A stretch of DNA of 64,000 bases from Clostridia bacterium (GCA_045545475.1 JAZQAZ010000030.1:64001-128000), one strand, 5' to 3'; shown: positions 1 to 64,000, numbered from the stretch's first letter. Notes: generated by a model not told the origin, from the letters alone. Numbers and translations are program-made.

Positions 1-1
1 T

Positions 2-550
2 GGCATACGCCACATCACCCATATGTATTCAAATACACCGACGGTGAGAAAAATCAATCAGACGGTTTATGCAGGAATTGTTGAAGCGGCGTATTACCTG
101 GATGATATGCGAATCGAATTTATCGGCGACGGCTGTCATTTCCCGAAGGAAGCACTTAAAATGGCGGTGAAGATAAAGGGAATTGACAAAATCAATTTAA
201 CCTCGGATGCTATGAGGGCGGCAGGAACTAACGCTTCCGAAAGCTATCTTGGCGAATGTCTGCCCGAAAACCGTGTTATCATCGAAGACGGTGTTGCAAA
301 GCTCCCCGACAGAAGCTTTTTTGCAGGAAGCATCGCAACCGGAGACCGAATGCTTCGCTGGGCGCATTTTGATGCGGGACTCTCACTTTCTGATGCTCTT
401 CGCCTTTTAACCTTATCTCCTTCAAAGGCAGTAGGTATTGATAAGGAAAAAGGAAGCATAAAAAAGGGCAAGGATGCGGATATAATCATCTTAAATAAAG
501 ACCTTTTTGTTGAAGAAACCTATATTGCAAGGGATTTTAAGGAGGCTTAA
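2..550 (+). CDS. nagA: N-acetylglucosamine-6-phosphate deacetylase (5'-truncated by window edge)
   Basis: Frame is open from the window start (GIRHITHMY). Contains I-G-D-G-x-H, TSDAM, AGS and the KGSI-x-x-GKDAD amidohydrolase C-terminus; lies next to a GH20 gene. Confidence 0.9.
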   Translation, partial: GIRHITHMYSNTPTVRKINQTVYAGIVEAAYYLDDMRIEFIGDGCHFPKEALKMAVKIKGIDKINLTSDAMRAAGTNASESYLGECLPENRVIIEDGVAKLPDRSFFAGSIATGDRMLRWAHFDAGLSLSDALRLLTLSPSKAVGIDKEKGSIKKGKDADIIILNKDLFVEETYIARDFKEA

Positions 551-552
551 AA

Positions 553-2406
553 ATGATTACTTTCAAAAACTTATTCCCCGAATTAAAAGAGGGCGTTGCG
601 GAATACATAAAATTCCACAAAATTGAAGACCTTTCCCTTTCCGTGGAAATCTGTGAAAGCAAGGACAACACCCTGAAAATTGAAAAAAGCGGTGATGCCG
701 TAAAGCTTAGTCTTCCCCGCCCTTTCACCCTTTTCCGCGCTCTTACCATAGTAAGATGCCATCTTGATGAGGATGTTTTCACCTACTCTGAAAAGCTTAT
801 GTTTGACCTGGGCTGTCCTATGTTTGACGGCTCTCAGGCAAGCTCCTTAATGAATCTTGACACACTTAAAAAAATGACGGTTATTTTAGCCTCCATGGGC
901 TTTAATTCCATGATGCTTTATATGGAAGACTGCTATGAAATTGAGGGCGAGCCATACTTTGGCAATATGCGACCGAGGTATAAAAAAGCAGAGCTGAAGG
1001 AAATCGACCGCTATGCCGCATCCTTCGGAATTGAGGTTATTCCCTGCATCCAGGCTCTTGCCCATATGACGGAAGCCCTTAAAAGAAAGCCTTATAAATC
1101 GATTGCCGACCGCGAAAACATAATGTCCCCGGCAGAGGATGCCACCTATGCCTTAATTGAAAAAATGCTTCAAACCACAAGAGAGTGCTTTAAGAGCGAC
1201 CGTATTCATATCGGTATGGATGAGGCGTGGGGTCTGGGAACAGGGGGCTACTTAAAGAAAATGGGTTATGTTCCCGCCACGGAAATTATGGCAGAGCATC
1301 TTAAAAAAGTTTCGGCACTATGCAGAAAGTATTCCTACAAGCCTATGATGTGGTGCGATATGTTCTTCCGTGCAAAGTCAAAAACCGACGACTATTTTGA
1401 TGAGGCGGTAACATTCACAGAAGAAGACAGGTTATCTGTTCCCGATGGTATGGCACTTTGCTACTGGGACTATTACAAGACAGATTCCGCCCACTACGAA
1501 AAATACATAGATAAGCTTTCCGTAATTTCCGACAACATAATTTTTGCAGGCTGTGCAAGAAATGTTCGAACCTTCGGAAATCACTTTGACCTCGGAAAAG
1601 TAACAACCGACGCCGCTATGGAAGCCTTGAAGAAAAAAGGGATAAGAGAATTTTTAGCAACGGTCTGGGGCGATGACCACAGGGAAAGCTCCACCTTCGC
1701 TGTCCTTACACAGCTTCAGCTTTTCGCCGAGCATATGTATTCTGAAAGCACACCCGATTTTGATATGGCAAAGCTTCATTTCGGTGCAAGTACAGATGTT
1801 CCCTGGGAAGCATTTTCGGATATTGATGCCATAGATTCCATCCCCGGCTATACCGAAGGTAAAAATTCACCTATGCCCATATCAAAAATGATTATGTGGC
1901 AGAATGTTTTAATGGGCCTTTTCGATTTTGATTTAAGGAACAAGGATTTTTACGCTCACTATAATGCCCTTAAAGATAAGTTTCTGGCATCTACTGAAAA
2001 ATATCCCGAATACTCCCACATTTTCAAGTTTTATTACAATGTTGCAAACGTGCTTAAAAACAAGGCTGAAATAGGTCTTAAGCTTAAAGATGCTTACGAT
2101 GCAAAGGACAAGGAAAAGCTTTCCTCTCTGCTTTGCACATTAAAAGAGCTTTACGATGATATGACTGCACTTCGCCTTGCCCACAGAGATTATTTCTATA
2201 CAGAATATAAGCCCATCGGCTGGGAAGTTCTTGACATCCGCTACGGTGGTGCTATAATGGGAATAGACACGGCGATAAAAAGAGTTACAGACTTCCTTGA
2301 AGGAAAAACCGACAGCATTGAAGAGCTTTCGGAAGAAAGGCTTCCCGACTGGTTTATAAACTATAAAAACATTTCAACGGCAAGCGGTATATCCACCGGT
2401 GTATAA
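553..2406 (+). CDS. GH20 beta-N-acetylhexosaminidase (GH20C/GcnA-like, cytoplasmic)
   Basis: LYMED, PCIQALAH, HIGMDEA catalytic DE pair, MWCDMF, YWDYY and TVWGDD motifs; RBS GGAGG; no signal peptide. Confidence 0.9.
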   Translation: MITFKNLFPELKEGVAEYIKFHKIEDLSLSVEICESKDNTLKIEKSGDAVKLSLPRPFTLFRALTIVRCHLDEDVFTYSEKLMFDLGCPMFDGSQASSLMNLDTLKKMTVILASMGFNSMMLYMEDCYEIEGEPYFGNMRPRYKKAELKEIDRYAASFGIEVIPCIQALAHMTEALKRKPYKSIADRENIMSPAEDATYALIEKMLQTTRECFKSDRIHIGMDEAWGLGTGGYLKKMGYVPATEIMAEHLKKVSALCRKYSYKPMMWCDMFFRAKSKTDDYFDEAVTFTEEDRLSVPDGMALCYWDYYKTDSAHYEKYIDKLSVISDNIIFAGCARNVRTFGNHFDLGKVTTDAAMEALKKKGIREFLATVWGDDHRESSTFAVLTQLQLFAEHMYSESTPDFDMAKLHFGASTDVPWEAFSDIDAIDSIPGYTEGKNSPMPISKMIMWQNVLMGLFDFDLRNKDFYAHYNALKDKFLASTEKYPEYSHIFKFYYNVANVLKNKAEIGLKLKDAYDAKDKEKLSSLLCTLKELYDDMTALRLAHRDYFYTEYKPIGWEVLDIRYGGAIMGIDTAIKRVTDFLEGKTDSIEELSEERLPDWFINYKNISTASGISTGV

Positions 2407-2443
2407 TATAAGCAAAATCCCATAAGGCTTAAGGAGGATAAGT

Positions 2444-3316
2444 ATGATTCAGAAGGGAATATTAGACGAAATCGGCTTTACTGCAGACTTAAACAGGCAA
2501 TACGAAAAATATAAAGCTATGTCAGGCGATGAACCCGATATTCTTGCAGACAGCTTTATGAAGGGCGAAAAGAATATAAAGACCGCAATAGAGGAAATGG
2601 ATGCGTCTGTTATGGGCGGCGTTCCCCAATATGCAAAGTATTTGCTTTTCTTTTTATCCTGCACAGGACCTTTGTATGAAAAGTACAAGGATAACGGCTA
2701 TTCCGATGAGCTTTATATTGACACAATGAAGGATATTTCATGTAAAGTAAACGAAAACCTTGATTTGTATGACGATATAGGTATCTCTTCTCCCAACTGG
2801 TTCAGCGATTACTTTAAATTGACAAGATTTGGCTTTGGCAGAATGCAGTTTGACATAACTCATCATCCGTGTGAAGCTGTAGAGATAGCAGGTCACATTG
2901 TAAATGAGGGCGACTTTATCATAAAGGGACACGTTCCCTCCACCGGTCCCCTTATTTACGAAGAGTGTATGAAATCCTATAAAAAAGCCTACGGGTTTGT
3001 GAAAGACAAATTTTCCGGCAATCTTTTGCCCGTGGAATACTGGTCGTGGATGCTTTTCCCGCACTATAAAGACTTTTTCGGCGAAGGCTCAAATTCAAAA
3101 AGATTTATTTCCGACTATAAGGTTTTCGGACACTTTGAAACAGATGTCTTCCACGATGCATGGAGAATATTCGGAAAAGATGCAGGTAAAGAAAAAGAAA
3201 ATTTGCCTTCCAAAACCAGCCTGCAAAGGAAATTCATTGAATATATCGGCCCCGGAAAGACTTACGGCTACGGTAAAGGAATATTTTTGTTTGACGGCGA
3301 AAATATAATTAAATAA
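2444..3316 (+). CDS. Acyltransferase-like protein (DUF5596 N-terminus plus GNAT-like C-terminus)
   Basis: TMKDI, FGFGRMQF, HVPSTGPL, SWML, WRIFG and TSLQR motifs typical of this family; RBS AGGAGG. Confidence 0.7.
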   Translation: MIQKGILDEIGFTADLNRQYEKYKAMSGDEPDILADSFMKGEKNIKTAIEEMDASVMGGVPQYAKYLLFFLSCTGPLYEKYKDNGYSDELYIDTMKDISCKVNENLDLYDDIGISSPNWFSDYFKLTRFGFGRMQFDITHHPCEAVEIAGHIVNEGDFIIKGHVPSTGPLIYEECMKSYKKAYGFVKDKFSGNLLPVEYWSWMLFPHYKDFFGEGSNSKRFISDYKVFGHFETDVFHDAWRIFGKDAGKEKENLPSKTSLQRKFIEYIGPGKTYGYGKGIFLFDGENIIK

Positions 3317-3391
3317 TTGCATAAATCCCTTTCCCGGAAAAACAAAAAAGCTCTTAGACATTTTTGTATATAAATAAGAAAGAAATTTCTC

Positions 3392-3420
3392 TTGCAAAAA
3401 ACGATTTTTTCTGCTATAAT
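3392..3420 (+). promoter_or_regulatory. SigA-type promoter for proS operon
   Basis: TTGCAA-17 nt-TATAAT with TG extended -10. Confidence 0.7.
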
Positions 3421-3507
3421 ACGCTTGGTATGCCATTTTCTTTCGAAAATGAGTATCAAGCGTGTTTTTTTCGTTAAATAATGTAATTTATATAAAGGGG
3501 ATTTTTT

Positions 3508-5202
3508 ATGAAAGCATCAAAATTACTTATGCCTACTTTAAGAGAGGCACCGGCAGAAGCCGAAATCGCAAGCCACGTTTTAATGATGCGTGCAGGTTTA
3601 ATCAGTAAGCTTGCCGCAGGCGTATATTCCTACCTTCCCTTAGGTCTTCGTGTCCTTCAGAACACCGAACGTATTATAAGAGAAGAAATGAACAAAGCAG
3701 GCGCACAGGAGCTTTTGATGAGTGCTCTTCTTCCTGCCGAGTGCTATCAGAAGTCCGGCAGATGGGACCGTTTCGGCGATGATATGTTCCGCCTTAAGGA
3801 CCGTAACAGCCGTGATTTCTGCTTAGGTCCCACTCACGAGGAAATTTTCACACAGACAGTTATTGACTCTGTTCATTCTTACAAGGATTATCCTTACACT
3901 CTCTATCAGATTCAGACCAAGTACCGTGACGAGCGTCGTCCCAGATTCGGCGTTATGAGAACAAGAGAGTTTCTGATGAAGGATGCATACAGCTTTGACA
4001 TTTCCAGAGAAGGACTTGATGAGTCCTACAAGGCAATGTATGACGCTTACAGAAAGACCTTTGACCGCATGGGACTTAACTATATGATAGTTGATGCAGA
4101 TACCGGTGCAATGGGCGGTTCCGGAAGCCAGGAATTTATGGTTATTTCCGATGTAGGAGAAGACACAATCGCATACTGCGAGGACTGCCGTTATTCCGCA
4201 AACATCGAAAAGGCTGTCTGCATAACAGGCGAAGCAGACAATTCCGAAATGCTTCCCATGAACAAGGTTGCTACTCCTGATGCAAAAACCATCGAAGAGG
4301 TTGCCGCATTCTTCGGAAAAGAGGCAAAGGACTTTGTTAAGACCATGATTTACAATGCAGAGGGTAAGCTTTATGCTGTACTTGTTCGCGGAGACAGAGA
4401 AATTAACGAGGTTAAGCTTGCAAATAAATTAGGCGTTGGCGAAGTTGCTCTTGCAGATCCCGCCGACGTAGTTGAAGTTACCAACGCAAAGGTTGGCTTT
4501 GCAGGCCCCGTTGGACTTAAGATTGACATCGTTGCAGACAACGAAGTTATGAAGATGCGTAACTTCATCGTTGGTGCAAATGAAACAGACTGCCACATCG
4601 AAAACGTAAATCCCGAAAGAGACTTTACTGCAGCAATTGTTGATGACATAAGAAACATTGAAGACGGCGACATCTGCCCCGTTTGCGGAAAGACCATTAA
4701 AACCGCTCAGGGCATCGAGGTTGGTCACATCTTCAAGCTCGGCACAAAGTATTCCGAGGCCTTAGGTCTTAACTATGTTGACGAGAAGGGCGAAGAAAAT
4801 CCCGTTATTATGGGTTGCTACGGCATAGGCATCAACAGATGCGTTGCCGCAATAATTGAGCAGAACAACGACGATGCCGGTATTATCTGGCCCATGGACG
4901 TTGCTCCCTACAAGGCAGTTGTTGTTCCCGTAAATGTTAAGGACGAAACTCAGCTTAACCTTGCAGAAAAGATTACAAAAGAGCTTGAAGATGCAGGTGT
5001 TGAAGTTATAATAGACGACAGAGACGAGCGTCCCGGCGTTAAATTCAAGGACTGGGATTTAATTGGTATTCCCGTAAGAATTACAGTTGGTAAGAAGGCT
5101 TCTGACGGTATCGTTGAATATAAGCTTCGTGCTGAAAAGGAATATACCGATATGACAGCGGAAGATGCTGTTAAGACAGCCCTTGACCTTATAAAGAAAT
5201 AA
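3508..5202 (+). CDS. proS: Proline--tRNA ligase (bacterial type, with INS editing domain)
   Basis: [48 protein letters not shown] and MGCYGIG motifs. Confidence 0.98.
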
Positions 5203-5233
5203 TTCGTTTAACTTTCGAGAAAGGAGGGCCATC

Positions 5234-6226
5234 ATGCCCGGATTGATTCAGGAATTAGGTATTGACCTTGGCACAACCTCAGTTTTGGTTTATGTTCCAG
5301 ACAAGGGTGTTGTACTGCGTGAGCCCTCTTTAGTGGCGATAGACGCATCAAGCAAGAAGATCCGTGCGGTCGGAGATGCGGCACAGGTCATGCTTTCCAA
5401 AACTCCCGGTGAAGTTATTGCAATACGTCCCCTTAAAGACGGGGTAATTTCTGACTATTTCACAACGGAAAAAATGCTTCGAAACTTCCTTTTAAGATTG
5501 AACAAAAACAAAATATTAAAACCCAGAGTTGTAATTTGTGTTCCAAGCTCCGTAACGGAAGTTGAAAAAAGAGCCGTGGTAGAAGCGGCCGAAGCAGCAG
5601 GTGCAAGGCAGGCTCTGGTTATCGAAGAGCCTTTGGCCGCCGCAATCGGTGCAGGAATTGATATTTCACGTCCAATTGGTTCCCTTGTTGTTGATATCGG
5701 CGGCGGAACAACAGATACCGCAGTTATTTCCTTTGGCGGAATCGTAGTGTCAAATTCCATTAAAACTGCAGGAAACAGCTTTGATGAGGCTATCGTAAGA
5801 TACATAAGAGACAAATACGGCATCGCCATCGGCGAACGTACCGCAGAAAACATAAAAATAAATATCGGATGTGTATTTCCGAGAGATGAAGAACTCAGCA
5901 TGGATGTTCTTGGAAGAAGTCTGGTCTCTGGTCTTCCCAAAACAGTCAATGTCACAAGTTCCGAGCTTCTTGCTCCATTGGCAGAGTGCTTTTCAGACAT
6001 TATTGATTCGGTGCACACCACCCTTTCCCAGACTCCTCCGGAACTGGTTTCAGATATAAGCACCTCCGGAATAATGTTAACAGGAGGCGGAAGCCTTATA
6101 TCAGGATGCGAAAAGCTTCTCCAGAGAGAAACAGGCCTTTCCGTTACCCTTGCAGAAGATGCGGTTGCCTGTGTAGCTAAAGGAACGGGAATGGCCCTTT
6201 CCGTAACAGAATATATAAACCGATGA
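5234..6226 (+). CDS. mreB: MreB/Mbl-family rod shape-determining actin homolog
   Basis: GIDLGT, IRPLKDGVI, EEPLAAAIGAG, VDIGGGTTD and LTGGG motifs. Paralog identity (mreB vs mbl) is uncertain. Confidence 0.88.
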   Translation: MPGLIQELGIDLGTTSVLVYVPDKGVVLREPSLVAIDASSKKIRAVGDAAQVMLSKTPGEVIAIRPLKDGVISDYFTTEKMLRNFLLRLNKNKILKPRVVICVPSSVTEVEKRAVVEAAEAAGARQALVIEEPLAAAIGAGIDISRPIGSLVVDIGGGTTDTAVISFGGIVVSNSIKTAGNSFDEAIVRYIRDKYGIAIGERTAENIKINIGCVFPRDEELSMDVLGRSLVSGLPKTVNVTSSELLAPLAECFSDIIDSVHTTLSQTPPELVSDISTSGIMLTGGGSLISGCEKLLQRETGLSVTLAEDAVACVAKGTGMALSVTEYINR

Positions 6227-8424
6227 GTATTTTAAACAGAAAACTTGCATTAATATTTACAGGGTTTACAGCGGGAGTATTTTTATATCAATACTCCCCT
6301 TTTCTTACCCTTATACTTTTGCCTCTCGCCTTAATTTCACTTAAAATCACAGGAAAGCGTGGCATAGTTTTAATTTTGACAGTTTCAATGTTCTTTCTGG
6401 GCGGGACATATACCCTTCTTACCGAAAAGATCGGCTATAGAAAAGCGGATAAAATAGCCGGAATTGAAACGGAAATCACCGGCACTGTCATTTCCATTCC
6501 GGAAGTCGAAAGTTATGGGCAAAGCGCTGTCTGCCGCACTAAATACGGTAAGATCCGCCTTATGACAAGCGAGCCGATTCTACGCTATAAAGACAACGTA
6601 ACCTTTACTTCCAAAAGCTATTATCCCGAAGAAAAAAGTCGCCCATTTGCCTTTGACTATCCATTATATTTAAAGAGCGAGGGGATTTACCTTCAGGCTT
6701 TCGCAAGCAAGCTTAGGGTAAATTCAAACAAGGCATCTTATCTTAATCCCATTGACGTCATAACTCTCCTTCGTTCCTCACTTATAAAGAAAGCAGATAT
6801 GCTTTGGTCTGGCGAAGCTTTGATGTTTTTCCGTGCCATACTTCTCGGTGATACCTCATATTCATCGGATGAATTCCGTGATAAGCTTTCTGAGGGCAGC
6901 ATATCTCACATAATTGCGGTTTCGGGAACTCACGTTTCCTTCGTCTGTGCCATGTTCTTACTTATCACCTCGACATTTGCAAAAAGGAAACGGTATCTAA
7001 ACCTTTTGTCAATTCCGCTGATTATTGCCTTTGTAATTCTTACAGGAGCATCTCCTTCATCTGTAAGAGCGGCACTAATGATGCTGTTTTATTTAATCGC
7101 CAAAAGTACCCTTTCCCATTATGACGGTTTTACAATTTTATCAACAGCATCATTTTTAATATTGATTACAAATCCCTTTACCGCTTTTTCCTTAAGCTTT
7201 ATTCTCTCTTTTTCAGCGGTTTTGGGTATACTTCTTTTCGCGAAACCGCTCTCGGATATATTTGTCCGTTTACATCTTAGTTTTATCGCAAAGGCCTTGG
7301 CTGTCACTTTATCTGCTCAGGTTTTCGCCATAATCTCGCTGTGCTTCTCCTTCGGCAGATTTCCTTTTGCTGCATTAATTGCAAATTTAGCAGCCGTTCC
7401 GCTGGTTCCTTTCATTATGACAGCAGGATATATCTCACTTATCATTGCTTTTATTTTCCCGGCATTTAATATAACGGCACTTTTAACCGAGGTTTTAATG
7501 GGACTTTGTATAGCAATTGCCGATTTTTCCGGAAAGCTTCCCCTTGCCAACATTTATCCCGTATTTTGCAATGTCTATGTATTCGCCTCAATCTTTATAT
7601 TTTTCACAGCAGCACTCACAGCCATTTTAATATATAAGGCAAAGAAGACTGCTGCCGTGTTTTTACTTCTTCTCCTTTTATCTGTCGGACTAAATCTTTA
7701 TCTTCCGGGAATATCGGGAGATAAAGCCTTTTACTTTGCCGACGCAGGCCATGGCGATTCCACATTTATATTCAATAAAACAACCTCCGTTATGGCAGAG
7801 TGTCTTTCTCCCGAGGACAAATTTGTTAAAAATACAGTTATTCCCATTTTAAGACAGCACGGACACTCCGAACTTGACGCTCTCATTCTCTCAGAATATG
7901 ACCCATATAACGAAGACGTAACCGAACTCACAAAAAACTTTCATGTAAAGGCTATTTATATACCAAGTGGTGCGGAATGTGAAAATCTCTCGGAAACTCT
8001 TAAACAGACAGATACAGAAATCATCTTCGTGTCCATGGGAGATTCTTTTCTGGTAGACGAAATTTCCATCACCGTCCCCTATTCGGAAGAAGGTTTTTGT
8101 TCCTATATAATAGACAATTCAGGAAAAACGCTTCTGCTTCCGGGGAATATGGAGGAAAAGACAGAAAAGCTTTTAGCAGAAAAAGCTTCCGACGTTGATA
8201 TATTAAAAGCTCCAAGACACGGAAATAAAGGCTCCTGCACAGAGGAGCTGCTTAATGCAACAAAACCTAACGCCGTGATTGTCAGCACAGGAAGAAAACT
8301 TTCCGACAATTTTAAATCCCGCCTTTCCTCATATGACGTTTACTCCACAAAGACAGGCGGCGACATAAGCATTGCAACAAAAAATAGAATAAAAATTTCT
8401 CCCTATAAGAAGGTGACAAAATGA
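6223..8424 (+). CDS. comEC: ComEC/Rec2 DNA-uptake channel with degenerate C-terminal MBL domain
   Basis: SHIIAVSGTHV, SPSSVRAALM, SFILSF and IANL motifs, DAGHGDS; classic comEC-holA synteny. Confidence 0.9.
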   Translation: MSILNRKLALIFTGFTAGVFLYQYSPFLTLILLPLALISLKITGKRGIVLILTVSMFFLGGTYTLLTEKIGYRKADKIAGIETEITGTVISIPEVESYGQSAVCRTKYGKIRLMTSEPILRYKDNVTFTSKSYYPEEKSRPFAFDYPLYLKSEGIYLQAFASKLRVNSNKASYLNPIDVITLLRSSLIKKADMLWSGEALMFFRAILLGDTSYSSDEFRDKLSEGSISHIIAVSGTHVSFVCAMFLLITSTFAKRKRYLNLLSIPLIIAFVILTGASPSSVRAALMMLFYLIAKSTLSHYDGFTILSTASFLILITNPFTAFSLSFILSFSAVLGILLFAKPLSDIFVRLHLSFIAKALAVTLSAQVFAIISLCFSFGRFPFAALIANLAAVPLVPFIMTAGYISLIIAFIFPAFNITALLTEVLMGLCIAIADFSGKLPLANIYPVFCNVYVFASIFIFFTAALTAILIYKAKKTAAVFLLLLLLSVGLNLYLPGISGDKAFYFADAGHGDSTFIFNKTTSVMAECLSPEDKFVKNTVIPILRQHGHSELDALILSEYDPYNEDVTELTKNFHVKAIYIPSGAECENLSETLKQTDTEIIFVSMGDSFLVDEISITVPYSEEGFCSYIIDNSGKTLLLPGNMEEKTEKLLAEKASDVDILKAPRHGNKGSCTEELLNATKPNAVIVSTGRKLSDNFKSRLSSYDVYSTKTGGDISIATKNRIKISPYKKVTK

Positions 8425-9425
8425 ATTACAAAGAACTGAAAAAACAAATATCGGAAGGTCTTTCTTCTCTTTACTATTTCTACGGAGACGAAGCATATCT
8501 TAAGAATTATATGACCGAACGGCTAATAAAGGCGGCGGTAGACCCTGATTTTGCGGAATTTAACCATCTTACGTTAACATCAGAAACTATAACTCCCGAT
8601 GCAATTTCCGACTTTTTCGAAGCGTATCCCGTTATGAGTGAGCGAAAGCTTCTTCATATAAAGGATGCAGGTATCTTTAGTGCAAAAAGAAGCGACAAGG
8701 AAACCTATGCTGCCCTTTTATCAGATATTCCCGATTTTGTCACCGTTTTAATTACGGAGGATGCTCCCGACAAGCGTGGCCAGATGTATAAATCCCTTTC
8801 AAAAAAAGCTGTTATATGCGAATTTTCCTATCTTGAAAGACCGGATTTAAAGAGTCATGTATTAAAAAAGCTCTCTGCCGAAAAGAAGGAGATGGCCGCA
8901 TCAGACCTTGAATATTTCCTTGATCTTACCGGTCCCGACCTTACAAACATACGTCTTGAAGCAGAAAAGCTTATTGCCTTTACCGGCAACCGTGAAAAAA
9001 TCACACGTGATGACATCGATAAAAATATACAGCCCCCTCTCCTTTCAAAAATTTACGATATTTCTGAGGCTGTTCTTTCCAAAAACGGAGAATATGCACT
9101 GAAGCTTTTATCCGATTTACAGAAAGGTAATGAATCAGCCTTAAGAATTTTATCTGTCCTGGCTTCATATTTTTCTGACCTTTACAGAGCATATATTCTT
9201 TCAAGAGAAAATATGAGTTACCCTGAAATGGTTGCGGCAATGAATCTTCCTCCCCAGAGGAAATTTGTGGCAGACAAAATGTTCAGAAGAGTAAAAAGTG
9301 TAAATCCCGACTTTTTAAGAGAATGTATTTCCGAATGCACAAAGGCAGAAAACGATGTTAAAAACGGCCTTATTTCTGAATGGAGAGCTCTTCAGCTTGT
9401 TGTGCTTAAATTTTTAGGGCGGTAA
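8421..9425 (+). CDS. holA: DNA polymerase III subunit delta
   Basis: LYYFYGDEAYL, EFN, PVMSERKL and E-x-EKL motifs; follows comEC with an ATGA overlap. Confidence 0.9.
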   Translation: MNYKELKKQISEGLSSLYYFYGDEAYLKNYMTERLIKAAVDPDFAEFNHLTLTSETITPDAISDFFEAYPVMSERKLLHIKDAGIFSAKRSDKETYAALLSDIPDFVTVLITEDAPDKRGQMYKSLSKKAVICEFSYLERPDLKSHVLKKLSAEKKEMAASDLEYFLDLTGPDLTNIRLEAEKLIAFTGNREKITRDDIDKNIQPPLLSKIYDISEAVLSKNGEYALKLLSDLQKGNESALRILSVLASYFSDLYRAYILSRENMSYPEMVAAMNLPPQRKFVADKMFRRVKSVNPDFLRECISECTKAENDVKNGLISEWRALQLVVLKFLGR

Positions 9426-9494
9426 AAACTTTCAAAAAAATTAAAATAACCCTTGACTTTTTCTAACTTTTGTAGTATTATCATAATGTTGTAT

Positions 9495-9571
9495 GCGCCG
9501 TTAGCTCAGCTGGATAGAGCGTTTGGCTACGGACCAAAAGGTCGGGGATTCGAATTCTCCACGGCGCACCA
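9495..9571 (+). tRNA. tRNA-Arg (anticodon ACG)
   Basis: GCGCCG..CGGCGC acceptor stem, D arm AGCTCAGCTGGATAGAGC, anticodon arm TTTGG-CTACGGA-CCAAA, TTCGAAT T loop, encoded CCA; TTGACT-17-TATTAT promoter upstream. Confidence 0.97.
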
Positions 9572-9574
9572 ATT

Positions 9575-9602
9575 AAAAAGCCATCCACAGGATGGCTTTT
9601 TT
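9575..9602. terminator. Bidirectional intrinsic terminator
   Basis: AAAAAGCCATCC-ACA-GGATGGCTTTTT between the convergent tRNA and SLOG gene. Confidence 0.85.
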
Positions 9603-9605
9603 GTT

Positions 9606-10118
9606 TTATAATAGATTTATTATTCTTAATCCCTTCTTTACAGCATAGTTATAGGCAAGCTTTGTTCCGCTTTCAGGTTGATAATCAAACAAATCCCGAC
9701 GACTGTTCTTCCGTCTTTGCGGAATATAGTTTTCATCATAGTAAATAATGCAATAGTTGCTTTTATCAATCATTTCATAATTACGCTCAACATAACTCGC
9801 TCTGCCTGCGTTAATCATCCTCTCCGGATAATATGTATAGTCATAGCTTTCCAAAAGATAAGCTGTATAATCTTCGTCAATATAAGGAAACTCAGCCCTC
9901 ACATAGATTCTACTTATGTGAGGGTATTTCTTTTTAAGCTCCGTAACAACATTCACACAAAGCGTGTCAAATCGACTCTTACTACCGAATAAAAAGGTAT
10001 CAACATTTTTATCTGTAATTAAATCTTCAACAGCTTCTTTTATGCGATTCACCAATTCATCAGAAATCTCTATCCTTCTATGTCCGAAGAAACAGCAGGT
10101 GTGTTCTTTTGTTTTCAT
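9606..10118 (-). CDS. SLOG/YspA-like (DUF1273-like) protein
   Basis: CCFFGHR, RN-x-x-MIDKS and SGTKLAYNYA motifs; start moved to ATG 10118, which follows a GGGGG RBS. Confidence 0.7.
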   Translation of the reverse strand: MKTKEHTCCFFGHRRIEISDELVNRIKEAVEDLITDKNVDTFLFGSKSRFDTLCVNVVTELKKKYPHISRIYVRAEFPYIDEDYTAYLLESYDYTYYPERMINAGRASYVERNYEMIDKSNYCIIYYDENYIPQRRKNSRRDLFDYQPESGTKLAYNYAVKKGLRIINLL

Positions 10119-10235
10119 AATTATCCCCCACACAATTATTGACCAATATCACGGACAATATTTTCTCTGATTATATCATACACTATAAATAGTTGCAACC
10201 AATATTGGTCAATTATTTATTGTGGGGTGTAATCT

Positions 10236-10484
10236 ATGGAACAGAAAATAAGGCGTGATCGCAATATGGGAGATAATTTAAGAAAGCTCAGACTTGATCA
10301 CGATATATCACAGGAAAAGCTTTGTGCCGAGCTTCAGCGTCGTGGATGTGATATTGGTCGCAGCACGTATGCGAAATACGAAGCCGGTGAACTTAATATC
10401 AGAGCAAGCGTTATTATTGAATTAAAGAAAGTTTACAAATGCACATATGATGACTTTTTCGAAGGTCTTGATGTTAACGTCTGA
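10236..10484 (+). CDS. XRE-family helix-turn-helix transcriptional regulator
   Basis: MGDNLRKLR..ISQEKL..RSTYAKYEAG..YDDFF pattern. Confidence 0.9.
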   Translation: MEQKIRRDRNMGDNLRKLRLDHDISQEKLCAELQRRGCDIGRSTYAKYEAGELNIRASVIIELKKVYKCTYDDFFEGLDVNV

Positions 10485-10485
10485 C

Positions 10486-10524
10486 AAAACACGGAGCTAC
10501 CGATTGGAAGCTCCGTGTTTTTTT
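10486..10524 (+). terminator. Intrinsic terminator
   Basis: AAAACACGGAGCT...AGCTCCGTGTTTT followed by a T-run. Confidence 0.8.
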
Positions 10525-10593
10525 GTTTTATCGGTTGTATTTTTCATTTAATTATGATATACTTAAATTTATAAAATTAGCGGGAGGGTTTAT

Positions 10594-11724
10594 ATGAAAT
10601 TACTTGATTTTAACGCTCTTTCAGAGAATATAGAGAAAATTGCAGATTATGACCTTGAAAATAACAATGTTTTCGGTTCATCCTATTTTGTATATCAGAA
10701 AGGAAACCTTACATACAAAAAGCATTTCGGCTACACGGGATTAAACAAAGAGCAGGAAGTTGATGACCGTACCATTTTCCGCCTTGCATCAATGACAAAG
10801 CCCATAACCGCCTTTGCAATGATGGTTTTAATTGACAAAGGCTTAGTCTCCCTTGACACAAAGGCGAAGGATTTTGTTCCCGGGCTTTCAAAAATCCACG
10901 TAATAACCCCCGAAGGCGAAGACCTTGGCGAAGTTGTAAGCGATGTAACCATAAAGCACCTTCTTACCCATACATCCGGAATCGTAAGCCTTAAACCCCT
11001 TTCGCTTTCAGATGAGGAGAAAGCATCGCTTAAGGCTTCCGTCAATGGCTTTTTAAAAAACGGACTTGATTTTGAGCCCTTTACCAGGGCTGCCTATTCC
11101 GGAATTGCCGCCTTTAACATTGCATCTGTCATAATTGAAACGGTGTCCGGTATGAGCTATCCCGATTTTATCAAAAAGGAAATCTTTGAACCTCTCGGAA
11201 TGGTTGACACCGCCTTTATCCCCACATCGGAACAGGAAAGCCGTATAATTACAATGCATGTTAAAATTGAAGAGAAAAATGCTGTCGGCAAAACTTACCC
11301 GGGATGCATTTTCGGAGACTTCCCCTGGACACATCCTCTTGGCGGGGCGGGACTTTTCTCATCCCTGCACGACTATTCAGCCTTTGCAAAAATGCTTTTG
11401 GCAGAAGGTGAGACAGAAGACGGAAAGGCCCTTGTTTCAAAAGAAACCTTACGCCTTATGAAAACGCCGTTAGTTCCTCAGGATGTTATGCCTCAGAACG
11501 TATACAGCTGGGGACTTGGCGTTCGTGTAATTACAAATCCTGATTACCAGATTCTTCCCGTGGGTACTTTCGGATGGTCGGGTGCATACGGCCCCCACTT
11601 TTGGATTGATCCCGAAAACGAAGTATGCGCCGTATTTATGAAAAACTCCCAGTTTGACGGCGGAGCGGGCAATAAATCGGCTGTCAGATTTGAACAGGCA
11701 GTATTTGATTCATTTAAGGAGTAA
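10594..11724 (+). CDS. Serine hydrolase, beta-lactamase class C/esterase family
   Basis: FRLASMTK (SxxK), LLTHTSG, IFEPLGM, GGAGL and FGWSG motifs; no signal peptide. Confidence 0.88.
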   Translation: MKLLDFNALSENIEKIADYDLENNNVFGSSYFVYQKGNLTYKKHFGYTGLNKEQEVDDRTIFRLASMTKPITAFAMMVLIDKGLVSLDTKAKDFVPGLSKIHVITPEGEDLGEVVSDVTIKHLLTHTSGIVSLKPLSLSDEEKASLKASVNGFLKNGLDFEPFTRAAYSGIAAFNIASVIIETVSGMSYPDFIKKEIFEPLGMVDTAFIPTSEQESRIITMHVKIEEKNAVGKTYPGCIFGDFPWTHPLGGAGLFSSLHDYSAFAKMLLAEGETEDGKALVSKETLRLMKTPLVPQDVMPQNVYSWGLGVRVITNPDYQILPVGTFGWSGAYGPHFWIDPENEVCAVFMKNSQFDGGAGNKSAVRFEQAVFDSFKE

Positions 11725-11726
11725 TT

Positions 11727-13280
11727 ATGAGTATATTAAACGCAGAAAACATAAGCCACAGCTTTGGCGGAAGGCAGATTTTGGAGGATGCCAGCTTCCG
11801 TCTGCTTAAGGGCGAACACATCGGACTAATCGGTGCCAACGGCGAAGGAAAGTCCACCTTTCTTAAAATAATAACAGGCGAACTTACCCCAGAAGAGGGA
11901 AAGGTTGAGTGGTGCCGTCACATAACCTACGGATATTTAGACCAGTATTCCACCCTGGAGAAGGGCAAAACCATTATGGACATTTTAAGGGGTGCCTTTT
12001 CCCACCTTTCCGACCTTGAAGCTGAAATGATTGCCATATATGACAAAATGGCGGACGTAGCAGACGATGAAATGGCAAATCTTATGGAGGAGGTCGGCAC
12101 AATTCAGGAAATCCTGGACTCCTCCGGCTATTACACCATTGACACAAAAATCGTCGAGTACGCCAACGGCCTCGGCTTGTCGGAAATAGGCCTCGACAAG
12201 GATGTAACGGAGCTTTCCGGCGGTCAGCGTGCAAAGGTTTTGCTTGCCAAGGTGCTTCTTGAAAACCCCATGATTTTAATTTTGGACGAGCCCACAAACT
12301 TCCTTGACGAAAACCATATCCATTGGCTTACGGACTTTTTGCAGAACTATGAAAACGCATTTATATTAGTGTCCCACGATATGCCCTTCCTGACCAAAGT
12401 TACAAACGTAATCTATCACCTTGAAAACACGGTTTTGACAAGATACAAAGGTACATACGATGACTTTTTAAGAATGTACGACTTGAAGAAGCAGCAGGTT
12501 GAGCAGGCATTTAAGAAACAGCAGAAGAAAATTGCCGACCTTGAGGACTTTGTTGCAAGAAACAAGGCACGAGCCGCAACCGCAACATTGGCTCGTTCAA
12601 GGCAGAGAGAGCTTGACAAGATGGAGAAAATTACCATCGCTCCCGAAAAGATACGCCCCACCTTCTCCTTTAAGTCAGACCGTACACCCGGCAAGGTGGT
12701 AATTTCCGCTAAAAACCTTGTCATAGGCTATGACTCTCCCCTTTCCAAAAAGATTGACATTGAGATTGAGCGAAACAAAAAAATCGCCATAAAAGGCGTT
12801 AACGGTCTGGGAAAATCCACACTTTTAAAAACATTGCTTAAGCTTATCCCTCCCATCGAGGGTGATATTCAGCACGACCAGTTTATAAACGTGGGCTATT
12901 TTGAGCAGGAGGAAATTGCCTCCGACAAAACTGCCCTTGCCGAATTCTGGGACACCTTCCCCTCCCTTACCAACGCCGAAGCGAGAGCCGCCCTTGCAAA
13001 GTGCGGTCTTACCACCGACCATATCACAAGTCAGATGAAGGTATTGTCGGGCGGTGAAAACGCCAAGGTACGCCTTTGTAAAATTATGCAGAGCCCTGCA
13101 AATATTTTAGTTTTGGACGAGCCGACAAACCATCTTGACATTATGGCAAAGGAAGAGCTTGCCAAGGCTATAAAGGAATTTAAGGGAACAGTTTTACTTG
13201 TGTGCCACGAAGCGGAATTTTACGAGGATATTGTGGACGAGGTATGGGACGTTTCCTCCTGGAGCACAAAGATAGTTTAA
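11727..13280 (+). CDS. ABC-F family ATPase (YfmM-like ribosome-associated factor)
   Basis: Two NBDs (GANGEGKST/LSGGQ/LDEPTN and GVNGLGKST/LSGGE/LDEPTNHLD), helical linker, no TM domain. Confidence 0.92.
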   Translation: MSILNAENISHSFGGRQILEDASFRLLKGEHIGLIGANGEGKSTFLKIITGELTPEEGKVEWCRHITYGYLDQYSTLEKGKTIMDILRGAFSHLSDLEAEMIAIYDKMADVADDEMANLMEEVGTIQEILDSSGYYTIDTKIVEYANGLGLSEIGLDKDVTELSGGQRAKVLLAKVLLENPMILILDEPTNFLDENHIHWLTDFLQNYENAFILVSHDMPFLTKVTNVIYHLENTVLTRYKGTYDDFLRMYDLKKQQVEQAFKKQQKKIADLEDFVARNKARAATATLARSRQRELDKMEKITIAPEKIRPTFSFKSDRTPGKVVISAKNLVIGYDSPLSKKIDIEIERNKKIAIKGVNGLGKSTLLKTLLKLIPPIEGDIQHDQFINVGYFEQEEIASDKTALAEFWDTFPSLTNAEARAALAKCGLTTDHITSQMKVLSGGENAKVRLCKIMQSPANILVLDEPTNHLDIMAKEELAKAIKEFKGTVLLVCHEAEFYEDIVDEVWDVSSWSTKIV

Positions 13281-13286
13281 GAATAC

Positions 13287-13318
13287 TAGTAAAAGAGCAG
13301 TTGTATGCTCTTTTACTA
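13287..13318 (+). terminator. Intrinsic terminator
   Basis: TAGTAAAAGAGCA-loop-TGCTCTTTTACTA. Confidence 0.75.
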
Positions 13319-13333
13319 TAAACAACATTTAAC

Positions 13334-13362
13334 TTGACAAGTTTAGATTTTTATGGTATAAT
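13334..13362 (+). promoter_or_regulatory. Perfect-consensus SigA promoter upstream of the cassette array
   Basis: TTGACA-17 nt-TATAAT with TG extended -10. Confidence 0.85.
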
Positions 13363-13514
13363 TTATTATACGCAGGCGGGCTTTACCGTACTGCGGATTT
13401 TTGCCGCCATATTTTAGCCCTATAAGTTAACAAAGGATGTGATGCCTATGATTGTACTATGACCGCACAGGAAAATTAATAAAATCAAATTAATATAAAG
13501 GAGGACTAAACAAT

Positions 13515-14612
13515 ATGTTTAACAACAAATATTTTAACGATTATAATTCAATGGACGATGAGGAAAAAACCGCCATACGTTATGGTGCTGAAGGAAGAGA
13601 CCTAAGCGATGTTATACGCTCGAGTCATAAAAAAATCAGCGACCCCAATAAAGTTTTCGATGCGTGGGTTAAGGGTGAGGGCATGCGTAAAACGGGAGAA
13701 TCAAAAGCCTTTCTCGACGAAATTGAAAAGTCGGAAATGGATGAACTTGAAAAATCATTATCAAAGCGGGATAAAACTGATGCAAACGGAATTTCTGCCT
13801 CTCCTATCAAAGATATATGGGGAAATGATTTAGCAAATGACACCTATGAAAAGGCAGAAAATACTGAAGATAATGCTTCAATAGAAAAAATGCCTTTTAT
13901 AACCGATTTTGATAGCACCGCAAAAGCACAAGCCTTGCCTCATATAAACAATTTATTGCCAAAGGACAAGGACTATGATATAATGTATCTAAGCGATGAT
14001 GCGGATTCGGCAGGCACTACTTCTTCCGGTCAGACAAATCAAAATGCATCGGAATCCGAAAGTAGTACCACTTTCGTTACCTATGGGTATTCCGACGAAA
14101 ATGTTGTAGGCGGAATTCAATTAAGACTTAATGAACTCGGCTACACAGATGTTGACATCACAGGAACCTTTGACGCAAGTACCGAAGCTGCTATAAAGGA
14201 GTTTCAGGAAGAGCGAGAGCTTCCGGTAACAGGTGTTCTTGACGATGCGACCAAAGCCGAGATGGGCTTTTCCGACGATTATTCCGTTTCCAGAAAAGGT
14301 GAAAACGCAACACCCTGGCACGCGCCATATTCTCCGCCCTTTAATATGGAGGACTATAAGCGAGAACAGGAAAGGCTAAAGAGAGAAAAAGAAGAAGCCT
14401 TAAAAGCAAAAGAAGATGAGGAAAATCTGCCTTTTTATAAGAAGTTAATCCTACCTATCCTTTTGAGGGAAACATATGAGGGTACTGCCCCTACAGCATC
14501 AGATCTGACGGAAGAAAATAAATTGCCGGAAAATTCCAACGAAGGAGTTTTGCAAGACGGAAATGTTATCGACGGAGCCAACTATCCTTATCCTGTTGAC
14601 GGATATAATTAA
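13515..14612 (+). CDS. Peptidoglycan-binding-domain protein with exchangeable C-terminus (candidate polymorphic effector)
   Basis: PG_binding_1-like segment VGGIQLRLNELGY..TGTFDASTEAAIKEFQEERELPVTGVLDDATKAEM; no signal peptide; 3' part is repeated downstream; RBS AAGGAGG. Confidence 0.7.
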   Translation: MFNNKYFNDYNSMDDEEKTAIRYGAEGRDLSDVIRSSHKKISDPNKVFDAWVKGEGMRKTGESKAFLDEIEKSEMDELEKSLSKRDKTDANGISASPIKDIWGNDLANDTYEKAENTEDNASIEKMPFITDFDSTAKAQALPHINNLLPKDKDYDIMYLSDDADSAGTTSSGQTNQNASESESSTTFVTYGYSDENVVGGIQLRLNELGYTDVDITGTFDASTEAAIKEFQEERELPVTGVLDDATKAEMGFSDDYSVSRKGENATPWHAPYSPPFNMEDYKREQERLKREKEEALKAKEDEENLPFYKKLILPILLRETYEGTAPTASDLTEENKLPENSNEGVLQDGNVIDGANYPYPVDGYN

Positions 14613-14634
14613 TAAGGAGGAGTTATAATTGAAA

Positions 14635-15573
14635 ATGAAAAAGCTTGTTATTTGGAGATTTATACTGCCACTTATATTCGCCGCTATTGCAACTATTTTG
14701 GCGTACGGGATAGTCTGCTTTGACCAAAGATGGTCAAACGGCAAAAATGATATTTACAAGTTGTCGCTTTTCATAGCCATAGCCATAATTTCGGTTATAT
14801 ATTTTTTCGTGGGGAAAAAATATAATGATGTAAATGTAAAAAAGCTTTTTCTTATTTTTTCAATTTGGACTGCAGTAATATCTTCAGTTTCTTTCCTTAC
14901 TAAAAATTCTACGATACTTCTTTTAAGCGGAATACACTATTATTATTTCGGAGCCATTTTAGAAATATTCCCTGCGTCAACTCCCATTATCATTCTTATA
15001 TCGGGTTTTATTTCAGAAATGCTTGTTCTTACAACCGGCATCGTTTACGGAAGATTATCCAAGCCCGAGAAGAAATACACTTTCACATTCTATAAAATAT
15101 CTTCTCTGCTATTGTGGATTCTCTCTATGCTCTTTTTCTACTCAATAACTCTTATTTTCTTAAAAATCCCCTATACAGTACTTAAACAAAACATCGCACT
15201 TGAATCAGGACGTATAATTTCAGGCACTCTTTGTTGCCTTTGGTACTTTTTTGCCGGAATAAAAACCTCAAAGGGCAATTTATTGAAAACCCTTTCAGCC
15301 ATTTCTCTATGGAACGTACTTGCTGTAATATTAAGATTTGTAACCACCTCCTTTATCCCCCTTTATCTCAGCGGAGGCTATATATCCCTTTTGAGTGCAG
15401 TCTCTGTTTTTACCAACTCAAAAGCTATAATTTATTTATCAGCTTTTGCAGTAGAACTCGCCTTAATTTCATCAGGTGTACTTTTTGGACGGCATCTTGA
15501 TAAAAAGAAAGCACCGTCCTTCAAAAATGATGAAGAAAAATGGATGCTTACAAGAGAGCACAGGAAAGGCTAA
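14635..15573 (+). CDS. Polytopic membrane protein, two ~140-aa repeats (candidate immunity protein 1)
   Basis: About 8 hydrophobic segments; paralogous to 15829, 17601 and 18091; RBS AAGGAGG. Confidence 0.7.
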   Translation: MKKLVIWRFILPLIFAAIATILAYGIVCFDQRWSNGKNDIYKLSLFIAIAIISVIYFFVGKKYNDVNVKKLFLIFSIWTAVISSVSFLTKNSTILLLSGIHYYYFGAILEIFPASTPIIILISGFISEMLVLTTGIVYGRLSKPEKKYTFTFYKISSLLLWILSMLFFYSITLIFLKIPYTVLKQNIALESGRIISGTLCCLWYFFAGIKTSKGNLLKTLSAISLWNVLAVILRFVTTSFIPLYLSGGYISLLSAVSVFTNSKAIIYLSAFAVELALISSGVLFGRHLDKKKAPSFKNDEEKWMLTREHRKG

Positions 15574-15797
15574 AGCGAGAAAAAGAAGAAGCCTTAAAAG
15601 CAAAAGAAGAGGAAGAAAATCTGCCCTTATATAAGAAGTTACTCCTCCCTTTTCTTTCGAGGATAATATACGAGGGTACTGCTCCCACAGCATCAGATCT
15701 GACGGAAGACAATAAGTTGCCCGAAAATCCCAACGAAGGAGTTTTGCAAGACGGCAATGTTATCGACGGAGCAAACTATCCTTATCCTGTTAACTGA
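15540..15797 (+). pseudogene. Orphan C-terminal cassette 1 of the 13515 protein
   Basis: Near-identical to 14346..14612 (QERLKREKEEALKAKE...GANYPYPV); lacks the N-terminus and PG-binding domain and has no clear RBS. Confidence 0.8.
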
Positions 15798-15828
15798 CAT
15801 AATCAATAATAAGGAGATGTAATCAAAA

Positions 15829-16719
15829 ATGAAAAAGCTTGTTATTATACGCCTTGCTTCATTTGTTGCCTGGTTTCTTGGAACAGAAATCACTGCAATC
15901 GCTTTACTATTATGCAGAATTAATCCGGATGACATAATGAATAATTGGTGGAATTTAAATTTTTGTTATGCATCCGGAATGATAGCATTATACCTTTTTT
16001 ATTTCTTTGCAGGAAAATTTTTTCACGATATCAGCATAAGAAAGCTAATTCCAATATTTTTCATTTGGACGCTGCTTTCCATTTTGTCTGATGCTTTTTT
16101 AGCAAAGTATCTTATTTTTTCAAGCGGTTCATTTATTTTGTTCTCAGCAGATGTCTTAACAATGGGCTTTACCGATAACCGCTATCTCGCATACCCGATA
16201 GGCTTTTTCATTGAAATTTTCGTCCTTGTTACGGGGATTTTGCTTGGCAGAATAACATCCGGAAAAATCTCCGGAGGAAACTTTGTCTATCCGGCAAAAT
16301 TCTTTGCTGTAATTATAGCCACTATGACGGCGCGTTTTGTCAGACACATAGTTGTTGCCGTGTCTGACAATCCGGATATTAATTATCTTAAAGATGCAGC
16401 ACTTGATTTAGGCTGGGTTATTTCGCTTCTCGCAGTTGCCGTATGGTATTTTTATATCGGATATAAATGCCATAATACAAACTTAAAAATTGTTATTCCG
16501 ATTTACTTTATATGGAATGCAATCGGCGTGGCATTATGGCGTATTTCAGGAAACTGGAATGCAGTTATGCTATGCGGAGGATACACAGGCTTTTTTAACG
16601 GAATAAGAGTTTGCACTCCCGATAGATTTCTTTGGCTTGTATGTATCGGAGCTTTTTTACTTGAAGCAACTTTCCTGACGGCAGGCGTGATTTTAAGGCG
16701 GTACAAAAGAAAAAATTAG
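15829..16719 (+). CDS. Polytopic membrane protein, two repeats (candidate immunity protein 2)
   Basis: Two copies of YF-x-x-G-x-K...W...GGY/GSF...F-x-x-E-x6-G; RBS AAGGAG. Confidence 0.7.
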   Translation: MKKLVIIRLASFVAWFLGTEITAIALLLCRINPDDIMNNWWNLNFCYASGMIALYLFYFFAGKFFHDISIRKLIPIFFIWTLLSILSDAFLAKYLIFSSGSFILFSADVLTMGFTDNRYLAYPIGFFIEIFVLVTGILLGRITSGKISGGNFVYPAKFFAVIIATMTARFVRHIVVAVSDNPDINYLKDAALDLGWVISLLAVAVWYFYIGYKCHNTNLKIVIPIYFIWNAIGVALWRISGNWNAVMLCGGYTGFFNGIRVCTPDRFLWLVCIGAFLLEATFLTAGVILRRYKRKN

Positions 16720-16740
16720 TATATATGGCGTGGAAATTCT

Positions 16741-17181
16741 ATGTTAAAAATACTTTCTTTACATTTAGGACTCGGAATAATATCGTTAGCCGTAAATTAT
16801 CTTTTAGTACCAAATCCCACAAGATGGGTGCTTTGCGTCATATTCAGCATTTTATATTTTATTGCGGGAGTTTTCAGTACTAAAAAAACAGTCCTTGCAG
16901 CTGCACCGATTACATCCCTTCTTCCCTTTTTATCAAGATTAATACAGATTATTCTCGGCAGCACTATGTTCTCACATAAAATCATATCCGACCTTACCGT
17001 TATCCCCTACGGCGGAGCCTATGCTTTTACTTTAGCAACAGTTGACCTACTTTATACAGGTCACGCTTTTTGGGCGTGGTTCATCAGAATTTTGGGTTAT
17101 TTATCCCCCGGCATTTTAATTTTAGTCGGTTACTTGTTAAAAAAGCTTCTCGCAACAAAAAGTGAAACTTCTGCTATGTAA
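16741..17181 (+). CDS. Four-TM membrane protein, divergent single repeat (orphan immunity-like)
   Basis: LYFIAG and YGGAY resemble the family motif; hydrophobic. Confidence 0.55.
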   Translation: MLKILSLHLGLGIISLAVNYLLVPNPTRWVLCVIFSILYFIAGVFSTKKTVLAAAPITSLLPFLSRLIQIILGSTMFSHKIISDLTVIPYGGAYAFTLATVDLLYTGHAFWAWFIRILGYLSPGILILVGYLLKKLLATKSETSAM

Positions 17182-17203
17182 AGAAAATCCAATAATACTC
17201 TTG

Positions 17204-17576
17204 GCTTCCGGTAACAGGTGTTCTTGACGATGCGACCAAAGCCGAGATGGGCTTTTCCGACGATTATTCCGTTTCCAGAAAAGGCGAAAACGCAACCCCG
17301 TGGCACGTTCCCGAATCACCGCCTTTTAACATGGAAGCATACAAGAGAAAACAAGAAGGACTAAAGCGCGAGCAGGAAGTAGCGAAAGCTGCAAAAGAAG
17401 AGGAAGAAAACTTTTCCCTTTGGGCATGGTTACTAAATTTACCCTTATCCGTATTATCACTTATACTTGGCGAAGATGCCGTCAGCGGTATGAACCCCGG
17501 AACAGAGGTGGCAGAAGATCCTTTACAAGAAGAGGATTTATGGAAAAACGGTACTATGAATGATTATAATAATTAG
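17204..17576 (+). pseudogene. Orphan C-terminal cassette 2 with a different tip
   Basis: 17204..17284 is an exact 81-bp copy of 14219..14299. Homology runs to EEEEN and then switches to an unrelated tail (FSLWAWLLNLPLSVLSLILG...). Confidence 0.8.
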
Positions 17577-17600
17577 TATTAATTAAAAAGAGGGATAGAT

Positions 17601-18023
17601 GTGAAAAAGCTTATTATATGGAGATTACTGATACTTCCAATCGGTTTCGCAGTAGAATGTGCGGCAGCGACCTTTGCCGTATATATTTTAAAAATAACTT
17701 CAAAAACAGGGCTTATTGTAGGTGCTGCAGCAGGAATACTAGCCGCAGCTGTTTTATACTTTCTTGCAGGATTTAAAAATCACAAAGCAAGTATCCCGAA
17801 AATATCCTTGTGGTATTTTTTATGGACTGTTACAGTTCTTGTGTTTGCTTCATTTTTTAATTCTCCCATTTTAGGCCCAGTTGCAGGCGGATATATTTTA
17901 TTTTCTCAAATAAACTATTTTCTGCCGGCAGGTTCGGAAATTTTATCCAGCACTTTAGCTTTCGCATTGGAGATTTCCTTTTTATCTTTCGGGATATTTA
18001 CCGGCAGATATGCAGATAAATAA
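17601..18023 (+). CDS. Four-TM membrane protein, single repeat (candidate immunity protein for cassette 2)
   Basis: N-terminus MKKLIIWR like 14635; LYFLAGFK, AGGY and AFALE..GIFTGR motifs. Confidence 0.7.
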   Translation: MKKLIIWRLLILPIGFAVECAAATFAVYILKITSKTGLIVGAAAGILAAAVLYFLAGFKNHKASIPKISLWYFLWTVTVLVFASFFNSPILGPVAGGYILFSQINYFLPAGSEILSSTLAFALEISFLSFGIFTGRYADK

Positions 18024-18034
18024 CAATAGATAAT

Positions 18035-18078
18035 GCCAACTATCCTTATCCTGTAGATGGATATAACTAATAAGGAGG
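18035..18078 (+). repeat. Remnant of the effector 3' end plus RBS (ANYPYPVDGYN*)
   Basis: GCCAACTATCCTTATCCTGT-x-GA-x-GGATATAA-x-TAATAAGGAGG matches 14577..14620. Confidence 0.85.
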
Positions 18079-18090
18079 ATGTAATTGGAG

Positions 18091-18981
18091 ATGAAAAAAT
18101 TAGTATTTGCACGTTTTATAATCTATGTTGCATGGATCATCCCCACAATCCTTATGCTACTATTACTAACACTATTCGATCAGAAGTATCAGTTAGATAT
18201 GGAAGCTTTCTATTCTCTTACAGTTCGTCTGTCAATAGCCTTAGTTTCTGTATTATATTTTTTTATGGGGAAAAAGTATTATGATGTAAATCTCAAAAAG
18301 CTTTTACTTATTTTTTCTATATGGTCCATAATAATATCTTTGTCAGTGCTTCTTACCAGTCAACCCCTGCTCCTATTCTTAAGCGGTGCACTTTATTGTT
18401 ATACTAACTTAATTCCGGTGACATTTCCGATAACATCTCCTGCGCTGTGCCTTATACTTGGATTTGCTTTCGAGATGATTATCCTTATGAGCGGAATAAT
18501 ATACGGCAGACTTTCCAACAAATACAGCAATCGTCCATTTTTTACTTATTACAAAATATCTGCTTTGTTATTGTGGTTTATCTCTATGCTCTTTTTCTAC
18601 TCAATAACTCTTATTTTCTTAAAAATCCCCTATACAGTACTTAAACAAAACATCGCACTTGAATCAGGACGTATAATTTCAGGTGCTCTTTGTTGCCTTT
18701 GGTACTTTTTTGCCGGAATAAAAACCTCAAAGGGCAATTTATTGAAAACCCTTTCAGCCATTTCTCTATGGAACGTACTTGCTGTAATATTAAGATTTGT
18801 AAGCACCTCCTTTATCCCCCTTTATCTCAGCGGAGGCTATATATCCATTTTGAGTGCTGTATCAGTGTTTACCGACTCAAAGCCCATAATTTATCTATCA
18901 GCTTTTGCAGTAGAACTCGCCTTAATTTCATCAGGTGTACTTTTAAGGCGGCATCTTGATAAAAAGAAAAAAATAATTTAA
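18091..18981 (+). CDS. Polytopic membrane protein, two repeats (candidate immunity protein); second half near-identical to 14635 gene
   Basis: 18581..18969 is a near-identical copy of 15122..15510. Confidence 0.72.
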   Translation: MKKLVFARFIIYVAWIIPTILMLLLLTLFDQKYQLDMEAFYSLTVRLSIALVSVLYFFMGKKYYDVNLKKLLLIFSIWSIIISLSVLLTSQPLLLFLSGALYCYTNLIPVTFPITSPALCLILGFAFEMIILMSGIIYGRLSNKYSNRPFFTYYKISALLLWFISMLFFYSITLIFLKIPYTVLKQNIALESGRIISGALCCLWYFFAGIKTSKGNLLKTLSAISLWNVLAVILRFVSTSFIPLYLSGGYISILSAVSVFTDSKPIIYLSAFAVELALISSGVLLRRHLDKKKKII

Positions 18982-18992
18982 GGAGAATTATC

Positions 18993-21194
18993 ATGAAACA
19001 AAATGAAGTTTTTGCTTCCGCCCTGTGGATTGGAAGCAACGATGATAATACCGATGCTTTTTACATACTCCGCGGAAAATTTTCTGTTTCAGAGGTTAAA
19101 AAGGCGACTTTACGCGTTTTAGGACTTGGCTTTTTCCATTGCTACATAAACGGACACCGGGTGGGTGATGATTTGTTTTTACCCCTCACTACGGACTATG
19201 AGCCCCGAAAAAACTTTCCGTCAGGCGAAATTTTATCGGGGCACAGAATTTATGTTCCCGAATATGACATAACCGATATGCTATGTGACGGCGAAAACGT
19301 AATCGCCATACATTTTGGCGGAGGCTGGTATACCTTTAATCATCCAATAGAAAACTTTAAAGATTCCGATATGCGATTCGGTGCACCCAAGGCTATATGG
19401 CGCATTTTCGGGGACGATGAAAACGGAAGCTTTGAAGCAGTATCAAGCGAAGAAGACATTCTTCTTCCCGGCTTTATAAAAAATTATTTTTTTCCACGAA
19501 GGGAATATCAGGACTTTTCCTTAAGCTCGGAAGATGCCTTTTTGCCAAATTTTGACGATTCAGCTTTCCCGAAGGCGAAGGCCGTAACGCCGCCCGACAC
19601 CACTTATCATTTTACAAGCTGTCCCAAAGACAAGGTGTGTGAAATTTTGCACCCGGAAAAGATTGCCGAAAACGAAGAATATACCTTGTACGACTGCGGC
19701 AAGAACACAACCGGCTATCCCGTAATTGAAATTACCCATCCCGAAAAGCAGGCTGTAAAGTGCATTTTTTCCGAGGAATTGTCCGGCAGTGCACTTGACG
19801 AAGGCTTTTCCCACTGGCAGGAATTTACCGTTATTTCCGACGGCAAAAAGCGCCTTGTCCATCCCCTTTTCACCTGGTTTGGCTTCCGTTATTTCGCCAT
19901 TTACGGAAAGGCAGAATTAAAATGTGTGGAGGTTATTCACTCGGATGTTACCGTTACCGGCGAATTTGAGTCGGACAACGAAATGCTTAACAAAATAAAC
20001 GAGCTTTTTATAAACACACAGCTTACCAATATGCACGGCGGTATCCCTTCGGACTGCCCTCACTTGGAACGTCGTGGCTATACCGGAGACGGTCAGCTTT
20101 GCTGCCACGCCGCAATGACCTTGCTTTCCGCAAAAGACTTTTACAGAAAATGGATTTACGACATATTTGACTGTCAGGACACTTTGACGGGCCATGTTCA
20201 GTACACCGCACCATACACCCATTCGGGCGGAGGTCCCGGCGGCTGGGGTTGTGCTATAATTGAAGTTCCATACCGCTATTATCTCCATTATGGAGAAACC
20301 GATGTTCTCACAGAATGCTACCCCGGGGTAAAACGATATTTTGACTATCTTGAAAGCCACTCGGAAAACAATCTTGTAATAGCGGACAAGGAAGGCGAAT
20401 GGTGCTTAGGCGACTGGTGCACCCCCACCTCTGTCACACTTCCTGCCCCCTTTGTAAACAATTATTTTTACATAAAGAGCTTGTACCGTGCCATCGAAAT
20501 TGCAAAAATTATCGGAAGCGAAGCGGACATCCCCCTTTTCGAGGAAAGAATTGAGATACGCAAAAAGGCGATAAAAAATGCTTATTTCAACCCCTGGGAC
20601 GGAAATTTCCTGGGCGGAGTTCAGGGGGCAAACGCCTTTGCCCTTGATATAGGTCTGGGAGATCACAGAACTTATCCCAATCTCCTTTCCCGATATGAAA
20701 AAATGGGCGAATTTGACACGGGTATTTTCGGAACGGATATTTTGATAAGGCTTCTTTTCCAGCGTGGCAACGGAGACCTTGCCGTTAAAATGCTTACATC
20801 AGGCGGCGTTCACTCATTTTCCGAAATGATTAAAAGAGGGGCTACCACCATCTGGGAATACTGGCCCGAGTCGCTCCGTAACCGCTCCCACAACCATCCC
20901 ATGTTCGGTGCTGTTACGGCTTATCTTTACGATTATCTCTTAGGCATCCGCCAGAAAGAAGGCTCTGCAGGCTATGAAAGCCTTATAATCGCTCCAGTAT
21001 TGGCAGAAGGCGTAAACTCCCTTTCAGGAAAAAGAGTTCTTCCGAAGGGCGAGGTTTTTGTTTCCTACGAAAAAGCGGACGGTAAGATCTCATTTATAAT
21101 AACCATCCCCGAAAATCAGGAGGCAGAATTCATTTTAAGAGAAAGCAAAGTGTCCCTTTCAGCGGGCGAAAACAAAATTACACTTGATTTATAA
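18993..21194 (+). CDS. GH78 alpha-L-rhamnosidase family glycoside hydrolase
   Basis: FTWFGFRY, IPSDCPHLERRGYTGDG, LGDW, GATTIWEYW and SHNHPMFG motifs. Confidence 0.92.
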   Translation: MKQNEVFASALWIGSNDDNTDAFYILRGKFSVSEVKKATLRVLGLGFFHCYINGHRVGDDLFLPLTTDYEPRKNFPSGEILSGHRIYVPEYDITDMLCDGENVIAIHFGGGWYTFNHPIENFKDSDMRFGAPKAIWRIFGDDENGSFEAVSSEEDILLPGFIKNYFFPRREYQDFSLSSEDAFLPNFDDSAFPKAKAVTPPDTTYHFTSCPKDKVCEILHPEKIAENEEYTLYDCGKNTTGYPVIEITHPEKQAVKCIFSEELSGSALDEGFSHWQEFTVISDGKKRLVHPLFTWFGFRYFAIYGKAELKCVEVIHSDVTVTGEFESDNEMLNKINELFINTQLTNMHGGIPSDCPHLERRGYTGDGQLCCHAAMTLLSAKDFYRKWIYDIFDCQDTLTGHVQYTAPYTHSGGGPGGWGCAIIEVPYRYYLHYGETDVLTECYPGVKRYFDYLESHSENNLVIADKEGEWCLGDWCTPTSVTLPAPFVNNYFYIKSLYRAIEIAKIIGSEADIPLFEERIEIRKKAIKNAYFNPWDGNFLGGVQGANAFALDIGLGDHRTYPNLLSRYEKMGEFDTGIFGTDILIRLLFQRGNGDLAVKMLTSGGVHSFSEMIKRGATTIWEYWPESLRNRSHNHPMFGAVTAYLYDYLLGIRQKEGSAGYESLIIAPVLAEGVNSLSGKRVLPKGEVFVSYEKADGKISFIITIPENQEAEFILRESKVSLSAGENKITLDL

Positions 21195-21213
21195 AACTTT
21201 ACGAGGTACAGCT

Positions 21214-21939
21214 ATGTCAACTACACTTAAAACAAGAATTGAGAGCTATGACGTGACACCTTCCGGTCTTATGCGCCAGTCCACCATCTTCCGCCTTTGT
21301 CAGAGAGCTGCGGGAGACGACCTTGATAAGGTGGGCGGAAGCTTTGAAACCTTGGTTTCCCACGGCCTTACCTTTGTAATTACCAAAATGGAAATTACAT
21401 ATTTTGCCGATATTAAAACCTATGATGAAATTGAAATTATAACATACCCGAGAGGTGTTAAAGGCCCCTCCTTTATCCGTGACTACGACATACTTAAAAA
21501 TGGCGAGAGGGTTGCCTATGCTTCCTCCCACTGGGTTTTAATCGATATAGAAAAAAGAAAGTTCTGCCGCCCCTCGTCCCTTTCTTCAGTGTGTGAAATT
21601 ATCCCGGATATGGATAATTTATATGAAATGCCGATTAGAAAAATCCACCCCGACTTAAGCGAAATGGAAAAAGCGGATGAGCGAAAGGTATACTATTCAA
21701 ATATTGACAGAAACAACCATATGAATAATACCTTTTATCCCGACATTTTATTTGACTATCTCCCCGACAGCTATTTAGATACCCTGAAAGGCAAAACCGT
21801 AACCGTTCAGTACAGCTCGGAAATACTCTGCGGCGAGCACTTTACTGTTTATAAAAAGGAAGAAAACGGTGCTTTTACTCTCTCCGCAAGATGCGAAAAA
21901 GAGGCTAAGGACATTTTCTCAGCAATGATAACAATGTAA
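21214..21939 (+). CDS. Acyl-ACP thioesterase (double hotdog)
   Basis: YSNIDRNNHMNNTFY catalytic motif and S-x-WVLID; ATG at 21214 follows GAGGT. Confidence 0.88.
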   Translation: MSTTLKTRIESYDVTPSGLMRQSTIFRLCQRAAGDDLDKVGGSFETLVSHGLTFVITKMEITYFADIKTYDEIEIITYPRGVKGPSFIRDYDILKNGERVAYASSHWVLIDIEKRKFCRPSSLSSVCEIIPDMDNLYEMPIRKIHPDLSEMEKADERKVYYSNIDRNNHMNNTFYPDILFDYLPDSYLDTLKGKTVTVQYSSEILCGEHFTVYKKEENGAFTLSARCEKEAKDIFSAMITM

Positions 21940-21958
21940 AAAGAAAGGTTGTGATTTT

Positions 21959-23008
21959 ATGAGTCTGGCAAAAATGCAGAAATTTGAATCAAGATCAATT
22001 TCTCCCGAAAACTTTACCGGTGAAAAGGGAAAAGGCGGAATGGCTTTGACGGGAACAGGCGAAAACGCCGCCCGTGATCTTGGTCAGGGCTGGAAGGTTT
22101 CCCCATATATAGTGATAAAGCCCGGCGAAACCTTTACCCTTGGTGCAATGGACGGTCCCGGCATAATAAAGCACATATGGATAACAGACAGCTGTCCCAA
22201 AAACAGAATGCTTGTTATAAGAATGTACTGGGACGGAAGCGATACACCCTCTGTCGAAGCGCCTCTGGGTGACTTTTTCGCATCTGCCGAATATCAGCGC
22301 TATGCTCCGCTTGCATCAATTCCCGTTTGCGTAAATCCCAAAAAGGGGCTTAACTGCTACTGGGATATGCCCTTTTATAAAAACTGCCGTATAACCCTTG
22401 AAAATCTTCACTCGGAAGATGTTTCTGTATATTATCAGATTGACTATGTTGTAGGCGACATCCCAGAGGACTACGGCTATTTCCACGCCCAGTTCAGACG
22501 CGTAAATCCCCTTCCCTACAAGGAATGCTACACAATCCTTGACAATGTATCAGGCAACGGTCACTATGTAGGTACATATATGTTCTGGGGCGTAAACAAC
22601 ACAGGCTGGTGGGGCGAAGGCGAAATCAAGTTTTATCTTGACGGCGACAAGGATTTCCCCACAATCTGCGGCACCGGCACAGAGGACTATTTCTGCGGCT
22701 CCTGGAACTTTGATATAGGCGGAAAATATCAGGAATTCTGCACCCCCTATTCAGGTATGCCCAAGGTTATAAGACCGGACGGGCTTTACAGCTCGCAGCA
22801 GCGTTTTTCACTTTACAGATGGCACATAAACGATCCTGTCTACTTTAAGAAGGATATAAAGGTTACCATTCAGGCTTTGGGCTGGAGAAGCAACAAGCGC
22901 TACCTTCCCCTTCAGGATGACATTTCATCCGTTGCCTTCTGGTATCAGGACAGCATTTGCAAAACCTTCCCGCCCTTCCCTTCAGTAGATGAGCTTGAAA
23001 TTATATAA
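21959..23008 (+). CDS. GH172 (DUF2961) glycoside hydrolase
   Basis: SISPENFTGEKGKGG, GPGIIKHIW, PSVEAPLGDFF, WWGEGE, GTGTEDYF and YRWH motifs. Confidence 0.92.
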   Translation: MSLAKMQKFESRSISPENFTGEKGKGGMALTGTGENAARDLGQGWKVSPYIVIKPGETFTLGAMDGPGIIKHIWITDSCPKNRMLVIRMYWDGSDTPSVEAPLGDFFASAEYQRYAPLASIPVCVNPKKGLNCYWDMPFYKNCRITLENLHSEDVSVYYQIDYVVGDIPEDYGYFHAQFRRVNPLPYKECYTILDNVSGNGHYVGTYMFWGVNNTGWWGEGEIKFYLDGDKDFPTICGTGTEDYFCGSWNFDIGGKYQEFCTPYSGMPKVIRPDGLYSSQQRFSLYRWHINDPVYFKKDIKVTIQALGWRSNKRYLPLQDDISSVAFWYQDSICKTFPPFPSVDELEII

Positions 23009-23036
23009 AAAAGTTGAGGCAATGCCTCAACTTTTT
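23008..23036 (+). terminator. Intrinsic terminator
   Basis: AAAAAGTTGAGGCA-A-TGCCTCAACTTTTT. Confidence 0.85.
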
Positions 23037-23199
23037 ATTTTTTACCTCATCCGTAAAAACTGTTCGATATCCTTTAGAACCCTATTCATAAATAGGCTCA
23101 ATCACGCGGTTTTAAGCAGAGTTTGACCTTTTCATTCTATACCAAACGCGTGATAGTTATAAAATTCCTATACACAAATAACAAGTTTCGACAAAATTA

Positions 23200-23228
23200 T
23201 TGTCATTTTACTCTTTCAGTGCTATAAT
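23200..23228 (+). promoter_or_regulatory. SigA-type promoter
   Basis: TTGTCA-17 nt-TATAAT with TG extended -10. Confidence 0.7.
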
Positions 23229-23294
23229 AGAGATAATCATCAGTTATTCGCGAAATTTACAAACGCTGTTTTGAAAATATAAAATAGGAGGTAT

Positions 23295-23390
23295 ATGATG
23301 ATGAAGAAAACATTTAAGACTTTTTTGTATATTTTGTTGGCAATCGTAGCCTTTATCATAATTAGAGCTATGATAATCACAATCTTTTGA
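23295..23390 (+). CDS. Unannotated 31-aa single-TM peptide (MMMKKTFKTFLYILLAIVAFIIIRAMIITIF)
   Basis: Strong RBS AGGAGGT, basic N-terminus plus hydrophobic helix; the stop sits just before the next gene's RBS. Confidence 0.65.
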   Translation: MMMKKTFKTFLYILLAIVAFIIIRAMIITIF

Positions 23391-23407
23391 TAAGAAGGAG
23401 AATCGTT

Positions 23408-24148
23408 ATGGAAACAAAAGTAGAAGAAAAAACAGAAGAAAAGGTTGTTGAACACAAGGACACATCCAAAGGAGGAAGCATTTCAATCAAAATCAAATAT
23501 AAAACTCTTCTTATACTCTCTATACCTTTGATATTTTTTATTATCGGATTTGTATCGGGATTTAAGATAAATAATCGCTCAATCATCGATCCTGACTCGG
23601 CAATTGTTGACAATGAGATAATCAATATCACTCCAGACATCGATGTCACATATTTAAATACTGCTTTAAAAGAAGCAAGCGAGTTAACCACAGCAAAACT
23701 AAAAATCAATGGTTTAGTGGATTTCAAAGACACGGGTATTATCATCTTAAACAAATCTGATTTCACAATGAAATATACTGCAGATATAAGTGCTGGTATA
23801 GATATGTCAAAGGTCGAAATTAAAAATGACGATATAGACCATGAAAATAAGAAAATAATTGTAGAGATTCCAAAAGCCATTGTATTCAAACCAAATGTTT
23901 ATCATGGCGATAAATACATAAAATTCTATGACGAAGAATTTGCTTTATTTAATGTCAATGAGAAAGAAGACCTTTCACGAGCATTAGCAATGGCAGAGAA
24001 AGATGCTGAAAATGAAGCCGTAGAAAATGGATTACTTGAATTAGCAGACAAGCAATCAGAAACATTAATAAAAGGTATTCTTTCAGATGCGGTAAGTCAA
24101 TTCGGATATACCATAGAAATCAAATATATTGACAAGGAGAAAAAGTGA
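23408..24148 (+). CDS. DUF4230-domain membrane-anchored protein
   Basis: N-terminal TM, ASELTT, I-x-AGID-x-S and IIVEIPKA motifs, C-terminal L-x-x-A-x-x-Q-x-E pattern; RBS AAGGAG. Confidence 0.8.
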   Translation: METKVEEKTEEKVVEHKDTSKGGSISIKIKYKTLLILSIPLIFFIIGFVSGFKINNRSIIDPDSAIVDNEIINITPDIDVTYLNTALKEASELTTAKLKINGLVDFKDTGIIILNKSDFTMKYTADISAGIDMSKVEIKNDDIDHENKKIIVEIPKAIVFKPNVYHGDKYIKFYDEEFALFNVNEKEDLSRALAMAEKDAENEAVENGLLELADKQSETLIKGILSDAVSQFGYTIEIKYIDKEKK

Positions 24149-24333
24149 TGCCAAAATCCAAATGGATATCATTCTTCCTATGCCTGTTCTTAGGCTACTT
24201 AGGAATACATAAGTTCTACGAAGACAGAATTTTATTAGGCGTCTTATATATATGTACAGGCGGATTATTTGGTATTGGTGTTATAGTAGATTTAATAATA
24301 CTGCTTTTTAAGCCGAATCCGTATTATCCGTAA
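24145..24333 (+). CDS. TM2-domain small membrane protein
   Basis: KSKWISFFLCLFLGYLGIHKFY..GVLYICTGGLFGIG..DLI. Confidence 0.9.
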   Translation: MMPKSKWISFFLCLFLGYLGIHKFYEDRILLGVLYICTGGLFGIGVIVDLIILLFKPNPYYP

Positions 24334-24346
24334 AAGCACATATAAT

Positions 24347-24389
24347 AAAATGAGTGTAACTTGCTTGAGAGCAAGTCACACTCATTTTT
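24347..24389. terminator. Bidirectional terminator
   Basis: AAAATGAGTGTAACTTGCT..AGCAAGTCACACTCATTTT between convergent genes. Confidence 0.8.
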
Positions 24390-26325
24390 ATTTTACAAGA
24401 TTTATTACAGCTGCTTTATATCCCGGAAGTCCATCTATTATCACCTTGTTACCTTCTAAACTTGCCGAAACGCCGATGGCTTCAACCTTTGAATATTCGC
24501 CGTCCAGGAGTATTTCAGAATCAATTATCTCATCCGTATTCATATTAAAGAGAGCAACGGAAAGCTCTTTTTCGTCCTTACTTTTTGCCTGAATGGTATA
24601 AAGATAGGGATTTTTAAGGCAGCAGGCAGGAATCTTTTTTCCGCAAAGCTCCTCTATCACTTTATAAAGCTGTGCCTGACGGTAGTAATTTTTGGAATAG
24701 TTTACATTATCTCCCGATGAAAACCCCCAAAGGCTCGAAAGGGCGTTATAGCAAAGCACATAGTATTTTATACCGTCTTCGCCACTATATATATAGCTTC
24801 CCGGAGTGTCATCCGGCATAAATTTTGTTAATACTTTCGCTTCCTTCCTGCATTCTACCTTGCAGGTTGAAACCTTTTTAAGGCCCGTTATGGTGTCTTT
24901 TGCTTCGGGATAGTATTCGCCTTCAAAGCCTCTTCCCTCATAGCTTATAAGACCTGTATCAAAACCTCGCTCATTTAGCCTTAAAGCACCCTGAATGTCC
25001 ACAATAACTCCGTTTTTCATATCCTCTTTCTTTATATAACGTGCATTTTCCCCAAAGGCAACAATCGGGTAGTCACTACCTTCAAAGACTGTGGGAATGC
25101 CGTTTTCCGCAAAGAAACGACCGCCTGAGGTAAAGCTCATTTTTTCAAAATTTCCGTGGCAGAAAAAGTCAGGAGCCATTTTTGATATGTCAAAGGCGGC
25201 AACCTGATGCATTTCTTCAAAAATGCTTACGCCCACACATTTTTTATCCTTGAAGAAACGCCTTATTCCTTCTCTCAGCGGATTATTTCTTGCGTGGCGT
25301 GCCACATAGCCCATTTCATAATTTACCGGTCTTGTATAGTCAAACATATATTTAAGGACACCATCTAAATCCCCCGATGTCATAAGCGCCAGGTCGAAAA
25401 GCTCAAGATTGGCAGAACCGCACTTGTCCGTGTATCTGGGACGTGGGTAAACATCGCCCTCGGCAAATACCTCTATTCCCCCTTTCCTGCACCAGGAAGC
25501 CTGCATACGGGTGTTTTCTATCTGCGATGTAACACGGAGTGAATTGTTGTGATAAGGCGCTCCGAAGGTTCGTACGAATGGCTCGGTATTTCCTGCAAAC
25601 GCCCTTGAAAGCTCCATTACATCCGTACCGGAATAATCCCAGGTGTCCGGGGTTGTGCAAAAGCCCATTCTTATTTCAGGGTTCACCTTGTCAAGTGCCT
25701 TTCTCATTCTTCTTGCGAAATTCAGCATACTTTCACTCTGAACTTCCATCCAGAGCTTGCGGTTATTCTGATTTTCCCTTGAAAAGATGAAAGCTGCAAT
25801 TTCCTCTCTCGGTATAAACTTACCGATTTTTTCGGAAAACATTTTAAGATGATGATCACAGCAGCAAGCGGTATAAAGACTTCCCCTGAAATTAAGTCGG
25901 AAATCGTCGTCGAACATTATTATATCGGGACTTAATTTTCCAACCAGGGTAACCACTTTTTCAAAGTGAGTTAAAAACTTTTCAGAAAGCGGGCAAAAAA
26001 CGCCGTTTTTCACATCGCCGTTTGAATCTTTAATAAGGTCAAAATTATGAATCAGCCTTACTTCACCAAACTCGTAACTTAAGGTAGAGCCGTGACCGAT
26101 TGAGCCCATCCAGACGCCCACCTCAAAGCCTTCCTTTTTAAGCTTGTCTATGTAATAGGCTCCCTTTTCGGTGTCGGAAAAAAATTCGAAATTAGTCTGA
26201 GTGGGAGGATTAAGTCCGCACACGAAAACACGCTCTACCCCTGCCTTTTTAAACTCCTCTAAAAATATAGGGTAGCTATCTTCATTTAAGGTGCCGATAC
26301 TTACCGGCACTGCAATCTTATACAC
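24388..26325 (-). CDS. Uncharacterised cytoplasmic protein, probable TIM-barrel glycoside hydrolase
   Basis: CPLS, IMFDDDFR, CCCDHH and AEGDVYPR motifs; GTG start after AAAGGAG. Family not assignable by eye. Confidence 0.45.
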   Translation of the reverse strand: MYKIAVPVSIGTLNEDSYPIFLEEFKKAGVERVFVCGLNPPTQTNFEFFSDTEKGAYYIDKLKKEGFEVGVWMGSIGHGSTLSYEFGEVRLIHNFDLIKDSNGDVKNGVFCPLSEKFLTHFEKVVTLVGKLSPDIIMFDDDFRLNFRGSLYTACCCDHHLKMFSEKIGKFIPREEIAAFIFSRENQNNRKLWMEVQSESMLNFARRMRKALDKVNPEIRMGFCTTPDTWDYSGTDVMELSRAFAGNTEPFVRTFGAPYHNNSLRVTSQIENTRMQASWCRKGGIEVFAEGDVYPRPRYTDKCGSANLELFDLALMTSGDLDGVLKYMFDYTRPVNYEMGYVARHARNNPLREGIRRFFKDKKCVGVSIFEEMHQVAAFDISKMAPDFFCHGNFEKMSFTSGGRFFAENGIPTVFEGSDYPIVAFGENARYIKKEDMKNGVIVDIQGALRLNERGFDTGLISYEGRGFEGEYYPEAKDTITGLKKVSTCKVECRKEAKVLTKFMPDDTPGSYIYSGEDGIKYYVLCYNALSSLWGFSSGDNVNYSKNYYRQAQLYKVIEELCGKKIPACCLKNPYLYTIQAKSKDEKELSVALFNMNTDEIIDSEILLDGEYSKVEAIGVSASLEGNKVIIDGLPGYKAAVINLVK

Positions 26326-26450
26326 AAAAACCACTCCTTTGCCATATATTAACATAGAAAAAAATCGGCGTCAAGGAATATACTGCTATTTTTTAGCACT
26401 ATATTACACCTTTACAAGAGATAGGAAAAATCTTCCGGGCAAAACATACA

Positions 26451-26482
26451 TTAAGCCGAGGAGTTTTGACTCCTCGGCTTAA
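26451..26482 (-). terminator. Intrinsic terminator of module 1
   Basis: TTAAGCCGAGGAGT-TTTG-ACTCCTCGGCTTAA. Confidence 0.8.
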
Positions 26483-26494
26483 ATATGATTACAT

Positions 26495-29431
26495 TTATCT
26501 TGTAATTGTTATTTCCCTTGTCTCTCCGTTCCACTCTACGTTATAGCCAAGCTGTTCTGATACGAATCTTACGGGGATGAAGGTTCTTGAATCCTTTATT
26601 ACAGGCACCGTTCTTAAGGTGTAACGGATAAGCCCGTAGGAGGGATCATTTACATATACAAGCTTATAGCCAATCTGAAGTGTAAGGTCAATATTCTCTC
26701 CCTTAACTCCGATGGTCTGATTGTCGCCGTTCCAGGAAATTTCAGCACCCATAAGCTCTAAAAGTCCTCTTAAGGGAATTAATGTTGTGCCGTTTACGAT
26801 GTAGGGTGCAACATCGATGGTCTTTGTCTTATCTTCTCCGTTTTCCCTGTACTTAATCTCGTTGGAGCCAACGGTAAGAACATACTTCTCGCCGTCATCT
26901 TCACCCTCGTACTGATAGAAGTCAAGCTCCGCTACACTTACACGCTTTGCGAAATATTCGTGCACGGTAAACTCGATATATCTTATCTTCATCTCTTCGG
27001 GCAGGGGGATTTTCTTTGTAGAAAGATCCTTATCCATCACCATATCTTCTGCAACGGGAATCCAGTTTTCGTTGTCCGCACTTACCCACACACTTACCTT
27101 GAGCCAGCAGCCGTGAAAGTCATTGGTGTCACGGGGAGTATAGGTAATTTCCTTAACCCTTTGTACCTTTTTCATATCAACAACGAAAATTACCTCTTCA
27201 CCGGTTTCAAGCTGTTCTGTCTGCCAGAAGGATTTAACGGTTCCGTCAAGTGCCTTGTCGGGAGTAGAGGTAGCCCAGCTTTCACCCTCATAGCTTATAT
27301 CAAATAGCTTTTTATCAATTTTATATAAGACTCCCGCTTTTTCAATTTCCCTGAATCTTTCATAGTCCACGGTTTCAAAGTCGGGATTTTCGCCAAGAAC
27401 ATTAATTTCCGCCAATGTGCCGTAGCCGCCCACCGCAGAGGTTATTTCGACTCTTATCTTCGATGCCTTTATGTTTGAAAGGAAGAAGATTTCCTTATCG
27501 CCCACGCTCTGCTCAAAAGAAACATTTTCCTTTATGAGCTTAAGCTCATCCCCGCTTTTTTCTGCCGCATAGAGGTTTGCAACGATAAAGTTTCCGTTCA
27601 ACGAATCCTGTCTGGGTGTTAAGTTAACACCTGATATAGTTTTTACAAGACCGAAGTCGATGTCTATGTTATAGGGAGGATTGTCATGGCCGACAACTGC
27701 ACCGTCCTTCGCCTCATACTTTGAGTGCCAGTAGGTTTTCTTGTCTCCGTCAAGGGCAAGCTGAATGGTCTGGTTTCCCATTGTGGAGTTAACCTTAATA
27801 TCCCAGGTTCCTCTTGCAAGATAAGGAATGCCTGTTTTCGACTCGCCTTCATAAATGGCCGTATTATCTGCCTTTCCGTCCTTTAAGAATTCAATTTCAG
27901 CGGCAGAGCCGAAGTTTGCATTTGCTGCTGTTATTTCAATTTCGATAACTTTTACTTTTTTATTTCCCCAGGTTGCACTTTCGGGCTTGTTGTTTTTGAC
28001 AACAGACGTATAATTTGTAAAGTTTCCTACATAAATTCTCTCAAAGTTTACACCGTCGGCAGAACCCTTTATGTTGTAGGATGAAATTGTTCCTACCGCG
28101 TTATCGATTCTGGGTGTGTAAATCCAGCCCGACACGTCAATAGCCTCGGGGAATTCAACCCTTATGGTGAAAGGAAGAGGGTCTCTTGATGTAATGGTCG
28201 ACCCTTCAGCAGTATACTTTGAGTGCCAGTAGGTTGATTTGTCGCCGTCAAATGCCTTGGCAACAGGAGTAAATTCGCTGGATGCGGTAATTTTCCAGTC
28301 GGCCCCTTTGGGGATTTTAGTACCCGAATAAGATGCCTCGGCATCTTCTATGCTTCCGCCTTTTTTGGTGTAAAACTCAATTTCAGCCGCTGTGCCGTAT
28401 CCTGAAATTGATGTGGTTATTTCAATTTTTATCGCCTTCATACTTGTCTTCGGGAAGAAGGCATCCGTAGGCTTTGCATCCTTTGCGGGGCCTTCCACAT
28501 AGGGGAATTTGCCTGTATAAATTTTTTCAAAATTCACTCCGTCCTTAGATGCATAAATGTTGTAAGTCTTTGCTGTTCCTGTACCATTATCGGTTCTCGG
28601 GGTATAACGCCAGCCTTCGATTTCCACGGTTTTGCCAAAGTCAACCGTTATGGTGTGGGGGCATTCTTCCTTGCTTACGATTTTTGTTCCCTCTGCCTTG
28701 TATGCTGAATGCCAGTAAGTTGACTTGTCACCGTCAAAAGCCTTTGATGCGGCGTTTCCGGTGCCGTAAGCACTTGATGCACTTATATTCCAGGAACCGT
28801 CGTTTTTAAGAAGTTCTCCTGCAAGAGCTGTGCTTGCAGCAGGTGTTTCAGCCTTGGGTGCAGTTTCCTGTCCCTTAAAGGCTTCGCCGTTTTCGATTGC
28901 AGTTCCGCTTGTTCCCTTTAAGAACTCAATCTCCGCCGCAGTTCCGTAGCCTCCACGGCTATTTGTTACCTCGATTTTTATGGCTTTCATGGTGTATGCA
29001 CCCCAGGAAGCCTCGGAAGGAGTAAACTCCGCCTTTGTCTTGGTTGCATAATCAAAGGTACCGGTAAATATTTTATTGAAGTTTTCTCCGTCCTTTGAAG
29101 CATAGATATTATACGCTAAAACCGTTCCTGTTTCATTATCCTTACGAGGTGTGTAACGCCAGCCGGAAATTTCGGTATCCTTGCCGAAATTAATTGTGAT
29201 AACGTGGGGGCATTCGTCGTGGCTTAAAATTTTGCCGCCTTCTGCCTTATAGTTTGAGTGCCAATTGGTGGATAAATCACCGTCGAAAGCATTTTTAATG
29301 CTTGTGCCTGTCTGGCTTGTAACAGAAATTTCCCAGGAGGAATCATAGGGAACAGCTTCCGATGCACTTACAGCCATGCACATGGACATAACCATAAGAA
29401 GAGAAAGTAAAATTGCAAATATTTTCTTCAT
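26495..29431 (-). CDS. Secreted protein: 5x F5/8 type C (CBM32/discoidin) plus C-terminal copper-amine-oxidase-N (stalk) domain
   Basis: Signal peptide; repeats of AFDGD..WHS..YTPR..AE-x-EF; C-terminal APYIVNGTTLIPLR..RTFIPVRFVSEQLGYNVEWN. Confidence 0.88.
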   Translation of the reverse strand: MKKIFAILLSLLMVMSMCMAVSASEAVPYDSSWEISVTSQTGTSIKNAFDGDLSTNWHSNYKAEGGKILSHDECPHVITINFGKDTEISGWRYTPRKDNETGTVLAYNIYASKDGENFNKIFTGTFDYATKTKAEFTPSEASWGAYTMKAIKIEVTNSRGGYGTAAEIEFLKGTSGTAIENGEAFKGQETAPKAETPAASTALAGELLKNDGSWNISASSAYGTGNAASKAFDGDKSTYWHSAYKAEGTKIVSKEECPHTITVDFGKTVEIEGWRYTPRTDNGTGTAKTYNIYASKDGVNFEKIYTGKFPYVEGPAKDAKPTDAFFPKTSMKAIKIEITTSISGYGTAAEIEFYTKKGGSIEDAEASYSGTKIPKGADWKITASSEFTPVAKAFDGDKSTYWHSKYTAEGSTITSRDPLPFTIRVEFPEAIDVSGWIYTPRIDNAVGTISSYNIKGSADGVNFERIYVGNFTNYTSVVKNNKPESATWGNKKVKVIEIEITAANANFGSAAEIEFLKDGKADNTAIYEGESKTGIPYLARGTWDIKVNSTMGNQTIQLALDGDKKTYWHSKYEAKDGAVVGHDNPPYNIDIDFGLVKTISGVNLTPRQDSLNGNFIVANLYAAEKSGDELKLIKENVSFEQSVGDKEIFFLSNIKASKIRVEITSAVGGYGTLAEINVLGENPDFETVDYERFREIEKAGVLYKIDKKLFDISYEGESWATSTPDKALDGTVKSFWQTEQLETGEEVIFVVDMKKVQRVKEITYTPRDTNDFHGCWLKVSVWVSADNENWIPVAEDMVMDKDLSTKKIPLPEEMKIRYIEFTVHEYFAKRVSVAELDFYQYEGEDDGEKYVLTVGSNEIKYRENGEDKTKTIDVAPYIVNGTTLIPLRGLLELMGAEISWNGDNQTIGVKGENIDLTLQIGYKLVYVNDPSYGLIRYTLRTVPVIKDSRTFIPVRFVSEQLGYNVEWNGETREITITR

Positions 29432-29446
29432 TATCTCATCCTCCTT

Positions 29447-32203
29447 TTAGTTTAAGTGGGAAAGTACACTGTTTACGGTAGCTTCAGGTGCACCTGACTT
29501 ACTAACAGTGTAAATTCCGTTTCCGAGATTCTTTACTTCCCAACCGTAACAATCGGAAATAAGTGTCAAGGGAATCATAAATCTTCCGTTTTCGTAAACA
29601 ACTGGAGCTGTCAGCGTTTTTGCAACACCGTTTACTCTTACCTCATTTGAGCCAAGAACGCAATAAGTAAAGGTGTTGTTGATAATTTCTTTCTTATCCT
29701 CGCTCAAATCGTAATGATAGGTGTAGAAGGTGTTGTTCGCACTGTCATACTCTGTCTTGGAATGACCGTATTCCATAATTTCATTATACGCATCCTCGGG
29801 GACATAGAGCGTACCGTTCATTTCAACGGGAGCTACTCTTATGTCGGATTCTAAAGTATATCTCTTTGCTCCGCAGGCGATTAACTTTGGACTTCCAGCC
29901 TTTAATACGGATGTGGATGTTTCCTTAAGTGCCTTTCTGTCTGCATCGGCTAATGCCGTCTGTTCAATTTCGGTAAAGAGATAGTTAAGCTTTCCGTAAG
30001 GAGCAACGCTGCCGTCTGAATAGAAGTTTAAGTAATCGCTCGATACATCAACAGAGTCAGACCACTTAAGCTCCAAGTCAACCACGCCTGTTTCACCGAT
30101 TACGCTTCTGGGAATTGCAAGCTGCATCATATTACCCTTTATTGTGTAATTTACATTTGCAACATTTGTTTTTCCAAAGGGTCCGTCGCCAAACTTTGAT
30201 ACAACGCCCTTTTCTATGATATAGTCATAGCCTTCCCAGCCTGTTACATAGTTTCTGTCGGTATTTAAGTAGAGCGTCATAAAGTTTTCGGAATCACGGA
30301 TATCCTTTTCACACTCTGCCATAAAGTAGATGTTATCATTGTCAAAGGTTGCCTTTGCACCCTTTATGGAGTTTACAACCTTTGTGGTATATTCCCATCT
30401 TTCTCCGCTCTTGCCGTATTTTCCGTAGCTTGTTACGTTTCTTTCATAGTCCTGATAGGAATTTACGAAGTAAGGACCAACCTCTGCCCACTGACCTGCA
30501 TCACCCGCAAGGTCAATGGTCTTCATACCGGAGGCAACAGGTGCCTTTCTTGCACCCTTATACTTTCTTACAAGGTCGATTAACATATTGTAGCAATCGT
30601 CCTTTAAGGGACCGCGGTTAGGCTCAAAGTCACGGCTGTTTTCATAGTCGAAAAGGTCAACAAAAGCGTTTTTGTTTCTGCCGTAGGATTCAAAGCGGAT
30701 TGCATCCCACTCGTTCCATCCGTCAATCATCATAAATTCGGGATCGGCGTCAAGCGCAAATGCCGCCTGCTCACGGAAGAAGTATGCTTCTCTCATACCC
30801 TTTTCGGTATAATCTTCACCGAAGGCTTCGGAAAACGCTCTTCCCTTGCAGTATTCGGAAGAAAATGCACCAACCTCTTTCTGTCCGTAAATTGTGGACT
30901 GATTAATTCCTACGCCCACAACGACATAGCCCACTCTGCCCGTTTCGGGATTTACGTCACGGAGAGTCTGGGGGAAGTTTTCAAGCCACATCCACTCATC
31001 TTTCTTTGCTTCGCCGTTTCTCGGACCGTTGTACTTAACATTGAAAAGAGAATCTATTTCCGTAAAGAGTGCCTTTTCTGCATCTGTCTTCATAGCGGAC
31101 TCATAGTTTTTATAATCCGCCCAGCCGTAAAGGAGCGGCGCGCCGTCCTTATAGTACCAGATATCGGTATAGTCGTTTTCAACAAAGCAGGTATAGTAAA
31201 GTGCCGAAACCGCTCTTGCCGCATTGTCCGGGGAAACTCCGAGATTAAGCATAACACAGAGTTTTGGTGCGTCAACGCCCGTAGATTTAGCATCACGAAG
31301 TGCTTGTGCCAAAGTGTGAATTGTTGTCTGATATGTATTTCCGCCGTTTGAATAGTCAAGGAACAAGGAATCAACCCCTGCTATTGCAAACATTTCCGCG
31401 TGCTTACGGTAGGTCCAGTAGTCAAAGGAATCATAAAAGCCGAAAACGGGCTCGCCCCAGAAGTATTTACCCTGAATATCCCACGCCTTGTGGAAATAAT
31501 CCTCTCTTGAGCCGGGATTTGCCGCAATGATTTCGGGAATTACTGCCGCGTTTCTGTTGGAAGAATCCACTCTCCAGTTCCAGTAAAGCATACCAACTTC
31601 GCGAAGGCCTTCCTTTACGCCGCCAACCTCTTCGTAGGTGGCAACGGCTCTTCCGAAATTGTCAACTCCAACCCAGGTATCGGAATAGAGGTCAATAATT
31701 TTTGAATCGCCAACCTTTGCGGAGGTCACATCCTTTGTAACCTTTTCTTCCGACAAGGTGATTTCCTTTATTGCGATATAGTTTGTTGTGCCGTTTCCGT
31801 ATAAACTGTAAAAATAAAGGTCGTGAACGCCCGTCACAGGCTCGATTGCCGCCTTTACGGTTACATCGGTGTTTTCAAAGTCGGGCATTATGGTAAGGTT
31901 ACCGATAATTTTGCCGTTTTCGGGCGAATCTATCATAATAAGATAGGTGTCACCGTTGTTTCCGCCGGAAACATATAAGGTGTTGTTAAGCCTCATACTT
32001 ACGGAATTCATTCCCGTAAGGTCAACGCCCTTAAATCCGAAGCTGTCGCCACGGCTAAGCCCCCTTATAAAAGCGTCATTTGCATCAAAGCTGCCGTTTT
32101 TAATTGAAATATCTCCAACCTTTAACGCAGCATCTTTGGCAAAAACACTCATACAGGATAAAACCATAATGAGCGAAAGTGCCAGAGCAAGTAGTTTTTT
32201 CAT
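29447..32203 (-). CDS. Secreted CBM6-like + GH99/GH71-like barrel + beta-sandwich + stalk-domain protein (module 1 enzyme)
   Basis: Signal peptide; FKGVD..GVHDLY; WGEP-x-FGFY..RKHAEM..AGVD, DG-x-PLL, GWNEW and SRDFEP; TG-W-EGYDY; NGTLYVP..IPL..CYGWEV. Confidence 0.65.
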   Translation of the reverse strand: MKKLLALALSLIMVLSCMSVFAKDAALKVGDISIKNGSFDANDAFIRGLSRGDSFGFKGVDLTGMNSVSMRLNNTLYVSGGNNGDTYLIMIDSPENGKIIGNLTIMPDFENTDVTVKAAIEPVTGVHDLYFYSLYGNGTTNYIAIKEITLSEEKVTKDVTSAKVGDSKIIDLYSDTWVGVDNFGRAVATYEEVGGVKEGLREVGMLYWNWRVDSSNRNAAVIPEIIAANPGSREDYFHKAWDIQGKYFWGEPVFGFYDSFDYWTYRKHAEMFAIAGVDSLFLDYSNGGNTYQTTIHTLAQALRDAKSTGVDAPKLCVMLNLGVSPDNAARAVSALYYTCFVENDYTDIWYYKDGAPLLYGWADYKNYESAMKTDAEKALFTEIDSLFNVKYNGPRNGEAKKDEWMWLENFPQTLRDVNPETGRVGYVVVGVGINQSTIYGQKEVGAFSSEYCKGRAFSEAFGEDYTEKGMREAYFFREQAAFALDADPEFMMIDGWNEWDAIRFESYGRNKNAFVDLFDYENSRDFEPNRGPLKDDCYNMLIDLVRKYKGARKAPVASGMKTIDLAGDAGQWAEVGPYFVNSYQDYERNVTSYGKYGKSGERWEYTTKVVNSIKGAKATFDNDNIYFMAECEKDIRDSENFMTLYLNTDRNYVTGWEGYDYIIEKGVVSKFGDGPFGKTNVANVNYTIKGNMMQLAIPRSVIGETGVVDLELKWSDSVDVSSDYLNFYSDGSVAPYGKLNYLFTEIEQTALADADRKALKETSTSVLKAGSPKLIACGAKRYTLESDIRVAPVEMNGTLYVPEDAYNEIMEYGHSKTEYDSANNTFYTYHYDLSEDKKEIINNTFTYCVLGSNEVRVNGVAKTLTAPVVYENGRFMIPLTLISDCYGWEVKNLGNGIYTVSKSGAPEATVNSVLSHLN

Positions 32204-32218
32204 ATTTGTTTCCTCCTT

Positions 32219-33088
32219 TTACATTTCAAGTATATATAAATTTCCGCAGACGTCGCTGTAGAGCAGCACTCCATCATGGAAATCTATCATTTCCGCCTCC
32301 GCTTCCATTCCGAGGGTACGGAAGTCAAGAAATTCAACTTGCTTTTTCTCCTTTACGTCAATTATGCGAAGTGCGGGAAAGTTTACCTTATCCCCCGTAA
32401 AGCCTTCGACGGAGTAAATTTTGCCGTCATTAAAGCATCCGCCCTGAATAAAGCGGTGGCGCTCCGTATCAAAATATTCTTTAATATCTTCTTTTTTCAA
32501 GACAACCTTTTTTATGCCGTATTTTTCGTCAATTTCGCCGTCCGTTACCTTTGGCATATCAAAGGCAAAATATCTTGTTAAATTATCGCCGTCCTTCATG
32601 GTGTAGCCGTAATAAAGCTTCCGTTCTCTGTCAATTACAAAATTCCCGTAGGGGCGTATGTCACTTCTTTCGCCCGATGATTTCCAGACTTCATCATCTG
32701 CAAAATCAATTGTAATCATCTGAAGGAGAGTTGTTTTGAAGGTTTCACCCTCCCGCTCCAATCTGTATACAAGGCTTGTTCCCTTAAGGGGATTTTCAGA
32801 GGCAGCATAGTTATTATATATGTTTGAATATAGCAGCGGAAACTCATCATCGGGCGAATAATATTCGCATCCGAAATTAACCGCATTGGAGTGAGGCACT
32901 ATTTCCTCTGCCCTGTCAAGATAAAAAGATGCAATAGCAGTAAGCTCTTTTGGCTTCTCTGTCGATTTGTCAACCTTTTTAAGATCATAAACACCGCAGT
33001 GTCCCCTGGAGTTAAAGCGGAAAAGAAGGTCAGAGAAGATGGCGCCGTCCTGATCTCCACATATTTTTGCAATATGCCTTATTTTCAT
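32219..33088 (-). CDS. Hypothetical cytoplasmic protein (possibly beta-propeller)
   Basis: RBS AAGGAGG before ATG 33088; QDG, PHSN, FPLLY, IQG and EAE motifs; beta-rich; apparently co-transcribed with module 1. Confidence 0.55.
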   Translation of the reverse strand: MKIRHIAKICGDQDGAIFSDLLFRFNSRGHCGVYDLKKVDKSTEKPKELTAIASFYLDRAEEIVPHSNAVNFGCEYYSPDDEFPLLYSNIYNNYAASENPLKGTSLVYRLEREGETFKTTLLQMITIDFADDEVWKSSGERSDIRPYGNFVIDRERKLYYGYTMKDGDNLTRYFAFDMPKVTDGEIDEKYGIKKVVLKKEDIKEYFDTERHRFIQGGCFNDGKIYSVEGFTGDKVNFPALRIIDVKEKKQVEFLDFRTLGMEAEAEMIDFHDGVLLYSDVCGNLYILEM

Positions 33089-33302
33089 AAAAGACACCTC
33101 CTTAATATATTATAATGGATAACAAAGCCTTTTTCAACAGTATTTTTTTGTCCAAAACCGATAACTTTTTGTATAAAACGAACATTTGCCGTATACAAAA
33201 ACTTTTTCCTTTGGCGTATTTAATTTTATGCATATTTTTTATTGAAAACGGCAAAAAAAAGTGTTATACTTGAAAAAAGCAAATAAGAAAGGGCTGATTT
33301 AT

Positions 33303-34286
33303 ATGACCATTAAAATAGGTATCGCAGGCTACGGCAACCTTGGCAGAGGAGTCGAGTGTGCCGTCATGCAGAATCCCGATATGTCCCTTTACGGAATTTT
33401 CTCAAGAAGAAATCCCGAAACGGTGAAAACTTTAACGGGTGCTCCCGTTTATTCTATGGACGATATTTTATCCCATAAAGGTAAAATTGACGTTCTTATA
33501 ATCTGCGGCGGAAGTGCAACAGACCTTCCGGAGCAGACCCCCTATCTTGCAAAGCACTTTAATGTAATTGACAGCTTTGACAACCACGCAAACATCCCCC
33601 GCCATTTTGCCAATGTTGATGCATCGGCAAAGGAAGGCTCCACCCTGTCAATGATTTCCGTCGGCTGGGATCCCGGTATGTTTTCCGTTAACCGCTTATA
33701 TGCAGAGGCAATCCTTCCCGAAGGCAAGGACTACACCTTCTGGGGCAAGGGCGTAAGCCAGGGCCATTCCGATGCTGTACGAAGAATTGACGGCGTTATT
33801 GATGCAAGACAGTACACGATTCCCGTCGAGAGTGCCTTAAACGGTGCAAGAAGCGGCGAAAATCCCGACCTTAGCACAAGAGACAAGCACGAGCGTGAAG
33901 TGTTTGTAGTGGCAGAAGAAGGTGCTGATTTGGCACGAATCGAAAACGAAATAAAGACAATGCCCAACTACTTTGAGCCATATAACACCACCGTTCACTT
34001 TATCACTATGGATGAAATGAAGAAAAACCACGCAACACTTCCCCACGGCGGATTTGTTATAAGAAGCGGAAAGACAGGGCTTTCAAAGGAACACAATCAG
34101 ATTATTGAATACAGCTTAAAGCTTGATTCCAACCCCGAATTTACCTCCTCCGTTCTTGTTTGCTATGCAAGAGCGGTGTACCGTATGAGAAACGAGGGCA
34201 TGACAGGCTGTAAGACCGTTTTTGACGTGGCACCTTCCTATCTTTCACCCAAGACAAACGAAGAAATAATTTCTCACCTTTTATAA
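33303..34286 (+). CDS. ddh: meso-Diaminopimelate D-dehydrogenase
   Basis: GYGNLG, CGGSATDL, VGWDPG, FWGKGVSQGHSDA, QYT, HGG and SNPEFT motifs. Confidence 0.96.
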   Translation: MTIKIGIAGYGNLGRGVECAVMQNPDMSLYGIFSRRNPETVKTLTGAPVYSMDDILSHKGKIDVLIICGGSATDLPEQTPYLAKHFNVIDSFDNHANIPRHFANVDASAKEGSTLSMISVGWDPGMFSVNRLYAEAILPEGKDYTFWGKGVSQGHSDAVRRIDGVIDARQYTIPVESALNGARSGENPDLSTRDKHEREVFVVAEEGADLARIENEIKTMPNYFEPYNTTVHFITMDEMKKNHATLPHGGFVIRSGKTGLSKEHNQIIEYSLKLDSNPEFTSSVLVCYARAVYRMRNEGMTGCKTVFDVAPSYLSPKTNEEIISHLL

Positions 34287-34296
34287 GGAGGCTCAT

Positions 34297-35292
34297 ATGA
34301 AGGTTTTAAGGTTTACCGATTCGCCCATAAAGGTTTTCGGCGTTCCCTTCTTTAATGAAAACCAAAGGCTTGAAAGGCTTCCCGACAGCATAATAAAGGA
34401 GCTTCCTAATCTTTCTCATCTTGGCAAAAGATGCCCGGGGGCACGCCTTTGCTTTCGCACCGATGCCGAAAGCTTTGATGTTAAGATAACCTTTAAGACA
34501 TTGTCTCCCGACATCGGCATGAGCATCTATGCCTGCCAGAGTGCGGCGGTTTTGACAGGCGACCGAAAAAGCTTTCGTTTTGAGGGCCTTATTTTCCCGC
34601 CCGATTATAACACGAAAACCTTTGGAAGAACGGTAAGAAAGTCTGCCGCTATGGAGGATGTTACTATCTTTCTTCCGAGGAATGAAGTAATAGAGGACAT
34701 CTCTCTTTCCTTCCCCGACGAAGCGGTGGTTTTAGCTCCTACACCCTACGATTACGGACCTATCCTCTTTTACGGTTCTTCAATCACCGAAGGCGGATGC
34801 TGTCAGAACATATTTAACGGCTACAATGCAATTTTGTCAAACCGCTTGAATATGGATTATTATAATTTCGGATTTTCAGGAAATGCAAAGGGCGAGCTTA
34901 TCATAGCGGATTATATAAACACCATACCGATGAAGGCGTTTGTATATGACTATGACCATAACGCTCCCACGGTTGACCATTTAAGGGAAACTCACGAGCC
35001 GTTTTTCCTTCGTATCCGTGAGAAAAACCCTGACCTTCCCATAATTATGATGACACGTCCCGGTAAAACCGATTTATATGACGAACGTCGTGCAATCGTT
35101 AAGGCGACCTATGAAAACGCCCTTTCCCGCGGGGATAAAAATGTATATTTCATAGACGGGCAGACCTTTTTCGGAGAAAACGACCGAAACCTTTGCACCG
35201 CCGACAACATTCACCCCAATGACCTGGGATTCTACCGTATGGCAAATGTAATTGAGCCTGTTATAAAAAAAGCCCTCGGCATACAATTATAA
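34297..35292 (+). CDS. SGNH/GDSL hydrolase with N-terminal beta domain
   Basis: YGSSITEG, NFGFSG, YDYDHN and DNIHPND motifs. Confidence 0.88.
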   Translation: MKVLRFTDSPIKVFGVPFFNENQRLERLPDSIIKELPNLSHLGKRCPGARLCFRTDAESFDVKITFKTLSPDIGMSIYACQSAAVLTGDRKSFRFEGLIFPPDYNTKTFGRTVRKSAAMEDVTIFLPRNEVIEDISLSFPDEAVVLAPTPYDYGPILFYGSSITEGGCCQNIFNGYNAILSNRLNMDYYNFGFSGNAKGELIIADYINTIPMKAFVYDYDHNAPTVDHLRETHEPFFLRIREKNPDLPIIMMTRPGKTDLYDERRAIVKATYENALSRGDKNVYFIDGQTFFGENDRNLCTADNIHPNDLGFYRMANVIEPVIKKALGIQL

Positions 35293-35319
35293 TAACACCG
35301 CCAAATGTTTTTGTCTTTG

Positions 35320-35361
35320 CACAAAATTAAAAAACTATAACACAAAATTAAAAAATTATAA
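35320..35361 (+). repeat. 21-bp tandem duplication in the promoter region of the Dabb gene
   Basis: CACAAAATTAAAAAA(C/T)TATAA twice, one mismatch. Confidence 0.75.
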
Positions 35362-35379
35362 TATATAAAGGAGATAGCT

Positions 35380-35679
35380 ATGGTAAAGCACATTATAATA
35401 TGGACACTTAAAGAAATGTCCGATGAAGAAAAAGTAAAGGTAAAAAAGGACATCAAGGAAAATCTGGAAGGTCTTAAGGGTAAAATTCCGGGCCTATTTG
35501 AAATCACCGTTTACACAGAGGCACTTCCCTCCTCAAACGCCGATCTTATTCTTGATTCAACCTTCCTTGATGAAGCTTCATTAAAGGGCTATGCAATTCA
35601 TCCCGACCACGTTTATGTGGCAGATACCTTTGTCCGCCCCAATGTTCAGATAAGAAGCTGTATAGACTACGAAATATAA
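35380..35679 (+). CDS. Dabb family stress-responsive A/B barrel protein
   Basis: MVKHII-x-W..IPG..Y-x-x-HPDH..DY. Confidence 0.9.
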   Translation: MVKHIIIWTLKEMSDEEKVKVKKDIKENLEGLKGKIPGLFEITVYTEALPSSNADLILDSTFLDEASLKGYAIHPDHVYVADTFVRPNVQIRSCIDYEI

Positions 35680-35680
35680 T

Positions 35681-35722
35681 AAACCAAACCACCGCAAGGC
35701 AAAGCCTGCGGTGGTTTAGTTT
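35681..35722 (+). terminator. Intrinsic terminator
   Basis: AAACCACCGCA..TGCGGTGGTTT. Confidence 0.75.
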
Positions 35723-35755
35723 TAATCAGCGTTCTTCTTTAAGCTCTGCTGTACC

Positions 35756-35843
35756 TGTCATTCTGAGTGGAGCGTCAGCGACCGAAGAATCTCTGTTCAA
35801 CCGGTGCAGGAAACAGAGATCCTTCACTGCGTTCAGGAGGACA
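35756..35843. repeat. TGTC/CGTC-type REP palindrome doublet
   Basis: TGTCATTCTGAG..GAAGAATCT paired with inverted AGATCCTTC..TCAGGAGGACA; same family as 45623..45907. Confidence 0.8.
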
Positions 35844-36030
35844 GCGGGGTGGTTCAGGAGGACATTTGTGGCTCAGTAGGATAATGGGGTGGATTAGGAG
35901 GACAATGGGGTGGTTCAGGAAGACAATGGGGTGGATTAGGAGGACAATGGGGTGGATCAGTAGGATAATGGGGTGGTTCAAGATGACATTTGGGGCTCAG
36001 GAGGACAATGGGATAGTCCGAAATGACAAT
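35832..36030. repeat. 19-21-bp minisatellite, about 10 units (consensus ~TTCAGGAGGACAATGGGGTGG)
   Basis: Contiguous degenerate tandem units without spacers. Confidence 0.85.
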
Positions 36031-36105
36031 AATTTTAGTTCGCTGTTTACTTTTATAACCATATTATCGATTTATGAAACGACTCCCGCGAAACTGGCGT
36101 TACAC

Positions 36106-36139
36106 AAAAAAACTCCGAGGCTAAGCCTCGGAGTTTTTT
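36106..36139 (-). terminator. Terminator of the giant surface-protein gene
   Basis: AAAAAACTCCGAGGCT-AAGCCTCGGAGTTTTTT. Confidence 0.85.
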
Positions 36140-36141
36140 AA

Positions 36142-39100
36142 TTATTTACCTAAGTTCAGAAGTCTCTGAAGCATTGTTACAGCTTCTGCCTTTGTAGCGT
36201 TAGCCTTAGGTGCGAATGTACCGTCGGGATAACCGTTGATAATCTTCTTATCAGCTGCCCAGTTAACCTGGTAGTTTGCATAAGTAGCTATTTCAGCCTG
36301 ATCTGCAAAGCCGGCTTCCTTAGAAATTGTCCAATCGTGACCCATGAGAGTTGCATAACGGTAAATCATTGTAGCCATCTGCTCACGAGTGATGTTTTCA
36401 TAGGGTGAGAATGTGGTTTCTGTTGTACCGTTTGTAATACCGCTCTTAACTGCCCAAGCTACTGCATTTGTGAACCAGTCGCCAACACCAACGTCGGTGA
36501 AGTTGTGTGCACCGTCTGTGGTCTGTCCGGACATTAAGTAGAGAATCTGACAGAACTCAGCTCTTGTGATGTTCTTGTCGGGTTCGAACTTGCCTTCAGC
36601 TGTACCGTTTATGAAGTAAGCTACATACATTTCGCCAATGGTCTTTTCAGCCCAGTGACCCTGAATATCGGAAAGTTCGCTTGCACTTCTGATTCTTCTG
36701 TAATAGGGATAAAGTGTTACGTTTTCAATTATACCGGTATTTGCATAAGGTACGGTAAATGCCTCGTCAAGATACCAACCCATGAAGTCGTAGCCTTCCT
36801 TAGCTGCGGGAGCTGCTATTACTGTGCCGGTTGCCACCTTCTGAGTGCCGATGCCAACCAATGTGATTGTGTGCTGGTTAACATTTGCACCTGTTCCAAC
36901 ACCGCCACCGATAAGGCCTGTGCCGGAAGAAGAAGAATCGTCCTTACCGCCGCCGAGAGAAGGTTTCTTAGTGCCTTCGTCATCGCCGCCGGATTCCTTT
37001 GCTTCCCAAACTGCTGTGAATGTTACATCCTCTGCAACCATTGTGAATGTTTTGCCTGCCTTATAGGTTTCGCCGTCGCTGGAAGCCTTCCAACCAACAA
37101 ATGTGCTTCCTGTAAGCTTTAATTTGCTTGCAGGTAACTTGAAGGTTTCGCCTTCTGTGTAAAGGTCTGCTTCAGGAAGTGTTCCTGTTGCACCGTTTAC
37201 ATCCTCATATGTTACTGTGAATACGTCAACGCCTGCAGCAACTGCAAGGATTTCAATGTTGCCCTTTACGTTCTTAACAACTATTTCACCTGTAGCAGAA
37301 TCGTAAGTGTAGTCCTGACCTTCCTTAAGTTCTGCACCATCCATAACAACGGTGATTTCTTCGGGAAGTTCTTCTCCTTCATCAGGAGTAAGAGTAATTA
37401 CAGCATTTTCACCATAAGCAACCTTTGTGTCTTCGATTTCAGCTTCGAGCTTCTTAAGGTCAGCTGTAATCTTAGCATAACCTGCTTCGATTGCAGCAAA
37501 TTCAACTGTTACTGTTGCATCGCCGAAGAGATCGTCGATTTCAAATTCCTGAGAAGCGGAACCTGTGTAAGTAATGTTACCGTCAAGGAGATTTTCTGTT
37601 ACAACCTTTTCGGTAAATGCTATTTCACCAACTGTGCAGTGGCTCTTTGTTGCACTTGCGAAGGTTGAGTGAATTTCAAACTTGATACCGTCGATATAAC
37701 CTACATCATTGAGAACAATTCTGTCAGTTACATCTGCTCTTACGAATTCGCCTTCTGAAAGAAGTACATCAAAGGTTTCACCACCGTCGGTCGAACCCCA
37801 AACCTTATACTTTCTTGCCTTCTGACCTGCATCGTATGCAGAGCCGTCAGAGTTAAGTCTTCTTGTATGACTCATTTCAGAAATCATCATAGGCTCATCG
37901 AATACGGCTGTAATCCAGTAAGGACCGTCGGAAAGCAGATGAGTGGGGTTGGGAGAACCTGTTGTCTTGGTCTCATATTCAGAATGCCAGTATGTCTTGT
38001 CATCTCCGTCAAAGGCCTTACTTGCAGGTTCCATTGCATTGATTGCATCAAATACCCAATCCTTCTTATCGGTAACACGAACATACTTAACTGTATCTTC
38101 GCCCTTACCTTCAAGTGTCCAGCCAGCGGGCTCATAGCCTGCTGCGCCTTCAGCTACGAATACAAGGTTTTCGTGTCTTCCTACCATGGAGCCTGATGCA
38201 ACTTCTTCTTCAACCTCTTCACCTGTTGCCATATCAGTGTATCTTACAACAGCCTTGAGTGTTCCGTTTGCACCTGCTTCATAGTTTACTTCATATTCTT
38301 CAGCTTCAGCAATTGTTACGGGAACGAGTATGTCCTTACCTACGGCAAAGCCTACGGAAAGAACTATTTCGTCGCCTGCATCGTAACCGCCGTCGATGAA
38401 GAAGTACTTGGAAATTGTGAAGGATTCTTCGTCACAGAAGTAGTAAGCGGAATTTACGGGTACTAAAACGTCTTCTCCGTCTTCTTCTGTTACGATAGAG
38501 ATTGTGCCGAGTGTGATGGAGTCATTCCATTCAACATTGAATGTAAGGTCTTCAAGTGTTGCCAGGCTGTATGTTGCTGCACCGGGCTTGATGTCTGCTG
38601 CCTTAAGGTCTGCATTTGCGCTGGAAGGCTCATAGAGACAGATTTCTTCAACACCGATGGGTTCCCATGCACCGTTCTTTGTGGGATAGATTCTTACATA
38701 TCTAGCACTTACGTTTGTTGGTACTCCATCAATGATAAGCTTCATGTCTTCGTAAGCATTTCTGCTGTAATTAAGACTGTCAAGGTTGCCTGTACCAAAG
38801 GTCTGAACATCAGACTTAACCCAGTTAATACCGTCATTGGATACAGCCATATAACCTTCCTTGATAGAAGTGAAGTACTGTCTTACGCCCTTATCCTGCC
38901 ATACTCTGTTATAAATTCTTACACCGGAGAACTCATGAGGAATCTTATAGTCAACCTCGAAGTAACCGGGGCCTTCGTTCCATGTTCCTGCTGTTCCGTA
39001 GAAGAGAGCATGGGGAGCAATTGTAAGGTCAATTGTCTCATAGTCATTGTTCTTAAGAACGCTACCGTCAGACTTTGTTGTTATCTTTCTGTCTGTGATG

Positions 39101-42100
39101 CTTGAAATGCCGTCACCCTTTACTGTACCAACAATAACACGTGCTTCATGCTCATAATGATAAGGTGTTACTTCCTGTGCGAAGATTTTCTTGGAGAAGT
39201 CCATATACTTAACAGTAACTGAACCAACCTTACCTGTGGAGGTTTCGATTGCAAGAATCACGTTGCCTTCAGCTGTGATTGTGTTAAGGGTCTCTGCCTT
39301 AATTACGATTGTATCTGTTTCAGCATCATACTCATACTGAGAAGCTGTAAGTGTTGCAGAACCAAGAACAACCTTGGAGATTGTTGCATCGCCGATATCC
39401 TCGATGGAAATTTCGATTTCCTCATCTGTTGCATTAATGTCCTTCTTAACAGTCGCATCGCTTAATACTGCGAGAGCGGGCTTTAAGAAGTGGATTGTAT
39501 CAGCAGTGGGATAGTTTGCACTGGGTATATTGATTCTGATGTAACGGAAGGTGGAATTCTGGTTAAACTTCATTACATAAGCACCAGCTGCACCGGCTGC
39601 TGTACCTGTGTAAAGTTCTGTCCATGTTGCATAGTCATCAGAACCGGAAATTATTACCTTGCCCCAGTCAGCGTTGTTTGCACGGGACTGATAACGGATA
39701 CCGCCAACTTCTTTCACGTCTGTTCCCATATCAACATCGATATAGTGATTTCTGGTATCGGGAGTTGCACTTCCGTTTACAGAAGTATATGCACCGTGAT
39801 AGTTCTGCTGGTGCTGTACATTCTTTGCAGCCTTAACGAAGGTGTTTACGGGATGCAGGCCGGGATTTGCCGCATTGTTTCTTACCTTCCATGTAGCACC
39901 TGTTGCAACTTCGTCAGCAAGGAACGTTGTTGTAACATCAGAGCTTACCTGATACCACTGGGCATAAATCTTAACTGTGTATACCTTTGTTGTATCATCT
40001 TCAAAGGTTACTGTAACGGGCTGTTCATAACCAACAGTCTCGTCAGCACTGAGCTTTGCATAAACATCTGCTGCAGGCTTGAAGTGGTATCTCAAAATTG
40101 TGATTTCTGTGGGATTCTGTGCGAATTCAACAGCAGTAGTTCCAACAGCAACGTTCTTTACAGTCTTACCTGTTGCATTTGTGAGGGTAAGTGTTCCGGA
40201 ACCGTTGTAGTTATCTCCGCTTGTCAGCCAGTATTCCGCAACAGAAAGGTCTTTTACGTTTAACTTAACCTTTGCAGTTTCGCCGGATTCGAAGGAGATT
40301 TCAGCTTCGTATTCGCCAACCTCAAGGCTTTCAAGATATTCCTTCTTGAAGGTGATGCCCCTTGTTCCGTCAAGAACATAGTCTGTATCAGCAGTGATTG
40401 TATCAGAGCCAACCTTTACGCCTGTTACGGCATAGGTGTTGTCAGAGTTGAATGTTCTTGTTGCATCTTCAATGTCTTCAGAAAGGTCAACGTTGATGTC
40501 GCCGCCGATTACTCTTGTGGAAGCAGCAATGAATACGATTTCGTGAGTGAACATAAAGCTGTGTGAATTCATATTCTGATAACTGTCAACGTCAACTCTT
40601 GCATAACGGTATGTTGCATTGTCCTGAAGGTCAACCTGTGCTGTCTTTGAGTTGTTGCCGGAAATGCTTCCGAGCTTTTCCCATGTAACAAGGTCGTTTG
40701 AACCGTAGAGGCTTACATCTACCATATTATAGTTCTTATCTGTGATGCGCACGCCGGCAAACTTTGTTGCCTTGCCGAAGTCAACCCATGTTGAGTAGGG
40801 ACCTACTGCACGGGCAAAGTGCTGTTCGCCCTTTTCTGCACCTGTTTCATCATAATATGTTGATGTCCAGGACTGGGAGTTTGTAGCATCGCCGTAGTTA
40901 CCGTTGAACCAGTTTGCAGCTGCATGAGCAAGGGATGCACCGCCGTTTGTTGTTATCTGCCAGCCTGTGGGTGTGATTCCGTCAGCATCTGCTGCTGCAA
41001 GAGCACCGTTTACTGCTCTCCAGGTATAGTTTGCATTAAGAACGATTTCCTTGGTTGTGCCGTCGGAAAGAGATACTTCAACAACGTGCTTTCCGGGGCC
41101 GTTATTTGTGATTTCACGAACGAAGAAACCATTGAAGGTGTTTTCTGTTACTTCGTCACCTACTGCGATGCCGAGAGTAGCATTTGCTTTTCTGAACTTG
41201 TAGTAATTGCCGCCGTTATTGTGGCTTGTGATACTGTTCTGAGTGGATGAGTAGAGCCACTTTCTGTATTCTTCGCTCTTATAGTAGTTACCGCCGAGGG
41301 TAAGTGTGATTGTGCCGTCACCGTTTGTAACTGCCTTCCACTCGTCAGCAGTGTTTGTAACTTCTTCACCGTTATACTTAACGCCTGTAACTGTTACATC
41401 GTTAGCAGCTGTGTAAAGCTTGTATTCAAGTGTTGCATAACCAAGCTTACCGCTTGCAGAATCGGTAGGATCGATGCTTCTTACAAGACCTGCTAAAGCT
41501 GCTTCTGCCTTTTCAAGGTCTGAAACATTGATTGTTGCCTTATCTGTATCAGAAAGTGCATCGTAAATTTCACGAAGGTCTGCTACTGCATCAGCATCGT
41601 CAGCTGTTACTTCGGAAGCGGGAAGCTCTGCAATCATATCGTTGAGCTCAGCTCCTGCGAGTGCAAGCCAAGCAGCTTCTGCATCCGTTAATACATCATA
41701 GTTTTCTACTGCAGCCTGAACAGCGGGAGCTAATGCATCATAAGCCTTACGAGCAGCGTCGATTGCAGTTTTGCTTTCCATTGTGATGGGTGTGCCGATT
41801 GCATTAATTAAGGTTTCAACAGCTTCAGCCTGAGCTGCAAGTGCTGCTGTGATTTCAGAAGGAGTCTTTGTATCAACGCCTGCCACAGAATTAAGAAGTC
41901 TTACTTCTTCAAGTGCCCAGTGCTTACTCTGAGATACTGTGCAGTGAACCTTAATATAACGTGCCTTTATGTTAAACTGAGTTCCGCCGAACTTAACTTC
42001 AGGAATTGCAGATATAACAGCAGGAGATACTGTTATCTTGTCAGAAGAAATCCAGTTTTCGCCGTCTTCAGAAACGTAGATATAACCTTCCTTGAAGTTC

Positions 42101-45100
42101 TGGTCACCGTTTACTCTCTGATAGAGACGGATTCCTGAGAATTCATAAACCTTACCAAGGTCATAGTAGAGATATACAGAATCGCCGTTATAGGGTGTTG
42201 ATTCCTTAGCACCTATGCAGAAGTCGTGGTGAAGCTGTCTTGTAGGAACGCCGCCACCGGGAGTACCAAGGCTTATGAACTCATCACGGGTGATATAGTC
42301 ACCGTCCATAATTATGCCGCCGCGCTCTGTTCCGTGCTTTACTGTGTCAGCTGCGCCTTCCTTAACAACATAAGTTGCAGCAGTACCCATGGGATAACCC
42401 ATAGAAACTTCGTCATTGGGGAAGGTAACCTTGGGAGCAACGGGCTTTAATACCTGAAGCTCTGTAATGTTTGTATAGGATGTATTTCCGTCAATGCCGG
42501 AAACAACGATAAACTTAATACCCTTGAACTTGTTGTTTCTTCCCTGTGCGAGATAAGCTTCCTTATATTCTTCCTTGGTTCCGGAAGTGAAGCCGAGCTT
42601 TGTTTCGCCAAGAATGTCAACCCAGGTGGTTCCGTCGTAAGTACCCTGCATCTTTATAGTGTTTGCAGAAGCACCGCCCTGTACTGTTCTGGGGAATACT
42701 CTTACGCCGCCAACTTCCATTTCCTTATCGAAGATAATGGTAACGGACTTGTCGCCGTCAACTGCTGAATGCCAGCAGTTACCCATATCACCGTAATAGG
42801 TTCCGTCGTAAAGCTTTGTTACATTGTGAGTTGCACTGAACTGGCTTCCTGCGGTCCAGGTCCAGTCAGAAGCGTTGGTGTAGTAGTCATCAAGAACTTC
42901 TTCGCTAAACAATTCCTCGAATTCCGATACTGTAAGAGCTTCCTTGCCCGCAACGGGATCGATAAGTCTTAATTCTGATGCTGACCAGTGAACATTTCCG
43001 TCACTAAGACCAGTCTGAGTTGCTTCAACCTTTACATAACGAGCCTTAACGTTACGAACTTCACCTTCGGCTGTTGCTGTCGCATCAAATAAGCCTGTAG
43101 TTGTATCAAGTGCTGTGGAAAGCTCAGCCTGTACCCAGTCTGTTCCGTTGTCGGATACATAGAGATAACCCTTTGACATTGTCTGGTTTGCCCATACGGC
43201 ACCCGAGGTATTCTTTCTGGGATATACTCTGATACCGGAGAAGGTCTGCTCTGCACCAAGGTCAACTATAAGCCATGCAGTCTTGCCTTCAGCGGGGTAT
43301 AATGCATTATTTATTTCAGCATGGTTGTTTGCTTCGGGACGGATACCATCTGTAAGAAGACCAAGGTTTGCCATGGTCTTGCCTGCTGTGGAGCCACTTG
43401 TTACATTCCATAAGGGATAAGTTGTAAAGTCATCATCTTCGAAGGGAGATGTGTAAGCTACGGGCTTTAATATCTGAAGCTCAACAATGTTGGTGTGAGC
43501 GGTTGTGCTTCCGCTTGCATTCTTTTCAACAACGTAGCGGATGCCCTTAAACTTATTGTTAAGCTCGCCGCTTAAGAGGTTTGTGCCCTGCCATACGCCA
43601 TCTTCTGTTGTAACGTCATTATCTGTGCCCGAATTAAGACCGGTCTTCAAATCATCGGCAGCAACAAACCAGTTTACACCGTCATAGGTTGCTTCAATTC
43701 TTACAACGCCGGGGTTACCGCCGTACTGAATTGCTCCGTTTGTGGAGTCGTGACGACCGTAAACTCTGAAACCGCCAACATCAATTGCGGTTTTGAACAT
43801 TACCGTAATTGTTCTCTGCGCTTCTGTAACGGGGCTTGTTGCAGAAGAATGCCAGTAGTTAAGGTTATCGTTAGACGGGTGTTCGCCGGTTGTCTCACGC
43901 CAATCTCCTACGTTATCTATAACACCGTCAAATGCTTCTGTAACTTCGCAGCCTACCTGCCATACGGATCCTGCTTCCATAGATTCGAAGTATGTAGAAG
44001 GATCGTAATAAGCTACCTTACAATCTTCTGCAACAAGTGTATCAAGTCCACCATCAGCATCAAGCATAACGATTTCTTCAATATCAAACTGACCGTGAGC
44101 ATTTACAGCTAATACACGGAACTTGATATAACGCGCTTCAATGTTTACAGCTTCGCCATCAAATTTGAAGTCGAAATCACCGTACTGAGGTGTAACCTCT
44201 GTTGTACGGGTTGTACTTGCCTTATCAAGGTCTCCCCAAGTTTCGCCGTCTTCAGAAACCTGAATTTCAAGTGTTGTTGCCTTTCTTGCCTTCATACCTC
44301 TCGCCTTCTGGCTGTCCATAAGTCTGATACCGGAGAAGGTTTTCACAGCGCCCAGGTCAATCTGAAGGGTTGTTGCATTGGTACCCTGATTTGAAATCCA
44401 GCCCATTGCACCTTCGGTAGCACCGCCGATGGCAGGATATACGTCAAATCCGCTGTTTGTGGAGGCACCGGTCTTTACGCCTTCGGTATAAAGTCCGTTA
44501 TAGGTGGATGCAATTTCATACTGATGGCTGCCTGCTGTCTTTGTAACAGTTGCGCCTGTAAGCTCTGTAAGATATGTAACACCGTCGCCTTCAGCGGGAA
44601 CAAGAGCTTTCGCTGTTACGCCTTCTACATTTGTTGCAGAAAAGTCCTCGGATGTGAGGGTGTCGTTTGCATCGTTTTCGTCAAGAAGAACGATTTCTTC
44701 TGCTTCCCATTCCCATTTGTTAACTGCGGTTACAACAAATTTGAAGTAACGTGCAGTCACATTTACAGCTGTAGAATTTTTCTTGAATGCAAAGTCTCTG
44801 TATTTAGACGCAAAGTCTTCATTTGTTGCATTGTCAAGAGCATACCAAAGCACACCGTCAGAAGATACTGACAGCGAAAGAGTCTTTATCTTTCTTGCAT
44901 CTAAGTATCTTGCTCTTGAAGAGTCGTAAATACGGATACCGGAGATAGTCTTTGCTTCGCCCATATCAACGGTTATAACATTCTCATTGATACGGCCCAA
45001 CATACCTGTTGGTATACCGCCGGCATCCCAGATGCTTTCTTCATCATTGGTGGTGTACTTACCGTCAACGAGAGCTGCAGGGGTACCTTCTAGGTTACCT

Positions 45101-45354
45101 ACGTTTGTTATTGACTCGCCGTCAAACTCGCTGAAATAGGTAACGCCGTCACCTTCAGCAGGTGTAAACGCTGCTGTAACGTTGGCAAGAAGCTCAACTT
45201 CCTCCTCCCCGTAAATTTCAACTAATTCGTCTTCGGAAACTTCCTCTATTACAGGAATTTCCAGCACCTCTTCTGCGAAAGAGGTGATTGCTGCCGCAGG
45301 TGCCAATGTCATGATCATGCACAATACGAGCAGTACAGATAAGATTTTTCTCAT
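36142..45354 (-). CDS. 3070-aa SLH-anchored surface protein with about 10 F5/8-type-C (CBM32-like) domains, X2/Ig-like and InlB-B-type repeats
   Basis: Signal peptide; repeated VD-x-G..SGIR..S-x-DG-x-x-W..ARY..E motifs; helical IDAARKAYDAL repeat; G/S linker; three SLH motifs (ITRAEF, ITREQMA, ATKAEA). Confidence 0.85.
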   Translation of the reverse strand: MRKILSVLLVLCMIMTLAPAAAITSFAEEVLEIPVIEEVSEDELVEIYGEEEVELLANVTAAFTPAEGDGVTYFSEFDGESITNVGNLEGTPAALVDGKYTTNDEESIWDAGGIPTGMLGRINENVITVDMGEAKTISGIRIYDSSRARYLDARKIKTLSLSVSSDGVLWYALDNATNEDFASKYRDFAFKKNSTAVNVTARYFKFVVTAVNKWEWEAEEIVLLDENDANDTLTSEDFSATNVEGVTAKALVPAEGDGVTYLTELTGATVTKTAGSHQYEIASTYNGLYTEGVKTGASTNSGFDVYPAIGGATEGAMGWISNQGTNATTLQIDLGAVKTFSGIRLMDSQKARGMKARKATTLEIQVSEDGETWGDLDKASTTRTTEVTPQYGDFDFKFDGEAVNIEARYIKFRVLAVNAHGQFDIEEIVMLDADGGLDTLVAEDCKVAYYDPSTYFESMEAGSVWQVGCEVTEAFDGVIDNVGDWRETTGEHPSNDNLNYWHSSATSPVTEAQRTITVMFKTAIDVGGFRVYGRHDSTNGAIQYGGNPGVVRIEATYDGVNWFVAADDLKTGLNSGTDNDVTTEDGVWQGTNLLSGELNNKFKGIRYVVEKNASGSTTAHTNIVELQILKPVAYTSPFEDDDFTTYPLWNVTSGSTAGKTMANLGLLTDGIRPEANNHAEINNALYPAEGKTAWLIVDLGAEQTFSGIRVYPRKNTSGAVWANQTMSKGYLYVSDNGTDWVQAELSTALDTTTGLFDATATAEGEVRNVKARYVKVEATQTGLSDGNVHWSASELRLIDPVAGKEALTVSEFEELFSEEVLDDYYTNASDWTWTAGSQFSATHNVTKLYDGTYYGDMGNCWHSAVDGDKSVTIIFDKEMEVGGVRVFPRTVQGGASANTIKMQGTYDGTTWVDILGETKLGFTSGTKEEYKEAYLAQGRNNKFKGIKFIVVSGIDGNTSYTNITELQVLKPVAPKVTFPNDEVSMGYPMGTAATYVVKEGAADTVKHGTERGGIIMDGDYITRDEFISLGTPGGGVPTRQLHHDFCIGAKESTPYNGDSVYLYYDLGKVYEFSGIRLYQRVNGDQNFKEGYIYVSEDGENWISSDKITVSPAVISAIPEVKFGGTQFNIKARYIKVHCTVSQSKHWALEEVRLLNSVAGVDTKTPSEITAALAAQAEAVETLINAIGTPITMESKTAIDAARKAYDALAPAVQAAVENYDVLTDAEAAWLALAGAELNDMIAELPASEVTADDADAVADLREIYDALSDTDKATINVSDLEKAEAALAGLVRSIDPTDSASGKLGYATLEYKLYTAANDVTVTGVKYNGEEVTNTADEWKAVTNGDGTITLTLGGNYYKSEEYRKWLYSSTQNSITSHNNGGNYYKFRKANATLGIAVGDEVTENTFNGFFVREITNNGPGKHVVEVSLSDGTTKEIVLNANYTWRAVNGALAAADADGITPTGWQITTNGGASLAHAAANWFNGNYGDATNSQSWTSTYYDETGAEKGEQHFARAVGPYSTWVDFGKATKFAGVRITDKNYNMVDVSLYGSNDLVTWEKLGSISGNNSKTAQVDLQDNATYRYARVDVDSYQNMNSHSFMFTHEIVFIAASTRVIGGDINVDLSEDIEDATRTFNSDNTYAVTGVKVGSDTITADTDYVLDGTRGITFKKEYLESLEVGEYEAEISFESGETAKVKLNVKDLSVAEYWLTSGDNYNGSGTLTLTNATGKTVKNVAVGTTAVEFAQNPTEITILRYHFKPAADVYAKLSADETVGYEQPVTVTFEDDTTKVYTVKIYAQWYQVSSDVTTTFLADEVATGATWKVRNNAANPGLHPVNTFVKAAKNVQHQQNYHGAYTSVNGSATPDTRNHYIDVDMGTDVKEVGGIRYQSRANNADWGKVIISGSDDYATWTELYTGTAAGAAGAYVMKFNQNSTFRYIRINIPSANYPTADTIHFLKPALAVLSDATVKKDINATDEEIEISIEDIGDATISKVVLGSATLTASQYEYDAETDTIVIKAETLNTITAEGNVILAIETSTGKVGSVTVKYMDFSKKIFAQEVTPYHYEHEARVIVGTVKGDGISSITDRKITTKSDGSVLKNNDYETIDLTIAPHALFYGTAGTWNEGPGYFEVDYKIPHEFSGVRIYNRVWQDKGVRQYFTSIKEGYMAVSNDGINWVKSDVQTFGTGNLDSLNYSRNAYEDMKLIIDGVPTNVSARYVRIYPTKNGAWEPIGVEEICLYEPSSANADLKAADIKPGAATYSLATLEDLTFNVEWNDSITLGTISIVTEEDGEDVLVPVNSAYYFCDEESFTISKYFFIDGGYDAGDEIVLSVGFAVGKDILVPVTIAEAEEYEVNYEAGANGTLKAVVRYTDMATGEEVEEEVASGSMVGRHENLVFVAEGAAGYEPAGWTLEGKGEDTVKYVRVTDKKDWVFDAINAMEPASKAFDGDDKTYWHSEYETKTTGSPNPTHLLSDGPYWITAVFDEPMMISEMSHTRRLNSDGSAYDAGQKARKYKVWGSTDGGETFDVLLSEGEFVRADVTDRIVLNDVGYIDGIKFEIHSTFASATKSHCTVGEIAFTEKVVTENLLDGNITYTGSASQEFEIDDLFGDATVTVEFAAIEAGYAKITADLKKLEAEIEDTKVAYGENAVITLTPDEGEELPEEITVVMDGAELKEGQDYTYDSATGEIVVKNVKGNIEILAVAAGVDVFTVTYEDVNGATGTLPEADLYTEGETFKLPASKLKLTGSTFVGWKASSDGETYKAGKTFTMVAEDVTFTAVWEAKESGGDDEGTKKPSLGGGKDDSSSSGTGLIGGGVGTGANVNQHTITLVGIGTQKVATGTVIAAPAAKEGYDFMGWYLDEAFTVPYANTGIIENVTLYPYYRRIRSASELSDIQGHWAEKTIGEMYVAYFINGTAEGKFEPDKNITRAEFCQILYLMSGQTTDGAHNFTDVGVGDWFTNAVAWAVKSGITNGTTETTFSPYENITREQMATMIYRYATLMGHDWTISKEAGFADQAEIATYANYQVNWAADKKIINGYPDGTFAPKANATKAEAVTMLQRLLNLGK

Positions 45355-45468
45355 GATGTTTCCTCCCTTTGCTTCTTATCATTTTGATAGTATTTTTTTG
45401 CACGATTTCAAGATGCGGGGATTCGTCAGGCGACAATCCACGCATTATGATATCATACTGTATCATAT

Positions 45469-45498
45469 ATAATACATCAAAATGCCCCTCTATGTCAA
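45469..45498 (-). promoter_or_regulatory. SigA-type promoter of the giant gene
   Basis: TTGACA-18 nt-TATTAT on the minus strand. Confidence 0.55.
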
Positions 45499-45622
45499 CA
45501 AAAAAAAACTTTTTCGAAATATTTTTTTCATCTGTTTGTAAAGAAAGAGAGTGTTTTTAGCGAAATGCACAAACTTTTCTTTTTTTTATGTGCAATTCGA
45601 CGGAGGAAAGGGGTAAAAAGAG

Positions 45623-45907
45623 AGATTCTTCGTCCTGCGGACTCAGAATGACATAGGGGGGCACTGTCATTCTGAGCGAAGCGTCAGCGTAGCGAAGAAT
45701 CTCACGCTTCACTGTCATTCTGACGACGGCGTTTTGCAAAAAAAAAAAACGCCTACGGAAGAATCTCTCATCAGGCACTGCACAGGAGATCCTTCGGGCA
45801 GCGCCCTCAGGATGACATAGGGGGGGCACTGTCATTCTGAGCGGAGCGAAGAATCTCACTCCAAGCACCGTGCAGGAGATCCTTCGGGCAGAGCCCTCAG
45901 GATGACA
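45623..45907. repeat. Cluster of six TGTC-type REP palindromes in mixed orientation (BIME-like)
   Basis: Units at about 45623-45653(-), 45665-45702(+), 45713-45766(+), 45787-45817(-), 45830-45856(+) and 45877-45907(-); repeated linker TAGGGGGGCAC. Confidence 0.85.
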
Positions 45908-45921
45908 CGGAGGTGCATAAC

Positions 45922-45949
45922 AAAAAAGGAGGGATTACTCCCTCCTTTT
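45922..45949 (-). terminator. Terminator of module 2
   Basis: AAAAGGAGGGA-TTAC-TCCCTCCTTTT. Confidence 0.8.
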
Positions 45950-45950
45950 A

Positions 45951-48437
45951 TCATTTTGATATTGTAACAGTCTGCGTCTCGCCGTTCCATTCCACGTTAT
46001 ATCCGAGAATTTCAGATACGAATCTTACAGGTATAAAGGTACGGTTTTCCGATATTACCGGCGGATTCAAAAGAGTATACATCATTTTACCCTTGGGATA
46101 ACGTGTATCAGACACCCAGACCACATTGTTCCATATTTGAAGTTCAATCGTCAGAACTTCTGTCTTAAGGGTTATCTTTTCCTTTGTACCATCCCAGATA
46201 ATTTCTGCTCCCATTTCCTCAACAAGACCTCTTAAAGGGATAAGCGTGGAGCCGTTTACAATGTAGGGTGCAACATCAAGCACCTTTTCGCTCTCGGTTT
46301 TCTCCTTGCCCTTAACAGCCTTGATTGTTTTATCTCCTATTTTGAGAACATAAGTCTCTCCGGCCGCTTCCGTTCTTTCTTTTCTTGCCGTCCCCGATTC
46401 ATAGAAGGAAATATCCGTTGCAGAAACTCTGCCTGCATTGTACTCGATTATTTCGATGTCGAAATATTTCACTTCTATTTCCTCGTCGAACACAACGACC
46501 TTTTCAGACACATCATCTGCAAAGGTTACTGTCTTTTCCTCAAACTCAAGTCCGTCGGTTGACCAGCGGAGGATTGCTTTATACCACAAGCCGTGTTTAT
46601 CTTCACTTCTTCTGGGAAGATAGTGAAATTCCTTAATCTTATATATCTCTCTGAATTCAACCTCAATAGTTACGGGACGTGTACCTGTGGTTTCTGTCTG
46701 CCAGACGGTATCCGCCTTTCCGTCAAAAGCTCTGTTTATAGTATTATTGTTCCACACGGGCTCTACGCAGTAGCCCGTAGTCTCCTCTATAGGAATCTGA
46801 TAGAGCCTATGAAGTACCTCATAGGCCTGATAAGCGGAAAGAGCCACGGTTTCAAGATCATCTCTTCCCTTTACCGCGGAAAACTCCGCAAAGCTTCCTA
46901 TGTTGCCGTTTCCTTCCTTTATTATAAGGCGGATTCTTTTAGCTTCAATGTTTCCCACAAGACGGAAGTTTCTTATTGCACCGAATGCTGCCGTCTGCGA
47001 AAAAGCGATTGATTCGTTTTCAAGTATGGTGTAAAACGCTCCGTCGTCCGTATCTGAAGCCTGGAGGTCAAAAAGTTTAATGTCGCCGGAATGGGAATCC
47101 ACCCTGGGAAGAATTACAAACTCAGAAACGGATGTCAGCTCAGGCAAAGTAAAATCGATGGTATAAGGAGGCTTCTGAAGGTTTTTAGCCGTTCCGTTTT
47201 CCACCTCATAATAAGAGTGCCATATTGTCTTTTGTTTACCGTCAATTAAGTTCTTCGCAGGAGCACCCTTAAATTCCGATGTGGCTTCAACCGTCCATCC
47301 GGATTTCGGCACTTCATTTTCTACGGTGAAATCAGCCGTCGGTGTTGCAGGCTTTTCTTCCTTAGGTTCTTCCTTTGCCGATTCGCCTTTTTCGCTTCCT
47401 TTAATAAATTCAAGCTCTCCGCAGGTGGCATAGCCTGTTCCGTAGGAATCGGTTATTTCAATTTTTACGCCCAGAAGCTCCATATCCCCCCAGGAAAGTG
47501 TCTGTGATGCATGACGCATAGCATCGGACGAAAGCTTGTATTTAAATATTTCCTTATATTCTTCTCCGTCGGTTGTTCCGTAAACGGTCATCGCCTTAAC
47601 AGTTCCGGATTCAGAGTCGCTTCGGGGTGTATAGATAAGTCCCGACACGGTGATGGGGCTTACAAAGTTTACTGTGATATAGTGGGGCCATTTTTCAACC
47701 TCCCCAAGTTTTCCGTCAACCACGGTATAGTGGGTATGCCAGAAGGTAGAAGGATTTCCGTCAAATATCTTCTTTATTGTTCCGCCAATGTCAGAGGAAG
47801 TTTCCACAAGCCACGACGCATCATAGGGGATTTTTTCATAGGCAGGAGCTTCCTCTTCCTTTTTGCCGTCAGCGGTAATTGTACCGGGAGTTATAACGGC
47901 GTTTTCAGCCTTTGCCTCTCCACCCGATAAAAACTTAAGTTCACCGCAGGAGGCATAGCCTGTTCCGTAGGAATTGGTTACTTCTATTTTTATGGCTGTC
48001 ATTTCCTTATCGCCCCAGGAAACAGTCTTGGAATCGAAACGTTCGGCATCACTTCCAAGCTTATATTCCGCAATCTTTGTAAAAATTTCCCCGTCGGTTG
48101 ATGAATATACATTCATCGCCTTAACGGTTCCGGAGTCAGAGTCACTTCGGGGTGTATAGATAAGTCCCGACACCGTAATGGGGCTTATAAAGTTTACGGT
48201 TATATAGTGAGGCCATTTTTCAACGTCCGAAAGCTTTCCGTCAACCACCGAGTATCTGGTATGCCAGAAGGTTGCCGCATTACCGTCGAAAATTTTATTT
48301 ATTGTTCCGCCAATGTCGGAGGAAGTTTCCACAAGCCATGACGCATCATAGGGGATTTCCGTTTCCGCCGCAGAGACGGGAACGAAAAGAGATATAGCCA
48401 TTAAGAAAACGAGAGTTGCTGCAAATATTTTTTTCAT
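45951..48437 (-). CDS. Secreted protein: 4x F5/8 type C (CBM32) plus stalk domain (module 2)
   Basis: Signal peptide from ATG 48437 (RBS AGGAGG); FDG..WH[TS]..PR repeats; RTFIPVRFVSEILGYNVEWN. Confidence 0.88.
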   Translation of the reverse strand: MKKIFAATLVFLMAISLFVPVSAAETEIPYDASWLVETSSDIGGTINKIFDGNAATFWHTRYSVVDGKLSDVEKWPHYITVNFISPITVSGLIYTPRSDSDSGTVKAMNVYSSTDGEIFTKIAEYKLGSDAERFDSKTVSWGDKEMTAIKIEVTNSYGTGYASCGELKFLSGGEAKAENAVITPGTITADGKKEEEAPAYEKIPYDASWLVETSSDIGGTIKKIFDGNPSTFWHTHYTVVDGKLGEVEKWPHYITVNFVSPITVSGLIYTPRSDSESGTVKAMTVYGTTDGEEYKEIFKYKLSSDAMRHASQTLSWGDMELLGVKIEITDSYGTGYATCGELEFIKGSEKGESAKEEPKEEKPATPTADFTVENEVPKSGWTVEATSEFKGAPAKNLIDGKQKTIWHSYYEVENGTAKNLQKPPYTIDFTLPELTSVSEFVILPRVDSHSGDIKLFDLQASDTDDGAFYTILENESIAFSQTAAFGAIRNFRLVGNIEAKRIRLIIKEGNGNIGSFAEFSAVKGRDDLETVALSAYQAYEVLHRLYQIPIEETTGYCVEPVWNNNTINRAFDGKADTVWQTETTGTRPVTIEVEFREIYKIKEFHYLPRRSEDKHGLWYKAILRWSTDGLEFEEKTVTFADDVSEKVVVFDEEIEVKYFDIEIIEYNAGRVSATDISFYESGTARKERTEAAGETYVLKIGDKTIKAVKGKEKTESEKVLDVAPYIVNGSTLIPLRGLVEEMGAEIIWDGTKEKITLKTEVLTIELQIWNNVVWVSDTRYPKGKMMYTLLNPPVISENRTFIPVRFVSEILGYNVEWNGETQTVTISK

Positions 48438-48450
48438 TTTTCCGCCTCCT

Positions 48451-51201
48451 TTAATTGATGTGCGAAAGCACAGCATTTACTGTGTCAACAGGTGTTGTTC
48501 CCTTTGTGCAGAGGGTATATACTCCGTCTCCCAGTCCTTTTACCTCATAGCCATAGCATTCGGATATGAATGAAAGAGGAATGTAAATAATTCCGTCAAC
48601 CGCAGTGATGGGTGCTGAAAGCTTAACGGGAGCACCGTCAACCTTTGCCTCCAGAGTGCCCAATGTGCTGTATGTCCACTTATAGTTTACTACCTCGGTA
48701 AGCTCATCATTCATCTCAAAGTGATAGGTACGAAGTACATTGTAGAAGGAGTTGTAATCCGTCTTTGTTCTGCCGTATCCCATTATTTCGTTAAATGTAT
48801 CTTCAGGGACATAGAGTGTGCCATTCATTTCCATGGCACGCACATTTCTGTTCTTTTCGTACACAGGCATCTTTCCGCCTGCAACAATCATGTTTTCCGC
48901 ACCCGCCTTAAGAATAGCAGTATCGGAAAGACTTGCACGCTGGGAAGAAGTTACGGCAGTCTGTGCTGTTTCTGTGAAGAGATAATTAAAGCGTCCGTAG
49001 GGTGCTACAGATCCATCCGAATAGAAATTCATGAAGTCATCCTTGCCGGATACGGAGTCTGTCCACTTAAATTCAAAGTCAACCACACCGGTTTCTCCGA
49101 TTAAGCTTCTTATAATTTTAACGGTCATGCAGGCTCCTGAAATTTTGTATTCTGCATCGCCGATTTTTTCCATCGCCCAGACATTTCCCGCATTTTTGTA
49201 AACTACGCCTTTTTCTATCAAGAAGTCATAGCCTTCCCAACCGGTATTATACATTCTGTCGGTATTGATATAAAGGTTAAGGAAACCTTTATCATGCTCT
49301 TTTATATCTTTCTCGCAGGTAACAAGGAAGTAGAGGTTTTCCGCATCGAAAGTAACCTTTGCACTCTTTACGGAATTGTTTACGGTTGTTTTGTAAACAT
49401 AAGGCTCGAAGTTTGTACCTGCTTTAGCTAAGCCTTCCGAATCTCGCTCATAGTTCTGATTTGCATTAAGGAACTCAGGAGTAACGCCATCCCACTGGGA
49501 AACATCTCCCGCAAGGTCGATGGTCTTCATTCCGCCTGCAACAGGAGCAGGACGCACACCTTTATATTTTCTTATAAAGTCAACCATCAGGTTGTAATAG
49601 TCATCCTTAAGTGCTCCACGGCTGGGCTCAAAATCACGGCTGTTTTCATCGTCAAATGTATCAACAAAAGCATTGGGATTTCCGTACCAATCTTCAAAGC
49701 GTATAGCTGTCTGCTCGTTCCATCCGTCTATGTAGATAAACTCCGGCTCTGCACTAAGTGCCAACGCCGCCTGCTCACGGAAGAAGTATGCCTTTCTTGC
49801 ACCCTCTTTGGTATAGTCCTCTCCGAATACTTCGGAATAGCCTCTTCCCTTTGCGTAGTCATTGGATGCAGCACCGCCAAGGCCCATTGCCGCATTGGTA
49901 AGGGTGTTTATGGAGCAACCCACTGCTACAAATTCAGGTCTTCCGGTCTCGTCGGGATTCCTTAGTTTCTGAGGAAAGTGCTCAAGCCAGAACCATTCAT
50001 TGGGTTTAACCTCACTGTCTCTCGTTCCGCCGTAACGGAAGGTGAAAAAGTCGTGAATTTCGGAAACCAGTGCAAGCTGTGCACTGTCCTTTGAATTTGC
50101 CTGTGCCGTGCCATATTCCTTACGGGTATTGGCAAAAATCAACGGCTTTCCGTCAAGGTAATACCATATATCAGAATAATCGTTTTCAACAAAGCAATTC
50201 ATATATATGGCTGCCGGCTGTGTAAAGCTGTACTGATTAGGCATTACTATGGAACCGAGTACAGAAATTTCCGGAATATCAAGACCTGTTGCCTTAGCAT
50301 CGCGAAAGGCTTTTACCAAAACTTTCATAGGTTCAAAGAAAAGATAACCTGAATTTGTGCAGTCGAAGAAAATAACATCTACTCCTGCGTGAGAAAGCAT
50401 TTCAGCATGCTTGCGGTATACAAAGTAGTCATAGCTTGTGTAAAATCCCAGTGCGGGCTCCGACCAGTAGTAAATCCCCTCTTTGTCCCACGCTTTGTGG
50501 AAGTAATCGTATCTTGATTCCGGAGCATTTTTAATGACATCGGAAATTACATGTGCACGTCTGTTTTCAGCACTTGATGTGAACCAATCCCAGTACATAA
50601 TACCAACCTGTCTCGTGTCGGTCTTAACTGCACCTGTTTCGGAAAAGTCCGCAACCTTTCGACCATATGAATCCGTTGCCGCCCAGGTATCGGCATAAAG
50701 GTCAACTACAGCACTGTCAGGAATCTGCATAGACTTATTATCCCTTACATATTCCTCCTTGGAAAAGGTAACCTCATAAAGCTCGGTCGCTCCTCTTCCG
50801 TCACCATAGAGGGATACGAAGTATACGTCATGAGTACCGCTTATCTCTTTTATAAGGGGTGCCTTGAAGAGTCCTGTTCTGTTTTCGCCCATAACAACAT
50901 GGGCCAAAACATCTCCCGTCAAGGGATCGTCGGCCTTTACCAAAAATGTGTCTCCGTTACTTGAGCCTGACACATAGTTTTTCGCATTTATCGAAACCGA
51001 CTTTACCTCCGCAAGTTCAACACCCTTAAATCCGAAGTAGTTGTCCTTTTTCGTATAGCGAAGGCAAGCTTCATTTTTAGTAGCCCCCGAAAGCAATTCT
51101 GCCTCTGTTGCCTTGTAGGTTTTATCCCCTTCTGAAGCAAAAACCGTCATTAACGAAAAGCTCATGCATATTGCCAGAATTAATGCAAATATCTTTTTCA
51201 A
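48451..51201 (-). CDS. Secreted CBM6-like + GH99/GH71-like + beta-sandwich + stalk protein (module 2 enzyme)
   Basis: Full-length paralog of 29447..32203 (YRKHAEM, AYFFREQAA, GWNE, ENSRDFEP, FYSDGSVAPYG); TTG start at 51201 gives a signal peptide. Confidence 0.65.
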   Translation of the reverse strand: MKKIFALILAICMSFSLMTVFASEGDKTYKATEAELLSGATKNEACLRYTKKDNYFGFKGVELAEVKSVSINAKNYVSGSSNGDTFLVKADDPLTGDVLAHVVMGENRTGLFKAPLIKEISGTHDVYFVSLYGDGRGATELYEVTFSKEEYVRDNKSMQIPDSAVVDLYADTWAATDSYGRKVADFSETGAVKTDTRQVGIMYWDWFTSSAENRRAHVISDVIKNAPESRYDYFHKAWDKEGIYYWSEPALGFYTSYDYFVYRKHAEMLSHAGVDVIFFDCTNSGYLFFEPMKVLVKAFRDAKATGLDIPEISVLGSIVMPNQYSFTQPAAIYMNCFVENDYSDIWYYLDGKPLIFANTRKEYGTAQANSKDSAQLALVSEIHDFFTFRYGGTRDSEVKPNEWFWLEHFPQKLRNPDETGRPEFVAVGCSINTLTNAAMGLGGAASNDYAKGRGYSEVFGEDYTKEGARKAYFFREQAALALSAEPEFIYIDGWNEQTAIRFEDWYGNPNAFVDTFDDENSRDFEPSRGALKDDYYNLMVDFIRKYKGVRPAPVAGGMKTIDLAGDVSQWDGVTPEFLNANQNYERDSEGLAKAGTNFEPYVYKTTVNNSVKSAKVTFDAENLYFLVTCEKDIKEHDKGFLNLYINTDRMYNTGWEGYDFLIEKGVVYKNAGNVWAMEKIGDAEYKISGACMTVKIIRSLIGETGVVDFEFKWTDSVSGKDDFMNFYSDGSVAPYGRFNYLFTETAQTAVTSSQRASLSDTAILKAGAENMIVAGGKMPVYEKNRNVRAMEMNGTLYVPEDTFNEIMGYGRTKTDYNSFYNVLRTYHFEMNDELTEVVNYKWTYSTLGTLEAKVDGAPVKLSAPITAVDGIIYIPLSFISECYGYEVKGLGDGVYTLCTKGTTPVDTVNAVLSHIN

Positions 51202-51378
51202 AATTATCCCTTCCTTTGATTTTTTTATAATATTATTATACATTATCCTGCGTTTTTTGTCTTTATCATCAATTCCGACGTATTTATCATTTATTCCACA
51301 AAAAATTTTTCTTTTCTTTTTGGGAAATTTGTGGTATTATATATTAATGGAAGAAATTTTGAAAGGAGAAGTGTCCTT

Positions 51379-53571
51379 ATGAGCGAAGAATTAAAGGCCC
51401 GTCAGGTGGATCAGCTCATCACCGATACCTTAAGAACCAACTATATGCCCTACGCCATGAGCGTTATTGTGTCACGTGCAATTCCGGAGATTGACGGACT
51501 CAAGCCCTCCCACAGAAAGCTACTCTATACAATGTATAAAATGGGCTTGCTTACAGGAGTAAGAACAAAAAGCTCCAACGTTGTGGGCCAGACGATGAAA
51601 TTAAATCCCCATGGTGATATGGCAATATATGATACATTGGTAAGACTTACAAGAGGTAATGCCTCACTTTTATATCCTTTTGTGGATTCCAAAGGATCCT
51701 TTGGTAAAAAATACAGCCGTGATATGGCATCTGCCGCAGCACGTTATACAGAAGTTAAGCTCGCCCCCATTTCGGCGGAACTTTTTTCTGACATTGATAA
51801 AAACAACGTTGACTTTGTGGATAACTTCGATGCCACAATGAAGGAGCCCGTTCTCCTTCCCGTTACTTTCCCGAATATACTGGCAAACCCCAATTTAGGT
51901 ATTGCCGTTGGTATGGCAAGTAACATCTGCTCCTTTAACTTAAAGGAGCTTTGCGATACAACCATCGCCCTTATGAAGGATAAAAATGCCGATATTACGG
52001 AAACTCTGCTTGCTCCTGATTTTCCCGGCGGCGGACAGATTTTATACGACAAGGAGCTTTTCCGTTCCATTTACGAAACAGGAAGAGGAAGCTTTAAGGT
52101 TCGTTCCAAATGGCGTTATGATAAGAAAAATCAGTGCATTGAGGTTTATGAAATTCCCTATACCACCCAGGCAGAGCTTATCATAGAAGCAATCGCAAAG
52201 CTTGTGAAGGACGGAAAGGCAAAAGAAATATCCGACCTTCGTGACGAAACGGATTTAAGCGGTCTTAAAATCACCATTGATGTAAAGCGCGGCACAGACC
52301 CGGATAAATTAATGGCACTTTTATTCTCCAAAACACCGCTTGAGGACAGCTTTGGATGTAACTTCAACATTCTTGTAAAAAACCGCCCCATGGTACTGGG
52401 GGTTCGCGCAATACTGCTTGAATGGCTCGCCTTCAGAATGGAGTGCGTAAAGAGAAGAATTTTATTTGACATTGACAAGAAAAATTCAACACTCCATCTC
52501 TTATACGGCTTAAGAAAGATTTTACTTGACCTTGACAAAGCAATTAAAATTGTTCGTGACACCGAAAACGATGCAGACGTTGTTCCCAATCTTATGCAGG
52601 GCTTCGGCATCGACGAAACCCAGGCAAACTTTGTTGCGGAAATCAAGCTCCGCAATATGAACAAGGAATACATCTTAAAGAAAATCGCAGACGTTGATGA
52701 GCTTGAAAAGGAAATCGCCGACCTTACGGAAACCGTAAAGAGCGATGCGAAAATCAAGAAGCTTATCGCAAATGAGCTTAAGGATGTTGCCGCAAAATAC
52801 GGTGAGGAGAGAAAGAGCGAAATCATCCAGGCAGATGATGTTCCCGTGGTTGAGGCAGTAAGCGAGGTTGAAGACTACAACTTGAAAATGTTCTTAACCA
52901 GAGACAACTACTTAAAGAAGGTTACGCTTGTTTCCCTACGAAGTGCCGCTGACCACAAGCTTAAGGACGGCGACGAAATCATTTCAGAGCAGGAATCCAC
53001 CAACAGAAGCGACCTTTTACTCTTCTCGGATAAAGCTGTTGTTTACAAGATGAAGATTTCAGACCTTCCCGACTGCAAGGCAAGCTCCTTCGGCGAATAT
53101 ATCCCGAACTTAATTGAGCTTGACGAAGGTGAGAAGATTATAAAGATTGTGGCAACGGACAATTACGAAGGCATTATGCTCTTTGCCTTTGAAAACGGTA
53201 AGGTTGCAAAGGTTCCCTTAAAGAGCTATGAAACAAAGACTAACCGTAAAAAGCTTATAAATGCATATTCCGATGCCTCCCCCATCGTGGGAATTATCTA
53301 TACCCCCACCGAAACCGATGTGCTTGCTGAGACCAGCAACGCAAAGCTTCTTTGCTTCAATACAGAAGCTGTCAGCTTGAAGACCACCCGTGATACACAG
53401 GGCGTGAAGGCACTTACTCTTAAGAAAAATGCAACTCTTAAATCAATTTGTCTTGCATCCGAATCAAAGGTTGCCGACCCCAAAAAGTATTACACCAAAA
53501 ATATTCCCGCCGCAGGCTTTTTCCTAAAAGCCTCGGACAAGGCTCCCCAGATGTCACTGTTTGATGAATAA
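51379..53571 (+). CDS. Type IIA topoisomerase A subunit (GyrA/ParC family; ParC-like, no GyrA box seen)
   Basis: YAMSVIVSRA, DGLKP, PHGD, ARYTE catalytic Tyr, GIAVGMA and PDFPGGG motifs; ATG 51379 follows AAAGGAG. Confidence 0.9.
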   Translation: MSEELKARQVDQLITDTLRTNYMPYAMSVIVSRAIPEIDGLKPSHRKLLYTMYKMGLLTGVRTKSSNVVGQTMKLNPHGDMAIYDTLVRLTRGNASLLYPFVDSKGSFGKKYSRDMASAAARYTEVKLAPISAELFSDIDKNNVDFVDNFDATMKEPVLLPVTFPNILANPNLGIAVGMASNICSFNLKELCDTTIALMKDKNADITETLLAPDFPGGGQILYDKELFRSIYETGRGSFKVRSKWRYDKKNQCIEVYEIPYTTQAELIIEAIAKLVKDGKAKEISDLRDETDLSGLKITIDVKRGTDPDKLMALLFSKTPLEDSFGCNFNILVKNRPMVLGVRAILLEWLAFRMECVKRRILFDIDKKNSTLHLLYGLRKILLDLDKAIKIVRDTENDADVVPNLMQGFGIDETQANFVAEIKLRNMNKEYILKKIADVDELEKEIADLTETVKSDAKIKKLIANELKDVAAKYGEERKSEIIQADDVPVVEAVSEVEDYNLKMFLTRDNYLKKVTLVSLRSAADHKLKDGDEIISEQESTNRSDLLLFSDKAVVYKMKISDLPDCKASSFGEYIPNLIELDEGEKIIKIVATDNYEGIMLFAFENGKVAKVPLKSYETKTNRKKLINAYSDASPIVGIIYTPTETDVLAETSNAKLLCFNTEAVSLKTTRDTQGVKALTLKKNATLKSICLASESKVADPKKYYTKNIPAAGFFLKASDKAPQMSLFDE

Positions 53572-53607
53572 TAAAAAGCTGTGAACCGTCGGTTCACAGC
53601 TTTTTAT
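53571..53607. terminator. Bidirectional terminator
   Basis: ATAAAAAGCTGTGAACCG-T-CGGTTCACAGCTTTTTAT. Confidence 0.9.
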
Positions 53608-56003
53608 TAGCCTTTATATATTTCTTCTGCATAGCGGACAGCTTCCATTGCGTCCTTTGCATATCTGTCGGCACCTATTGATGATGCATAGTCTTCTGTT
53701 AAAACCGCACCGCCCACCATAACTTTGCAGGAAGGGAGTTCCTTACGAATGAGTTTTATTGTCTCCTCCATATAAGGAACAGTTGTGGTCATAAGGGCAC
53801 TTAATCCGACAAGCGGAGCATTTTTCTCCTTTGCCGTACTGACAATTTCTAAAGGTTCTACATCCTTTCCCAGGTCAGTTACGTCAAATCCGTAGTTTTC
53901 AAGAAGCAGCTTAACGATATTCTTTCCGATGTCGTGGATGTCTCCCTTAACCGTGGCTATCACAACGGGGCATTTTTTATTCATATCGCTTTTTTCAGCT
54001 TCCATCTTTTCCTTAACCTTGGAAAATGCACATTTCGCCGCCTCCGCACTCATTAAAAGACCGGGCAGGTAAACCTTCTTTTCCTCGAAACCCTTACCTA
54101 CTATATCAAGAGCAGGGATAATTTCCTTTTCCACCACCGAAAGAGGCTTCTCAGTTGTAAGAAGTTCGGCCGTAAGCGACGCTGCACTGTCGGTGAGGCC
54201 TTTTATTATGGCGTCGGAAAGTGCCGAAGCACCGGAAAGCTTTGCTTCATCCGCTTTTCCTGCAGTTTCCTCAATTTTATGACTTTCCGAAAAGCCGATG
54301 TATTCTGTACAGTTTTCATCCATGTCTGAAAGTGCCTTGTACGCATAATAGGTTCTCATCATGGGTATCGAAAAAGGATTCATTATAGCCGCAGAAAGTC
54401 CGTTTGAGAGAGCCATCGCAAAAAACGTTGCATTTATTCCGTCACGCTCCGGAAGTCCGAAAGACACGTTGGAAACACCCAAAGATGTATGACAACCAAG
54501 CTTTTCTCTTATTATTTTAAGTGCTTTAAGAGTTTCCTTTGCGGCAGAAGAATCCGCACTCACCGTCATTGCAAGGGTGTCAAAAACAATATCCTTTTTG
54601 TCAATGCCGTATTCCTTTGCCCTTTTTATAATTTTTTCAGCTATCGCCACTCTTCCCTCCGCCGTTTCGGGGATTCCGTTTCCGTCAAGTGTCAGAGCAA
54701 CTAAAAGACCACCGTATTTTTTTACCAGCGGAAAGATTTTTTCCATGCTTTCTTCCTTACCATTGACGGAATTTATCATGGCCTTTCCGTTATATATTCT
54801 CAAAGCTTTTTCCATAGCATCCGGGTCCGATGTATCAATCTGAAGCGGCAGATTTGTCACCGCCTGGATGGCGCAAACCGCAGATGTAAGCATTGCTTCT
54901 TCGTCGATTTCCGGAAGTCCCGTATTTACATCAAGAATTTTTGCTCCTGCCTCTTCCTGAGAAAGTGCCTCCTTTAAGATGTAATCCATATCGTTTTCGC
55001 GTAAAGCCTGCTTAAGACGCTTTTTACCGGTGGGATTGATTCTCTCCCCGATTAAAACAGGTTCGTTTCCGAAATATACTGCATGAGTATAGGAGGATGC
55101 ACAGGTCAATTTTTTTTCTTCAATGTAAACAGGCGTAATGTCCTTCGTCGCTTCTTTAAGTGCCTTTATATATTCAGGAGTTGTTCCGCAGCATCCGCCT
55201 ACGATTCTTACACCTTTTTCGACAGCCTTTTTCATCTCTTCGGCAAATTCAGATGGTGTTACATCGTAAACTGTTTTTCCGTTTACGCTTTTTGGAAGAC
55301 CTGCGTTAGGTTTCAGAATAATCGGAGCGGAGGAAACTTTAAGCATTTTTTCGTATATCTCAGAAAGTGCTTTTGGGCCAAGGGAACAGTTCATGCCGTA
55401 AGCCGCAGCTCCCATACCTTCAAGCAATGCACTCATGGCTTCGGGATTCGCACCTGTCATTAAAAGGCCGTCTTCTCCATAGGCATTGGAGCAGAAAACA
55501 GGAAGATGGGAATTCTCCTTTGCCGCAAGCATTGCTGCCTTTGTTTCATAGCTGTCATTCATGGTTTCAATCATAATTAAGTCAACACCGTATTTTTCGC
55601 CTAAGGCTACCGTTTTTGAAAAAATTGAAACAGCCTCGGAAAATTCAATATCTCCGTAAGGCTTTAACAGTCTTCCAAGAGGCCCTATATCAAGAGCCAC
55701 ATACTTTTCATGGTTACCCTTTGACTCAAGGGCCGCATCTCTTGCGATTCTGATTGCGGAGGAAACCAGTTCCTCTAATTCAGTATCGGAAAATTTAAGG
55801 CTGTTGGCACCGAAGGTGTTGGTATTTACCACGTTGCTTCCCGCCTCAAAATAGTCCTTATGTATTTTCTTTATGGCATCGGGGTGTGTAATGTTCCATC
55901 TTTCGGGAAGTTCACCAGGCATAAGCCCTTCCTTTTGCAAAAGGGTTCCCATCCCGCCGTCAAGATATAAGATGTTATCTTTTATATAATCAAGAATTTT
56001 CAT
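53607..56003 (-). CDS. metH: Cobalamin-dependent methionine synthase (Hcy-, pterin- and B12-binding domains; no AdoMet reactivation domain)
   Basis: DGGMGT, GMNC, GGCCGT, IGERINPTG, GVSNVSFG and GDIHDIGKNIV motifs. Confidence 0.93.
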   Translation of the reverse strand: MKILDYIKDNILYLDGGMGTLLQKEGLMPGELPERWNITHPDAIKKIHKDYFEAGSNVVNTNTFGANSLKFSDTELEELVSSAIRIARDAALESKGNHEKYVALDIGPLGRLLKPYGDIEFSEAVSIFSKTVALGEKYGVDLIMIETMNDSYETKAAMLAAKENSHLPVFCSNAYGEDGLLMTGANPEAMSALLEGMGAAAYGMNCSLGPKALSEIYEKMLKVSSAPIILKPNAGLPKSVNGKTVYDVTPSEFAEEMKKAVEKGVRIVGGCCGTTPEYIKALKEATKDITPVYIEEKKLTCASSYTHAVYFGNEPVLIGERINPTGKKRLKQALRENDMDYILKEALSQEEAGAKILDVNTGLPEIDEEAMLTSAVCAIQAVTNLPLQIDTSDPDAMEKALRIYNGKAMINSVNGKEESMEKIFPLVKKYGGLLVALTLDGNGIPETAEGRVAIAEKIIKRAKEYGIDKKDIVFDTLAMTVSADSSAAKETLKALKIIREKLGCHTSLGVSNVSFGLPERDGINATFFAMALSNGLSAAIMNPFSIPMMRTYYAYKALSDMDENCTEYIGFSESHKIEETAGKADEAKLSGASALSDAIIKGLTDSAASLTAELLTTEKPLSVVEKEIIPALDIVGKGFEEKKVYLPGLLMSAEAAKCAFSKVKEKMEAEKSDMNKKCPVVIATVKGDIHDIGKNIVKLLLENYGFDVTDLGKDVEPLEIVSTAKEKNAPLVGLSALMTTTVPYMEETIKLIRKELPSCKVMVGGAVLTEDYASSIGADRYAKDAMEAVRYAEEIYKG

Positions 56004-56890
56004 ATATGTTCCTCTATTCCTAAAATTGCAGAAAGATTTTCTCGGATTTTGGCCGCAACAAACGGCTTATTCATGGAATAAACATGCACATTCATCACAT
56101 TGTTAGCATAAAGGTCAATAATCTGATCGGTTGCATAGGCTATTCCCGCCTGACACATAGCATCCGGATTATTTCCGAACTTGTCCACAATGCTGATAAA
56201 TCGGCGTGGCATAAAGGAGCCGGAAAGCTTTACGGCACGCTCAACCTGATTTGCATTGGTAATCGGCATAATTCCCGCAATTACGGGAACGGTTATGCCT
56301 GCTTCTCTTATTTTATAAAGGAAATTATACAAAAGGTTGTTGTCAAAAAACATCTGCGTGGTTAAAAATTCGCACCCCGCATCAACTTTTTCCTTTAAAT
56401 ATTTTATATCATCCTTCTGATTAAGACTTTCCGGATGTACCTCGGGATAACAGGCTCCGCCGATACAGAAATCGGCACCACTATCTTTAAGCTCACGAAC
56501 CAGATCCACCGCATTTTTATAATGCCATGTATTTCTGTCGCTTGCTTTAAGCTCTTCCGTCAAATCCCCTCTTAAGGCAAGAACATTTTCTATTCCCGCA
56601 TTTTTCATGTCAAGGATTCGCTCCCTGACAGTTTCCTTGGTAGAAGAAACACAGGTAAGATGAGCAATCATTGATACACCGAGCTTTTCCTTTATGCTTT
56701 GTGCAATTTCAAGGGTGTACTTACTGGTACCGCCGCCCGCTCCGTAAGTAACACTCATGAAGGAAGGACGAAGGCACGCTATTTCCTCCGTCGCCTTTTT
56801 CACGCTTTCAAAAGCCGTATCAGTTTTGGGCGGAAAAACTTCAAATGATAAACGAGGTTTTTCCTCTTTAAATATTTCTCTAAGCTTCAT
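56000..56890 (-). CDS. metF: 5,10-methylenetetrahydrofolate reductase
   Basis: SFEVFPPK, SVTYGAGG, AHLTC, LALRGD, YPE, TQMFFD and H-x-YSMN motifs; ATG 56890. Confidence 0.95.
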   Translation of the reverse strand: MKLREIFKEEKPRLSFEVFPPKTDTAFESVKKATEEIACLRPSFMSVTYGAGGGTSKYTLEIAQSIKEKLGVSMIAHLTCVSSTKETVRERILDMKNAGIENVLALRGDLTEELKASDRNTWHYKNAVDLVRELKDSGADFCIGGACYPEVHPESLNQKDDIKYLKEKVDAGCEFLTTQMFFDNNLLYNFLYKIREAGITVPVIAGIMPITNANQVERAVKLSGSFMPRRFISIVDKFGNNPDAMCQAGIAYATDQIIDLYANNVMNVHVYSMNKPFVAAKIRENLSAILGIEEHI

Positions 56891-56964
56891 ATTATCAGCT
56901 CTTTTCCATAGATTCTTTTTTATAATAACATAAAGACAAGCTCTTTTCAACATAAAAATAAAAA

Positions 56965-56989
56965 GAAACTGCGGCATTGCCGCAGTTTC
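56965..56989 (-). terminator. Intrinsic terminator
   Basis: GAAACTGCGGCA-T-TGCCGCAGTTTC followed by a T-run on the minus strand. Confidence 0.8.
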
Positions 56990-56998
56990 CGATAAAAC

Positions 56999-58534
56999 TT
57001 ATTTCTTTATAACTATTGTCTGCTCAGCCTGGTTCCATTCGCAGTTAAGACCAAGTGTCTTTGTAAGGAAGATAACGGGAACCATTGCTGTTCCGTCAGC
57101 AGCTGTATGAGTGGGCTTTGCAAGAAGAAGTCTTACGCCGCCTGATGCAAGATAGTTTGAGTTCTTCTTAAAGTTATATGTAACGCCGTTATATGTAACT
57201 GTAATGTCTTCACCGGATTCAGCATATGATCCGCCAAGAGCTTCAACGGTATACTTGAAGGGAAGCATTGTAGCACCGCCTATAATATAGGGTGCTGTTG
57301 CAGTTCCTGCTGTACCATTTGCATTTACGCTTGTGCTTCCGAGCTTAAGGACAATCTTGCCTGAGCCGGGTGCTGTATCAGCAGTTGTTGTTGTCTTAAC
57401 AATCTGAGTCTGAACAACCTTTTCAATAGGACCGAAGAAATCAACTTCTGCAGCCATGCAGTATCTTGTGCTTTCTTCAATAATAACTCTTACAGCCTTA
57501 ACAGTTACGTTCTTACCGAAACCGAAAATTCTCTCTTTGGGGTCGTTTCCGGAATATGTGTTTACAGCTGTGCAAGCTTCAACGTACTTTTTACCGTCTG
57601 TGGAATAAAGAACTCTCACCTTTAACCAGTAACCGCCTGTGCTGTCCTGTCTGGGGGTGTAGCTGATACCGGAAATTTCTGTCTTCTTTGTGAATGTGAA
57701 GTCAAGTGTGAAGGGAGCCTTGTCATATCCTGTGATTGTAGAACCTTCTGCTGTATACGCACTGTGCCAGTATGTCTTTATGTCACCGTCAAGCATCTTG
57801 GGAGAAGATCCGCCCTGACCGTCACTTGTTGCTTTTACAGAAACGCCTGACTTGTCAATCTTTTCGCCAACTGTCTGCACCGCAGTTGTCTTTGTGACAG
57901 CTGCAGAAGGAGCAGGTGTAGTAGTTGCAGTTGTTGTCTGAGTAGTAGCTGCACCCTTCTTATTTGAAATGGTCTTTGCAGCAGCTTCGTCTGTAATTAA
58001 AGCAAGCTCACCGATTTCCCATTCGCCCCAGTTATCATTACTCTTCTGAGAAGAAAGAGAAACATACTTAGCTGTGATTTCTTTTCCGAAATAATAATCG
58101 TCGAACCAGTACTGGCTGTTTGCACTTCTTGTGTTTGCAACTTCTGTCCAGTTCTTACCGTCAGAAGAAATCTTTATAAGAAGAACCTCTGCTCTTCTGT
58201 GCTCTTTACCGTTCATGTTGGGGTCAGCATTTGTACCTTCCGCACCTGCTACGCAGTTTTTACTCATCCAGGAACGGATACCGGAGAACTTCTGTTCGGA
58301 GGAGAAAGCTATCTGGATTGTACCCTTAAGCTTTGCACCGAAGTCGTTTCTTGTGCCGTCAACAAGATTAGCGGTAGTTCCGGAATATGCTCCCTTTTCT
58401 CCGCCTTCATATGTAATTGTTGCACCTGTTATTTTCTTTGCACCCTTCATATCTTCTGTGCCGATTTCAGCAGCAAATACGGATGCACTCATTATCATAA
58501 CAAATGCTAAGATTAATGCTATAGTCTTTTTCAT
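56999..58534 (-). CDS. Secreted protein: 2x F5/8 type C domains, Thr/Ala-rich linkers, stalk domain
   Basis: Signal peptide; LVDG..SGIR..SSDGKNW; MLDGD..YWHSAYTAEG..YTPR; APYI..MLP..MVPV..LG..W. Confidence 0.82.
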   Translation of the reverse strand: MKKTIALILAFVMIMSASVFAAEIGTEDMKGAKKITGATITYEGGEKGAYSGTTANLVDGTRNDFGAKLKGTIQIAFSSEQKFSGIRSWMSKNCVAGAEGTNADPNMNGKEHRRAEVLLIKISSDGKNWTEVANTRSANSQYWFDDYYFGKEITAKYVSLSSQKSNDNWGEWEIGELALITDEAAAKTISNKKGAATTQTTTATTTPAPSAAVTKTTAVQTVGEKIDKSGVSVKATSDGQGGSSPKMLDGDIKTYWHSAYTAEGSTITGYDKAPFTLDFTFTKKTEISGISYTPRQDSTGGYWLKVRVLYSTDGKKYVEACTAVNTYSGNDPKERIFGFGKNVTVKAVRVIIEESTRYCMAAEVDFFGPIEKVVQTQIVKTTTTADTAPGSGKIVLKLGSTSVNANGTAGTATAPYIIGGATMLPFKYTVEALGGSYAESGEDITVTYNGVTYNFKKNSNYLASGGVRLLLAKPTHTAADGTAMVPVIFLTKTLGLNCEWNQAEQTIVIKK

Positions 58535-58677
58535 TTATGTTTCCTCCTTATATGCATTATGGTATAGTATATTATAGCACAACAAGCCACCGTTTCACAA
58601 TCTTTTTTTGTCTTTTTCCTCCACTTTTCTCGCTTTTCGTCATTTTGCACAAACCAAAACGTTTGTTTTTGTGAAAA

Positions 58678-58708
58678 ATGACACTCGCATATATGTTGCG
58701 AGTGTCAT
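58678..58708 (-). terminator. Terminator of module 3
   Basis: ATGACACTCGCA-loop-TGCGAGTGTCAT. Confidence 0.75.
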
Positions 58709-58714
58709 CTGCAG

Positions 58715-61453
58715 TTATTTTTCTATGGTAATTGTTCTGGTCTCTCCATCCCAATTAACTGTATATCCGAGACGTTCTGATACAAATCTTAAAGGAATGA
58801 ATGTTCTTGAGTTCTCGATTCTGGGAGCAACGGGAGAGGTGTATCTCACACCGTTTACCCAAACACGGTTGTTTTCTATCTGGAACTCAATTGTCGTTCC
58901 GTCAGCCGATACTGTAATTTTTTTGTTTTCTCCATGCCATGTAACGGTAGCACCCATTTCCTCAAAGAGCCCCCTGAGAGGAATCATAGTAGTTCCGTTT
59001 ACAATGAAAGGCTCCACATCAATCGTCTTGACTCTGCTCTCTTCGCCTTTTGATACCACTATGTCCTTTGAACCAATCTGAAGCGTATATCTTTCTTTTT
59101 CTCCGGAGAGACGGGCAAGCTGAGTGTTTTCACTTTCGTAGAACTGAATATCCGCACAGGTGGCATGAGCACTTGCCTTTCCTCCGCCGTCATTGATTGT
59201 AACTAAGATGTCTATACGGAAATATCTTGTGGTAATCGGCTCATAGAAGGGAATCCTCATAAAGTTGAAAGACTTATACTGGGTGGGATTAAGAACGTAG
59301 CTATCCACAAAGTCATAATTTTCGCCGTCCGCTGATGTGCTTATTTCAAACTCAACCCAGTGTCCGCTTAAAAAGCCCTGGCCTCTGGGCATAAAGCCGA
59401 AGCCGGAAAGAGTATATTCCTTTCCAAGGTCATACTCAAGATAAGCAGGCATTACCTTTTTATTGAATCCCTCGGTTGAGCCGTCCTCGTTTCTGTACTG
59501 GGTGTGCCATACGGAATATTCATTCTGGTCAATGGTCTTTATTGCCGTGGAGTGCAAATCGTTGGCGTTTTCAAAGGGATAGGGCTGCTCGCTTGATGCA
59601 GTAACCTTAACCTCGCTTCTGTCTATGGGAAGCAATTTATAGTCGCCGTAGTTATCTCTCATTTCCGCCGCAGTTACAGTCTCTCTGTAAAGAGTGGGCT
59701 TAAGTACACGGATTTCCGATGCAACGGCATAGTTGCTCATAGAGTCTACGATAACAAGCTTTATGGCCTTCGCTTTAACATTTCTGCTCATTACTATTTC
59801 GCAGGGCGTTCTTCTCTGATCCTTTGTTGTGGTTCCGCCATAGGAGAAGGCAAAATCCTCAACTGCGGGATAGAAGTTTTCACCGTCGTCTGACACATAA
59901 AGGCTTACTATTTTAAATATACCCGCACTGCTCTGGGATTCGTCTCTGGGGTAATATCTGATGCCGGAAACCTCGGTTTCCTCAGGGAAGGTTATGATAT
60001 AGTCAAAGGGATTCATATCGTGGGAAACGATTTTTCCATCCTCAACCACATAAGCAGAATGCCAGAAGGTTTTAAGATCTCCATCCATGGCAAGCTCAGG
60101 CTTTGTCATTGCACTGGATGCTGTTACCTTCCAGTCTGTGCCCGGTGTCATTTCATCCTCTTCATACTCTGCCTTTACTGTTTCAACAGGCTTTGTTTCT
60201 TCCTTGGTTTCTTCCTTTTTATCGGAAGCTGATGCTCCGCCAACACCTGTATTTGCATCAATTTCTGTTGCGGTAAGCTTAACCGCCGATACTTCGGCTA
60301 CCTTTAATTTTTCGTCACTCTTAAGAAGTGAAAGCTCTGCCATTGTGCCGAAGTCCTGCTGTCCTTTTGTAATGGTAAGTCTTACAGACTTTACACCTAC
60401 GTTAGAGTCGAACTTTATTGTTCTTCCGCCTTCGCGGTCGGAAAATGCGGGATTGTAGGTAAGCGTTACTTCTCCAAGCTTTTTATAGTTTGCACCGTCA
60501 GCCGATATTTCAATTTCCATTTCCTTAACAACACCTGCGGTGCTTCCGCCAAGTCTGGGATAGTAGCGGATACCGGAAATTTCCGTTACATCCGGAAGCG
60601 TAAGCTCAAAGGTATAGGGCATGGGGTCTTTCGCCGTTATTGTAGAGCCTTCTGCCGTATATCCCGAATGCCAGATGGTATCAATGTTTCCGTCGATGGC
60701 GTTTTCGGCTTTTTGTGCCACGCTGGAAGCTTCCGCCATCCAGCCCGATTTATCGGTGATTTCGTCCTTTACCTTGCCGCTGTCGGCACCTGCACTGCCT
60801 ACCGCCGCAGAACCTGTTTCTTTTGCGATATTCTCTGTTTCAACTCCGTTTTCCGTTGCGGGGATTACGGTTTTTGTAAGCTTTACTGCATTTACATTTT
60901 CCGTCTTAAGGCTATCCTTCTTTGAAAGAAGGGAAAGCTCCGCCATTGTGCCGAAATCGCTGTAGCCCTTTATTACGTCAAACTTAAGGGACTTTATCTT
61001 TACATTTGCCGTAAAGTCAACGGTTTTTCCGCCTTCACGGTCGGAATACGCAGGATTGTACTGAAACTTAACCTGTCCCATTTCGGTGTAATTTTCACCG
61101 TCTTCGGAAATGTAGATTACGATATCGTAAAAGGTTCCCGCAACGCTTCCGCCAAGACGGGGATAATAACGTAATCCGGATATTTCCGTGGCTTCAGGCA
61201 GAGTAAGAGTAATTGTATATGGCATTGGATCCTTTGCCGTAACCTGTCCGCCCTCTGCTGTGTAGCCCGAATGCCATATGGTATTTATATCACCGTCGAT
61301 GGCGTTTTCAATTTTCTGAATCTGGCTTGTTGCCTTTATCTGCCAGCCTTCCTTTGGAAGTTCGTCATCTGCTGCAAAGGATGTAAGGGCGAAAACAGAT
61401 GAAAAAATCAAGGATAATGCAAATATCAAAGATAATATTTTTTTCATTTCCAT
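58715..61453 (-). CDS. Secreted protein: 4x F5/8 type C (CBM32) plus stalk domain (module 3)
   Basis: Signal peptide; AIDG..WHS..YYPR repeats; NGTTMIPLR..RTFIPLRFVSERLGYTVNWD. Confidence 0.88.
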   Translation of the reverse strand: MEMKKILSLIFALSLIFSSVFALTSFAADDELPKEGWQIKATSQIQKIENAIDGDINTIWHSGYTAEGGQVTAKDPMPYTITLTLPEATEISGLRYYPRLGGSVAGTFYDIVIYISEDGENYTEMGQVKFQYNPAYSDREGGKTVDFTANVKIKSLKFDVIKGYSDFGTMAELSLLSKKDSLKTENVNAVKLTKTVIPATENGVETENIAKETGSAAVGSAGADSGKVKDEITDKSGWMAEASSVAQKAENAIDGNIDTIWHSGYTAEGSTITAKDPMPYTFELTLPDVTEISGIRYYPRLGGSTAGVVKEMEIEISADGANYKKLGEVTLTYNPAFSDREGGRTIKFDSNVGVKSVRLTITKGQQDFGTMAELSLLKSDEKLKVAEVSAVKLTATEIDANTGVGGASASDKKEETKEETKPVETVKAEYEEDEMTPGTDWKVTASSAMTKPELAMDGDLKTFWHSAYVVEDGKIVSHDMNPFDYIITFPEETEVSGIRYYPRDESQSSAGIFKIVSLYVSDDGENFYPAVEDFAFSYGGTTTKDQRRTPCEIVMSRNVKAKAIKLVIVDSMSNYAVASEIRVLKPTLYRETVTAAEMRDNYGDYKLLPIDRSEVKVTASSEQPYPFENANDLHSTAIKTIDQNEYSVWHTQYRNEDGSTEGFNKKVMPAYLEYDLGKEYTLSGFGFMPRGQGFLSGHWVEFEISTSADGENYDFVDSYVLNPTQYKSFNFMRIPFYEPITTRYFRIDILVTINDGGGKASAHATCADIQFYESENTQLARLSGEKERYTLQIGSKDIVVSKGEESRVKTIDVEPFIVNGTTMIPLRGLFEEMGATVTWHGENKKITVSADGTTIEFQIENNRVWVNGVRYTSPVAPRIENSRTFIPLRFVSERLGYTVNWDGETRTITIEK

Positions 61454-61461
61454 ACCCCTCC

Positions 61462-63999
61462 TTATATAAGCTCTGCAGCACGGAGTGCCGCATCGGTATC
61501 TATATCGGTTCCGAAGGCATAAATTCCGTTTCCTAAGTTTCTGACATCATAACCAAAGGTATCGAAAAGGAATGTTACGGGAACGTATGCAATTCCGTCA
61601 ACGTCAAGCACAGGCTTTGTCAGCGTAATATCGACACCGTCAACCACACCTGTAAGTGTGCCAACGGTTGTATAGCAGAATCCTTCCTTTGAATCGATTT
61701 TAAAGAAGTTTCTGTAGGACTCATAAATCGTCCTTGTTGTGCCGTAGCCCACTACATCCTTAAGCATTGTGTAGGGAACGTAAGCCGTTCCGTCAATTTC
61801 TCTTACGCCGTAGGCAGTATTTGCTTCAAAAGCATCCATAATTCCGCCTCTTACAACAGCCTTGCCCGATCCCGCTTTTACAACGGTTGTGTTTTTAAGA
61901 GCTTCTCTGTCGGAATCTGTTACAGCCTTCTCTTCTATTTCAGAATAAACATAGTTGAATCTGCTTGCGGGAGCACATATTCCTGTAATATAGAAATTAA
62001 GAATGTCGGAATCGTCGGAGTTATCCGCCCACTTGAATTCGATGTCTGTGATGTCCCCCATTCCGATTAAACTTTTAGCCGCCTTTATCTGAAGCTGTTT
62101 TCCACTGAGTACCTGTTCTGCTTTGCCCACAAGATTCCATGTTCCGTTAAAGCTGTAAACATCGGTATTTACAATTTTGTAATCATAGCCTTCCCAACCT
62201 GTCGCACGGTTACGGTCGGCATCGATATAAAGTGCCATCCAGTTATTTCCCGAAGGCGTGGTTATATCACTTTCGCAAGTAGCTGTAAACCAGATAAATT
62301 CATCGTTTCTTGCAACCTTGCTTGTTTTTATATTGTTTCTTGCCGTCTTATTTACATAGTGATTTTTTCCATAGCCTACCGCATCACGGTCGTATACTCC
62401 GCGTACATTGTAAAATGTGGGTGCCACATTATCCCAGGATGCGGGATTTGCCATGTCAATTGTGGTTTTTTCGCTTGCAGTTGGTGCGGGGCGAACACCC
62501 TTCCACTTACGGATAGCGTCAACCATCAGCATAAATCCGCTGTCACGGTTTCCGCCCTTTGCAAGGGCAAGGTCACGGGTGTTAACCTGGTCAAAGTGGT
62601 CAATAAAGGAATTTTTGAATTTACCTGAGTAGTTTTCCTGTCTTCCTACGGTCCATTCGTTCCAGCTTGAAATAAGCATAATTCTTGCATCAGTTTCGAG
62701 GGCACCTGATACCTGTTCTTCAAAAAAGTAGTTATACTTATATGCATCGGAATCCCATATATGGCCGAAGGTTTCGGTGTAGTTTTTGCCTCTTGCTGTT
62801 TTATAACCCATGGGAACAAGCTGTTCAGTTTCGATGGACTTGTTGCAGCCGCCTGCCACGGTTACGGTTTCGGCATTTCCAGAAGAGTCCACACCATAGG
62901 TCTTCATAGGATACTTTTCAATGATAGACCATTTATCGGTTTTATCGGTAAGAGTATCGTTCCAGTCTCCCTCGATTCCTCGGAAGGTGAAGAAGTCAAG
63001 AATTTCTTCGGTTAATTTAACATCCTCGGGGTCATTTTCGTTAAGATAATGCTCCATTGACTCCTGATGTACCATCAAAAGGGGTTTACCCTCGTGATAA
63101 TACCACAAATCTTCGTAGTAGCCGGGTTTGTAGAAGGTGCGGTACATATAGAAAAGCATAGTTTTTGCATTTTCCGTGGGGTACGCCATATTACCTGCCA
63201 GAGTAAACTTTGGTACATCCACGCCATCTGCCTTAGCGTCACGGAACGCCTGACAAAACGCTTCCATATTGCGGCGGAAAACCGCGATTCCGTTGGTGTC
63301 GTCAAAGAACAAAAAGTCTACCCCTGCCTCGGATAAAAGCTCCGCATCCTTTCTGTATACCCAGTAGTCGTTACCTGCATAGAATCCGTATAATGGCTCA
63401 TCCCAGAAATACTCTGTCTTACCCTTTGGCCATGCAGGATGAAGATATCCGTCTTCCTTGTATGCATCGGGAAACTCTAGCTGGAAGGTTGTGTTGTTTA
63501 TAACTGCTTCGTTATCCTCATATCCTGTGTTCCATATCCAGTAAAACAGGCCTACTTCCTTTCCTTCCTTTACGCCGCCGACTTCAGAATAGTCGGCAAC
63601 GGCACGACCAAGCTCGCTTGTTCCTGCCCAGGTGTCGGAAAAGTCGTCAATTACCGGAGCAGATACGGGTGTGTAGCCTTCTCTTTCGGTAATTCTTTCG
63701 TCGGACAAGGATATTTCAAAAATATCCGATGCGCCTGCAGGGCCGTAGGTTGAAATTATGTATAAGTCGTGCTTTCCCGTAACAGAAACGTTACAGCCAA
63801 ACTCATTTTTTCCTTCTTTATAAAGGTCAATCTCACCGATAATTTCGCCCGTGGGCTTGTCGATTCTCACCTCAAAAAGGTCACCGCTCCAGCCCGAGGT
63901 CCAGTTTGCCTCCGCCGTCATTCTTACGGACTTTACATTTGTAAAGTCAACAGAGGGGAAATACACATAGTTCCCCTTTTGCATTTCGAGAATACCGGA
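61462..63999 (-). CDS. CBM6-like + GH99/GH71-like + beta-sandwich + stalk protein (module 3 enzyme; 5' end outside window)
   Basis: Paralog of 29447 and 48451 (GKHDLY, WDEPLYGFY, YRKDAE..AGVD, WNEW, TGWEGYDY); frame is open to the window edge. Confidence 0.65.
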   Translation of the reverse strand, partial: SGILEMQKGNYVYFPSVDFTNVKSVRMTAEANWTSGWSGDLFEVRIDKPTGEIIGEIDLYKEGKNEFGCNVSVTGKHDLYIISTYGPAGASDIFEISLSDERITEREGYTPVSAPVIDDFSDTWAGTSELGRAVADYSEVGGVKEGKEVGLFYWIWNTGYEDNEAVINNTTFQLEFPDAYKEDGYLHPAWPKGKTEYFWDEPLYGFYAGNDYWVYRKDAELLSEAGVDFLFFDDTNGIAVFRRNMEAFCQAFRDAKADGVDVPKFTLAGNMAYPTENAKTMLFYMYRTFYKPGYYEDLWYYHEGKPLLMVHQESMEHYLNENDPEDVKLTEEILDFFTFRGIEGDWNDTLTDKTDKWSIIEKYPMKTYGVDSSGNAETVTVAGGCNKSIETEQLVPMGYKTARGKNYTETFGHIWDSDAYKYNYFFEEQVSGALETDARIMLISSWNEWTVGRQENYSGKFKNSFIDHFDQVNTRDLALAKGGNRDSGFMLMVDAIRKWKGVRPAPTASEKTTIDMANPASWDNVAPTFYNVRGVYDRDAVGYGKNHYVNKTARNNIKTSKVARNDEFIWFTATCESDITTPSGNNWMALYIDADRNRATGWEGYDYKIVNTDVYSFNGTWNLVGKAEQVLSGKQLQIKAAKSLIGMGDITDIEFKWADNSDDSDILNFYITGICAPASRFNYVYSEIEEKAVTDSDREALKNTTVVKAGSGKAVVRGGIMDAFEANTAYGVREIDGTAYVPYTMLKDVVGYGTTRTIYESYRNFFKIDSKEGFCYTTVGTLTGVVDGVDITLTKPVLDVDGIAYVPVTFLFDTFGYDVRNLGNGIYAFGTDIDTDAALRAAELI

Positions 64000-64000
64000 G

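Follow-up and report, generated by a model that had tools for sequence, protein, structure and literature searches.

Switching of C-terminal tips at a candidate polymorphic toxin/immunity-like locus of gut Clostridia

Several bacterial toxins that act on membranes are paired with membrane-embedded immunity proteins. The C-terminus of Staphylococcus aureus EsxX is described as a short membrane-depolarising toxin that is neutralised by the polytopic ExiCD proteins, which also occur as orphan immunity genes (PMC12744356), and S. aureus TspA as a T7SS membrane-depolarising toxin with the polytopic membrane immunity protein TsaI (PMC9484751). The survey of polymorphic toxin systems by Zhang et al. 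(2012, PMC3482391) lists Tox-ParB and MuF among them, records PGB1 domains in toxin polypeptides and describes PrsW-dependent toxin export, where the toxin carries at its N-terminus an 8-TM PrsW peptidase domain with its conserved motifs. Gut Clostridia are dominant and mostly uncultured, and little is known of their interbacterial weapons; those reported from Firmicutes are for the most part T7SS/LXG-dependent. Pore-forming colicins are modular and leaderless, with a wall- or receptor-binding part and a C-terminal membrane-active part. Their pore domains are helical bundles of about 200 aa, and the immunity protein of pore-forming colicins is a small polytopic membrane protein with 3-4 TM segments.

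In this study, we analyse a locus in a 64,000-nt stretch of DNA from a Clostridia bacterium (GCA_045545475.1 JAZQAZ010000030.1:64001-128000), hereafter the window. At the genetic level the locus has the complete signature of polymorphic toxin systems, and its reshuffling is directly visible in metagenomes. We describe its architecture, delimit its families and document strain-to-strain switching of tips, fusion of its N-terminal domain to a toxin cassette, and genomes that hold only the membrane-protein partner. The carrier domain, the tip type, the membrane-partner family and the leader RNA match nothing described.

Gene order, repeats and leader of the locus

The segment 13334-18981 comprises one gene A, three fragments of its 3' end and five membrane-protein paralogs, M1-M5 (Table 1). 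The first-pass annotation had described a full gene with a PG_binding_1 domain behind a perfect SigA promoter, and both statements stand: the domain is found at aa 200-250 (14112-14264) with E 7.9e-16, and the promoter agrees with the consensus at 12/12 positions and carries a TG extension in addition. Its -35 element sits within a 6-1-6 palindrome conserved at other A loci; five of these, in G007 and G009, share promoter and palindrome arms. A sporulation or coat protein was set aside, since the promoter is of housekeeping type and nothing else pointed there.

Table 1. Features of the locus, in window coordinates
Feature	Position	Strand	Description
Promoter	13334..13362	+	TTGACA, 17 nt, TG-extended TATAAT
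5' leader	13363..13514	+	terminator-like hairpin 13371-13395, U-run 13396-13402
Gene A	13515..14612	+	365 aa, PG_binding_1 domain; sole full-length A in 13334-18981
M1	14629..15573	+	314-aa membrane protein of two 4-TM units; 3' end overlaps f2
f2	15537..15797 (ORF from 15540)	+	orphan copy of the last 85 codons of A
M2	15829..16719	+	296-aa M paralog; 27% identity to M1
M3	16741..17181	+	146-aa single-unit membrane protein; divergent, M-like; no tip precedes
f3	17204..17576 (ORF 17247-17576)	+	orphan: exact 81-bp arm 17204-17284, then tip type 2
M4	17601..18023	+	140-aa single-unit M
f4	18035..18078	+	remnant: final 11 codons of A, stop, RBS
M5	18085..18981	+	298-aa M paralog; 67% identity to M1

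The leader contains, in its downstream part, an RBS-like GGA and then a mini-ORF, ATG-ATT-GTA-CTA-TGA, at 13448-13462; its 5' part is about 28 nt shorter in the window than in the remaining copies. The hairpin has 9 bp, one of them A-U in three sequences and G-C in three. A covariance model finds eight copies in 3/61 genomes, six just upstream of an A gene and two at contig ends, where the downstream gene is unreadable. An Rfam search of the window locus and four related loci gave no relevant match for the leader. Contigs of the RNA library X19 lie on 13292-13362, 13738-13932, 14259-14368, 16734-17110 and 17455-17622, which is not proof of transcription.

Gene A and the fragments are connected by repeats: 14343-14642 and 15537-15836 are 87% identical over 300 nt, 14219-14425 and 17204-17410 84% over 207 nt, and 14577-14621 and 18035-18079 93% over 45 nt. 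M1 and M5 have a 300-nt block in common (96% identity). The exact 81-bp arm that had been claimed for f3 is confirmed, with 81/81 bases identical between 14219-14299 and 17204-17284, and the 45-nt pair bears out the earlier reading of f4 as the last 11 codons plus RBS. By contrast, f2 had been taken for a variant tip and is not a different one: its protein is 85-86% identical to A's own tip, and the mismatches fall mostly within a short hydrophobic segment. The proposed alternation of A fragment and hydrophobic paralog applies to f2-M2, f3-M4 and f4-M5 and breaks down at M3, which lacks a preceding tip fragment and is a marginal member of the family (E 0.0023 when 12 sequences were searched with the M profile).

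With 81-96% identity over stretches of up to about 750 nt, the repeats could in principle yield such an array by collapse or chimerism during assembly. A-family genes do break the assemblies of G007 and G009, where several of them are found at contig ends, and the whole window array is not spanned by any single contig. We nevertheless regard an assembly artefact as extremely improbable, given that all window junctions except M3 to f3 (17137-17204) recur independently in other genomes or metagenome contigs (G002, G003, G004, X1, X3). The order A-M1-f2 is found in G002, f2-M2-M3 in X1 and X3, and f3-M4-f4-M5-downstream in G003 and G004. Stretches without contig cover in single runs were left out of the interpretation.

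Tip switching and distribution of the module

Swapped C-termini, which should exist in related loci if the locus is of the polymorphic toxin type, were found in one genome and in contigs of three metagenome runs. In G003, the A body carries tip 2, an orphan in the window, followed by M4-like and M5-like genes; this body is otherwise 89% identical, the 5' end of the gene lying off the contig. Contigs of X1 and X3 have the A body fused in frame to f2, then M2-M3, and contigs of X8 have it joined to tip 2-M4 and to f4-M5 (joint at 18029). The joints connect 14345 with 15540, 14398 with 17397 and 14392 with 18029. M3 follows M2 in X1 and X3 and M5 in X8, and deletion of promoter plus N-domain was observed in runs X3 and X8. 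Orphan tips occur in frame on the A body in relatives and in contigs, so recombination does switch tips. The break falls in an almost invariant junction motif, which follows the peptidoglycan-binding (PGB) domain closely and contains the arm 14219-14299. Tip 2 is also present on proteins P0003, P0005 and P0009, and M4 follows tip 2 in 4/4 examined genomes that hold it (G000, G002, G003, G004). Since the breakpoints lie upstream of the tips, tip-M adjacency persists through rearrangement and is not independent evidence of pairing.

The N-domain of A, the M family and the terminator-like leader are confined to one genus of uncultured gut Clostridia. All ten assessable A genes have M downstream, nine directly and one with one gene between; two further A genes run off contig ends and are outside this count. 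M occurs in 6/14 family genomes and the N-domain in 3/14. Two genomes hold M and no N-domain, G002 (97% complete) and G004 (87%), and in G003 the A gene is cut by the contig end. Up to seven scattered matches are present in one 1.8-Mb genome. Neither viral contigs searched with the M profile nor JGI metagenome contigs searched with the N-domain profile yielded relatives.

Its compact layout of two genes, a promoter of its own, an attenuator-like leader and multiple scattered copies also make the module resemble intracellular toxin-antitoxin or abortive anti-phage systems, where A would sense a signal and M would be the membrane effector, or the reverse; membrane proteins are common among defence effectors. 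Such a system is very unlikely here. PADLOC returned a single row, M3 at E 0.029, which is not significant, PADLOC and PHROGs gave no defence or phage family for N-domain or M, and no phage or viral contig carried the module. Orphan M arrays would be hazardous if M were a toxic effector, and the PGB domain has no obvious cytoplasmic ligand.

Proteins A and M and the favoured reading

Protein A starts with a helical, constant N-domain (aa 1-112, 13515-13850), followed by a disordered linker, the PGB domain and a C-terminal part with a charged helix (aa 278-303), a short hydrophobic helix (aa 307-316) and an acidic tail. N-domains of the family are 42-64% identical to that of the window and have 23 invariant columns. 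The first 30 residues of A are hydrophilic (mean KD -1.34); the earlier statement that A lacks a signal peptide thus holds as the absence of a signal-peptide-like start, judged by the hydropathy of these residues alone. PHROG and Pfam matches on A are restricted to the PGB domain, and a fold search of PDB representatives matched this domain alone (5nm7, Z 8.1, rmsd 2.9, 62 aligned). For the N-domain the best Z scores were 4.0-5.0, several of them to winged-helix regulators, which is noise level, and ESM Atlas look-alikes included no usable match.

The 12 family proteins display at least seven tip types. The length of a tip is about 60-90 aa, and disorder is predicted for most of it; the acidic tail takes up 34-64 aa. 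Inspection shows a high Gly content with i/i+4 glycines in some tips but not in tip 1 of the window. Though diverged, the tips are homologous to each other rather than a set of unrelated toxin domains, and family searches of the short tips gave no toxin family match. Such tips would suit a non-antagonistic envelope pair, for instance one that tethers wall to membrane or serves in kin recognition like Proteus IdsD/IdsE; its surface parts would diversify under phage or host pressure, and tandem duplication would leave fragments. The C-terminal part of A is under purifying selection (dN/dS 0.15-0.22), and repeats of a 3' end plus the next gene arise by unequal crossing-over alone; both agree with an envelope pair. 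We consider it improbable all the same: the N-domain bears a recognised toxin cassette in one paralog, matches are multiple and scattered within one genome, and M-only genomes together with frequent loss of promoter and N-domain better fit a costly weapon with retained immunity.

This paralog, P0017 (G007), consists of the N-domain and a pre-toxin + ParB cassette that replaces the short tip. Its ParB_N match scores 30.3 bits (cut-off 26.3), and it is the sole family protein with a recognised toxin-type domain. The cassette has 159 relatives, including fusions to Phage_Mu_F and to RHS-annotated proteins; some carry Ntox50 in place of ParB. A conserved metallophosphoesterase-like gene follows the ParB cassette at P0017 and in four other genomes. 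An M gene is still found beside the A-family gene that carries it. As this cassette has a downstream gene of its own and M is adjacent nonetheless, M may be the partner of the N-domain and not of the tip.

M proteins have 4 TM or 2 x 4 TM segments through an internal 4+4 duplication. Intramembrane Glu/Arg and cytoplasmic loops are conserved, with some Glu residues invariant, which fits a conserved activity as well as immunity. Predicted outer segments vary more (1.86 bits) than the loops on the cytoplasmic side (0.89 bits), and M genes evolve faster (dN/dS 0.23-0.65) than flanking genes (0.03-0.13). Pfam gave no family match for M, neither DUF443 nor PrsW; the best fold match (Z 6.7) is at noise level for helical proteins, and ESM Atlas returned for M2 unnamed clusters alone, at or below 0.87. 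An endolysin/holin lysis cassette was rejected, as A has no catalytic muralytic domain and M no significant holin match (E 0.09). A complex prediction of M1 with A residues 270-365 scored 0.27 (mark 0.32) and is no evidence on binding either way. Similarity between tips goes along only loosely with similarity between their M genes (Spearman 0.19, Mantel p 0.13, 10 modules), and tip 1 and f2 are 86% identical, yet M1 and M2 27%. We therefore dismissed tip-M co-variation as proof of cognate pairing, the correlation being too weak and confounded by linkage.

Similarity of N-domain and M is correlated as well (rho 0.62, Mantel p 0.04, 7 modules). This correlation, the presence of M with all A types including the ParB paralog, and the conserved loops and intramembrane residues of M would be expected if M were mainly an export or release partner, a translocon or holin-like conduit that recognises the N-domain of leaderless A at the cytoplasmic face. 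Arrays would then be recombination by-products, or else M would serve as immunity protein in addition. In favour of this reading, the PGB domain of A is of extracytoplasmic type, yet no signal-peptide-like start was found, nor EssC above cut-off or WXG100 in four genomes (G000, G002, G007, G009). It is nevertheless unlikely that export is the main role of M: intact M genes persist in G002 and G004, where the N-domain is absent, the window has five diverse M genes for a single A, single-unit forms exist, and neither family nor fold comparison links M to a known transporter or holin. We give similarly little credence to the more ambitious idea that A-M is a self-contained monoderm delivery system, where M would be both translocon, via the N-domain, and tip-specific immunity or receptor, and the leader RNA would switch the module. 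If true, this would mean a new secretion route and a new membrane-toxin/immunity pairing in gut Clostridia.

With considerable reserve, we favour as the probable explanation a bacteriocin-like cassette system that resembles polymorphic toxin/immunity loci, in which the carrier domain and the family of membrane immunity proteins would both be new and the tips are short, acidic and amphipathic. It is suggested by the constant N-domain with variable C-termini, M downstream of all assessable A genes, the 81/81 arm, tip switching, the P0017 toxin cassette, M without N-domain, fast M evolution, the variable outer segments and the analogy with EsxX/ExiCD (PMC12744356). What the first-pass annotation had predicted of the architecture is borne out by swapped C-termini, orphan arrays, the toxin-cassette paralog and M-only genomes. 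Counted against the favoured explanation are the short, mutually homologous, largely disordered tips, the lack of a match to toxin families, the weak tip-M correlation, M beside the ParB paralog, and the export route, for which no candidate was found. In the proposed mechanism, the N-domain would be a carrier or trafficking module, and PG_binding_1, usually present on A, would hold A on a neighbour's cell wall. The exchangeable tip may act on the membrane, and the M encoded after each tip would be the membrane-embedded immunity protein. Homologous recombination at the junction/coiled-coil region would move orphan tip-M cassettes into the expressed gene or delete them. Export, toxicity and a membrane target for A, and cognate protection by M, are putative features of this scheme. 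If tips are toxic, they would form a new effector/immunity family, and the way in which a leaderless PG-binding protein gets out of a Gram-positive cell would call for an explanation; if not, the locus illustrates clearly how cassettes are shuffled in nature within a recognition or envelope module.

Comparison with described systems

With regard to LXG/T7SSb export, Pfam found no LXG domain on A, nor FHA, RHS, MafB or MuF; EssC was below cut-off and WXG100 absent in 4/4 genomes. As for PrsW-dependent export, M has 8 TM segments but no Pfam PrsW match; it is a separate gene with an internal 4+4 duplication. The layout of A is modular and leaderless as in pore-forming colicins, but its tips are far shorter, its host is Gram-positive, and no lysis or release gene was identified.

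MuF- and RHS-linked pre-toxin plus ParB/Ntox50 cassettes of gut Clostridia are closely related to the P0017 cassette (75-80% identity, the same metallophosphoesterase-like gene next). Gene A of the window lacks them, so that this link holds for the family and not for this copy. EsxX/ExiCD and TspA/TsaI (PMC12744356 and PMC9484751) share with the locus a short C-terminal region on a carrier protein, membrane-active in those systems, and nearby tandem, non-identical polytopic membrane genes that occur as orphans in non-producers. Unlike A, for which none was found, EsxX and TspA use LXG/T7SS export (same sources). A clear glycine zipper of the EsxX/TelE type, where GxxxG repeats are conserved in the toxic C-terminal region, is not evident in tip 1 by inspection; some other tips are Gly-rich. 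M does not match DUF443 by Pfam, and a soluble ExiAB-like partner was not seen here.

In comparison with CdiA-CT/CdiI, Rhs, MafB and LXG, the locus has none of the FHA, RHS, LXG or MafB N-terminal domains by Pfam, and neither a signal-peptide-like start nor T7SS nor any further known export system was found. Its usual tips are about 60-90 aa, non-enzymatic-looking and mutually homologous, and M, the family encoded downstream, is new, with 2 x 4 TM segments. It shares with these systems (PMC3482391) the constant N-terminal part with a variable C-terminus after a conserved junction, the small gene directly after it, orphan cassettes of tip plus next gene with homology arms, strain-level cassette exchange, genomes with immunity-like genes only, and a Tox-ParB-type paralog.

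The array and its leader

Between the ABC-F ATPase gene and the gene for a 733-aa product lie nine features, all on the plus strand: gene A, with an N-domain, a PG_binding_1 (PGB) domain and an exchangeable C-terminal tip, five membrane-protein paralogs (M1 to M5) and three orphan pieces of the 3' end of A (f2 to f4). The repeats claimed in the first-pass annotation are real by sequence comparison within the window. A second copy of the final ~300 nt of A stands at 15537-15836 (87% identity), 17204-17410 repeats 14219-14425 (84%, the first 81 bases being identical at 81/81 positions) and 18035-18079 copies the terminal 45 nt of A (93%). Searched by tblastn with all eight products, the 2.74-Mb genome gave copies at this locus only. 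The M1 frame continues ~20 codons into f2 (15472-15573), giving a C-terminal extension that is missing in M5 and present on the M1 ortholog of a related genome, G002. Window positions 23001-24000 have a G+C content of 0.31 versus ~0.43 in the remaining window.

Coordinates of the array, of promoter and leader copies, and of toxin-cassette units
Feature	Source	Position	Strand	Remark
ABC-F ATPase gene	window	11727-13280		5' flank
Promoter + leader	window	13334-13514		
Gene A	window	13515-14612	+	365 aa
M1	window	14629-15573	+	
f2	window	15540-15797	+	
M2	window	15829-16719	+	
M3	window	16741-17181	+	
f3	window	17247-17576	+	ORF; homology from 17204
M4	window	17601-18023	+	
f4	window	18035-18078	+	remnant
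M5	window	18085-18981	+	
733-aa gene	window	18993-21194		3' flank
Promoter + leader	L016	5590-5823		
Promoter + leader	L018	6126-6359		
Promoter + leader	L023	4341-4574		
Promoter + leader	L015	4999-5232		
Promoter + leader	L020	10785-11020	-	
Two-gene unit	L020	9087-10760	-	pre-toxin + ParB (or other C-terminal domain) + metallophosphoesterase-like
Two-gene unit	L017	7227-7907	-	as above
Two-gene unit	L037, L038, L041, L042			as above

The promoter of A (13334-13362) matches the consensus at 12/12 positions. In each of the six cases where a full-length A gene has upstream sequence, the same promoter, its -35 inside a 6-1-6 palindrome, is present together with a conserved leader of ~100-130 nt. 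The leader carries a terminator-like 9-bp hairpin with a U-run and one compensatory pair, 3' of which comes a mini-ORF beginning ATG ATT GT; the window copy lacks ~28 nt of the 5' part. A covariance model found eight copies in 3/61 genomes, six of them just 5' of an A-family gene and two at G009 contig ends, with the downstream gene unreadable. Rfam gave no match to the leader, which is a candidate new attenuator.

Exchange of tips

The C-termini of the A family are of at least seven types, all following a nearly invariant junction motif. Swapped C-termini had been predicted for related genomes, and genome G003 bears this out: its A body, 89% identical to that of the window, carries tip 2 (that of orphan f3), and next come genes like M4 (88%) and M5 (93%). 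This arrangement is the exact product that would be expected of recombination across the 81-bp arm. G002, with the same flanking genes as the window, has A with tip 1, then M1, a hybrid fragment and M4.

Contigs from three DNA runs of other studies were placed on the window at a likeness of at least 88%. One 7,982-nt contig of run X3 joins the A body to f2-M2-M3 (14345 to 15540) and continues into the downstream gene; the arrangement in X1 is similar. In X8 the A body is joined to tip 2-M4 (14398 to 17397) as well as to f4-M5 (14392 to 18029), and M3 stands after M5. A recurrent deletion of 13284-14087, comprising the promoter and N-domain of A, was seen in G002 and in contigs of X3 and X8, with about 103 other bases in place of the lost segment; X1 shows loose ends at both edges. 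The truncated remnant of PGB domain and tip still joins in tip exchange. In comparisons of the window genome with G002 or G003, dN/dS was 0.03-0.13 for flanking genes, 0.15-0.22 for the C-terminal part of A and the f3 tip, and 0.23-0.65 for M genes.

Anatomy and distribution of A and M

In A, PG_binding_1 (residues 200-250, E 7.9e-16) was the only Pfam family above cut-off, and the PGB domain was the sole match in NCBIfam and PHROGs. In an AlphaFold2 model (18-row alignment), residues 5-85 fold with confidence into an N-domain of five helices (pLDDT about 79-88). Residues 87-196 are a disordered linker, followed by the PGB domain; beyond it, a long charged helix (278-303) and a short one (307-316) lead into a disordered tail. 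Fold search recovered PGB domains (Z 8.1, rmsd 2.9, 62 aligned, 5nm7), and matches to the N-domain stayed at noise level (Z <=5.0). The N-terminus is hydrophilic, and A thus has no signal-peptide-like start. In all ten A-family C-termini examined, 15 hydrophobic or amphipathic residues (KD 0.33-1.97) precede a tail of 34-64 aa whose net charge is -5 to -11; just two show TM-like hydropathy across a 19-residue stretch. The PGB domain is absent from some members (P0011, P0015, P0016 and that of locus L023).

M1, M2 and M5 consist of two tandem 4-TM units; M4 has a single unit, as does M3, whose relationship to the others is weak. Above cut-off, M matched no family of Pfam, NCBIfam, PHROGs or PADLOC. 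Its AF2 model (pLDDT 73) has eight long helices plus short ones, and fold search reached Z 6.7 at most. A 14-row alignment has 24 invariant columns, among them a Glu in the final TM of each unit and loops rich in Lys/Arg. Under a topology inferred by the positive-inside rule, cytoplasmic segments are conserved (0.89 bits, 49 columns) and outer ones vary (1.86 bits, 79 columns; Mann-Whitney p 5e-11).

Among 5.8 billion proteins, full-length A had 14 matches, 12 of them true members, and the N-domain profile nine. The M profile had eight matches in 1.84 billion representatives, none in viral contigs and 12 loci in 185,579 species genomes, in five MAGs titled Clostridia bacterium; the N-domain profile had none in JGI metagenome contigs. 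Across 61 related genomes, matches outside the PGB domain were confined to six genomes of one genus, and among the 14 genomes of the bacterial family M was present in six and the N-domain in three (the window genome, G007 and G009). G007 and G009, with seven and five matches to A (several at contig ends), have the A-M pair at several unrelated chromosomal sites amid housekeeping genes. Twelve A-family genes were examined; for ten the contig includes the 3' end, with M directly after A in nine and one intervening gene in the tenth. The A-family gene on contig C13 of G009 (L015, 5227-6290) is broken into overlapping ORFs of 99 and 259 aa by a frameshift or an error of sequencing; just 3' of its M gene lie two ORFs of ~245 aa with alike N-termini.

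A putative toxin/immunity locus and its rivals

Paralog P0017 of G007 has a Gly/Ala-rich pre-toxin segment and a ParB_N domain (30.3 bits, cut-off 26.3) in place of the tip. This cassette has 159 relatives (E <= 0.001), mostly 186-aa stand-alone proteins; others are fusions to Phage_Mu_F, RHS-annotated proteins or PGB repeats, or carry Ntox50 instead of ParB. Tox-ParB, MuF-borne toxins and PGB1 domains inside toxin polypeptides are described by Zhang et al. 2012 (PMC3482391). A metallophosphoesterase-like gene (product ~224 aa), 68-75% identical, follows the cassette in G007, where M comes next, and in 4/10 other Clostridia loci examined; distant Clostridia genomes have the two-gene unit again, at 68-80% identity. 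The metallophosphoesterase-like gene may serve immunity or a phage function; in G009 it stands by itself with an M gene on each side.

Since the locus behaves genetically as a polymorphic toxin/immunity locus and the N-domain once captured a known toxin cassette, we favour, with modest confidence, a bacteriocin-like polymorphic toxin/immunity-like system, in which the tip would act on the membrane and M would be the membrane immunity protein. The tips are very short and mutually homologous, and they co-vary weakly with M (Spearman 0.19, Mantel p 0.13, 10 modules): identity is 86% between tip 1 and f2, against 27% between M1 and M2. M is moreover retained beside the ParB cassette, and no export route for A was found in four genomes, where EssC-family matches lay below cut-off and were FtsK-like in look (4/4) and WXG100 was absent (0/4). 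For these reasons, M may instead be an export partner of A, the two may form a non-antagonistic recognition or envelope pair, or they may be an intracellular conflict system.

At the level of literature listings, no description of the A/M family was found in work on PGB-domain polymorphic toxins in Firmicutes or on orphan/membrane-immunity systems in Clostridia. The layout of the locus is of a known kind; the carrier domain, the tip, the membrane family, the leader RNA and the missing secretion system set it apart. The nearest functional analogies to the putative tip/M pair are EsxX/ExiCD (PMC12744356) and TspA/TsaI (PMC9484751).
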